Positions 1-64,000 are shown, counted from the stretch's first letter. The stretch is DNA of 64,000 nt from Eledone cirrhosa (GCA_964016885.1 OZ024741.1:80414001-80478000); one strand, 5' to 3'. The notes: generated from the letters alone by a model not told the origin. Numbers and translations are program-made.

Positions 1-30
1 CTTATATACTGTGTCTGCCATTGTAATGTT

Positions 31-170
31 GGTTCTTGTCGGATGACCATGTAATAAACAGGCGAAACTCCAGAGTAACATGACTCACTTTTTAGCCTTA
101 ATAGTATTGAATATTAAAACTCTACCTTGGTATTGAGTACTCCTTTCTCTCAGCCATCAACCACATATGG
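31..170 (+). mobile_element. Degenerate Penelope-like pLTR remnant with decayed type I hammerhead (31-84)
   Basis: Reads gttcttgt-CGGATGA-ccatgtaataaacaggc-GAAA-ctc ca gag-TA-acatgac: hammerhead layout with a mutated core and imperfect stems I/II. Followed by gtattgagtactc (also present inverted at ~20298-20310) and then TA repeats. Confidence 0.55.
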
Positions 171-303
171 ATATATATACATACACACACACAGAAGAAT
201 ATTATCTCCAGTACATTTTCCAGGGGAAGTAGGTTTTGGCTGTCATTGTATATATATATATATGTATGTATGTTTGTATGTGTGTGTATATATATATATA
301 TAT

Positions 304-632
304 ATCATATAAGAAAGGGAGAATCAGTGTTGCGACGAATAAAATTTATTAGACATATTACAATCGTTTCTGTGGCGACCAGCTCGAGGCACAATCGATG
401 CAATGATTGAGCCTGACTCTGAAATCATCTTGCGATTTCAGAGTCATGTTCGATCATTACATCGATCGTGCCTCGAGCTGGTCGCCAGAGAAATGACTAA
501 TATGTCTAATAAATTTTATTCGTCGCAACACTGATCCTCCGTTTCTTATGTGATATTATACTCTGCTCTGTAAGAGCATCGAGTGCTCAAACGGGCTACC
601 GCTTACGAATGCTTTAAGCATCCCACACCAAT

Positions 633-633
<1 letters not shown>
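304..633. mobile_element. Head-to-head inverted PLE terminal fragment (hairpin 304-555 plus 3' tail) inside (TA)n
   Basis: ~120-bp inverted arms centred near 430. The arms carry an HHR 3' half (GAAAcgattgTA on the left arm, minus strand). TA runs flank both sides. Confidence 0.6.
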
Positions 634-665
<32 letters not shown>

Positions 666-834
666 GATGGTGGTGGTGGCAAAATAGAGGTCAGTTCTAC
701 AGCCAAAGTCCCTGGAGAATGGGAAGTGTGCACATATCATTGTATGTAGGTTGGTATCTGTGGAGTAGTCTCCTCAATGAAGGTCCCAAGTGTACCAGCT
801 GTATATTCAGGCCCTCTCTAATGGCTTGTCTGAT

Positions 835-1230
835 GCCAGCAGATATGGAACAAACTGCCTGCGTCAATTGTTAGCTGCCGAGACACTGCATCCTTTAAGA
901 CACTCATGCTTCCCGAAATACACCAAAACTACACCTGATGTACCCCTTCCATACACATGCACACATGTGTGTATCATGACTCGTGCACTGTTCATTTTAC
1001 TGATGTTTGTGCATTGCCCTATGTACTGTACATGTACTTTTTTGATGAGTTGTGGTGCACCTGGGCACTGTACACAATATTTCATTATTGTTATTGTTAT
1101 TATATCATGACTCATACACTGTTTATTTTCCTGACATTTGTACATTATTCTATGTACTATACATGCACCTTTGATGAGTTGTAGTGCACCTGAGCACTGT
1201 ACACAATAATTTCATTATTATTATTATTTA
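835..1230 (+). mobile_element. CR1-type LINE 3' end with duplicated 3' UTR and (ATT)n tail
   Basis: Matches the 3' end of the CR1 element at 15948-18345. The segment ttgatgagttgt..tgcacctg.gcactgtacacaat...ttcattatt occurs twice. Confidence 0.75.
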
Positions 1231-1232
1231 TC

Positions 1233-1545
1233 TTATTGAAAGCTTCAGGTAGCATATGTTACCTTTAATTTGAAGGCTCTATCTACAAACAAATTTTGGG
1301 ACTTCTGATGTGGTCAAGTCTCTCAGGCTTGCTGGCCATCATGTCCATGGACCAATTGGATCACACAGCACTCAGCATCTGTTACTCCAGGTATGTGGAT
1401 GATATCTTTATTCTCTTTTCATCATGTGAAGAAGCCGTCAAGATTTACATCTTCAAAAATATAGATACATATGTGAATTTTGAGGTTAAGTACCAAGCCA
1501 CCACTGGATCCCTCCCTCTATTCGACTTTACACTAAGAGTATGCA
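1233..1545 (+). pseudogene. Penelope-like reverse transcriptase fragment
   Basis: GLLMWSSLSGLLA...YSRYVDDIF...VNFEV...GSLPLFD resembles PLE RT motifs (GxxMGSPLS..LA, RYVDD, G.LPFLD). Short and decayed. Confidence 0.7.
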
Positions 1546-2280
1546 ATTGTTGTAACAGGTTATATATATTTACTTTGCATCCATGGATTCATATTTCTCA
1601 GTTTCAAAAGATTCCGCTTTAGAGTGAAAACAGAAATTGTTTGCTTAATTTATGCTAATAATATATATATTCATGTAAAAGTCGAATATTTTAGACCATT
1701 TTTTAAGGTGTCGACTATTACATGGATACTACTTTTGGTGTCGACTATTACATGGATACTACTTTTGAAGGGCTTGAAATTCAAGATAGAATCCAAAGTA
1801 CCATATCAGAAGCAGAAACGCAGCTGAGTGGTAAATGAATAAAAAAAAACACTGAATTACAGTAATATTACCAATTCTCTGCATCAAAACATGTGTCCTA
1901 ATAAATAACAAAATCCACAGACAAGGCTGCATAGCTCTTATAAATATTACACATGATCTTTCACTTGATCCATCAAACTTAACAGACTAACTTCATGTAA
2001 TCAATTTGTATCTCATAATTACTGTATATTACCATGGGTAATATATCAACTGGTATGATCCCCAGTAAAGCAGGCTTACAGTAGTGTAGGTACACATTTG
2101 GGTAAATTTTTAGTTTCAGACATGTATTTGCAATGATATAAATTTGCCTTAAATTCTTGACAAATTTACAACAGTGTTATTTCTAGGTACAGTATGATAT
2201 CTTGACCCACAAATGTTGACCTGTTATCCATGAAATACTTTTACATGAGATTGACTATTACTTCAGTATATACTACAAAT

Positions 2281-5200
2281 CATCATCATCATCATCATCA
2301 ACGTTTAACGTCCGTGTTCCACGCTTGCATGGGTTTGGACGGGGGTAGTCCCACTTGAGGCAAGAGTGATTGTCTTGCTCGCATAGGACTGTCTGGCAGG
2401 TTTTCTACAGTTGGATGCCCTTCCTAACACCAACCACATTTACAGTGTGGGTCTGGGAGGTTTTTACCGTGTTGCCTACACGGCCACATTACAGCGTGGA
2501 CTGTGTGTTTTTTTGTCGTGACACCTACACGATCTCATTTGTTTCGGCCTCGATGGCACGGCACCAACATAACTTTACATAGAACGGGGTGGTGTGGATG
2601 GGGTGGGGGTGGTGGTGGTGGGACGGGGTGTATTTTGTTAGAGATGCCTACTGGCTGGAGTAGGTTTTACTATATATTTAGGTAAGGCGGGTCTTCTCTG
2701 TTACTGAGTACCGCCAAAGGTCTCGGTCCAGTGACATTGTCTTGGAGAGGTGTAAGTGTGTGATGTCGGAGTTTATCAGCTCGTCCCAGGTTTTTCTAGG
2801 TCTGCCTATTCCGTGACTACCGTCTATCTTTATTGCCCTGCACTTTGTTATACAGCTATCGACTTTCATGCGCATCACGTGTCCATACCAACATAGCCTT
2901 CTCTCGAGTAAACAACATCTGATCCCTCTTATCTCTAATTTTTTCCTTAGTTCGTTTATGCTTTGCCGTTCACGTATATTACTGTTACACATCCAGCGGA
3001 GCATGCAAGCTTCGTTCCTCTCTAGTCTGCGTATATCCTCTGCACACAATGCCCAGGTCTCACTGCCATGCAGCATTGCTGTTCGTATGCAGGCATCGTA
3101 CAACCTGCCTTTCATTTTTAGGGAGAACCCTTTAGCAGCTAATAGTGGTATAAGCTCTCTGAACTTTTTCCAACCAGTTCTGACTCTAGCTACAGTACTT
3201 TCAGAGCACCCTCCCCCACTGCTGATTTTATCGCCCAGGTAACGGAAGCTGTCCACTATTTCTATAGAACCCTCTGCGCAATTGAAAGAGCTAGTATTTT
3301 GTGGGCACTTGCTGCTACTTATTGCACCAGAACACCGGCCACATGTAAAATCTATGTTCTTAGTTAGCTTACCTGTGATCCCACTACATCTTTTATGCAC
3401 CCATACTTTGCATTTAGGACATAAAATGGAGTTTCTACCTACGCCTTTCCTACACACCGAGCACGACCATTTCCCAGAAGGGACCGCCGCCTTGTTTTCT
3501 TTCCTACAAACTAGTACTTTGGTCTTAGCCAGGTTAATTTTAAGTCCTTTTGACTCTAGGCCGTGCTTCCATGTTTGGAATTTCTTCTCTAGCTCGACCA
3601 TTGATTCCGCTATGAGTGTCAGGTCATCTGCGTATAGGAGTTCCCATGGGCAGCCTGTCTTGAACTCCTCTGTTATAGCCTGAAGGGCAATAATAAATAG
3701 TAGTGGGCTGAGAACAGAGCCCTGATGGACGCCAACTTTTACGCTAAACTCTTCACTATATTCGTTGTTAATTCTAACCTTGCTGACTGTTTCTTTATAC
3801 ATGGCTTGTATAGCCCTCACAAGCCATTCGTCAACGCCTAGTTTTCTAAGAGCCCACCAGATAATGGAGCGGGGGACTCTGTCGAAGGCTTTCTCCAAGT
3901 CGACAAAAGCTAAGTAGAGGGGTTTACCTTTAGCTAGGTACTTCTCCTGTAGTTGTCGTACTATGAAAAGAGCGTCTGTGGTACTTTTGCCTGACACAAA
4001 CCCGAACTGCATTTCATCTAGGTCAATTCTCTCTCTGATTAGTTGCGCTATTACTTTTTCCGTGACCTTCATGACCTGGTCGATTAATTTAATGCCTCTA
4101 TAGTTACTCCTATCTAGGGCGTCTCCTTTACCCTTATAACAGTTAACGATGATGCTGCTATGCCAGTCCTTCGGAACAACCCCATTCTGTACGACTTGGT
4201 TAACTATGCGGGTGACCATGGTGTGTCCCACCGTGCCAGATGCCTTCAGCATCTCAGCAACTATTTCCGAAGGCCCAGCCGCCTTACCCGTCTTCATATC
4301 CTTGATTGTTGCCTTACTTATTATACTCCCCTCGACTAACACTGCTGGTCCCTCTATTGGGTCGATATGGGGGAGACTGTCTTTCTCCCATTTATTCTCC
4401 TCATTTAGTAGCCTTTCATAGTGACACTTCCAAGCTACCTTCTTATCAGCGTCGGTGATGGCAAGTGTGCCATCGTCGTTTAGTACACACTTCTCCCCGA
4501 CAATATCACGGTTTTCCTTGACGCATTGCCTAGCAATCCTGAACACCTCACGTTTTTGGTCATCGCGTTGTAGAACATGCTTGAACTTTCTTTCCTCAGC
4601 TTCCCTTCTTGCTAAGTACACTTGTCTCCTAGCTTCCCTCCTGGCCACTTGATAGTCTTCTCTACTTCCCCCATCCCGCCATACTTTCCAAGCCTGCTTT
4701 TTGGCCTTAATTGACCCCTCCACCTTACTGTTCCACCACCATGTTACTCTCCTCCTGCCTACAGGCCTGCTCCAGCCACAGACTTCGTCTGTCGCCAACA
4801 GCAGGTTTGCTTTCAGAAATTCCCACTCTCCCTCTATATTGTCCGACTCTAAATGTTCTTCCTTACTGTCGAAAGCATCAAGTAATATGCTTTGAAATTT
4901 ATTCCTGGCTGTGGGGTCCTTTAGCTTCCATATTTTTCTCCTGAGGATAGTCCTCTTCTGCTGTCGAGTACGTCTCGTCCTGACTATGAGGTCGCTAATT
5001 ATCAGTCTATGTTGGGAGGTGCATTCTTCATGGGGGAGGGATTTAGTGTTTACAACAGACACTCTGTCACGTCTTCTGGTAAGGATATAATCTACCTGGC
5101 TTGTGTGTTCCCCGGATCTATAGGTGATCAGGTGATTGTCACGTTTTTTGAAGTTAGTGTTACAGATAGTTAGGTTATTTGCATCACAGAATTCCAGGAT

Positions 5201-5806
5201 TCTGGAGCCTTCCTCATTTCTAGTACCAAACCCATAGCCTCCATGGATTTCGTCGTAGCCGTCACAATGTTGTCCAACGTGACCATTTAGGTCGCCTGCG
5301 ATAATTATATAGTCACTGTCGGATATTTGGGAGGTAGTTAGCATCAGTGTCTCATAGAATCTGTCTTTTATAGTGCCGGGCAGTCCGGATTGGGGTGCGT
5401 ACGCAGATATTACTGTCACCATAGTTCTATTGAGGACAAGTCGTATTTTAATTATTCTGTCGTTCACTCTATTTACGTCTATTATCTTATCTGCCCACTT
5501 TTCTGCTACCATGATTCCTACACCACCCAGCCCATCGTCGTTTCCCACCCAGAAAAGCTTATAACATCGTTTTTTGCCCTCAATGAACCTAACAGACCCA
5601 CCCCTCCACCTGGTCTCTTGAATACAACAAACATCGACCTCCTTACGTTCAAGCATTTCTACAACCTCGTTAGCGCGACCCTTTAGGGTGCCTACATTTA
5701 TGGTACCAACTCTGAAGTTTTGGATTGCGTTTGGGGGTTGGGGGCGGTGGGGGGCGGGGGGCGATGGGGTTATGTTAGCCGTCCGCGGTCGAAACAATGA
5801 GGAGTG

Positions 5807-5810
<4 letters not shown>
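2281..5810 (-). mobile_element. RTE-clade LINE, near full length, (CAT)n/(ATG)n 3' tail, 5' end abuts a long (TA)n run
   Basis: Single ORF with APE endonuclease and RT. ~400-bp 3' UTR ending ggacgttaaacgttgatgatgatg. Confidence 0.95.
2678..5809 (-). CDS. RTE LINE ORF: APE endonuclease + RT + PHD-like Cys/His finger + C-terminal domain (~1040 aa open frame)
   Basis: Motifs GTINVGTL, CIQETRW, SAYAPQ, AGDLNGH, SQHRL (EN); YRGIKL, FVDLEKAFDRV, GVHQGSVLSP, YADD (RT); CSVC..CPKC..H..C..CGRC; [13 protein letters not shown]. The first 31 aa of the listed 1074-aa ORF come from flank and microsatellite. Confidence 0.9.
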
Positions 5811-5860
<50 letters not shown>

Positions 5861-7074
5861 TGTGTGTGCGTATGTGTAAAAGGTAAACAGAAATAACAAC
5901 ACAAACAGTACAGTATATGGGAGGAATATACTAGTTTAACGCTTGGAATAGCAGGAAGAGGGTCTTAACGTTTCAAATGCTAGTCCTTCATCAGAAGAAA
6001 GAATGAGAAATTAGCAAGATTGAGGGGATGGGCGGGGCAGAATCGGAAAAAAAAATTTAGAGAAAAATAACGGCCATTCATGTTGCCATCTCTTGGAAAA
6101 CTGTTGATGCTGGTGTGTACATATACATACATACAAACACACACATATATATATATATACATAGTGAGAGAGAAACTAATTACTGTTATTGTTGGAGTGT
6201 TTTTGTTGTTTTTTTTACACATGGCACTTTTCTTCCTTTGATTTTTATTGGAAAAGGTAAGAAATTCTTCATAGTTTTATTTGTACATGTATGACGTATT
6301 TAGTTATGACTTATATATATATATATGACTTAGTTGTTAATGTTTATGCGCAATAAATTGGATATACACAAAATATTTTACCAATTTTTATACAATTCCT
6401 AATAATAATTAATTATAAAAATACAATAGGATTTTTAAGAGATCAAATGGGGTCCCTCAGAGTAAAAGAGGAATGAAATGGGATCATAGGTAAAAAAAAA
6501 AAGGTTGAGAACCACTAGTGTAAACAATGTAGAAACAGAACAAAAACCTGTGGATTACGTAGAACCAAACAGACACTCATACTCCTGAACTCAGTAAATG
6601 TGCTAACTATTTAAATGTCAAGTCAGTGATCTTCAATAAATGAGGTCACTTAGATAAATATCTTATGAATTAACACACAGTTATTCACTAAGAGCACTTA
6701 TATATATTACATAGTCCCCTAGTTCTTCAGCATTCCTGCATAAATCTTCAATCTTAATTTTTTAAGTTTTCTGTATATATCCAAAGTGATAAATGTAATT
6801 TACTTCAATAATCTCTCTCAATTACAATGCCAAACTTTACTTCCAACTCAATACATTAGAGATAACTTCAACTTCCCTTTCTGTTATCAAAACAAGATAT
6901 TTTTTATCTCAATATTTTAACATTTTAAAGACATATTTTTCTAACTTGAGTTAGCCCAAAGGAAATAACTCTTGCCAAACTATATGTAATTAACAAGTAA
7001 TGAGTTATGTCCCTTACCTAATCAATAAACGTTATCATAAACAACGTTGCTATCGTTACCATCGTCATTGCCAA

Positions 7075-7262
7075 CGGTGGTGGATTGGCAGTATCGGTAG
7101 AGGGTTTGACGCCATGTTTTGCAGCAAAGAGTTACAGCCCTTTATGGTCTGAGTTCAAATCCCGCGGAGGTTAACTTTGCCTTTCATCCTTACGGGGTCG
7201 ATAAAATAAAGTACTAGTAATATACTGGATCAATATATTTGTGCCAAAAGTAGAAATAATTA
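7075..7262 (+). mobile_element. tRNA-derived SINE (family with gcctttcatcct..ggggtcgataaa central domain)
   Basis: A-box-like tggcagtatcgg, B-box gagttcaaatcc and a conserved central domain. Many related copies in the window. Confidence 0.8.
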
Positions 7263-7826
7263 TTACCTTCCCCATACTTCTATAGAGGACATTCGTTTTA
7301 CCACTACACAGTGACTCCCATCACCTACTTTCTCCTATCAGTCCAACCATAAGCACCTTCACAACAAGCATCACCATCGTCACCATCATTACCACCATAA
7401 CGAATACTATCTAACTCATCAACACCATTGCCATTGCTACATCCATTTCAATCCCTTTATTCATTAATTTATCTATGTACTCATTTATCCATTCACTTAT
7501 ATGTACACATACTTATAACTTCATCTGCCATTATCATACTCTCTATCTTCTTCTCTTGAATTTACCCCAACCTAGCAACATCATCAACATCATTATCATT
7601 AACACAGCTGTCATTCCAATACACGCCCACATGTGTGTATATAGGTGTCTATGCATATTATTTGTTCATATGACCCTTGTTCTTTTTTCCTTTATTTTTT
7701 TATTATTCTCAGGATTGATGCTTCACCATATGAAAGTCAAAGACCATTAAGCACAAACTTGAGGCTCGTGAATCCGAGATAAAACTTTACGACTTTAACA
7801 TTATATGCATATATGTATGTGTTTAT

Positions 7827-7828
<2 letters not shown>

Positions 7829-7907
<79 letters not shown>
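7829..7907. repeat. (CA)n microsatellite
   Basis: Pure AC run of about 80 bp. Confidence 0.95.
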
Positions 7908-7912
<5 letters not shown>

Positions 7913-7925
7913 GTATATATATATA

Positions 7926-10768
7926 ACATGAACTTTAAAAAACAAGACAACCACTTAATCACCTATAGATCAGGTGAGCACACCAGCCAGATAGATTTCA
8001 TTCTTACCAGAAGATGAGACAGAGTGACTGTTGTGAACACAATGTACCTCCCTGGTGAAGAATGCACCTCCCAACATAACTTAGTAGTTAGTGACCTTAT
8101 AGTCAATGCTAGAAGAACCCAGCAACAGAAGACAACTTGGAGGAGAAGAATATGGAAATTAAAAAACCCATCGATCAGTAACAAATTTAGAAGTATGCTG
8201 ATTGACGCCTTCAACAGTAAGGAAGAGCAAATAGAGACATACGATATAGAGGAGCAATAAGAGTTCATGAAAGGTAACCTACTGAAGGTGACAGATGAAA
8301 TCTGTGGTTGGAGTAGGTCTCCAGGGAGACGGAGAGTGACTTATTGGTGGAATAGTAAGGTAGATGAGACAATTAAGGCCAAAAGACAAGCTTGAAAAGA
8401 TTGGCAAAATGGCGGTAGTAGAGAAGTCTACTAGAATGCTAAGAGAGAAGCTAGGTGATAAGTATACTTTGTAAGAAGCGTAGCAGAAAACCAAAACATT
8501 CAGCATGTTTTGCAGCATAAGGATCAAAGGCATGAAGTGTTCAGGAGTGCAAGGCAATGTATCAGGGAAAATCATCATGTCGGTGGGGAGAAGTGTGTTT
8601 GAAATGATTATGGCAAACTTACCCTCACTGATGCCGAAAAGAAGGTAGCATGGAAATGCCACTATGATAGATTACTGAATGAGGAGAATGTATGGGAACA
8701 AAATAGGTTGCCCCAAGTTGACCCAACAGAGGGACTGGCTGTACAAGTCAGCAGTTGTATAGTAAGTAAAGCAATCAAAGATATGAAGTCAGACAGGGAA
8801 GCTGGACCCTCAGTGATAGTTGCTGAGATGCTGAAAGCATCAGGAATGGTAGGCCACACCATGGTCTCCTGCATTGTTAACCAAGTTATACAAAATGACT
8901 GGTGTAGCAGCATCGTCAACTGCTACAAGGGCAAAGGTGATGCTCTAGCTAGAGAAAACTATAGAGGCATTAAGTTGGTTTACCAGTTCATGAAGGTCAC
9001 AGAAAGAGTTATAGCACTGCTGATTAGAGAACAAGTTAACCTAGATGAGCTGCAGTTTGGATTTGTACCAGGTAAAAGTACCACAGATGCCCTCTTCCTT
9101 GTAAGGCAATGGCAGGAGAGGTACCTAGTTAATGGTAAACCCCTCTACTTGGCTTTTGTGGACCTGGAGAAAGCTTTTCATAGGGTCCTCCATTCCTTTA
9201 TCTGGTGAGCTCTTAGAAAACTAGGAGTAAATGAGTGGCTTGTGAGGGCAGTACAAGCCATGTATAGAGGAACAGTCAGTAAAGTCAGAATTAACAATGA
9301 CTATTGCAAAGAATTTATCATGCAGGTTGGTGTCCATCAAGGCTCAGTTCTTAGCCCTCTCATGTTTATTATGATCCTGCAGGAAACAACGGAAGAGTTT
9401 AGGATTGGCTGCCCACAGGAACTTCTGTATGCGGATGACCTAACCCTTATAGTTGAATCTATAGTTGAATTAGAGGTGAAATTCCAATCCTGGAAGCATG
9501 GCCTAGAATTAAAAAAATCTTAAAGTCATCTAGTAAGTAGAAAGGAAAACAGGCCCAGATCTCCCCAGGGAACTGGCCCTGCTCAGTGTGCAGAAAAAGT
9601 GTAGGTAGAAATTCCATCCTATGTCCCAAATGTAAACTATGGGTACACAAGAGATGTAGTGGGATCTCAGGCAGGCTAAAAAAAGAATGTAGGTTTTACA
9701 TGTGGCCAGTGCACAGGGGCAGCAAGTAGCAAGAGCTCTCGAGATGCAAACTCCTTCAAATGCCCAGAGGGCTCTGTAGAAGTGGTAGAGAGTTTCTGTT
9801 ACCTGGGTGTCCAAATTAGCAGTGGAGGAGGGTGTTCTGACAGCACAGTAGCCAGAGTGAGATGGGGTTGGAGAAAGTTCAGGGAGTTACTACTGCTGCT
9901 AACTACAAAAGGTTTTTCCCTCAAAATGAAATGCTGACTGTATGATGCATGTATACGAACAACAATATTGCACAGCAGCAAGCACGACCGGGGCACTGTG
10001 TGCAGAGGTCCTGCAAAGATTGGAAAGAAATGAAGCCTCTATGCTTCGATGGATATGCAATAGCAATATACATGAATGGCAAAGCATAAATGAACTGCAA
10101 GAGAAATTAGGCATAAGAGGGATCAGATGCAGTGTACAGGAAAGGAGAATGCATTGGTATGGACATGTGGTGCGTATGAAGGATGACAGATGTATAAAAA
10201 GGTGCAGGAGACTCAAGGTTGATGGAAGCTATCGTGTAGGAAAACTTGGGATGAGGTGAAAATAGCTGACCTTGCATAATTGCACCTCTCAAAGGCGATG
10301 ACACAGGATCGAGATCTCAGGCCTTATGAAATAATACAGAAGATCTGCCTTCACATGTGTATGGGTTGAAGCATACATCTTGTATGCACTACTTTCCCCC
10401 TCCCCTTCCATACACCTATATGCCCTAACAACTATCCCCTGTCTATATCCCTCCCCTTCTTCCACCTCCCATATCCTATCACTCCACCCACCCATGCCTG
10501 AACATCCTGCCCTCTCACAAACACCTCTAGATCTACCTCCACCCCCAAGAACCCAGCCCACACTTCAAAGTAGTTGTGTATGTGTCATGACAAAAAGTAC
10601 CCAGCACACACTGTAAATGTGGTTGGTGTTATGAAGGGCATCCAGCCATAGAGACCAAGCCCAGTTCTGTATGAGCAAGTCATGGTCATCGGACCTGGCT
10701 TGTCTCACAACAGGGCAACTTGTCTAACCCATGCTAGCATGGAAAATGGACGTTAAATGATGATGATG
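7926..10768 (+). mobile_element. Decayed 5'-truncated RTE LINE related to the 2281-5810 copy
   Basis: ORF pieces ([40 protein letters not shown]) with many stops and frameshifts. 3' UTR ends ggacgttaaatgatgatgatg. Confidence 0.9.
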
Positions 10769-11461
10769 TATGTATGGCCATATAATGGCATGTCTAAGGC
10801 ACTTAAAACCTGTCAGAGGCCAACCCTTCTCCAGGTCTAAACTGAACACTGCAAATGTCTTCCAGAGAGAGGAGAGGGAGAAAGATATAAAGAAAAAGAA
10901 TTGACCCCAGTACTAGACTGTTAATTCTCTTTTGGTGAATTCGAAAGGATGAAAGGACAAGTTGGCCTTTGTGGGTTTGAACTTAGAGCACAGACAGCTA
11001 GAATGAATACCGCATTCTAATGACTCTACCAATTAACTGCCTTGGTTTTATAATACTAAGCTGTTATTTTTAGATGTTTATATTTATCTAAAAACCTTCC
11101 ATCATAATTTTATATAAGAAATGTTCCAAACATCAGATAAATAATGTGAAAGTTAGTTATATTAATTAATCTTTCCAAATTTTTGATTATTTTCAAAATG
11201 ATTTGAAAATGTTAGTGTATTTTATTAGAAACATGGTTATGAAAGGCTTAAAGTGTATATATTTATCTAAAAATCCTCCATCATGGTTTTATGTACAGAC
11301 CTTTGTTACATTATGTTTCAAGCATCAGCTTGAGAACATTATTTTGATTATTTTAAAAATAATTTTAAAATCCTAGACAGTGTCTCTCATTAGAAATATG
11401 GAAATGAAAGGGTTAAAGAACTTTAGACAAAACAGATAAAACAATTGGGCTATATATATAT

Positions 11462-12820
11462 ATAGCTGAATCTATGGCTGAACTAGAGAAGAAATTCCAA
11501 ACATGGAAGCATGGCCTAGAATCAAAAGGCCTTAAAGTTAACTTGTCTAAGATTAAAGTTCTAGTATGTAGAAAAGAAAATAAGGCACAGTTGCCCTCTG
11601 GGAAATGGCCATACTCAGTGTGTAGAAAGGAGTAGGTAGAAATTCCATTTTATGTCCCAAATGCAAAGTATGGGTACATAAAAGATATAGTGGGATCACA
11701 GGTAAACTATCTAAGAACGTAGATTTTATATGTGGCTGATGCTCAGGTGCAATAAGTAGCAAGTGCCCACAGAACACTAGCTCCTTCTATTGCCCAGATA
11801 GTTTTATAGAAATAGTGGACACTTTCCGTTACCTGGGTGACAAAATCAGCAGTGGTGAAGGGTGCTCTGAAAGTACAGTAGCCAGAGTCAGAATGGGATG
11901 GAAAAAGTTCAGAGAGCTTATACCGCTGTTGGCCACAAGAGGTTTCTCTCTAAAAATGAAAGGCAGATTGTATGATGCCTGTATACGAACAGCAATGCTA
12001 CATGGTAGTGAGACATGGGCATTACGTGCAGAGGACCTGCGTAGATTGAAAAGGAATGAAGTATGCACGCTCCTTTGGATGTGTAATAGTAATATAAGCT
12101 AACGGCAAAACATAAATGAACTAAGTGAGAAATTAGGAATAAGAGGGATCAGATGCTGTTTACTTGAGAGAAGACTACGTTGGTATGGTCACGTGATGCG
12201 CATGAAAGACGACAGTTGTATAAAAAAGTGCAGGGCGATCAAAATTGATGGAAGTTACAGAGTAGGTAGACCCAGAAAAACCTGGGATGATTTGATAAAT
12301 TCCGACCTTACACACTTGCACCACTCTAAGACAATGTCACTGGAACGAGATCTTTGTGGCACCACGCAGTAATACAGAAGACCCGCCTTGCCTATGTACT
12401 AAGCGAAACCTCAGTAGGCACCTCTTAACCAAATATACACCCCAATCCACTACCCCTACTCCATCCTCCCACTCCCACCAACACCACCCTTTCTCTGTAA
12501 AGTTGGTACCACAACATCCAGTCCAAATTAATGAAATAATGAGATCGAGATCGAGATTGTGTAGGTGTCACAACAAAAAAAACATACAGTCCATGCTGTA
12601 ATGTGTTCGTGTAGGTAACTCTGTAAAAAGCTCCCAGTCCACACTGTAAATGTGGTTAGTGTTAGGAAGGGCATCCAGCCGTAGAAAACCTGCCAGATAG
12701 TCCTATACGAGCGAGACATGGTCACCCGACCAATCGTGCCTCAAATTGGGACAACTCCCGTCTAACCCATGCTAGCGTGAAGATAGACGTTAAACGATGA
12801 TGATGATGATGATGATGATA
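11462..12820 (+). mobile_element. RTE LINE 3' fragment (same family as 2281-5810)
   Basis: AESMAELEKKFQTWKHGLE..., [10 protein letters not shown], 3' UTR and (GAT)n tail. Begins directly after a TA run. Confidence 0.9.
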
Positions 12821-13364
12821 TATATATGTGTGTCAGTAGGATGACTGTGGAGATATGTTGACCTGTGGCAACTGGAAAGACAAATATAAAGAGAGACAAA
12901 TATACTGGGAGAGGATTTAAATGACATTGTCCTTATTGTTATTGGCATCGTCATCATCATCATCATCATCATCATCATCACCACCACCACTACCACCACG
13001 AATATCATCGTCATCATCATCATCATCACCAGCACAACAACATTTATGTTAACTGGTAAAATGGAACTTTAAACTGAAACATTGACAGAGAAAGAGTGTG
13101 TGTGGGAGGAGGGGGGGGGGGGGGGTATATGTGTATGTGTATGGGGGGGGGGTGTATGTGCATAGGGAAGAGGTTCAGTAATAATGTTTGTTGATTATAC
13201 TAACATTTTAAAATAGATTGAATATCAATCAATCAGTTTGTGTCTAGTATTTAACCTCTAACAACATTAATATTGAACAGTGAATATTTAGTGAAACCTA
13301 TCAATGCTATTTTCACACAATTCCATTGAGTTGTTTGATGAGTTTATACTGTTTAATTATTATT

Positions 13365-14065
13365 ATGGCAGTGGATTGGCAGAATCGGTAGAGCGTCAGA
13401 CACCATGCTTTACAGCATAGAGTTACAGCCAAGGTTAGCTTTGCCCTTTCATCCTTATGGAGTCAATAAAATAAAGCACTGGGGTCAATTTAATCGACTT
13501 ATACCTCCCCCCACAAAAAAAATTGCTGGCCTTTGCCTAAATTAGAAACCATTATTATTATGGTGGATTGGCAGTATCAGTAAAGTGATGGACAACACGC
13601 TGTGCGGCATAGAGTTACGGCCCTTTATATTCTGAGTTTAAATGCTGCCAAAGTCAACTTTACCTTTCACCCTTCTAAAGTTGATAAAATAAAGTACCAG
13701 TGAAGGACTGGGTTGATATAATCACCTTACCCTTCCCTCCAAAATGTCTGGCCTTTAACTTTGCCTTTCATCCTTACAGGATCGATAAAATAAAGTACCA
13801 GTAATACACTGGGTAATTGCTGGCCTTGTGCCAAAAATAAAAACAATTATTACGGTGGATTAGCAGTATTGGTAGAGCGCCGGACACCATACTTCATGTC
13901 ATAGAGTTACGGCCCTTTACGGTCTGAGTTCAAATCCCGCCTAGGTTAGCTTTGCCTTTCATCCTTGTGGGGGCGATAAAATAAAGCACCAGTAATGCAC
14001 TGGGGTCGATTTAATCGACTTTCTCCTTCCCTTCACATTGCTGGCCTTGTGCCAAAAGTAGAAAT
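13365..14065 (+). mobile_element. Tandem cluster of ~4-5 full or partial SINE copies
   Basis: Repeated gtggattggcag.atc.gtagag... and gcctttcatcct...gataaaataaagtacc blocks separated by (ATT)n tails. Confidence 0.8.
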
Positions 14066-15174
14066 CATCATCATCATCATCATCATAATCATCACCATCA
14101 TAATTTTTCTTGTTGTTGTAGGTGTTGTTTCTGAAAATCCTCACCAATTGCTAGGATTCAAGGTTTGCGGTCGAATTTGAAAAGAGTTTTCATGTATATT
14201 AAAAAAACTGGTAAAGGTCATAAGTTAAGTTAAAGAAACATTTATCCTTGCTTCTGTCCACTTCAGATTTCTGGTTTAGTCAGTTAATCAGTGGAGTCAG
14301 TGGAATCTCTTTAACTATCAGAAGGAACATGACCTTTCATCTTGTCAATATGAAGTGACTTTTTCACTATCCAGTTTACTACCGACCTTACAGCAAATGG
14401 TAACTGAGAGTGAGGGATGGAAAAGGAGAGATAAATAAGGAAAGAAAAAGAGACGGGTAGAGTGAAAGAGAGAGAGAGAGAGGGGAGTGGCAGAAAAAAT
14501 GTAAAAAAAAACATTTTCTTTAACCCTTTCATTATCATATATTCTAATGAAATATGCAGCCTATGTATTTCAATTAACTTTGTAAATAATCAAATATTTG
14601 GAAGAATTTAATAAAATAACCAACTCTTTCATTAGTAAGCTTATATTTAGAACATTACTAAACAAACATTTCTTAAATCAAATTATGGTGGAAGGATTTA
14701 AACATTCTAAACTAAGCAGTTTTGTATCACAAATACAGGGCAGTTTTGGGTGGTTTGTTATCAAAGGGTGAACTTTTTAACTTTTTTGTTACAATATTTT
14801 TAAACTGACACGGCTTATAATTTTGAAAATAATCAAGTATTTGGAGGGATTTAGTGGTAGAACAAAGTTTGACATTATCAAACTGGTGCTTGTAACATAA
14901 CATAACACTAGGTTCTTTCATAAAACTATGATGGAAGGTTTTTTAAATAAACACTTGAATGCTTTTGTTAAAATATTTCTAAAGAAAGGCATTGTCTATA
15001 ATTTTGAAAATAATCAAGAATTTTGAAGGATTTAGTAAGATTAATGAAATTTCAGATGATTAAACTGTTGTTTTGAACATAACTTAACACATAGTTCTTT
15101 TATAAAATTATCATTGAAGATTTTTAGATAAATTTATTCACCTTAAAATATACAGCTTTGAATTATAGAAATTT

Positions 15175-15775
15175 TTGATTTCAAATCCCACCAAGGTTAG
15201 CTTTGCCTTTCATCCTTACAGGGTTGATAAAATAAAGTACCAGTCATGCACTGGGGTCAATTTAATCAACTTTCCACCCCCACCCCACCCCCAAAATTGC
15301 TGGCCTAGTGCCTAAATCAGAAACCATTATTAAGTTAAAAGTTGGGGTGGCAGATTGGGAGAACTGTTACAGCATGGAGTCAAATATTTTGTGTCATTTG
15401 TTCTGAGTCTTCATGTTCTCAGTTCAAATCTTGCCCAGGTCAACTTTGCCTCTCATCTTTCTAGCATTAATAAAGTCTCAGTGAAGTACTGGGATCGATA
15501 TAATCGACTTCGCCCCCCCCCCCCCCATTGCTGACCTTGTGCCTAAATTAGAAATGGTGGTTTGGCAGTATTAGTAGAGTGTCAGACACCATGTTTCACG
15601 GCATAGAGTTATATTCCCTTACATTATGAGTCCAAATCCCACCGAGGTTAGCTTTGCCTTTCATCCTTACGGGGTTGATAAAATAAAGTGCCAGTAATTT
15701 ACTGGGGTCAATTTAATCATCTTACCCCCCCCCCCCCCAGTTGTTGACCTTGTGCTTAAATTAGAAACAGTTATT
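15175..15775 (+). mobile_element. Tandem cluster of ~3 SINE copies
   Basis: Same family motifs as at 7075 and 13365. Confidence 0.75.
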
Positions 15776-15947
15776 AAATAAGAATTTAGTTATTTCCTTA
15801 AACATCTCTTAATGTTTGATTATTTTAATAATTATATCATAATGGTAGTATATCTTGTACAAAATTTGGTCCCAAAAGGGTTACCAATCAGCTCGAAACT
15901 AATCTTCCTTTCCTGACAAAACAGTAAAAGAAATAATGTCATATTTA

Positions 15948-18345
15948 TAATAATAATAATAATGAAATTATTATGTACAGTGCTCAGGTGCACTACAACT
16001 CGTCAAAGGTGTATGTATAGTACATAGAATAATACACAAATGCCAGGGAAGTGAATAGTGTATGAGTCATGGTATACATGTGTGTATGTGTATGGCGGGG
16101 GAACATTAGCTGGCTGTAGTGTTGGTGGATCTCGTAAAGGATGCAGTGTCTCGACAGCTAACAACTGATGCAGGTAGTTTGTTCCATGCTTCAGCAACTC
16201 TGAGCGTGAAAAAATGTTTCCGAAAGTCATGGGAACTGTGCTGTTTTCTGACTTTGTGGGCATGTCCACGTGTGTTAGACACATGGAAATCAAAAAGGTA
16301 CTCAGGGTTGTTGTTGGCAAGATGGTTAACAATTTTGTGGGTGTTTACCAAGTCAGTTGCCAGGCGTCGGAGCTTCAATGTATCCATGCCCAGGGAAGCA
16401 AGGCGCTCAGAGTATGGTAGATGCCTGATGGAGGGTATTCGCTTGGTTGCACGTCTCTGAACAGTTTCCAGGCGGTCAATGTTCTAAGCAAGATAGGGGT
16501 TCCAGACTGGTGATGCAAATTCTAAGTGTGGCTGCACCATAGCCATGTACAGCCTTAAATAGATAGCTGGAGAGCGGCTGACAAAGGTCTTGCTGAGTGA
16601 TGCTAAGACACCCTCGGCCCTCTTGAAAATTTTAGAGACGTGCTTCGTCCAACGCAAATCGCTGCTGACCGTAATGCCCAGGTCACGTTCACAAGAAGAC
16701 TTCTTGATATTAGTGCTGTGGAGGGAGTATGTGGACGCTGGGTTTTTACTCCCAAAATGCATGGTGGTGCACTTGTCCACAGCTAGCTTGAGTTGCCAGT
16801 CTGAGATCCATTGTTGCATTGTGTCCAGGTCAGACTGCAAGCAAGATCTATAGTGTTCAGGATCTGTCCTTTTTATCTCAAGGTACAGCTTGATGTCATC
16901 TGCGTACTTTAGTACCGTGGCATTCTTTAAGTTGGCATCCATGTCATTAATATATGCCACAAACAAAAGGGGGCCAAGAACAGATCCCTGTGGTACACCA
17001 GATGACATCTCATATGGTGAGGAATGCTGTCCCAGAACCGTGACTACCTCTCTTCAACTGAGAATGAAGGACTTCAACCAGTTAAAAAGATCATCCTTCA
17101 CACCCATTGCAGAGAGTTTTGCCATAAGCCTTTTGTGTGGCACAGAATTGAAGGCTTTCGCAAAGTCAAGGTAAACAACATCCACCCATGAGCCGCCATC
17201 AGTGATCCGGGTGATGTCCTCAAGAAACTCTATAAGTTGATCACAGCAGCTGGAGTTGGGGATACATCCAAATTGCGAGGGCCGGATAAGACTGTGAGAG
17301 CTCCAGAAGTTCCAAAGTGTTTCTCTGACACGGGATTCCATCAGTTTGGCGATGCAACTAGTAAGACTGACTGGACGATAGTTCACAGGTGATGTGCGGT
17401 CACCCTTTTTGAACAGAGGAATGACACTGGCAGTTTTCCACTGTTCTGGAGTAGCACTGTTGTTCAGACAGAATTGGAAGAAGCGTGATAACTGGTGCAG
17501 AAGGAAATACCCACCACGTTAAAGAAGCAGGTATGTAACACCATCAAGACCAGGAGAGGCATGGTTGCGTTTATTCTTTAGGTGACGTCGCAGCATTGCA
17601 GGTGTAAATTCCATGGTTGTAATAAAATCAGATGTCAGAGGTGGTGGAGATGGTACACTCTGGTCTTCAATAGTGAAAATGTCTGCATAGCATTCAGCAA
17701 TGAGCTCTGTGCATTCCTTGGGGTCGTCAGTAACCTGGCTTGTGTGGGGATTGCGAAGAGGACCAACTGGAGAGTGAGGCCTCTGCTTTGAGTGAACATA
17801 CTTCCAGAACACCTTACTGCCAGGGCTGGTTGCTATGCGCTGCTCAAATTGAAGCACTGCCTTTTTTGTCACCTGTTTGAGGTGGTTGGACGATCTATTT
17901 CGCCTCTTCCTATTAATGTCTGATTTGTGAAGTTTGTACTCACGTTCAGCATTGCGCCGTTCTTTTCTGGCAAGACGGACTGCTGCAGTCTCCCAAATTG
18001 CACTTTTGGGATGTTTTTTCTGCTTATGTGGCACCGATGCTGCACATGCTGTCCATATTGAGCTCAGGATGTTCTGGAGTACAGTGTTGACATCTCCAGA
18101 GTCATAGAACTCAAGCCAGTTTGGCCGTTGCAACTCGGTGCAGTAACAGTTCCAGTCTGCTTTATTCCAGTCAAAGTGAGCAGTTTGGAGATGGTTGTGG
18201 TTCTTGTTACTGCCCATGAGGGATAGATTGGAAATGATCATAGCATGATCAGAGTCACCTAAAGGTTCCTCAGCAGTAACACTAATGACCGTTTCAGGAG
18301 TAGTGGTGAAGAGTAGGTCCAAAGTGTTGTCACCGCTTGTCATCT
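15948..18345 (-). mobile_element. CR1-clade LINE, 5'-truncated ORF2 (end of EN, RT) with stops or frameshifts, (ATT)n tail
   Basis: TLDLLFT, LGDSDH, NYRPVSLTS, VYLDFAKAF, SGVPQGSVLGPLLF, KYADD, ERDLGI, TRGH, RKHFFTLRV..WNKLP. Confidence 0.9.
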
Positions 18346-18419
18346 GCAGGTTGCAGATAAAGTGACAAAACAAATACCACAAAACATCTCATCTAATGCT
18401 CTAACAATTTCACAAATCC

Positions 18420-18640
18420 ACTACACAGGACTGGCACTTTATTTTATCAACACCTGAAAGGATGAAACCTAAATTGACCTTGGTAAGATTTGAACTCAGA
18501 ACGCAGAAAACCAGAACAAATATCACAAAGCAAAACATTTAATGCTCTAACAATTCTGCCAATACACTACGCTGAGCTGGTACTTTATTTTATCAACCGA
18601 TGGAAGAATGAGAGCCAAAGGTAACTTTGGTGAGATTTGA
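18420..18640 (-). mobile_element. SINE copies, reverse orientation
   Basis: gtactttattttatc...gatttgaactcag is the reverse complement of the SINE central domain and B box. Confidence 0.65.
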
Positions 18641-18852
18641 ACAAAGTATTTTATCTCATATATTAACAACTCTGTCACTTTGCTACAAGAAGTAGATTAA
18701 TTTTACAAAGTTGATCCTAATACAGTAGGCTGTGATTTGTGGAAGATGTGGGTTACTATATATAACAGCTTAAGCAACCATTGATATCCATGTCTGCCTG
18801 ATATATCATCATCATTTTGCATCTGTTTTTCCATGCTTGCATGGGTTGGATA

Positions 18853-19935
18853 ATCATCATCATCATCATCATCATCATTTTACGTCCGCTTTTCCCTGCT
18901 TGCAAGGGTGGGACGGGTCTTATTCAGCACAGCATCTCTCCACTCGTCACGGTCCCTCGTCATCTCCACCGTGAGCTTCAATGATCTGAGGTCTGTTCTC
19001 ACCACCTCCGCCCATGTTTTTCGTGGTCTACCTCTACCACGTCTTCCTTCAACTGGCATTTCCTGGCACTTCTTCACCCATCGGTCATCCTCCATGCGCA
19101 TCACATGTCCATACCACCTCAGTCTCCTCTCCCGTACACTACATTCTATCCCTCTCAGACACAGTTTCTCTCTCAACACATTTATGCTGGGTCGTTCACG
19201 CACATTTACACTGCACATCCAACGGAGCATGCTTGCCTCATTTCTCTCCAGCCGTCGCATATCTTCTGCGGTAGCTGCCCATGTCTCACTACCATGCAGC
19301 ATCGCGCTCCTCACACAGGCATCATACAACCGGCCTTTCGTACGCAGGGAGAAACCCTTCTTCGTCAACAGAGGAAGCAGCTCCCTAAACTTCTTCCAAC
19401 CCGTCCTTATTCTAGATACTATGGCCTCGGAACACCCTCCTCCCATGCTAAACTGATCTCCTAGGTACCGGAAGCTATCCACCACTTCTATAGCGCCCTC
19501 TCGCATTTGAAAAATGTGTCTATCAGTGCGACTTCTACTGTCTAATTTCCCTGTACATCTACTGCATACATATTTCTCCCTACCTGTTAGTTTGCCTGCT
19601 ATCCCGCTACATCTCTTGTGTACCCAGGACCTACATTGTGTGCATTTTATAGAATTTATGCCAGTTCCTTTTCTGCATATCGAACATGGCCATTTCCCTG
19701 ACGGAATCAGGGTTTTGTCCTCTTTTCTACTCATCAACACTTTTGTCTTAGCTAGATTTACTCTCAGTCCTCTTGCTTCCAACTGCTGTTTCCATAGCCG
19801 GAATTTATTCTCTAGCTCCTCTACTGATTCTGCCATAAGAGCCAGATCGTCAGCATAGAGAAGTTCCCATGGACAGCCAGTCTTAAACTCCTCTGTTATG
19901 GCTTGGAGGACTATAATGAACAAGAGCGGGCTGAT
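18853..19935 (-). mobile_element. RTE LINE 3' fragment of a second subfamily (open 357-aa frame, very short 3' UTR, (CAT)n tail)
   Basis: SPLLF, WELLYADD, PHD-like [27 protein letters not shown]. Clearly diverged from the 2281 family. Confidence 0.9.
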
Positions 19936-20220
19936 GAGTGCAAATGAGTGCAAATCTTATATGTTGTGCTAGCTATAATTTTGGCTTGGTTTTCTGACTG
20001 GATAGCCTTCCTATCAACCAACCCCTTTAAATCATTCTTTGTGCCACTACTGTCAGGATTTAAGAGTCTGCTTCACCCTGTATCAGGTTTTATTCAAAGC
20101 ATCTGCTCTCCTAGACAGTTTGTTTTTCACCATGGCTATCCCTATATATATATATATATAACGGCGATGAATTAGTTTTGCGAGGTTTTTATATGAAATC
20201 GTGTGTCGAAACAAATATTG

Positions 20221-20251
<31 letters not shown>

Positions 20252-20253
<2 letters not shown>

Positions 20254-20443
20254 ACGAAGGAGTTGTGGTAAGGAACCAGATGGACCATAACACACCAGAG
20301 TACTCAATACTTAGGGTAGTAGAGTGGGTAATAGGAAAAAGTATGACCCCGAAGGCAGAGCTCAAGCCGTTTCAACAGCTATTTCTGGTCCAGAAATAGC
20401 CGTCGAAACGGCTTGACCTCTGCTGTCGGGGTCATACTTTTTA

Positions 20444-20445
<2 letters not shown>
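20252..20445. mobile_element. Head-to-head inverted PLE terminal fragment (hairpin ~20336-20442) between TA runs
   Basis: ~52-bp inverted arms containing an HHR 3' half GAAA-cggc...gctg-TC. The tail shares gagtactcaatac with the fragment at 130-142. Confidence 0.65.
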
Positions 20446-20490
<45 letters not shown>

Positions 20491-20530
20491 TACAAATATT
20501 AATAAAATAGATGTTCTTTTGATCAATTAC

Positions 20531-20583
20531 ATTTTATTATACATATTTCGGAGATACAACAGTACATCCTCATCAGACAAAAT
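20531..20583 (-). ncRNA. Type I hammerhead ribozyme in a solo PLE pLTR-like fragment (20485-20740) flanked by (TA)n
   Basis: Minus strand: attttgt-CTGATGA-gga tgtac tgtt gtatc tcc-GAAA-tatgta-TA-ataaaat. Stem I has 7 bp, the core is canonical, and stem III is near-palindromic. Confidence 0.8.
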
Positions 20584-20734
20584 ATAATGATACATGACAT
20601 ACTCTGAGATGTTAAATGGTTAAGATTTAATCAAGGTAGTATTTTAATAACTCTGGAAAATTATTTTCCGTAGAGTGCTTCCAATCTACTGTAAAATTCA
20701 TTCTCTGATATACTCATTGAATCTTGTTTAACTC

Positions 20735-20809
<75 letters not shown>

Positions 20810-20949
20810 ATATGTAAATAAAATAGCCATACATACTTTAACCCCTTATTAAAGAATTTGGAGGGATATGACTAACTTTCTCATAATTAAGGTGGTGTTT
20901 GGTACATAACCTAACAAAGGATCTTACATAAAATTATAAAGGAAGGTTT

Positions 20950-21250
20950 TGTGGCAGTACTGGTGTCATGATAAAATGCATCCAGCCTACTCTGTACAGT
21001 GGTAGTGGAGGTGCCACAATAAAAAGCACCCTGTTCACCTTGTCTAATAGTAGTGGTGGTGCCATAAGAAAACAAATCTGGTACATGCTTTGAAGTGATT
21101 GAGGTAGGAAGGGCATCCAGCCATAAAAACGTATGAGGAAGATACAATCGTCTGACCTATCTGTCTAGCTTCAGGATATGTCACCCTGTCTAACCTATGC
21201 AAGCATGGAAAACAGATGTTAAATGGTGATGGTGATGATGATGATGATAA
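20950..21250 (+). mobile_element. Short element or RTE 3' UTR derivative with (GAT)n tail
   Basis: ggaagggcatccagcc..aaa...cctatgcaagcatggaaaacagatgttaaatg(gat)n matches RTE 3' ends. Confidence 0.65.
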
Positions 21251-21252
21251 TG

Positions 21253-21299
<47 letters not shown>

Positions 21300-21344
21300 A
21301 TCATCACTATCATCGATTTTGATGATGACATGCACCCCCCCCCC

Positions 21345-21419
<75 letters not shown>

Positions 21420-22119
21420 ATTTGTGTATGTATTGGCCTGCTGATAATCAAGCTGAAGATCAGGCAAATTGGTCTTATCATTCAGAGATGGCCTTGGATG
21501 AAATACTAGGAAAATAATAAATAAATAAATATATAAATAAATACATAATATATAATCTCTAATACAGTTGTGGGCAAACTACAGTCTGCTGGCTGTATGC
21601 AACTGGCTTAGCTTTCTTAATAGCACACTTAACAAAAAATTACATTGGAGTTTTTAAGTGTGTGTGGCCCACTGCTTAAAAACGGTTGTCTATGAGTAAA
21701 CTCTATTTCAAATTTCATTATATCAACATCATCATTATCATCATCATCCACATCATTTAACAACCACTTCTTGCAAGGGTTGGACAGGTCATCGGCAAAC
21801 GAAGCTGGTATTCAAAGGGAAGGTATTGACTCCATGGTGGACCGGCAACCTGTATCTTGCTAATGACGTATGTTCCTGTGTCCAGCTAAGTGCTCAGATG
21901 GGTCAGCAACTCACAACTCATTTATATATGATCCTGCACATTGATGAGTACATTATTTTGGGTCTGTGACACAGTTGGAAAGTCCTCCTGACCCTTTGTT
22001 TGAGAGATTTTTTGTGGCTAGTTGCACTTCCTATCACCAACCACTTTGCAGAGTGTACTGGGTGTGTTTATTGTGAAAATCACCAATACGGAAAGATACA
22101 TTAAATAATATAATAAATT

Positions 22120-22440
22120 ATAAAATAATAATAATATAATAATGAAATTATTGTGTACAGTGCTCAGGTGCACTACAACTCATCAAAGGTGCATGTATAG
22201 TACATAGAACAATATATAAATGTCAGGGAAGTGAATAGTGTATGAGTCAATATATATTTGTGCGTGTGTATGGAGGGGGAATATTAGGTGTAGTGTTGAC
22301 GAATCTCAGGAAGCATGGAGGTTTTAAAGGATGCAGTGTTTCGACAACTAACAACTGATGTAGGGAGTTTGTTCCATGCTTCAACAACTCTGAGCGTGAA
22401 AAAATGTTTCCGAAAGTCATGGGAGCTGTGCTGTTTTCTA
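22120..22440 (-). mobile_element. CR1 LINE 3' fragment
   Basis: RKQHSSHDFRKHFFTLRVVEAWNKLP plus the same 3' UTR and (ATT)n tail as 15948. Confidence 0.85.
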
Positions 22441-22870
22441 ACGAAAAGATACTCAGGGTTGTAAAAAATTGGGTTGTAAAAAATTATCATATTTCTAATA
22501 AGACACACACACATAAACAAGTACGTATGCACACACATATACAAACAAGCACATATGTGAACACATACAAACAAGCATGTATGCATACACAAGCACGGAC
22601 ATGAAGGAACATATACTCACTCACACATACATAAACACATGCACCCACATACTTAAAAATAAGCACATATTCATGCATACACACATAAACACACATACAT
22701 ACAAACAACATATTCAGACACATATGAATAACATGTATTGTTACTTTACCTACTTTTTTCTTTTTACTCAATTTACATCCCTGTTAATTTGCATTGATTG
22801 TCTTTAGTGTTTTGGCCCTAGTGGCCAATGAAAAAATTATTATTTATTTGGTGTTTGAAGTATACAGTAA

Positions 22871-23010
22871 AGGCTTAGTGGTTAGAGCATTGGGCTTGCA
22901 ATTGAAAGGTTGTGAGTTTGATTCTCGGACCGGGTGATGTGTTGTGTCCTTGAGCAAGACACTTTATTTCACATTGCTCCAGTTTACTCAGCTGTAGAAA
23001 TGAGTTGCAA
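22871..23010 (+). mobile_element. Second tRNA-derived SINE family
   Basis: ggcttagtggttagagc (A box), gagtttgattc (B-box-like), gtgtccttgagcaagacact. Reverse copies at ~24640-24755, 25655-25800 and 41800-41877. Confidence 0.75.
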
Positions 23011-23775
23011 TCCTGCCAAATCAATGGGTGGCAGTAGTTCCAGCTGCACACATCAAAAGACTGGTGTAGTGGTTCTGAGAACAATATGACTTTGCAGATG
23101 ATCAATGCAAATTGACAATGCGAAGGCACTCCCACTTGAGTTAGAAGAGAACTATTGACCTTTAGGAGAAGCAGCGACCCCTGATTGTATTCAGCAACTG
23201 AAACATATATGAAGTACACCACATCCAATGCTCCTAGGGGCAGACTTGGTTCTTCTTATTTGTGACTGTAAACTCGGCCAGATTAGATTTAGATTGAAGT
23301 ATAACTCAACCCTTTAGCATTTAAACCGGCTGAATCTGGCCAGAATTCTGTCACCTCTTTCTGTTCAAACTGGCTGTAATCAGCTGCTCATACTGATGTT
23401 AAGGTATTGTTCTCAAAATAAATATCAAAATCTCATAGATTCGATATTATGTGAGATAATTCTGTGAGGTAAAGCCTTTACAATGAAAATATAATAGGAC
23501 ATATTTTTAGGGAGTGGTGGTGGTAATTTTCTATAGCCTAACATTTATGTCATTTGAATATGTCTGGTGCCTAATGCTCCCAAGAGATTTCTTTTTGTCA
23601 CAAATGTTGTCTCTAGCTGTCAGAATGCACAAACACTAAGGTAAAATTGGATTGTGGGATATTTATACCTATATACAAGCAAAGAAACATTCCTTGCTTG
23701 GTTTATTTAGTTTTTATCGTGGAAATAATAATAAAAAATGCATGATGCTTAATGCCCTCTATTTTTTCTCATCAG

Positions 23776-24330
23776 ATGGTACAACATTATTAAAAGAAAA
23801 CTGAGGGTGGCAGGAAAAACTATGCAAATAGTCAGGAAATGGCTGATGCTGACAACTCAGTAATGAAGAAGGAGATGTCTGCTAACCAGGCAGCCAAATA
23901 CTCTTGTGTTTGTAAGAAGTTTCTTCTGAGGAGAGTCAGAGAAGAAATTCTGATTAATGCACACGTGGGAAGCCATGCACTTTATCCCCTGATCAAAAGT
24001 TGGAGCTCGCAGAATGCTTGAAACTTTTAACAGATTGGGGATGGGGTTTCAACAAGGCTGAGGTTAAGGATCTGGTTTAAGATTTTTGTACATATCATTG
24101 TATGGAGACCCCTTTCACAAACAATCACCCAGGCCGTGATTGGTTGGATGAATTTTTATGACATCACCCATCTATTGTCCCCTGCAAGACAGAACAACTG
24201 AACTCAGCTAGGAGCTGTGCACAGATCCTGAAGTTGTGAGGGCCTGGTTTGATTTATTAGACAAGGAACTTTCACAAGCAGGAGTGAAGGGTTTACCTGA
24301 ACAAATATTCAATGAACTGTGTTGGTCTCC
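23776..24330 (+). pseudogene. pogo/Tigger-like (CENP-B type) DNA transposase relic, N-terminal HTH domains
   Basis: Broken frames read MVQHY*KKTEGG..EMADADNSVMKKEMSANQAAKY (HTH_psq-like), then LKLLTDWGWGFNKAEVKDLV*DF..ETPFTNNHPGRDWLDEFL*HHP..KTEQLNSAR (CENP-B HTH-like) and LPEQIFN. Confidence 0.7.
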
Positions 24331-25409
24331 ATTGCACTCCAGAGGAGATGGAAAGGAGGAATGGATGTGCGATAACTGTACCCAGTAAGCTTAAATTGGA
24401 ACTAAAACATCTTGAGACTGGGGATAATGCCCTGCACATGTGGGTAATAGTCCCTTTTTTAAAGGTTACTGTTTTAAAATAAATGATATATTTTTTCCAA
24501 GAAATTTGCTGTAGTTTTATTGACAACAATGTGTTTGTTCTGATTAGTTTAGGTTTAGCTTTCCCTCCTATGGCTTAAAAACCTTTTTTTTAAATCAAAA
24601 ATTAAATGCCCCAACTTGAGCTACGACTTACTTTGCCAGCTGAGTGAAATGGAGCAATGTGAAATAAAGTTTCTTGCTCAAGGACAGTGGGAATCGAACT
24701 AAAGACCTAATGATCATGAACCAAATACCCTAAGCACTAAGCCATGTGCCTTCATCGTTTAGATAAATATACTTTAAATAGACAGTTTTCTATTGTAGAA
24801 CCAGGGGCAGTTTGAAGCAGCTTGGTATGAAAAAACAACACACATAACTTCTTTATTGTTTTATTCATATATATATTTGGTAGTTGACTCTGTAGAGGAA
24901 CCAAGTTCATTCTACTTTGATTTTGTTAGTTTACTGAACATAATCCAAAAATCATTGATGATTTAACTAATCCTCACTGAACGAAAAGAGGTTTACAAGG
25001 TCACTACTTGTAATATCATGCATGTGTGTTTGTATGCATGAGTGTGTTTGTGTGCTTGTATATATGTATATATGTGTGTGTTTGTGTGCTTGTATATGTA
25101 TATATATGTGTGTAGGAGTGTGGAGAGGGTTATGTGTGAATGAGTGTGTATTACGTGATGCACTACTCTTGGTATCATATATGTGTATGTGTGTATATAT
25201 GTGTGGGGTGTGTGTATGTTATGTGTTTCACTACTTTTAGTATTATATGTATGTATGTGTTTATGGGGGGGGGGGGGTATTATGTGCTTCACTACTGCTG
25301 GTATCGTATGTATGTGTGTATTTATGTGTGTATGTTATATGCTTCACTACTGGTAACATCATCTGTGCGTATTGTGAGTATTTCTCTGTGTGTATGCTAG
25401 TGGTTGTTA

Positions 25410-25800
25410 CTCATCATCATCATCATCATTTTTACATCCGCTTTTCCCTGCTTGCAAGGGTGGGACGGGAACTGATTCTGGCTTGATTTCTACAGCTGGA
25501 TGCCCTTCCTAACACCAACCTCATTTACAGTGAGTGCTGGGTGCTTTTTTTCCGTGGTGCCTACACGTCCACTTTACTGTGTGGGCTGGCTGCTTTTTTG
25601 CCGTGGCACCTCCACGACCACTTTGCAGTGGAATGGTAGGGACCCCAGTCCTATCATCTCATTTCTACAGCTGAGTAAACTGGAGCAATGTGAAATAAAG
25701 TGTCTTGCTCAAGGAAACAACACATCACCCGGTCTGAGAATTGAACTCACAGCCTTTCGGTTGCAAGGCCAATGCTCTAACCACTAAGCCATGTGCCTCC
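25410..25800 (-). mobile_element. Composite SINE: tRNA-like head (25655-25800) with RTE-derived 3' tail and (CAT)n
   Basis: A near-identical partial copy lies at 41560-41877. The tail matches the 3' end of the RTE at 18853. Confidence 0.75.
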
Positions 25801-25904
25801 ATATGTGTCTGAATATGTGTTAATGTGTGAAATTACATATTTATTTATTTCTATGAATGTGTGTGTGTGTGTTTGTGTGCATGAGTGTGTATATGTGTCT
25901 TCAT

Positions 25905-26295
25905 GTCCGTGCTTGTTGGTATATGTGTGTGCATATGTGCTTGTTTGTGTGTATGTGCATATGTGCTTGTTTGTGTGTATGTGCATATGTGCTTGTTTGT
26001 GTGTATGTGCATATGTGCTTGTTTGTGTGTATGTGCATATGTGCTTGTTTGTGTGTGTGTGTGCATATGTGCTAGTTTGTGTGTATGTGCATATGTGCTA
26101 GTTTGTGTGTATGTGCATATGTGCTTGTTTGTGTGTGTGTGTGCATATGTGCTAGTTTGTGTGTATGTGCATATGTGCTAGTTTGTGTGTATGTGCATAT
26201 GTGCTTGTTTGTGTGTATGTGCATATGTGCTTGTTTGTGTGTGTGAGCATATGTGCTTGTTTGTTGTATGTGCATATGTGCTTGTTTGTGTGTGT
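25905..26295. repeat. ~26-bp minisatellite (gtgcatatgtgcttgtttgtgtgtat)n
   Basis: Directly visible tandem units with a few variants. Confidence 0.9.
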
Positions 26296-27299
26296 TTGCA
26301 AATTATCAGAAGTATTAGTGTCACTTGATTAAGAAATTACCTGCCAATATGGAATGGGCCTCCACCAGTTTCGATGATGAGTATTCCAGTTGTTCATGTC
26401 AAGTGTAAATGGCTGGGAATTCCAGACATGTGTACTTTAATACAATTCTCAGTGACTCAGCCTGACAATGTGACAAGGCTATCCCTTTGAATCAGAGGTA
26501 TAGTCCATCTTAGGTTACAATGTAAGTGGCTGAGCATTTAACATACTTCTCAGGGAGATTCAGCATAACAGTGTGGCAGAAATGGACCTTTGAATTGCTA
26601 GTACAGTCCATGTAATGGACTTCCAAATAGTTTCTGTATATCCAATTTCACTTACAAGGCTTGGATCAACCTGAGGTTATATAAAATGACACTTGATTAA
26701 TAATGAATAATAATGAAAATTATTGTGTACAGCGCTCATCAAAGGTGCATGTATAGTACATAGAATAATGTACAAATGTCTGGAAAGTAAACAGTGTATG
26801 AGTCATGATATACACACAGATACATGCATGTGTGTGTATGGAGAGGGAATATCAGAAGATGCCACATTGTGGGATTGAACCTGTGACCTAATGATTGTGA
26901 AGTGAACATCTTAACCATTTGGCCTTGTTGCATCCACATTCCAATATGATAAATGATCTAAATGACATGTCAGGCAAGCTAATATGTGAACCTATATATG
27001 ATTGTTTAACATGTTACCTATACAGGTTTAGCAGGGCATCCCATGAGGTTACATGTTATAGGGAGGGGGTCTCTCTTGAATGTTTCAATGGTAGCAGTCC
27101 CATTGTGTTGTTATTACAGTTCACACCTGCATAGTTTTATCTCACCCTCCCATCAGGTTAAATCTCATAAGAAGTCTCTCATGTTGTTGTTTTTATTGTT
27201 CACACACATAGATTTAGCTGACCCTACCCTGAACTTATATGTCATAGGAGGTCCCCCTTGGGTGTTTTAATGATATTAGCCATATCTTTTTTTTCACAT

Positions 27300-27630
27300 C
27301 TGTCCTGGGTCTATTATCAGATTTAGGACCCTACATTTCCCAACAGACCTGGGATTATTACTTGCTTGTGGTGGATACAATTCACAACTAGCTTGGGTCT
27401 ATTACTAACTTGTGCGTGTGTATGTGTGTGTGTGGGGGTCATTTCACAATTGGATGGGTCTATTACTACTTTATAGGGGCTACAAATTACAACCCACTTG
27501 GGTCTATGACTAACTTGTTGGGGATACAATTTATATCTGGCCTGGGTCTATTACCAACTTGTGGTGGTGGTGGTAGAGGGATGGGGGGGGGGTAACAATT
27601 CACAACTGGCATGGGTCTATTACCAAATTT
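27300..27630. repeat. Degenerate tandem repeat with gggtctatta..acaattcacaac core
   Basis: The core recurs about 7 times at irregular spacing. Confidence 0.6.
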
Positions 27631-27929
27631 GCACATGTTTCTCAGATAGATGACAATTGTCAATGTTTTCAACCAAATCTGTTTATGAAAATAGAAGATA
27701 AAAATAGAGTCAAAGATAACTGATTCCCCTCTCCCTTTGGAAGGTGAAAGTACAAAGATCTTAGCTTTCACCACAATTATTACATAAAATATATATTAAA
27801 TTGTTTAGTTCTTTCAGCTTCTCTCTCTCTCTCTTTTATCTTCCCTGCTTATCTTTCTTTATTATCTCTATTCTACACAAACACACACATGTATTTACTT
27901 ATATACACACATATGTATAGCATTACCAT

Positions 27930-28635
27930 CATCATCATCACCGTTTATTGTCTTATTTTTCATGCTTACATGGGTCAGACAGGTTGTCCATGCTGTGAGG
28001 CAAGTCTAGCCATTTGGCCGTGCCATACCTTGCTCAAATGGAACTGCATTTTGGCTGTTTTGTTTTACAGCAGGATGCCCTTCCTAACGCCAACCATGTT
28101 TATAGTGTAGAACTGGGTGGTCCCATTATGAGGTAGGTCTGGCCACACCATACCCTGCTCATAGCAGGGTCTGTGTTTTGGCTGCTGAATGTCTTTCCTA
28201 AGACCAATCACATTTACAGTGTGGGACTGGGTGATCACACATATGAGGCAAATTTGGCTAGTTGGCCACACCATAACTTGCTTATAGGGGACCATGTCTT
28301 GACTAGGTATTTATGGCTACTAAGTGCCCTTCCTAGTAGCAACCTTGTTTACAATGTGGAACTGCATGTTCCTATTATGAGAATTCTTGCCAGACCTTGC
28401 TCATATGGGATCGTGTTTTTTCTGGGTTTTTAGAACTGCTGGATGCCATTCCTAACACCAACTGTGTTTACAGTGAGGAACTGGTGGTTCCACTTATGAG
28501 AGTTGTCTGGCCAGTTGAGCTCGCCATACCTTGCTCATACTGGACCACATTTTGGGTGCTCGATGTCCTTCCTAAGACCATCCACGTTTACTGTGTGGAA
28601 CAGGGTGGTTCCATTATGAAGAGGGTCTGTCCAAT
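27930..28635 (-). repeat. RTE-3'UTR-derived element with ~120-bp internal tandem expansion
   Basis: (CAT)n tail, then about five diverged units containing gatgccc.ttcctaa.accaacc...tttac.gtg.ggaactgg..ccattatga. Confidence 0.65.
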
Positions 28636-28650
28636 TATATATATATACAT

Positions 28651-28873
28651 GTAGTGGTAAAAAACCAGGAGGTTGTATCCATAGTAAGTAGAAGACTTAG
28701 CAGTGAGTAGAGTCCAGAAGACAAGTTCAGTATGGAGTTAGTTCCACAACAAATTAGCAAACCATACTCGCGGATGCGTTTCACTGCTCACCACAGCCAT
28801 ACACGGGTTGAAAATCCACTTGGTGAAACGTGCATCCTTGAGTATGGTTTGCTAATTTGGAGCTAACTACATA
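28651..28873. mobile_element. Head-to-head inverted PLE terminal fragment (hairpin ~28730-28873) between TA runs
   Basis: Arms aaattagcaaaccatactc.cggatgcgtttcac / gtgaaacgtgcatccttgagtatggtttgctaattt, with a decayed GAAACGCGTC-type HHR 3' half. Confidence 0.55.
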
Positions 28874-29240
28874 TTTATATATACATATATAAACTTTGAT
28901 AATATATATAATATATATATATATATAAACTTTGATAGGTTTCAGCCAGTATTGGCCTAGGCCATGTCTGACCTAATAGCACCATTCGGCTATATATATA
29001 TATATATTTAAAGCAACACCAAATCCTTTTAAAACTTTAGCATCCCTTTAAATACATAATAATGTTCTGTGATGTCAGCTATTCTCCAATCTGTTGGGTC
29101 TTATCATACTTTCTTTACCTTGGATTTATTTGATTTGCATGATTGATAATCATAATAACACATTCAGCTTCCTCACATCTTGTTTTGTCAAAACTAAGAA
29201 CTAAATGGATATCTCTATTTATAGATCTTTATATATATAT

Positions 29241-29880
29241 ATCATCATCGTTTAACGTCCATCTTCCACGCTAGCATGGGTTTGGATGGGAATTTTCCCA
29301 TTTGAGGCAAGATTGGTTGTCTTGCTCGTATAGGACTGTCTGGCGGGTTTTTTACGGCTGGATACCCCTCCTAACACCAACCACATTTACAGTGTAGACT
29401 GGGAGGTTTTTACCATGTTACCTACACGGCCACATTACAGCGTGGACTGTGTGTTTTTTTGTTGTGACACCTACACAACCTCATTTATTTAGGACTGGAT
29501 GTTGTGGTACCTACATAACTTTACATCAAAAGGGGTGGTGTGGATGGGGTGGGGGTAGTGGGACAGGGGTGCATTTTTGTTAAGAGGTGCCTACTGACTG
29601 TAGGTTTCACTTTGTACTTAGGCAAGGCGGGTCTTCTGTATTACTGCGTAGCGCCAAAGATCTCAGTCCAGTGACATTGTCTTGGAGAGGTGTAAATGTG
29701 TGAGGTCGGAATTTATCAAGTCGTCCCAGGTTTTTCTGGGTCTGCCTACTCCGTGGCTACCATCTATTTTTATTGCCCTGCACTTTTTTATACAGCTGTC
29801 GTCTTTCATGCGCATCACGTGGCCATACCAACGTAGTCTTCTCTCGAGTAAACAGCATCTGATCCCTCTTATTCCTAATA
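29241..29880 (-). mobile_element. RTE LINE 3' fragment (2281 family)
   Basis: Colinear with 2281-2940. The tail abuts a TA run. Confidence 0.9.
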
Positions 29881-30092
29881 AGGTAGATTAAATGAGTTGA
29901 TAATACAATCACACAAGGCAAAGAATATTTTAAAGTTCACATGTGACTTTATAGTCCAAAATAAGATTGGTATAAGACAGTGCAGAGTTTAATCTAATTA
30001 GTAAACTTCCAGTCACAGTAGTTTTACAATATCACAGAGCATATATGAAATGAATAAAATAACTAGGGTTTTAAACCCTGGTTATTCTATTC

Positions 30093-30134
<42 letters not shown>

Positions 30135-30239
30135 TAATATCTTATACAAATCACAGAAGGGTAGATAAAGCATCATTTCTGAGGGATATACTCACATTCA
30201 AGCAGCTTAAATATAAGGAGCCTAGTCACTTTACAGTGT

Positions 30240-31185
30240 GAGCTTTGGTGGGAAGGGTGTGTGGGGATTAGGGAGGTGGGTATATGGGCGTGTGTGAGGG
30301 GCAGAGTATTAGGATGAGGTAAGTGTATGGAATGGGGGGGATGAAGATGAAGATGGTGCATACTAGATGCATGCTTCAGCCTGTGCTCATGGGAGGGGGA
30401 TGTAGGTGAAGGTGGGGCATACTAAATGAATGCTTCAGTCTGTGTTCATGGGAAGGTGGATCTTCTGTATTACTGCATAACGCCAGAGAACTCAGCCCTG
30501 AGAGGTCAAGTTTTATCACCTCATTCAAAGTCTTCCTACTCCATAGCTTCCATCAACTTTAACTGCTCTGCACCTTTTTATACAGCTGTCATCCTTCATA
30601 TGCATCACATGCCCATATCAATGTAATCTCCTCTCCTGCACACTGCATCTAATTCCTCTTATGCCTATTTCTCTCAGTTTGTTTATGCTTTGCCACTCAC
30701 TTTTATTACTATTACACATCCATCGAAGCATGCAATCTTCATGAGTCTTCTGCACACAGCACCCAGGCCTCACTACCATGCAACATTGTTGCTCGTATAC
30801 ATGCATCATACAATCTGCCTTTCATTTTGAGGAAAAAGTCTTTTGTAGCTAGCAGTGGTACTAGCCCCCTGAACTTCTTCCATCCCATTCTCACTCTGGT
30901 TACTGCACTTTTGGAACACCCACCTCTGCTGCTAATTTGGCCAACCAGGTAGCAGAAGCTGTCAACCACTTCTACCGAGCCTTCCCAGAATTTTATAGTG
31001 CTTGTTTCCTGCTTACTACTCTGGTGCAACAGCTACATGTAAAACCTATGTTCTTAGCTAGACTACACAAGAGATCCCATTACATCTCTTGTGTATCCAT
31101 AGTTTGCATTTGGGACAGAGGATGAAATTCCACCCACTGAGCAAGGCCACTTCCTCCGAGGGATCAGTTTTCCCTTCTACTTACG
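30240..31185 (-). mobile_element. Decayed RTE LINE 3' fragment
   Basis: [39 protein letters not shown]. 3' UTR resembles 10340-10570. Confidence 0.8.
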
Positions 31186-32739
31186 ATAAAGATCATGAAG
31201 GTATATATATATATAGTGGTTTTATGTGCACACACATGATGAGAGAGAGTGAGATGAAGTACAGCTGTCCCATACATAGGTGATCCATAGTTGCTGACTG
31301 CTTATAGTGTTGGATTACATGGTGGTTGATTGAAATCTCACTACAGCTATTGTATTGTGTGTGTACTTAGGTAAAACATATTGCAGTGAAAAATATCCCT
31401 GGTGTACTGCCAGACTCAAACTGACATACTTTAATCCAGAGGCAAAACACAATAGCTGAAAATAGAAACTGTTTCATTTCCTTGGTTCAATGATTAAAAA
31501 TAAGAATGCCATCCAGCTGTAAACTAGACTTTCTCTAGTTATAATATAAATGTAAACAGGTGGTTGACTTAAGAAGCGTTGGGAAAATTTGAAATGTAGT
31601 CGTCCCAAATGCAAATGATTATAGTAATTGAGCACCATAAATAATAGTTGAAAAATCAGGTAAAATACCCCTAATGATGGAAAAATGTGGACAGAGGTGA
31701 ATGTGAGGAATTAAACCCCACATCTCTTAGATGTGGGGTGAGTGCATTAACCATTATGCTAAAGGGTCCTTGGCCATGGATTTGCTGTCTTTAACCCTTT
31801 TAGCATTTACATTACTCTATATTTACTATTATATTTTTACGGTAAAACACTTTACCTCACATTATTATCACACATAATATCGAATCTATGAGATTTTGAT
31901 ATTATTTATGTTGAGAACACTACCTTAACATCAGTATGAGCAGCTGGTTACAACTGGTTTGAACAGAAAGAGGTGAGATAATTCTGGCCAGATACGGCTG
32001 GTTTAAATGCTAAAAGGTTTAAAAGATTATAAACCTGTAGCTAGAAATTTGACCTGATTTTTCAACTATCATTTATAGTGATCAACTTTTGCATTATAAC
32101 ATAAATGCTTACATTTGTAAAAAAAACACCCAAAAAACTCTACATACAAACATAATTTTGGCATGTGATGTCTGATGGCATAAAAGTAATGCACACACCC
32201 ATGCATGCATACACATACAACATACATACACGCTTCTAAAAGATATATGAGCATTAATCAAGTGTAAATCTGACATTTCTGTTTGACTTTCAAAAATGAA
32301 TCTTACATCTTGTTAGTAATGTGGTAATATAGACAGAGTTGTTAGAGTGTTGGACAAAATGACTAGAGATATTTGCTCTGTTTTTTTACACTCTGAGTTC
32401 TAATTCTACCAATGTCAACTGTGCTATCCTTTCAGTGTTGATAACTTAAAGTTCCAGTTCTGGGTGGCAAATTGGTAGAATTTTTAGAAGTGTCAGCTCA
32501 GTTCACTTGCAGTATTTGTTTCAGTTCTTTGTGTTTTGTATTCAAATTCAATTGTGACAAATTTCAGTGGTTCTTGGGTGCTTTTAGAAGAGATTACAGT
32601 GTTGAAGTATTTGGTTCAGGTCTCCAGTTTGAGTATGTTATCCTATCTCCTTTCTACCAGTCTTGGATACTCTGAAAAGGGTCATGTGCCTGACTAATCA
32701 ATGAAAAGAAAAAAATTAAGACTGTATTCTATGTACTTC

Positions 32740-33150
32740 ATCATAACAATCTAATATCTATTTTCTATGCTTGCATGGGTTAAACAGATTGTGACATTAT
32801 GAGATACATCAGGCCAGGTGACAGTGTTTTGCTAATATGGAACTGCTTTTGGTTTGGTTTCTATGGCTGGATGCCCTTCCTAACACCAACCATATTACAG
32901 TAAGGAGTAGGTGCTTTTTATCGTGGCACCAAAATGACCATCTAACAAGGTGGACTGGCTGCATTTTTCATTGTGGTACTGGCATAACAAGATAAAGGGT
33001 ATAGTGGGTACTTTTTTTGTCATGCCACCATCGCGGCCACTTTACAGGGTGGACTGGATGCTTTTTCGTCATGTCACCAGCACAATCACCTTATAGGATG
33101 TACTGGATGCATTTTGTTGTCACCAGCACAACTGCCTTATCGTATAGACT
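32740..33150 (-). mobile_element. RTE-tail SINE-like element
   Basis: atgcttgcatgggtt...ttctatggctggatgcccttcctaacaccaacc. Confidence 0.6.
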
Positions 33151-33674
33151 GGGTGCTTTTTGTTATCAGAGTTTGTGTGAGACAGTTGACTACATCCTAA
33201 CTGTGATCCTTCTATTCCGAGAAACCAGAGTGGAATGACTTACAGAAAAACTTATCTCATTTAACCTCAAGTTGGCCAGTCTCTCCAGATCACTGGTGCC
33301 AACCCAAGATAAAGAGAAACAGCTCTGTTGTGTCGTTTGGAGGTCAAGTTTTTGGTGGTCGCTTAATAAACCGAATGAAACCCTATTTAAGAGAGCATCA
33401 AATTATTGCTACATACACACACACATATATAGTGATGCGAATGGATGATGATCGATTGATGAAGAAGTGCCAGGAAATGCCAGTGGAAGGAAGTCGCTAA
33501 GAAAGACCTGAGCAGTGGTGGTGAGAGCTGACCTCAAATTGCTGAGGCTCACAGAGATGACGAAGAAACATGGCGAGTGAAGAGATGTTGTGCAAGCATG
33601 GAAGAACGGACATAAAAACGCTAATGATGATGATAAAGTTTCATTTGTATTAGTTTTGAATATTATTCCGAGTC

Positions 33675-33722
<48 letters not shown>

Positions 33723-33931
33723 GATAAAATGCTCTATCTTTAAGATAGTGTGTTACTGCTTACTCACATACACACACACATATGTATATATATAAATATA
33801 TAAACAATGTGTTATTTGGTTTGTTGATTATTCAACAAAGTTAATTTACAACAAATTAGAAGCACTCAACAATATTTATCAGGAGTATCATTAATATCAA
33901 TAAATGGAAAATATCTTTATAAAACCATATT

Positions 33932-33992
33932 TATTTTATTATACGTATTTCAAGGGTACTAATATTTTAGTACGCTTTCGGCAGATAAAATA
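33932..33992 (-). ncRNA. Type I hammerhead-like ribozyme, core variant CUGCCGA (mirror copy)
   Basis: Reverse complement of 34126-34186. Confidence 0.7.
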
Positions 33993-34125
33993 CAATAATT
34001 GGTGTAAAGATAGTGACATATCTTCATATGAACTTTGTTATAATTTCAGTGAAGATAGTATCTTCACTGAAATTATAACATAAAGTTCACATGAAGATAT
34101 GTCACTATCTTTACACCAATTATTG

Positions 34126-34186
34126 TATTTTATCTGCCGAAAGCGTACTAAAATATTAGTACCCTTGAAATACGTATAATAAAATA
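34126..34186 (+). ncRNA. Type I hammerhead-like ribozyme, core variant CUGCCGA
   Basis: tattttat-CTGCCGA-aag c gtactaa aata ttagtac c ctt-GAAA-tacgta-TA-ataaaata: perfect 8-bp stem I, long stem II and palindromic stem III. Confidence 0.7.
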
Positions 34187-34537
34187 AATATGGTTTTATA
34201 AAGATATTTTCCATTTATTAATATTATTGATATATATATATATATATGTGTGTGCATGTGTGTTGCCTATATAAACACGCATGCACTGTCAGTTAAACAT
34301 TGTTAAATACTGTCTATTTTAAAAGAAACACGCATTGTGTATACTACAGGCTGCATGTATGATCTTGTATTTGAAATTTACCGATTCCCAGTTCAGTCTC
34401 GATCGAGAACTACATATGATTTGCATCCCATTTACGATCAAGTATTGAAGTCGAGAAAGCAATTAAGTAATACTTTTCGCAATTTGCTAACTACATTAAA
34501 AAAATATTTCAACAAGAAATAATACATTATTTCTCTA

Positions 34538-34725
34538 CGGATTGGCAGTATCGGTAGAGGGTCGGACGTCATGCTTTGACGCGTAGAGTTACGGCCCTTG
34601 CTATTCTGAGTTCAAATCCCGCCGAGGTTAACTTTGCTTTTCATCCTTACGGGGTCGATAAAATAAAGTACCAATAATACATTGGGTGATTTCTGGCCTT
34701 GTGCCAAATGTAGAAACAATTATTT
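34538..34725 (+). mobile_element. SINE (7075 family), CpG-intact copy
   Basis: ggattggcagtatcggtagag...gagttcaaatcccgccgagg...gcttttcatccttacggggtcgataaaataaagtacc. Confidence 0.85.
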
Positions 34726-36888
34726 CTCTACCGCAATTGTCTCTTTAATAAATTACCGTATAACTGAAGTATTGCACCGTAGAGTATATTTCCTTTCTAC
34801 GTAGAAAACATATCTTAATGGTTACCGACAAACGTATTGGTTGGCTAAAACCTCAGTAAATGTTTGTTTATATATTATTAAAACCTCAAATAAGTTAATT
34901 AAGTTCACATTTTAGCTGGTTGCCAGGGCCCAAATGGGAGAAAGATTTGAAATGCAACAGGAGTAGTTAGTTTTCGAGCTATCATTACATGCTCCTGACA
35001 TACTAAATACATACATCATCATCCTTTTAGTGAAAGTAGCGGAAGTCAAGCGCTAGCGATATAAGTACTTATTGACAGACCCGCATATCATAAGAATCAT
35101 TCATTCAGATTTGCCCTGGAAACCTAAAAAGTAGACAATGATAATGATTTTAAAAAGTGTTTTGTAAATTAACAATTGTTCGGTCATCTTTTATTTTTAC
35201 CTACAAAAATCTAAATCAAAAGGCGCACGGAATACCTTAGGCAACGGAATGAATGAAAAGATGTTTTTCATGTAAAAATACGGTTTTCGTAGCTAAATTA
35301 ACAGTTAACCATTGCATAAAATCCTTCAGTGCAAGGTTAAATATTTATTTTTATATAGAAATTAATAAATGTTTTGAAATCTTTAAATTTTATCTATAAA
35401 AGCTGAAAAATTAATAATTAGGGAACATTTTTACGCGGCCAAACACATGAAAAATAACTTGTTTGTATTTTGAGACGCTTGTAGTATCAGTGAAACCTTG
35501 AAGTAAACAGCCACTATTAATAATACGATGTATTTTCATAACTGAATTATTGTGAAGAAATATTTTTGGGTGGAATAATGCAGTCATTTTCTATACAACA
35601 ATCGCCTTAAGATTTAAGGGCTAATAGACACAGACTGGGTAAGGACCTTGTGTAATATCAGTGAACAAACACCAGTAGCACGTCGTTGTATTTAGCTATG
35701 TCCCTTAACACTGATTTCAAATCCAGTCGAAGATCGATTTTGTCTTCTCTTTTTTAGATTTTGAATTGAAATCGTTCCGGGCGTGATAAAATAAATACCA
35801 ATTAAGTAATTGGTTCAGAATTGATTTAGTCAACAATATAACTGTTGCTTTTCCCTGCTCCCTGGCAAATTTCTGGTTATGTAAATTCCGAAATCCCGCC
35901 GAGCTCAACATTGCCTTTCATCCTTCCGGAGTCGATAAAATGATGTATAAGCCAGTGGCGGATGAAAGGAAGGGGAGGCTGAAACTCGGACCCCTAATAA
36001 TTTTGTTTGGCTATCATAAATAATATGCAATACCAGGAATTTATTCAAGCCTGTAGCGTCTGGAGAAGCTGGGCAGTTGACAATGAATTTCTTGTTGTCG
36101 TTAGCGACTCGCTTTACCGACGTATTAGGCATTGCCCGCGATGGTGCTTGGTTATTCCAGTGATTTAGCCTCGCCATCACTTACGACAATGCTGCATGTA
36201 TGTTGGCTTGCCTCGAATATTATTTGAAGGAAACCCCAGCATCACTTGTGGTGTGTGATTGAGTGTACGAGTAATCTATTCCATCACTTTTTTCTTTATT
36301 ATACCCCCAGTTTCTTCTTTTATCTATATTGTCATATTCATTATAATTGTAGCAACCAAATACTCTCAAAACATACGCAAGCTTCATCCACCCCTGGTAC
36401 CCGTCAAATGCTGGGTCGATATATAATCGACATTTCTTTTCCTCTAAATTGCTGGTCTTGTAGAAACAATTATTACTAATAACGCCCCATAACCAACAGA
36501 CTTTTAGCCGGTAGAGCATCCTCAACTAGAGTGAGTCGGTCAGCTGAGAGCACGTGAGGTAGGGAGGGGTGGGCGAGTACTGTTAGCATAGAGGTGGTAG
36601 TATTAGTAATACTGATAGTGGTGGTAGTAGTAGTCGTACTGATAGTGGTGTCGGCGCTGTCTGAAGAGAGTCTGCTTCTTACTTCCACTGCTGTAGTGGC
36701 GGTGTATGGTGTAAGAATCCTGCTGCAACACACACAGTTCTCTGTTCTTTATTCCTACATCACGCAATAAACAAACAAATAAATACATACATACATACAT
36801 ACACAAATACATATACATTTATATACACAGTTACCTATGTGGAGAGAAAAGCTAATCTAACGAGGTGAACATTCACTGCGACAGGAGG

Positions 36889-36907
36889 ATGAGAATGGGA
36901 GAAGAAG
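36889..36907 (+). CDS. Candidate first coding micro-exon (MRMGEE) of an unidentified host gene
   Basis: ATG AGA ATG GGA GAA GAA G followed by a consensus donor AAG|GTAAGT. Lies downstream of a GC/CpG-richer non-repetitive stretch (36.0-36.9 kb). No downstream exon identified. Confidence 0.3.
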
Positions 36908-37255
36908 GTAAGTCGCAAAGAAACATGTTGCTGTTATTATGTATTATTATTCTGGCTTCTTATTTCGTGCACTTATCTTCGTTTGTTGCATTTCGATATA
37001 TTTATACACTCGTACTCACATGTTTTGTCTGATTAAAGAAAAAAGGTTCTTTAAATGCACTTGTGTATTAGTACTTTTATTTTTACTTTTACCCCGATTT
37101 TAATATAAATATATATATATATGTGTGTGTGTTTGGGTATAACTGAAAGAAAAGAGCAATAAACACAATGTGGAAGTTAATATATATATTAACAGCTTGA
37201 CTTATTTTTGCATAACCAAATAGTTCGGTGCTCGTAAATATAGTCATCTTTATCG

Positions 37256-37299
<44 letters not shown>

Positions 37300-37309
37300 A
37301 TAATCATTA

Positions 37310-37430
37310 TTTAAGTCGGTCATTTTTCTCTCTCCTGGGTTCTCTGCTCCCTCCTGCAAGATGAACCACCGCCACCCTCTTCTATCGGATGCTCTGTTTT
37401 CCGTTGTTGCGAGCGGTAGCCCTGTGTCAA
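37310..37430 (-). mobile_element. Short RTE-like LINE 3' end
   Basis: DTGL...RASDRRGWR resembles the terminal DRxxWR motif of RTE ORFs. Flanked by TA repeats. Confidence 0.45.
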
Positions 37431-38269
37431 TAATATATAATCGATAGATACATTCACGCATACAAATGTTTATATATATAAGAAGTAAGTTAGTAAGTTA
37501 AATTGTTGTTTAGCTCCAGGTTAATGTTGATAGAGCAGACATACATATCTTTCTTTGGACAAAGGCGTTCCATCATGAACAACTCATCTTATATTGGACA
37601 TATAGAACCTAGGACTACATTATTCAATATGTTCTAGCTTCGCGTTTTTAGTTTAATTAAACAAAGACACTGAGTTGCTTAATTTGAGGGGAATATGACT
37701 ATCATATTTAGCTTGCTTATGGAGAGGTCTGGTAGAAGAGGCTCTCCTCTCGTAGGTTCAGAGTTAATTCAGAAATTTTCTTTGAGGCTCACATCAGCGG
37801 CGATATCGATAAACACGCTGATACTATTATCAATCGATCTATCTCTCGGCCTTGTTGCTTCCTTCCTCGCCACAACATGTTTATATATACAATTATACAT
37901 AGATACACACACATACATGTATATTATATATATATATATATATATAATTTATCTTGAGGGTGGAAAAAGATTCCACCCTCATCTCGACTCCAGTGCTCTT
38001 GATGCAATGTTGTTATTGAAATTATTTCAAACTTTGAACACTTAGTTTAACCATTTTGAACTTGTTTATTATATAAATAAACATAACCATACATTCTCTA
38101 TTATTATCTTTCCAATTGATTTTTATGACATTGTTGTTATAATACCTTCGTAATTTCTGATGCGATGCAGCATCGCTTGTTTAGCTTCATCACATCGTAT
38201 ATATACATATTTATATTTATATATATATATATATGTATATTTATATTTATATATATATATATATATGTA

Positions 38270-38306
<37 letters not shown>

Positions 38307-38863
38307 TCATGTTTATACGTAAAAAAGATTTCTTTACGGGAAATAATTCACACATACACATATCTTTTTTTGCTTCTTTAGTTTGGCAAAAAATAACCAA
38401 AAAATTAAGCAAGTTGTTGATGAATTGTGTTTATGTATAATTTAAGAACACTGCAATTCAGTACGAAGATAAAAGTATGATTTGGAATAAATCCACAGAA
38501 ATATATATCGTAGACATTCACATTCAATAAAATCGAGAACAAATTTATATCTTGAAAATAACGGTTTTTATTTTTTATTTACAAGAACAATTCGAACACA
38601 AAATTACAATGGAATCATTGTACTAAACAAATTGTTGTTTTCACTTTAAATACTGGGTAAACAATAAATTAATAAACCCTCAAATTTCATTTATTATTGA
38701 AATATGTTCATGTATGTATGTCTATGTATCTGTCTCTCTATATATGTGTGTGTGTGTGTGTGTGTATGTATATGTATGTACGCATGGATATGTATACAAG
38801 AGGTATGTATGCTTGTATATATGTATATATAAATGTGTACATTCTCACACACACATATGTGTG

Positions 38864-38980
<117 letters not shown>

Positions 38981-40199
38981 TGTGCATATATATATATATA
39001 TATATGTGTATATATGTATGTAGAATATTCAACAGTTTTCCTTTTGTATAAACGCCCGGGCGTTCGTTACGAAATGGGTGCTTTTATGTCGGAGGAGTGA
39101 GTCTGAACCATTTTAATGTCTGTTGTTGCCGTCAGTTGTCCCTAATATAATACCTTGATGCCCCCTCCCCCATCGAGAGAGACCTGTAAATAAAATCAAA
39201 GTAACAAACAACTACATTAAAATATCATGTCCCTTCTAATTATTTGTTTTCTTCGGTCAACAAGTAGTGACCTTGTTCTTCGAGTTGTATGAAAGATGTT
39301 TAGGTATGTTGGCATATTGAGGATTTTTATTTTGGTAAAGGAAAAAAAAAACAGAACAATGATTATTGTTTTCTTGGTTTGTTGTTGTTTTATCTTTGAC
39401 GATGAAATTCAATGGAAAATATAAAATATGTGTTTACTGATCCCACAATTAATTATCATCCGTTTTTATAGTTTGCCAGGTGGATTTAATATCGGTCTTC
39501 TGGGTTGGTTTTGCTATCGCAACATTACCCCCGAATGCCATTCTTTGACCGCATTATTACTAAGGCACATACTCTCCAAGATATTCATTGAATTCACATA
39601 GACATTTCGTAATAGAAATAAAAATATTTATATTCATCGACTATTTATACTGAAACAAAAAATGACCTCAACCTGCATCATTATTTCTAGAAATAATCTA
39701 TCAAAATAATAGCTTTCTAAAAAATTCTATGAAATATATATGTATTCTTTTCCCTGTTACACATCTATATTTCAATTTTTAAAAAAAGTCATTATTAATG
39801 GAATTGGATCCAATCAGTTTATTCCTAGTATACCATTTCTAAACACTATAATTGCCAGTCGAGATATTCTTCTATTCTTGTATATAAGTCAGCAGCACTA
39901 CTGCAGCCATTTGTTGATATGTGTGAAGCTATTCACTTAAGCTCCATCCGATTGTTTCAAATTATTTTTATCTCATGCCAATAATATCTCTTATTTATAT
40001 CACTATTACCACTGCTTGTTAAATTTTTAATTTTTTTTTTATTACTATGTGAAAGGCGGAAATATTTATCGCTTCTATTATTATCGACCCCTCCTCTCAC
40101 ATTTGTGAGTTTGTGCCTTCTTTGTGTTGGGAATTTTTATTATTGGTGGGTGGGTGGGGGTCAATATGATCGTCTTATTCCTTCCACCAAAGTGGGTGG

Positions 40200-40540
40200 G
40201 GCTTTGAGTCGAAGTTAGAATTTTTTATTGCCTTCCATCCTTTCGTGGTCGATAAATAAAGTACCAGTGTCGATTAAATCGACTTACCCCCTATTCCTCC
40301 AAATTGCTGATTTTGTGCCTGAATTAGAAGCCAATGTTATTATTGGGTAGGGAGTTGGACAAAATACCTTGTGGTATTTAGTTACGGCTTTCTACGTTTT
40401 GTGTACAAATCCCGCCGTGATCAACTTTGCCTTTCAACCTTTTTTCCGGAGTGGACAAAGTACCAGTAAAGCACTGGAGTCGGTATAATCGACTTTTCTC
40501 TCTCCTAAAATTGCCGGCCTTGTCTAAATTAAGAATCATT
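40200..40540 (+). mobile_element. Tandem decayed SINE copies (7075 family)
   Basis: gccttccatcctttcgtggtcgataaataaagtaccag and caaatcccgccg..caactttgcctttc. Confidence 0.7.
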
Positions 40541-41559
40541 TTGCAAATAAAAGAAATTATTCTTTTTCTTCTTTCATGCTGCATCTCACCCCTTCAAATG
40601 CACATGCGATACTGCGCATTTGTTGGATAGTTAATAAACAACCCAACAGCTGTGAATCCCTCCTTTCCCGATTCAGTGCCAATATGAATGTTTTCATTGG
40701 AAAGAATATTATACCAGTCAAATATTGAGGAGGATATCGATTTAGTTCTGTGTCATCTCAAAATTTGAGTGTTGCGCCTATGTTAGAACTCAATATATAA
40801 ATTGCTTTTATATAAAGTATATGTATCTCAGCGTTATTTTATTTACTTATTAAACTCAATTTATATAATGAATATGATTTACAAAAGAAACAAAATAGAA
40901 ATTAATTAAAGGAAAAAAAAGGTTTTTATTTTGATCTACGTTAGATATCGGTCAATAACTAATTTTACAACCATTGTGTCTCAACCTTTTTGATACCAAC
41001 TCACCTGAAACCAGCCCTTGATTTATGATAGAAAACTGCCCATTTTAATGTTTATCCTTATATTAAAACATTCCATCATAATTTTTTTAAAACATTTTAA
41101 GTAATGTTTTAAATACCAGCTTATTAATGAAAAACTTTATTTTATTGAATCCCACCAAATTTTTGGTTTTCAAAAGTAATTGAAACATAAGCTGTGTATT
41201 TCATTAGAAATAATAGCAATGGCAGGGTTAATGCTATTCCAAGTTTCTGCCAATCTAAACACATTATTTTATTCAGTTTCAAAGAAAATGTTCCTGTCAT
41301 TTACTTAGCAGTTCCTGGTTCTTATTTCTTTATAAAGTATGTCATAATGTTGAAGTCATTGTCATTAACTGATGAAGTTTTCAATAATAGCAAATCAATA
41401 ATGGTCAATTTAAAAATTCACTAACGCGACTAAATGTTGACACCTGTTGTCATGCTAAATATCGCAAAGAAATATTAAAACCCAGACAATTTTGCACTTA
41501 TTTATACTAATTTTCTGAGCCTGGGTGAACCTTATTACTTAAGACATATTTCACCATTT

Positions 41560-41877
41560 ATCATCATCATCATACGTCCGTTCTTCCACGCTAGCATGGG
41601 TTAGACCGGTTGTCCTGTTGTGGGCACTGCCCGGTCAGCTGACCTTGTCTTGCTCATACGGGAACTGATTCTGGCTTGATTTCTACAGCTGGATGCCCTT
41701 CTAACACCAACCTCATTTACAGTGAGTGCTGGGTGCTTTTTTGCTGTGGCACCTCCACGACCACTTTGCAGTGGAATGATAGGGACCCTAGTCCTATCAT
41801 CTCATTTCTACAGCTGAGTTAACTGGAGCAATGTGAAATAAAGTGTCTTGCTGAAGGAAACAACACATCACCCGGTC
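41560..41877 (-). mobile_element. Composite SINE with RTE tail, 5'-truncated at (TA)n
   Basis: Near-identical to 25470-25735. Confidence 0.75.
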
Positions 41878-41878
41878 C

Positions 41879-41924
<46 letters not shown>

Positions 41925-42633
41925 GCACGCACGCACACACACGTATGTATATATAATTATTTTATGTTCGCTTTTCCATGCTTGCATGGGTTTGACAGGT
42001 CGTCTCCACAGAATCCCATTCTTTTGTCGCATTCTTTTATCATCTCCACTGTGAGCCTTACATAGTCAGTACTCGAGCAGTGTTACTGACCTCACAGTTG
42101 GATTGGGGGCCTTCATCTCACTTCTGATGCTTTACTGAGTGCATTTTATCATGGCACCAGCACTAGGAAGATTGTCATGTCTTTCACACAGCTGAAGAGT
42201 CCTGTTGACCCCCTTTTGGCAGGTTTTCTATTGGATGCCCTTCCTATCACCTGCCACTTTATAGAGTGTACTAGTTGCATATATATATGTATATATATAT
42301 ATATATATAGTTAGAAATCCATTGAGGTGTGCCTGCCATCATTCAGTCTGATCATCATCGTCACTGTTTTTACTTCTATTTCCTACACTTGCATGCATTA
42401 GATGACAGCAGGTCTCAATTTTTGTTTCATTTCTTTTTGTGTTTCTCTTATTAAATCCCCCCCCCCCCCCCCCATAAAAAAAATTACCGGTTCTCAATAT
42501 ATTGCCTTGATGATTATACAAGTTAAATGTGGTTAGAATGTCTAAGGAAAAAGTGGTGGACAGATTTTACTGTCAAAACCAACTGGCAAGTGACTCAGAG
42601 GTAGATCATGAGCAAGGTGGTTGGATAACAACC

Positions 42634-44715
<2,082 letters not shown>

Positions 44716-46267
44716 ATAAATTGAAACAAAATGAAAACGAAATTTCATTTCTCACTCTTAGTATGGCACTTACTTAAATGTAAGTATGCATGTATACGTA
44801 CATACATATATGTATACAGACGTACAGTAGCATGCACATATATATATATATATACATATATACATACATATGCATACAGGTACACATACATATATGCACG
44901 TATCAGTTTAGCGGCGCTAACGTCGCTTTGTTCGTTTGTAAACAAACTGAACAGCCTGAATTTATGCCATACGGTGTTAAGGCAACCACGTCACCTTTTT
45001 GTTCAACACTGACACAGGAACGATGTACTAGTTTCAAGCTTGTTAGCTATCATCAGCACCGTTTACCCATCTGCCAGATAGTTGAACGTTCGAAAGTATA
45101 TACTTTCCTTATGAAAATTAACGGCTGAGCAGCCTAATTTGCATATTGAGTGAGTTAAATCGGTCAGGCATACCGAAAACGATAAATTGAAACAAAATGA
45201 AAACGAAATTTCATTTCTCACTCTTAGTATGGCACTTACTTAAATGTAAGTATGCATGTATACGTACATACATATATGTATACAGACGTACAGTAGCATG
45301 CACATATATATATATATATACATATATACATACATATGCATACAGGTACACATACATATATGCACGTATCAGTTTAGCGGCGCTAACGTCGCTTTGTTCG
45401 TTTGTAAACAAACTGAACAGCCTGAATTTATGCCATACGGTGTTAAGGCAACCACGTCACCTTTTTGTTCAACACTGACACAGGAACGATGTACTAGTTT
45501 CAAGCTTGTTAGCTATCATCAGCACCGTTTACCCATCTGCCAGATAGTTGAACGTTCGAAAGTATATACTTTCCTTATGAAAATTAACGGCTGAGCAGCC
45601 TAATTTGCATATTGAGTGAGTTAAATCGGTCAGGCATACCGAAAACGATAAATTGAAACAAAATGAAAACGAAATTTCATTTCTCACTCTTAGTATGGCA
45701 CTTACTTAAATGTAAGTATGCATGTATACGTACATACATATATGTATACAGACGTACAGTAGCATGCACATATATATATATATATACATATATACATACA
45801 TATGCATACAGGTACACATACATATATGCACGTATCAGTTTAGCGGCGCTAACGTCGCTTTGTTCGTTTGTAAACAAACTGAACAGCCTGAATTTATGCC
45901 ATACGGTGTTAAGGCAACCACGTCACCTTTTTGTTCAACACTGACACAGGAACGATGTACTAGTTTCAAGCTTGTTAGCTATCATCAGCACCGTTTACCC
46001 ATCTGCCAGATAGTTGAACGTTCGAAAGTATATACTTTCCTTATGAAAATTAACGGCTGAGCAGCCTAATTTGCATATTGAGTGAGTTAAATCGGTCAGG
46101 CATACCGAAAACGATAAATTGAAACAAAATGAAAACGAAATTTCATTTCTCACTCTTAGTATGGCACTTACTTAAATGTAAGTATGCATGTATACGTACA
46201 TACATATATGTATACAGACGTACAGTAGCATGCACATATATATATATATATACATATATACATACAT
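44716..46267 (-). mobile_element. 466-bp hammerhead-containing tandem repeat (retrozyme-like), 3.3 units, ribozyme sense on minus strand
   Basis: Exact 466-bp periodicity (ORF track repeats at 44731/45197/45663). HHRs at 45019-45063, 45485-45529 and 45951-45995. Confidence 0.9.
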
Positions 46268-49200
46268 CGTTCCTGTGTCAGTGTTGAACAAAAAGGTGAC
46301 GTGGTTGCCTTAACACCGTATGGCATAAATTCAGGCTGTTCAGTTTGTTTACAAACGAACAAAGCGACGTTAGCGCCGCTAAACTGATACGTGCATATAT
46401 GTATGTGTACCTGTATGCATATGTATGTATATATGTATATATATATATATATGTGCATGCTACTGTACGTCTGTATACATATATGTATGTACGTATACAT
46501 GCATACTTACATTTAAGTAAGTGCCATACTAAGAGTGAGAAATGAAATTTCGTTTTCATTTTGTTTCAATTTATCGTTTTCGGTATGCCTGACCGATTTA
46601 ACTCACTCAATATGCAAATTAGGCTGCTCAGCCGTTAATTTTCATAAGGAAAGTATATACTTTCGAACGTTCAACTATCTGGCAGATGGGTAAACGGTGC
46701 TGATGATAGCTAACAAGCTTGAAACTAGTACATCGTTCCTGTGTCAGTGTTGAACAAAAAGGTGACGTGGTTGCCTTAACACCGTATGGCATAAATTCAG
46801 GCTGTTCAGTTTGTTTACAAACGAACAAAGCGACGTTAGCGCCGCTAAACTGATACGTGCATATATGTATGTGTACCTGTATGCATATGTATGTATATAT
46901 GTATATATATATATATATGTGCATGCTACTGTACGTCTGTATACATATATGTATGTACGTATACATGCATACTTACATTTAAGTAAGTGCCATACTAAGA
47001 GTGAGAAATGAAATTTCGTTTTCATTTTGTTTCAATTTATCGTTTTCGGTATGCCTGACCGATTTAACTCACTCAATATGCAAATTAGGCTGCTCAGCCG
47101 TTAATTTTCATAAGGAAAGTATATACTTTCGAACGTTCAACTATCTGGCAGATGGGTAAACGGTGCTGATGATAGCTAACAAGCTTGAAACTAGTACATC
47201 GTTCCTGTGTCAGTGTTGAACAAAAAGGTGACGTGGTTGCCTTAACACCGTATGGCATAAATTCAGGCTGTTCAGTTTGTTTACAAACGAACAAAGCGAC
47301 GTTAGCGCCGCTAAACTGATACGTGCATATATGTATGTGTACCTGTATGCATATGTATGTATATATGTATATATATATATATATGTGCATGCTACTGTAC
47401 GTCTGTATACATATATGTATGTACGTATACATGCATACTTACATTTAAGTAAGTGCCATACTAAGAGTGAGAAATGAAATTTCGTTTTCATTTTGTTTCA
47501 ATTTATCGTTTTCGGTATGCCTGACCGATTTAACTCACTCAATATGCAAATTAGGCTGCTCAGCCGTTAATTTTCATAAGGAAAGTATATACTTTCGAAC
47601 GTTCAACTATCTGGCAGATGGGTAAACGGTGCTGATGATAGCTAACAAGCTTGAAACTAGTACATCGTTCCTGTGTCAGTGTTGAACAAAAAGGTGACGT
47701 GGTTGCCTTAACACCGTATGGCATAAATTCAGGCTGTTCAGTTTGTTTACAAACGAACAAAGCGACGTTAGCGCCGCTAAACTGATACGTGCATATATGT
47801 ATGTGTACCTGTATGCATATGTATGTATATATGTATATATATATATATATGTGCATGCTACTGTACGTCTGTATACATATATGTATGTACGTATACATGC
47901 ATACTTACATTTAAGTAAGTGCCATACTAAGAGTGAGAAATGAAATTTCGTTTTCATTTTGTTTCAATTTATCGTTTTCGGTATGCCTGACCGATTTAAC
48001 TCACTCAATATGCAAATTAGGCTGCTCAGCCGTTAATTTTCATAAGGAAAGTATATACTTTCGAACGTTCAACTATCTGGCAGATGGGTAAACGGTGCTG
48101 ATGATAGCTAACAAGCTTGAAACTAGTACATCGTTCCTGTGTCAGTGTTGAACAAAAAGGTGACGTGGTTGCCTTAACACCGTATGGCATAAATTCAGGC
48201 TGTTCAGTTTGTTTACAAACGAACAAAGCGACGTTAGCGCCGCTAAACTGATACGTGCATATATGTATGTGTACCTGTATGCATATGTATGTATATATGT
48301 ATATATATATATATATGTGCATGCTACTGTACGTCTGTATACATATATGTATGTACGTATACATGCATACTTACATTTAAGTAAGTGCCATACTAAGAGT
48401 GAGAAATGAAATTTCGTTTTCATTTTGTTTCAATTTATCGTTTTCGGTATGCCTGACCGATTTAACTCACTCAATATGCAAATTAGGCTGCTCAGCCGTT
48501 AATTTTCATAAGGAAAGTATATACTTTCGAACGTTCAACTATCTGGCAGATGGGTAAACGGTGCTGATGATAGCTAACAAGCTTGAAACTAGTACATCGT
48601 TCCTGTGTCAGTGTTGAACAAAAAGGTGACGTGGTTGCCTTAACACCGTATGGCATAAATTCAGGCTGTTCAGTTTGTTTACAAACGAACAAAGCGACGT
48701 TAGCGCCGCTAAACTGATACGTGCATATATGTATGTGTACCTGTATGCATATGTATGTATATATGTATATATATATATATATGTGCATGCTACTGTACGT
48801 CTGTATACATATATGTATGTACGTATACATGCATACTTACATTTAAGTAAGTGCCATACTAAGAGTGAGAAATGAAATTTCGTTTTCATTTTGTTTCAAT
48901 TTATCGTTTTCGGTATGCCTGACCGATTTAACTCACTCAATATGCAAATTAGGCTGCTCAGCCGTTAATTTTCATAAGGAAAGTATATACTTTCGAACGT
49001 TCAACTATCTGGCAGATGGGTAAACGGTGCTGATGATAGCTAACAAGCTTGAAACTAGTACATCGTTCCTGTGTCAGTGTTGAACAAAAAGGTGACGTGG
49101 TTGCCTTAACACCGTATGGCATAAATTCAGGCTGTTCAGTTTGTTTACAAACGAACAAAGCGACGTTAGCGCCGCTAAACTGATACGTGCATATATGTAT

Positions 49201-49774
49201 GTGTACCTGTATGCATATGTATGTATATATGTATATATATATATATATGTGCATGCTACTGTACGTCTGTATACATATATGTATGTACGTATACATGCAT
49301 ACTTACATTTAAGTAAGTGCCATACTAAGAGTGAGAAATGAAATTTCGTTTTCATTTTGTTTCAATTTATCGTTTTCGGTATGCCTGACCGATTTAACTC
49401 ACTCAATATGCAAATTAGGCTGCTCAGCCGTTAATTTTCATAAGGAAAGTATATACTTTCGAACGTTCAACTATCTGGCAGATGGGTAAACGGTGCTGAT
49501 GATAGCTAACAAGCTTGAAACTAGTACATCGTTCCTGTGTCAGTGTTGAACAAAAAGGTGACGTGGTTGCCTTAACACCGTATGGCATAAATTCAGGCTG
49601 TTCAGTTTGTTTACAAACGAACAAAGCGACGTTAGCGCCGCTAAACTGATACGTGCATATATGTATGTGTACCTGTATGCATATGTATGTATATATGTAT
49701 ATATATATATATATGTGCATGCTACTGTACGTCTGTATACATATATGTATGTACGTATACATGCATACTTACAT
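46263..49774 (+). mobile_element. 466-bp hammerhead-containing tandem repeat (retrozyme-like), 7.5 units, ribozyme sense on plus strand
   Basis: HHRs start at 46693, 47159, 47625, 48091, 48557, 49023 and 49489. Units appear identical. Confidence 0.9.
46693..46737 (+). ncRNA. Minimal type I hammerhead ribozyme (representative of 10 complete copies)
   Basis: aacggtg-CTGATGA-t agct aaca agct t-GAAA-ctag-TA^catcgtt: 7-bp stem I, canonical core, 4-bp stem II behind a U.U pair, palindromic ACTAGT stem III, and GUA cleavage after 46730. Confidence 0.92.
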
Positions 49775-50040
49775 GTATATATATATATATATGTGTATAT
49801 ATATATGTGTATATATATATGTGTATATATATATGTGTATATATATGTGTATATATATATATGTGTATATATATATGTGTATATATATATGTGTGTATAT
49901 ATATATGTGTATATATATATATGTGTATATATATATGTGTATATATATATGTGTGTATATATATATGTGTATATATATATGTGTGTATATATATATGTGT
50001 ATATATATATATATGTGTATATATATATGTGTATATATAT
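49775..50040. repeat. (TA)nTG(TG) imperfect array
   Basis: Only G interruptions on the + strand. Confidence 0.95.
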
Positions 50041-50078
50041 GAAATATAAGAATCAAAGAACTGTTCAAAACATTATTG

Positions 50079-50126
50079 TGCTTACAGCTGTTTCCTCCAA
50101 ACCGAGGTTTGGATTCTTCGGAGCAA
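50079..50126 (-). ncRNA. Minimal type I hammerhead of the Naiad 3' pLTR (core CCGAAGA)
   Basis: Minus strand: ttgct-CCGAAGA-a tccaaac ctcg gtttgga g-GAAA-cagctg-TA^agca. Palindromic ACAGCTGT stem III. The cleavage site overlaps a GTAAG donor-like motif. Confidence 0.8.
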
Positions 50127-51539
50127 TTTATTAATGCATGGACAGTTATATGACCTCCTTTTCAGCCGAGAGACATACCAAATACATATTCAAACATTGA
50201 TACATATTCAAACATTGTGGGTCAACATTCATTACAGAATTTAGAGTGGCAGTACACACTTCGAGATTACATTTATATTAATAGGTACAATCAAAAATCA
50301 AAGATATAGGTTAAAGTACAACATGAAGATAAGTGGTTATATAGTGCAAATGTTATATGTGTGGCACGCATGTGCGTCTTGTTTATATAGTGTGGCAGAG
50401 AGATATGTGTGGTAGAGGCACTTAGGTAGGTAAATAAGAGTGTTAGGTTGGTAGGTCTGGTGGCAAAGTCTTTATATGATTGATATAGTCTGTGTGTGGA
50501 GAAATATTATAAGCATTAAAGATAGTGCAAGCATTAAGTGTTATAAGTATTGGAGATGCACAGCGCAGGGATGTCAAGTAATTCATGTACTTCGGCATTT
50601 TCATGGTCAAGGGAGTGTATATTTCGATTATATGCCTTTCACATAATCCACGACAATCCAGTAAGAGATCGTAGTCTGGTGTTCTTTAGTTCGATACAGG
50701 GGGATGTTACGTTTCGAGAAACGCCATTGAATACCGGAAGTGTGTGTGTGGCTAAGGGGAGTTAATGCATGCGGGGAGGTAACTCTGGGGTTTCTATATC
50801 TAGCCATTAAAATGTGTCCCAATATAGACCCTAAATTCTATGGTGAGGTGCACCTTCCAAGAGAGACTTTTAAAGCATAAAGTGTACTAACTATAGAGTA
50901 GTTTATATTATTATTAAGGTGGATTAACCCATCTTAAGGTGCTACAAATGGAAATTATAGATGATGAGCGAGGATTCTAAACTGATCTCTGTGGTTGTAG
51001 TCTGCTCATATGACCAGGCGCGGTGATTGCAGGATTGCTTCAGGACCCAATGATCTCTGGTAAGATCTGGGTCATCGCTTGCTACATTGGATGTTGAAAG
51101 ATAATCGTCCCCAGGCAGGCCAAGGTCAATCCGCAGTCCTCGCGACCCCTCTCTGACCGTCAGATCATCCATATACGTACAACCCGCACGGCAGTTGCAT
51201 TGCATTCACTCACTGCGCTCAGCAGCCCGGTCCTACTGGTCAACAGCGCTACTCGATTAAATCATTTTACATCTGTCTAAGGAAGGTGTTTCCTCTGCCC
51301 AACAACATCCAACCGATCAATTCATGCTCAAAATTACCCTTAGAGCGGTGTAGTGCCATCAAGTGGGTGGATGTTGTCACACCTGCCGTAGAGGTATAAA
51401 TGGGTATTTTCCCTGCGAAGGGTTCCAGAGGGATGCCGTTGTTTGTGTTATAATGGATCAGCTAGTGTTGGGTATGTAGTATAGGGTGTGTTTCTGGTGT
51501 TTGATGCTAGATGTGGTGTTAGGTTCCAGTCCGACATTG

Positions 51540-53999
51540 CTATATATAGGGCTTAAAGTTTTGGAAGGAATGTCTGAGGCGGTGCTGGCAAGTTGCAAAC
51601 ACCTCAGATTTTTTGTTAAGTAGGTTACGGTTGGAGAAGATAATATTGTGTGTCTCTAGAATACAGAGGTTACAGAATTTATTAGGTGGTTTGTACGAGG
51701 TCGCGCTGCCTATCACTTCCCATTTGAGTGTGTATGGTTTATTTTTAGATTTTAGATAGTGTATGTAGCTAGAAAGTGAGGTGGAGTTGGCTAGGCTGTG
51801 CTTTTTGAACGAGTGGATGTGCGAGTTATATCTGATTTTGAAGCAGTTAGAAGTGGAGCCTACATAGGTTTCTGAAGAGTTATTAGTCGTGACTGTGCAT
51901 GAGTATATGACATCCTTGGTTAGGCATTTTTTATCTAAAGGGCAGGTTCTATTAGCTCTACAGTTACAATTATTCTGTGCGTTAGTCCGCTGGTTATAAT
52001 GCAATGCGGAAGTCTGTGTGGTGGATATAGGATTTTGGGTGTTCGGGTTGGCAACCCTGGTGTTATTACTTATACTAGTGTTATTTCTATTGTTACTGCC
52101 GTTGCTATTGTTGCTTGCTACAGTGGTATTTAGAGGGTTTGCATCCTGTTGTGATTTTGTTTGTTGGAAGTAAGAACTAATTTTACTATTATTGCTGCTA
52201 GCTATGTGGTATGCTAAGTTAGGCGTCGTAGAGTATGAGATTTTAATGGTGTTTTTGTTTAAGAGGTTGTGGTACTTGTGTCCTAGAGGGAAGTTTTTAT
52301 CTAGTAGTGAGAAGAAAGCCCTAGGTATGTTGGTGGAGACATTTAGGTTGAAAGGAGGGTTGAAAAATGTATTATTTCTTCTTCTATTTTTGTTTTTAGT
52401 GTTTGGTGTGTTGCTTCCTCCTAAGGCCTCACAGTAGTTTCCATGGTAATGGTTACTTCCTGTGGCACCCTCCGCTTTGGTGTACTTGTGGTTGCTATTC
52501 CTATTATTAGATTTCCTCATGGACATGTTGTGCGAGATTATGTTGTAGCTATGTGTTTTCTTAGGTAGGAACTCAATTTCTATATTATGGCCGGAGCTAG
52601 CTAATGCTTGATTGTAATATTGTGAGTTTTTGCTAAATATGTTTGCGTCATAGGACAGACTAGAGATTCTATTGGACACCCCCTTAGAGATAGAGTTTAA
52701 TATTGATCTAGGGTGATTAGACTTGGTATCTACGTAAATGAGTTTCTCATTAGGCTTATGGAAAGGTGTATATATTTTTGAGTCTAGGTATAGTGTGGCG
52801 TCTAGGAAGTTAACATTTTTAGTGTTTTTGTCCATGGTGATACTAAGGTTAAAGTTTTTGAATGTCTTATGCAGTTGTTTTCTAGTTCTTTCTATATTAA
52901 ATTTTTTATATTCTATGAGTAGAAGTGCATCATCGCGGTACAAACCACCGTTGAGGTAAGGGAGGTCTTTATGGATTTCATTGAGGAGGTATAGGCCGAC
53001 CAAATCAGTGACCTGCGCCGAGTCACTAGATCCCATGGTTATGTCGAAGTTGTTGTGCGTATCCTTGCGTGTCCATAGTTGGTCCTCGAAGGTGATTATG
53101 GTTTTACGGGCCGCAAGGATGACATCAACCTGGGCTCTAGTCAGGTCGCTATTGGTCATGGCCATGATAGGTGCCTTATTTAATAGGATAGGGGAAATAG
53201 AGGTGTAGTATGAATTGATATCAAATTGAATAAATTTTTTGTTTTTATTATTCTTGATATCCTTAAACCATTCAATTACTTCACCCGTATTTCCCCATTG
53301 TTTAAGGTGTATCTTGTGTTTAATTTGTGGGATGATTTTATCCAAAATCTTCTTGCTGATAATACCAATGTCGGACTTGGAAGGGCAGATAAGTCTTATC
53401 GTGGGGTTGCTGATGAAGTTCTCCTTATGGTCCTTCAGAGAGAATCTAGGGGGGTTCGGAGTGAAAGGTTGTGTATGCCTCTGTAGTCCTAGTTTAGACA
53501 CTATATTATAACCCTCTACATTAATATCTTCTAAGTTTTTCAAGGTGGTTTTTTTGTAGCTTTTATGTAGTTCATTATATATAAACTTTCTATAAGTAAT
53601 ATAATCTAGGCTGTATATGTTATTAGTTTTATCTGCGTGTACAATAATTTTATTACTAGTTTTGAATCCACTAATAGAAGTGTTAAGTTTGTTTAAGAAG
53701 GTGTTGCTTCTAATATGGTGCTTATTGTATTTAATGTTCTTAACTAGTTTAACTAGGTCATTTTCAAAGGAGTTAAGTAGAGTGTTATGAGGGGGGCTTT
53801 TAAAGGTTTTAAAGCCGAAGGAGTCAAAATTGTTAGTATTATTCAAGTTGTTAGATTTGTTTCTATCATAATGGAATGTCCTCCATCTCACTCTATGGAT
53901 AAATGAATTTACACTGTTGATCAGCAATTTCTCATATGTATTCCTGGATGGTATTGGTATGTTCTTGGTTGACATGGGGAGTTGGTCTTTGATTAGCAT
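51540..53999 (-). CDS. PLE polyprotein: RT + CxCx5Cx5C Zn-finger linker + GIY-YIG endonuclease (819 aa, intact)
   Basis: STKNIPIPS N-terminus; ADKT; LKDHK..PTIRLI; QFDINSYYTSI; DITMGSSDSAQVTDLVG; LYRDD; VNFLDATL; HKPN..YV..SNHP; [15 protein letters not shown]; [14 protein letters not shown]; CNLCILE..LLNKKSE..CQH. These motifs match the Naiad clade. Confidence 0.93.
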   Translation of the reverse strand: MLIKDQLPMSTKNIPIPSRNTYEKLLINSVNSFIHRVRWRTFHYDRNKSNNLNNTNNFDSFGFKTFKSPPHNTLLNSFENDLVKLVKNIKYNKHHIRSNTFLNKLNTSISGFKTSNKIIVHADKTNNIYSLDYITYRKFIYNELHKSYKKTTLKNLEDINVEGYNIVSKLGLQRHTQPFTPNPPRFSLKDHKENFISNPTIRLICPSKSDIGIISKKILDKIIPQIKHKIHLKQWGNTGEVIEWFKDIKNNKNKKFIQFDINSYYTSISPILLNKAPIMAMTNSDLTRAQVDVILAARKTIITFEDQLWTRKDTHNNFDITMGSSDSAQVTDLVGLYLLNEIHKDLPYLNGGLYRDDALLLIEYKKFNIERTRKQLHKTFKNFNLSITMDKNTKNVNFLDATLYLDSKIYTPFHKPNEKLIYVDTKSNHPRSILNSISKGVSNRISSLSYDANIFSKNSQYYNQALASSGHNIEIEFLPKKTHSYNIISHNMSMRKSNNRNSNHKYTKAEGATGSNHYHGNYCEALGGSNTPNTKNKNRRRNNTFFNPPFNLNVSTNIPRAFFSLLDKNFPLGHKYHNLLNKNTIKISYSTTPNLAYHIASSNNSKISSYFQQTKSQQDANPLNTTVASNNSNGSNNRNNTSISNNTRVANPNTQNPISTTQTSALHYNQRTNAQNNCNCRANRTCPLDKKCLTKDVIYSCTVTTNNSSETYVGSTSNCFKIRYNSHIHSFKKHSLANSTSLSSYIHYLKSKNKPYTLKWEVIGSATSYKPPNKFCNLCILETHNIIFSNRNLLNKKSEVFATCQHRLRHSFQNFKPYI

Positions 54000-54248
54000 A
54001 TTGGCAATATTATATGTCAGCTCAACGATATGGAGCAGTTAATAGTATTAGTTATACTATTTATGGTTATGTAAATACAAAGCCTTAAGCAGTTGTAAGT
54101 ATTTTACACACACCCTAAATAGTGGTAGGCAGTAATGTATTACTACCTTATTACCAGTAAGTTAAGTAGCTCAATGTAAAAACATCAGATGATTTACAGA
54201 GCAGTTATATGAAATATAAGAATCAAAGAACTGTTCAAAACATTATTG

Positions 54249-54296
54249 TGCTTACAGCTGTTTCCTCCAAACCGAGGTTTGGATTCTTCGGAGCAA
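54249..54296 (-). ncRNA. Hammerhead of the upstream Naiad pLTR
   Basis: Identical to 50079-50126, about 250 nt upstream of the ORF ATG. Confidence 0.8.
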
Positions 54297-55711
54297 TTTA
54301 TTAATGCATGGACAGTTATATGACCTCCTTTTCAGCCGAGAGACATACCAAATACATATTCAAACATTGATACATATTCAAACATTGTGGGTCAACATTC
54401 ATTACAGAATTTAGAGTGGCAGTACACACTTCGAGATTACATTTATATTAATAGGTACAATCAAAAATCAAAGATATAGGTTAAAGTACAACATGAAGAT
54501 AAGTGGTTATATAGTGCAAATGTTATATGTGTGGCACGCATGTGCGTCTTGTTTATATAGTGTGGCAGAGAGATATGTGTGGTAGAGGCACTTAGGTAGG
54601 TAAATAAGAGTGTTAGGTTGGTAGGTCTGGTGGCAAAGTCTTTATATGATTGATATAGTCTGTGTGTGGAGAAATATTATAAGCATTAAAGATAGTGCAA
54701 GCATTAAAAGTGTTATAAGTATTGGAGATGCACAGCGCAGGGATGTCAAGTAATTCATGTACTTCGGCATTTTCATGGTCAAGGGAGTGTATATTTCGAT
54801 TATATGCCTTTCACATAATCCACGACAATCCAGTAAGAGATCGTAGTCTGGTGTTCTTTAGTTCGATACAGGGGGATGTTACGTTTCGAGAAACGCCATT
54901 GAATACCGGAAGTGTGTGTGTGGCTAAGGGGAGTTAATGCATGCGGGGAGGTAACTCTGGGGTTTCTATATCTAGCCATTAAAATGTGTCCCAATATAGA
55001 CCCTAAATTCTATGGTGAGGTGCACCTTCCAAGAGAGACTTTTAAAGCATAAAGTGTACTAACTATAGAGTAGTTTATATTATTATTAAGGTGGATTAAC
55101 CCATCTTAAGGTGCTACAAATGGAAATTATAGATGATGAGCGAGGATTCTAAACTGATCTCTGTGGTTGTAGTCTGCTCATATGACCAGGCGCGGTGATT
55201 GCAGGATTGCTTCAGGACCCAATGATCTCTGGTAAGATCTGGGTCATCGCTTGCTACATTGGATGTCGAAAGATAATCGTCCCCAGGCAGGCCAAGGTCA
55301 ATCCGCAGTCCTCGCGACCCCTCTCTGACCGTCAGATCATCCATATACGTACAACCCGCACGGCAGTTGCATTGCATTCACTCACTGCGCTCAGCAGCCC
55401 GGTCCTACTGGTCAACAGCGCTACTCGATTAAATCATTTTACATCTGTCTAAGGAAGGTGTTTCCTCTGCCCAACAACATCCAACCGATCAATTCATGCT
55501 CAAAATTACCCTTAGAGCGGTGTAGTGCCATCAAGTGGGTGGATGTTGTCACACCTGCCGTAGAGGTATAAATGGGTATTTTCCCTGCGAAGGGTTCCAG
55601 AGGGATGCCGTTGTTTGTGTTATAATGGATCAGCTAGTGTTGGGTATGTAGTATAGGGTGTGTTTCTGGTGTTTGATGCTAGATGTGGTGTTAGGTTCCA
55701 GTCCGACATTG

Positions 55712-56294
55712 CTATATATAGGGCTTAAAGTTTTGGAAGGAATGTCTGAGGCGGTGCTGGCAAGTTGCAAACACCTCAGATTTTTTGTTAAGTAGGTTAC
55801 GGTTGGAGAAGATAATATTGTGTGTCTCTAGAATACAGAGGTTACAGAATTTATTAGGTGGTTTGTACGAGGTCGCGCTGCCTATCACTTCCCATTTGAG
55901 TGTGTATGGTTTATTTTTAGATTTTAGATAGTGTATGTAGCTAGAAAGTGAGGTGGAGTTGGCTAGGCTGTGCTTTTTGAACGAGTGGATGTGCGAGTTA
56001 TATCTGATTTTGAAGCAGTTAGAAGTGGAGCCTACATAGGTTTCTGAAGAGTTATTAGTCGTGACTGTGCATGAGTATATGACATCCTTGGTTAGGCATT
56101 TTTTATCTAAAGGGCAGGTTCTATTAGCTCTACAGTTACAATTATTCTGTGCGTTAGTCCGCTGGTTATAATGCAATGCGGAAGTCTGTGTGGTGGATAT
56201 AGGATTTTGGGTGTTCGGGTTGGCAACCCTGGTGTTATTACTTATACTAGTGTTATTTCTATTGTTACTGCCGTTGCTATTGTTGCTTGCTACA
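55712..56294 (-). pseudogene. 5'-truncated copy of the Naiad ORF (Zn finger + GIY-YIG only)
   Basis: Protein identical to the C-terminal ~190 aa of 51540..53999. Truncated at a TA array. Confidence 0.9.
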
Positions 56295-57102
56295 TATATA
56301 TATATGTGTATATATATATGTGTATATATATATATATGTGTATATATATATATATGTGTATATATATATATGTGTATATATATATATGTGTATATATATA
56401 TATATGTGTATATATATATATATGTGTATATATATATATATGTGTATATATATATATATGTGTATATATATATATATGTGTATATATATATATATGTGTA
56501 TATATATATATATGTGTATATATATATATATGTGTATATATATATATATGTGTATATATATATATATGTGTATATATATATATATGTGTATATATATATA
56601 TATGTGTATATATATATATATGTGTATATATATATATATGTGTATATATATATATATGTGGAGATATATATATATGTGGAGATATATATATATATGTGTA
56701 TATATATATATATATGTGTATATATATATATATATGTGTATATATATATATATATGTGTATATATATATATATATGTGTATATATATATATATATGTGTA
56801 TATATATATATATATGTGTATATATATATATATATGTGTATATATATATATATATGTGTATATATATATATGTGTATATATATATATATATGTGTATATA
56901 TATATATATATGTGTATATATATATATATGTGTATATATATATATATGTGTGTATATATATATATGTGTGTATATATATATATGTGTGTATATATATATA
57001 TGTGTGTGTATATATATATATATATATGTGTGTGTATATATATATATATATGTGTGTGTATATATATATATATATGTGTGTGTATATATATATATATATA
57101 TA

Positions 57103-57137
<35 letters not shown>

Positions 57138-57417
57138 GGATATATATATATATATATATATATATGGATATATATATATGTGTATATATATATGGATATA
57201 TATATATATGGATATATATATATATGGATATATATATATATGTGTATATATATATATATGTGTATATATGTATGTATATATATATATATGTGTATATATA
57301 TATATGTGTATATATATATGTGTGTATGTATGTGTATATATATATGTGTGTATGTATATGTATATATATATGTATGTGTATATATATATATGTGTATATA
57401 TGTATATATATATGTAT
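56295..57417. repeat. (TA)nTG array with locally homogeneous sub-blocks
   Basis: Runs of 18-bp, 20-bp, TGTGTG, TGGA and TATG variant units in successive blocks. Confidence 0.95.
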
Positions 57418-58575
57418 ACTCTTTTACTCTTTTACCTGTTTCAGCCATCCGGCTGAGGCCATGCTGGGGCACCGCCCTTGTTGCTACACATTTTATCTCC
57501 AGACTGTATAGGTTGGCCACTGGTGTAGGAGGGAGTTTGTTGCTGCTGCCCTTAGGTTTCCCTCGTGTCTTGCTGTGGGCTCATCCGGGATCCTGGATAA
57601 CAAGGTGTCGAGATGTTTCTTAAAGACATCCACCTCCACGTCATGCAAGTCCCGCAGATGCCTCGGCAGCCTGTTGAAGAGTTGAGGGCCCTTGAATCCC
57701 AGGCTATTGCAATACCTGCTCCTTATTCTAGATGTGGAAGACGGGACCTTTGGCACCACACAGTGACGTCCTGTTCGACGGTTGGTCCAGCTCCCAATGC
57801 CAAAGTTTGGTGCTAGTCCCTCCAGGATTTTCCACATGTAGATCACTGCGTATCTCTCCCATCTTCGCTCCAAGGAGTAGAGGTTCAGTTCCTTCAGCCT
57901 CTCCCAGTAGCTTGTCTCCCTCATCTTGGCAATCCTCTTGGTGTAGCTTCGCTGGATTGCCTCAAGCTCTGTGGTTAGTTTGACACTATGGGGTGACCAC
58001 AGCTGGGAGCAGTAGTCCAGGCGGCTTAGGACAAAAGTCCTCCACAGTGTCAACATGGTGTCTCGATCTCTTGTAAGGAAAGTCCTCAAGATCCAGCCAG
58101 CGAATCGTCTACATGCTGTCGCCACCTTCATGATGTGTGAAGAAAAAGATGCATCATCGCTCATGTCTATGCCCAGGTCTCGTATCGATTTTGACACGGG
58201 GATATCGGTCCCTCCTGGTCCTGTGTAGCTGTGTTCCGCTATATTTGTGTTTGTGTTTGCAGGTTTGTATTGTAGGGCTTGGAATTTGCCAGCATTAAAC
58301 TGCATGTTGTTTTCTTCCGCCCATCTGTATATGGCATCCAGATCCTGCTGTAAGAGGGCAGCGTCAGCCGGGTTTTTGATTGCCTGTGCTACCTTAGTGT
58401 CATCAGCATAGCTAGTGAGGGATGTTGTTGCATGCACCACAGAGGGCATGTCCGAGAGAGCCACCAAAAACAGTAGTGGTCCCAGGACTGTCCCCTGAGG
58501 CACCCCACTTGTTATCGGTGTTTCCCTCGAGAGGGCCCCATTTGCTGCGACTGCCTGGCTTCTGTCCCTCAGGAA
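57418..58575 (-). mobile_element. CR1-group LINE 3' fragment (open frame), (TAAAAGAG)n tail
   Basis: [68 protein letters not shown]. 3' UTR ggcggtgccccagcatggcc..ggctgaaac. Confidence 0.9.
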
Positions 58576-58915
58576 TGTATATATATATATATGTGTATAT
58601 ATATATATGTGTATATATATATATGTGTATATATATATATATGTGTATATATATATATGTGTATATATATATATGTGTATATATATGTGTATATATATAT
58701 ATGTGTATATATATATATGTGTATATATATATATGTGTATATATATATATGTGTATATATATGTGTATATATATATATGTCTATATATATATATGTGTAT
58801 ATATATATATGTATGTATATATATATATGTATGTATATATATATATATGTATGTATATATATATATATGTGTATATATATATATGTGTATATATATATAT
58901 GTGTATATATATATG

Positions 58916-58992
<77 letters not shown>

Positions 58993-58995
58993 GTA

Positions 58996-59089
<94 letters not shown>

Positions 59090-59090
59090 G

Positions 59091-59158
<68 letters not shown>

Positions 59159-59319
59159 GTATATATATGTATATATATATATATGTATATATGTATATGT
59201 ATATATGTATATGTATATATATATATATGTATATATGTATATATATATATATGTATATATATGTATATATATGTGTATATATATATATATGTATATATGT
59301 ATATATATATATATGTATG

Positions 59320-59366
<47 letters not shown>

Positions 59367-59511
59367 GTATATATATATATGTGTATATATATATATATGT
59401 GTATATATATATATATGTGTATATATATATATATGTGTATTATATATATATGTGTATATATATATGTGTGTATATATATATATATATGTGTATATATATA
59501 AATATATATAT
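58576..59511. repeat. (TA)nTG array
   Basis: Almost exclusively G interruptions on the + strand. Confidence 0.95.
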
Positions 59512-59513
59512 CT

Positions 59514-62366
59514 CATCATCATCATCATCAACGTTTAACGTCCGTGTTCCACGCTTGCATGGGTTTTGGACGGGGGTAGTCCCACTTGAGGCAAGAGTGA
59601 TTGTCTTGCTCGCATAGGACTGTCTGGCAGGTTTTCTACAGTTGGATGCCCTTCCTAACACCAACCACATTTACAGTGTGGGTCTGGGAGGTTTTTACCG
59701 TGTTGCCTTACACGGCCACATTACAGCGTGGACTGTGTGTTTTTTGTCGTGACACCTACACGATCTCATTGTTTCGGCCCGATGCGCGCACCAACATAAC
59801 TTTACATAGAACGGGGTGGTGTTATCTGGATTGACGTTTATAATTATAAGACGGGGTGTAATTGTTAGATGCTACTGGCTGAGTAGGTTTTACTATATAT
59901 TTAGGTAAGGCGGGTCTTCTCTGTTACTGAGTACCGCCAAAGGTCTCGGTCCAGTGACATTGTCTTGGAGAGGTGTAAGTGTGTGATGTCGGAGTTTATC
60001 AGCCTCGTCCAGGTTTTTCTAGGTCTGCCTATTCCGTGACTACCGCTCTATCTTATACTGCCCTGCACTTTCATACGCTATCGACTATCAGTCCTTCATA
60101 CCAACGTAGCCTTCTCTCGAGTAAACAACATCTGATCCCTCTCTAATTTTTTCCTTAGTTCGTTTATGCTTTGCCGTTCACGTATATTACTGTTACACAT
60201 CCAGCGGAGCATGCAAGCTTCGTTCCTCTCTAGTCTGCGTATATCCTCTGGCACACAATGCCCAGGTCTCACTGCCATGCAGCATTCCGTATGCTGCATC
60301 GTACAACACTGCCTTTCAATTTTAGTGAGAACCCTTTAGCAGCTAATAGTGGTATAAGCTCTCTGAACTTTTTCCAACCAGTCTGACTCTAGCTACAGTA
60401 CTTCAGAGCACCCTCCCCCACTGCTGATTTTATCGCCCAGGTAACGGAAGCTGTCCACTATTTCTATAGAACCCTCTGCGCAATTGAATGAAGCTAGTAG
60501 TTTGTGGGCAACTTGCTGCTACTTATTGCACCAGAGCAACGGCCACATGTAAAATCTATGTTCTTAGTTAGCTTACCTGTGATCCCACTACATCTTTTAT
60601 GCACCCATACTTTGCATTTAGGACATAAAATGGAGTTTCTACCTACGCCTTTCCTACACACCGAGCACGACCATTTCCCAGAAGGGACCGCCGCCTTGTT
60701 TTCTTTCCTACAAACTAGTACTTTGGTCTTAGCCAGGTTAATTTTAAGTCCTTTTGACTCTAGGCCGTGCTTCCATGTTTGGAATTTCTTCTCTAGCTCG
60801 GCCATTGATTCCGCTATGAGTGTCAGGTCGTCTGCGTATAGGAGTTCCCATGGGCAGCCTGTCTTGAACTCCTCTGTTATAGCCTGAAGGGCAATAATAA
60901 ATAGTAGTGGACTGAGAACAGAGCCCTGATGGACGCCAACTTTTACGCTAAACTCTTCACTATATTCGTTGTTAATTCTAACCTGCTGTCTTCTTTATAC
61001 ATGCTGTATAGCCCTCACAAGCCATTCGTCAACGCGCTTTTCTAAGAGCCCACCAGATAATGGAGCGGGGACTCTGTCGAAGCTTTCTCCAAGTCGACAA
61101 AAGCTAAGTAGAGGGGTTTACCTTTAGCTAGGTACTTCTCCTGTAGTTGTCGTACTTACTTGAAAAGAGCGTCTGTGGTACTTTTGCCTGACACAAACCC
61201 GAACTGCATTTCATCTAGGTCAATTCTCTCTCTGATTAGTTGCGCTATTACTTTTTCCGTGACCTTCATGACCTGGTCGATTAATTTAATGCCTCTATAG
61301 TTACTCCTATCTAGGGCGTCTCCTTTACCCTTATAACAGTTAACGATGATGCTGCTATGCCAGTCCTTCGGAACAACCCCATTCTGTACGACTTGGTTAA
61401 CTATGCGGGTGACCATGGTGTGTCCCACCGTGCCAGATGCCTTCATTCAGCATCTCAGCAACTATTTCCGAAGGCCCAGCCGCCTTACCAGTCTTCATAT
61501 CCTTGATTGCCTTACTTATTATACTCCCCTCGACTAACACTGCTGGTCCCTCTATTGGGTCGATATGGGGGAGACTGCCTTTCTCCCAATTATTCTCCTC
61601 ATTTAGTAGCCTTTCATAGTGACACTTCCAAGCTACCTTCTTATCAGCGTCGGTGATGGCAAGTGTGCCATCGTCGTTTAGTACACACTTCTCCCCGACA
61701 ATATCACGGTTTTCCTTGACGCATTGCCTAGCAATCCTGAACACCTCACGTTTTTGGTCATCGCGTTGTAGAACATGCTTGAACTTTCTTTCCTCAGCTT
61801 CCCTTCTTGCTAAGTACACTTGTCTCCTAGCTTCCCTCCTGGCCACTTGATAGTCCTCTCTACTTCCCCCATCCCGCCATACTTTCCAAGCCTGCTTTTT
61901 GGCCTTAATTGACCCCTCCACCTTACTGTTCCACCACCATGTTACTCTCCTCCTGCCTACAGGCCTGCTCCAGCCACAGACTTCGTCTGTCGCCAACAGC
62001 AGGTTTGCTTTCAGAAATTCCCACTCTCCCTCTATATTGTCCGACTCTAAATGCTCTTCCTTACTGTCGAAAGCATCAAGTAATATGCTTTGAAATTTAT
62101 TCCTGGCTGTGGGGTCCTTTAGCTTCCATATTTTCCTCCTGAGGATAGTCCTCTTCTGTTGTCGAGTACGTCTCGTCCTGACTATGAGGTCGCTAATTAT
62201 CAGTCTATGTTGGGAGGTGCATTCTTCATGGGGGAGGGATTTAGTGTTTACAACAGACACTCTGTCACGTCTTCTGGTAAGGATATAATCTACCTGGCTT
62301 GTGTGTTCCCCGGATCTATAGGTGATCAGGTGATTGTCACGTTTTTTGAAGTTAGTGTTACAGATA
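59514..62366 (-). mobile_element. RTE LINE copy nearly identical to 2281-5168, with clustered indels
   Basis: Colinear with the first copy from the (CAT)n tail into the EN domain. Error-like indels concentrate in 59700-61450. Confidence 0.92.
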
Positions 62367-63099
<733 letters not shown>

Positions 63100-64000
63100 A
63101 AACTCCATTTTATGTCCTAAATGCAAAGTATGGGTGCATAAAAGATGTAGTGGGATCACAGGTAAGCTAACTAAGAACATAGATTTTACATGTGGCCGGT
63201 GCTCTGGTGCAATAAGTAGCAGCAAGTGCCCACAAACTACTAGCTCTTTCAATTGCGCAGAGGGTTCTATAGAAATAGTGGACAGCTTCCGTTACCTGGG
63301 CGATAAAATCAGCAGTGGGGGAGGGTGCTCTGAAAGTACTGTAGCTAGAGTCAGAACTGGTTGGAAAAAGTTCAGAGAGCTTATACCACTATTAGCTGCT
63401 AAAGGGTTCTCACTAAAAATGAAAGGCAGGTTGTACGATGCCTGCATACGAACAGCAATGCTGCATGGCAGTGAGACCTGGGCATTGTGTGCAGAGGATA
63501 TACGCAGACTAGAGAGGAACGAAGCTTGCATGTCTCGCTGGATGTGTAACAGTAATATACGTGAACGGCAAAGCATAAACGAACTAAGGAAAAAATTAGA
63601 GATAAGAGGGATCAGATGTTGTTTACTCGAGAGAAGGCTACGTTGGTATGGACACGTGATGCGCATGAAAGTCGATAGCTGTATAACAAAGTGCAGGGCA
63701 ATAAAGATAGACGGTAGTCACGGAATAGGCAGACCTAGAAAAACCTGGGACGAGCTGATAAACTCCGACATCACACACTTACACCTCTCCAAGACAATGT
63801 CACTGGACCGAGACCTTTGGCGGTACTCAGTAACAGAGAAGACCCGCCTTACCTAAATATATAGTAAAACCTACTCCAGCCAGTAGGCATCTCTAACAAA
63901 ATACACCCCGTCCCACCACCCCCGCCCCCACCCCATCCACACCACCCCGTTCTATGTAAAGTTATGTTGGTGCCCGCGCCATCGAGGCCGAAACAAATGA
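63100..64000 (+). mobile_element. RTE LINE 3' portion in inverted orientation (continues beyond window)
   Basis: NSILCPKCK...TEKTRLT* plus 3' UTR. Reverse complement of ~59760-60637. Confidence 0.92.

Follow-up and report, generated by a model that had tools for sequence, protein, structure and literature searches.

The window analysed here, a stretch of 64,000 nucleotides of DNA from Eledone cirrhosa, contains a tandem repeat which reverses its direction at a single point, and this point falls on the position where a hammerhead ribozyme predicted within the repeat would cut its own RNA. The question raised by this locus is whether the joint is a genomic footprint of ribozyme activity, as claimed in the original prediction, or whether the two positions coincide by chance. 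The explanation that best accounts for the data, and in which we have good confidence, is that the locus represents a single young insertion, two-armed, of a 466-nt hammerhead repeat that is abundant in the genome and belongs to the non-LTR retrozymes; the insertion likely made use of a borrowed Penelope-type enzyme, and its joint likely came to lie on the cut site by chance.

The array and its predicted ribozyme

As assembled, positions 44716-49774 are made up of two arrays of a 466-nt unit arranged head to head. Positions within the unit (u) are numbered such that u1 is the first base 3' of the predicted hammerhead cut, and the features of the array and its borders are the following:

43829-44715, no strand: TA microsatellite (target) at the 3' end of the minus arm
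44716-46267, minus strand: minus arm, 3.3 units with the same sequence as the plus arm, 3' end at u310
45020-45994, minus strand: three intact hammerhead copies, with the first post-cut base at about 45025, 45491 and 45957
46263-46267, no strand: inversion joint, a 5-nt microhomology (TACAT) common to both arms, which holds the in-register cut position 46264/46265
46263-49774, plus strand: plus arm, 7.5 identical 466-nt units, 5' start at u465-u4 (ambiguous across the overlap), 3' end at u248
46694-46736, plus strand: predicted minimal type I hammerhead, the first of seven intact plus-strand copies with a period of 466, predicted cut 46730/46731
49775-50040, no strand: TA microsatellite (target) at the 3' end of the plus arm, a tract also used by the 3' end of a neighbouring element

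From 46263 (u465) onward the plus arm keeps the register of the unit, with 46265 being u1, exactly 466 nt upstream of 46731. The coordinates originally given for the locus are thereby confirmed, with the sense arm beginning at 46263-46265, 466 nt before the next cut site, and the same holds for its about 7.5 units (46263-49774), for the 5-nt TACAT microhomology between the arms at 46263-46267 and for the RNA 3' ends of the arms, which face outward into TA arrays (43829-44715 and 49775-50040). The overlap corresponds to u465-u3 on the plus arm and to u161-u157 on the minus arm, whose 5' start, at about u157-u162, is inside the TA/TACA tract of the unit; the reverse complement of the overlap is present six times in this tract. 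Six breakpoints are possible within the 5-nt overlap, the cut site being one of them, and the longest plus-arm match begins 2 nt upstream of the predicted cut. Beyond the joint there are seven intact plus-strand sites, from 46731 to 49527, and the minus arm has three. At its outer end the minus arm extends to u310, that is, 62 nt past the plus-arm end at u248, which corresponds to a 'tail' of the Penelope type. All 11 units of both arms are 100% identical, the GC content of the unit is about 36%, and the array is devoid of any open reading frame of at least 150 aa.

The ten intact cores in the window represent a type I motif in each tandem unit, which would be composed of a 6-bp stem I, a CUGAUGA core, a 4-bp stem II, GAAA and a loopless palindromic stem III. 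Stems I and II are recovered in the minimum free energy fold of a 48-nt stretch. Among 84 distinct variants (from 299 matches in the fetched loci, a tally which includes a few rows of other families), G-U occurs at pair 3 of stem I in 39 and A-U in 29, and U and C alternate at core position 7, a pattern that fits a conserved hammerhead fold with predicted cleavage. An Rfam scan of the window returned no match at the gathering score, and the fold of 81 nt was no better than those of shuffled sequences (z -0.57), as expected for a minimal motif; a cofold of two copies did not isolate a dimeric ribozyme fold and was left unused. The minimal dimeric hammerheads described in Penelope-like elements (Cervera and de la Pena 2014, PMC4209133) have the same loopless palindromic helix III, with a predicted need for dimerization, an extra base between the core and helix II and motifs placed close together on opposite strands, as in the 466-nt unit. 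The two systems differ in that the present motif belongs to a protein-free tandem unit and its activity is predicted only. According to the same source the minimal hammerheads of Penelope-like elements are dimer-dependent and cleave weakly in vitro, and one of nine Xenopus retrozyme dimers is reported to have cleaved (bioRxiv 10.64898/2026.07.22.740005). The 35-nt ribozyme core has 10,471 exact copies in the 3.0-Gb assembly (pattern search). The earlier view of the repeat as a hammerhead-bearing retroelement is supported.

Characteristics of non-LTR retrozymes are found in this family, namely a hammerhead motif per unit and a short, non-coding, low-GC unit with many dispersed copies, and so are those of Penelope-type insertion: a head-to-head inversion, a tail at one end and an AT-rich or microsatellite target. 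Judged from its sequence, the 466-nt family is a non-LTR retrozyme with a Penelope-type footprint, of which self-cleavage and circles are predicted properties. Metazoan non-LTR retrozymes (Cervera and de la Pena 2020, PMC7229834; Li, Clavereau and Pollet 2026, bioRxiv 10.64898/2026.07.22.740005) are described as the same kind of non-coding low-GC tandem repeat, having, as here, a type I hammerhead per unit and thousands of copies, and both works propose Penelope-like elements as their mobiliser. The 466-nt unit slightly exceeds the range of 150-450 bp quoted for these repeats, and the two-armed head-to-head shape with paired fixed ends is not met in the available text of either work. On the other side, the Penelope-like insertions described with inverted pLTR and tail (PMC8557442, PMC3846280, PMC11167929) share with the present ones the head-to-head inverted 5'-truncated copy, the tail at one end, the two internal start sites, the AT-rich or TA targets and 5' joins at microhomology. 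Unlike Penelope-like elements, the 466-nt family has no open reading frame, and its tail measures 62 nt, compared with the 30-40 reported for them.

Family-wide ends, joints and arm starts

The family was sampled through the first 100 listed core matches (contig C1, first 70 Mb), which resulted in 52 clusters, all fetched and mapped to the unit. Head-to-head inversions are present in 32 of the 52 clusters, among the matches listed. The 3' ends of 101 segments, the two of the window included, are near u310 in 46 cases and near u248 in 31, with 20 at the internal TA tract of the unit and 4 elsewhere, and TA repeats abut 90 of the 101. Both ends are readable in 16 inversions, all of which have one end at u248 and one at u310; the other 16 of the 32 are unreadable. 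As to the joints, 20 of the 32 overlap by 1-5 nt, one is blunt, one overlaps by 16 nt and ten have a gap or an insert, meaning that 20 of the 21 flush joints have an overlap of 1-5 nt, compared with 46% expected for random pairs. Two joints, at L232/L233 and L037, are of a symmetric hairpin type centred on short palindromes, unlike the mostly asymmetric ones; these two resemble the palindromic joints reported for rotifer Penelope and interpreted as self-priming, from which the prevailing asymmetric joints of the family differ. The divergence between opposite arms of one insertion is 1.44%, that between units of the same arm 1.71% and that between loci 4.16%: since the arms differ less than the loci, both arms derive from one template variant.

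Most arms are shorter than one unit (41 of 64 are at most 500 nt), as would be the case if arms were inserted short and the arrays then grew by tandem amplification at the DNA level, and an unequal crossover model is discussed for retrozyme arrays (bioRxiv 10.64898/2026.07.22.740005); arm length would then be uninformative on the RNA template. However, the youngest insertions have two multimeric arms that are identical or nearly so to each other (divergence of 0% in the window, 0.3% in L082 and 0.5% in L046), which leaves little time for separate growth. Such growth is an unlikely explanation of the arrays, and it does not rescue the cut-site claim either.

In the 52-locus sample the arm starts are scattered across the whole unit, and the cut is inside the breakpoint interval for 0 of 64 arm starts (0.38 expected), the nearest being 4 nt off, from which a 95% upper bound of 4.6% of arms is obtained. 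This sample needed an intact core, so that short arms starting near the cut are under-sampled and the result is insufficient alone. Starts at u1/u4 in L043, L052, L060 and L077 were rejected as an artefact of a reference beginning at u1, and upon re-extension moved to u448, u463, u454 and u450. A given site has a probability of 2.6% of being covered on either arm by a 5-nt overlap; with the observed overlaps, chance coverage amounts to 1.2% per inversion (0.38/32), and when this is scaled to the genome, where inversions are estimated at about 3,350, about 40 joints would be expected to coincide with the cut by chance as that of the window does.

Arm starts were also captured genome-wide using patterns that require non-element bases upstream of a short anchor and need no core, which recover roughly a fifth to a third of the arm starts. 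A bin of four positions ending at u1 gave 23 matches, 11 of them beginning exactly at u1, and the control bins at u28-31 and u423-426 gave 16 and 5. Considering inversions alone, there are 19 in the cut bin (a list taken over from an earlier classification in the same analysis) versus 15 and 5 in the controls, corresponding to a rate ratio of 2.0-2.4 (p 0.006-0.03). This apparent twofold excess, the result most favourable to the original claim, was rejected, as a comparison within the same subfamily gives 4 at the cut versus 15 at u28-31. In fact, 15 of the 19 cut-bin inversions lack the exact word demanded by the u28-31 control: the excess is an artefact of the conserved ribozyme-side anchor, which admits older subfamilies.

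Two captures within single searches allow neighbouring positions to be compared. The first covered 14 positions (u464-u11) and gave 109 matches, 100 of which were listed and all 100 examined; among the matches listed there are 71 inversions, with 9 at u1, 9 at u9, 19 at u10 and 7 at u11. The count at u1 (9/71) compares with 5.5 for a uniform distribution and 8.9 for a microhomology model (p 0.53), the latter expectation being raised by the frequency of the complement of u1-3, of which the unit contains 17 copies versus a mean of 10.8. The second covered 11 positions (u462-u6) and gave 105 matches, of which 100 were listed and 98 rows examined, two tandem neighbours of one locus being counted together; among the matches listed there are 66 inversion rows, with 7 at u1, 14 at u4 and 10 at u462, and u1 (7/66) compares with 5.8 for a uniform distribution (p 0.37) and 5.2 for the microhomology model (p 0.26). 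The captures overlap, the seven u1 arms of the second set being also in the first. When clean joints are spread over their intervals, the breakpoint weight of u1 is 3.8 of 41 and 4.4 of 50, and several neighbours are higher. Removal of the two anchor-adjacent positions from the first capture leaves 9 at u1 versus 4.0 uniform (p 0.017) and 6.5 by microhomology (p 0.19), and a residual u1 excess below about twofold may be compatible with the data. The microhomology model is rough at single positions, as seen at u10 (19 versus 5.6) and at u4 in the second capture (14 versus 5.8). Positions u10 and u4 are joint hot spots above the simple microhomology prediction, and starts at u462 are often on TA flanks.

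On this evidence the view of the junction as a genomic footprint of ribozyme activity is not supported, as the count at u1 matches local microhomology and is below those at u10, u4 and u462; the genome-wide check suggested with that claim, enrichment of junctions at the cleavage position, revealed none, the 0/64 arm starts and the counts of 9/71 and 7/66 being near expectation, and the outcome is thus the one named in the original prediction as refuting it. The joint in the window likely lies on the predicted cut site by chance, and what was first claimed would then be coincidental, in an element of a kind already known. Among the titles and opening abstracts of mostly open-access papers, none was found that reports a comparison of retrozyme junctions with the cleavage position.

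It could still be that a minority of insertions, the present locus among them, were copied from self-cleaved linear RNA, with the enzyme running off at u1. Indeed, exact u1 joints occur elsewhere (11 of the 23 rows in the four-position bin), u1 outnumbers every other position from u464 to u8 in the first capture and equals u9 (9/71, among the matches listed), and R2 elements are described as a precedent, the cut of their HDV-like ribozyme setting the 5' junction (PMC3774820). In the present family, by contrast, no clustering of 5' junctions is seen at the cut, be it in the 52-locus sample, the two captures or the same-subfamily control. Besides the agreement of the u1 count with the microhomology model and its position below u10, u4 and u462, the excess over distant bins is gone within one subfamily, and arms starting at u1 extrapolate to about 45 of an estimated 6,700, which places such a route well under 1%. 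At this locus, moreover, the longest match already starts 2 nt before the cut, and copying of the arm went through seven sites that had not been cut, and we consider a self-cleaved template for it quite improbable.

Insertion route and RNA template

That the inversion arose artificially from a fold-back in assembly or long reads, or from hairpin formation by the DNA of a TA-rich tract, is highly improbable: the minus arm does end in the TA/TACA tract, the units are 100% identical and a separate 1.2-kb TA-centred palindrome is present at 42634-43831, yet a fold-back would yield a symmetric joint whereas the observed one pairs u157-161 with u465-3, both outer ends are the two fixed ends of the family, 32 of 52 loci of different ages (among the matches listed) have the same shape with different joints, and another strand-switch joint of the family, with a 4-nt overlap, is contained in one short-read contig, from a run which is possibly the assembly's own sample. 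A random fold-back had already been regarded as an unlikely origin in the original prediction, and this part is supported, given that the joint is asymmetric, that the 3' ends are fixed and of two kinds and that 32 of 52 loci are alike; the cut-site argument drawn from it is not.

An insertion by a Penelope-type enzyme would proceed by nicking of both strands of the TA tract and priming of one cDNA per nick, the two cDNAs beginning at u248 and u310, start sites that would both belong to a single RNA species. Synthesis of each would cover anything from a fraction of a unit to many units before ending at no set position, and the cDNAs would be joined via whatever short match is at hand: the joint in the window would have fallen in a tract that holds the needed 5-mer six times. 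The earlier proposal that two cDNAs were joined by microhomology fits the 20 of 21 flush joints with 1-5 nt of overlap, whereas the accompanying run-off of cDNA synthesis at the 5' end of a self-cleaved RNA is unsupported. Its two mechanisms are also in conflict, because run-off requires a 5' end, which a closed circle lacks. A purified Penelope-like protein of anole is reported to nick and extend both strands of AT-rich DNA, reverse transcription starting from two sites within the RNA that delimit the tail and the protein being a predicted dimer (PMC11167929). In the same report, ribozyme-dead RNA inserts equally well in vitro and no RNA reads ended at the cut site; the rarity of u1 ends in the present family is in line with this dispensability of cleavage for Penelope-type insertion in vitro. 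The strict pairing of one end of each kind observed here differs from the in vitro behaviour reported for the anole enzyme, which has no start-site difference between strands.

The RNA template likely had no defined 5' end, because a cleaved monomer would force both cDNAs to stop at u1, which is rare, and because the plus arm of the window crossed seven intact sites. With no stop seen at the cut, self-cleaved linear RNAs are disfavoured as templates and a circular RNA or a multimer left uncleaved would agree with the data, since priming of cleaved monomers at u248 or u310 would leave many arms ending at u1. We lean slightly towards a closed circle over a long uncleaved multimer: by analogy with PMC7229834, where circles are proposed as retrozyme templates, a circle would explain most simply the absent 5' end. 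More tentatively, with somewhat less than even confidence, the insertions may have preserved the traces of a rolling-circle, double target-primed reverse transcription that takes place in vivo, in which a dimeric Penelope-type enzyme would place one subunit at each fixed site of a closed retrozyme RNA circle, the old cut would go unsensed and the cDNAs would be stitched by microhomology. If so, the flat junction profile would be genomic evidence for circles, and not cleaved linear RNAs, as templates, and the strict one-of-each pairing would be an asymmetry unseen in vitro. The junction test bears on the question of the RNA form by which retrozymes re-enter the genome, its lasting results being the lack of clustering at the cut site and the strict pairing of ends. 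Thousands of young insertions provide the fixed ends and pairing rules against which a reconstituted enzyme can be judged.

Neighbouring elements and other features of the window

The other mobile elements in the window are the following, LINE-type copies spanning 2283-5935 and 57420-64000:

2678-5935, minus strand: LINE-type element with an intact-looking 1085-aa frame (endonuclease, reverse transcriptase, PHD finger)
50036-56294, minus strand: neighbouring Penelope-like element, a 4170-nt unit in partial tandem (2089-nt direct repeat, 99.9%), candidate helper type
57420-58578: 5'-truncated reverse transcriptase fragment between TA arrays
59513-64000: LINE-type copies related to that with the 1085-aa frame

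The 3' end of the neighbouring Penelope-like element is in the same TA tract (49775-50040) as that of the plus arm. Its 832-aa open frame (51540-54038), which has Asn-rich inserts, gave no Pfam match and no PDB sequence match; we take it to be Penelope-like from the motifs DKT and YRDD, a C-terminal GIY-YIG-like stretch and a Cys-rich linker, and the tandem and inverted architecture would also speak for this label. All 150 scored genomic matches to a 240-aa piece of the frame are 98-100% identical, and the family, which has many near-identical full-length copies, some of them head to head, is very young. Four loci were chosen for having neighbouring matches on opposite strands, and all four contain head-to-head joints; their minus arms end, next to TA, at one of two positions 164 nt apart, and their plus arms extend past the fetched stretch. 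To judge from these copies, an enzyme of the right type is active in the genome. As a proven helper the neighbouring element was nevertheless rejected, given that it has no significant sequence in common with the 466-nt unit (best E 0.72, the neighbouring family alone being compared) and contains neither CUGANGA nor a canonical hammerhead core.

The 1.2-kb palindrome at 42634-43831 (98.7%) consists of otherwise unique-looking DNA and is directly beside the left TA array; smaller palindromes are found at 33886-34232 and 297-560, and these window palindromes could be DNA-level or assembly fold-backs. In the fetched loci there is also another hammerhead repeat, whose period is 310 nt and whose core differs (L034:6346-8206, plus strand, and L139:93-403), beside a 466-family insertion and with an inverted arm in L034 as well. 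Finally, the words of the 466-nt unit are present at half or more in 13 sequencing runs from about ten organisms, which suggests that the family is common to related species or has recently moved.
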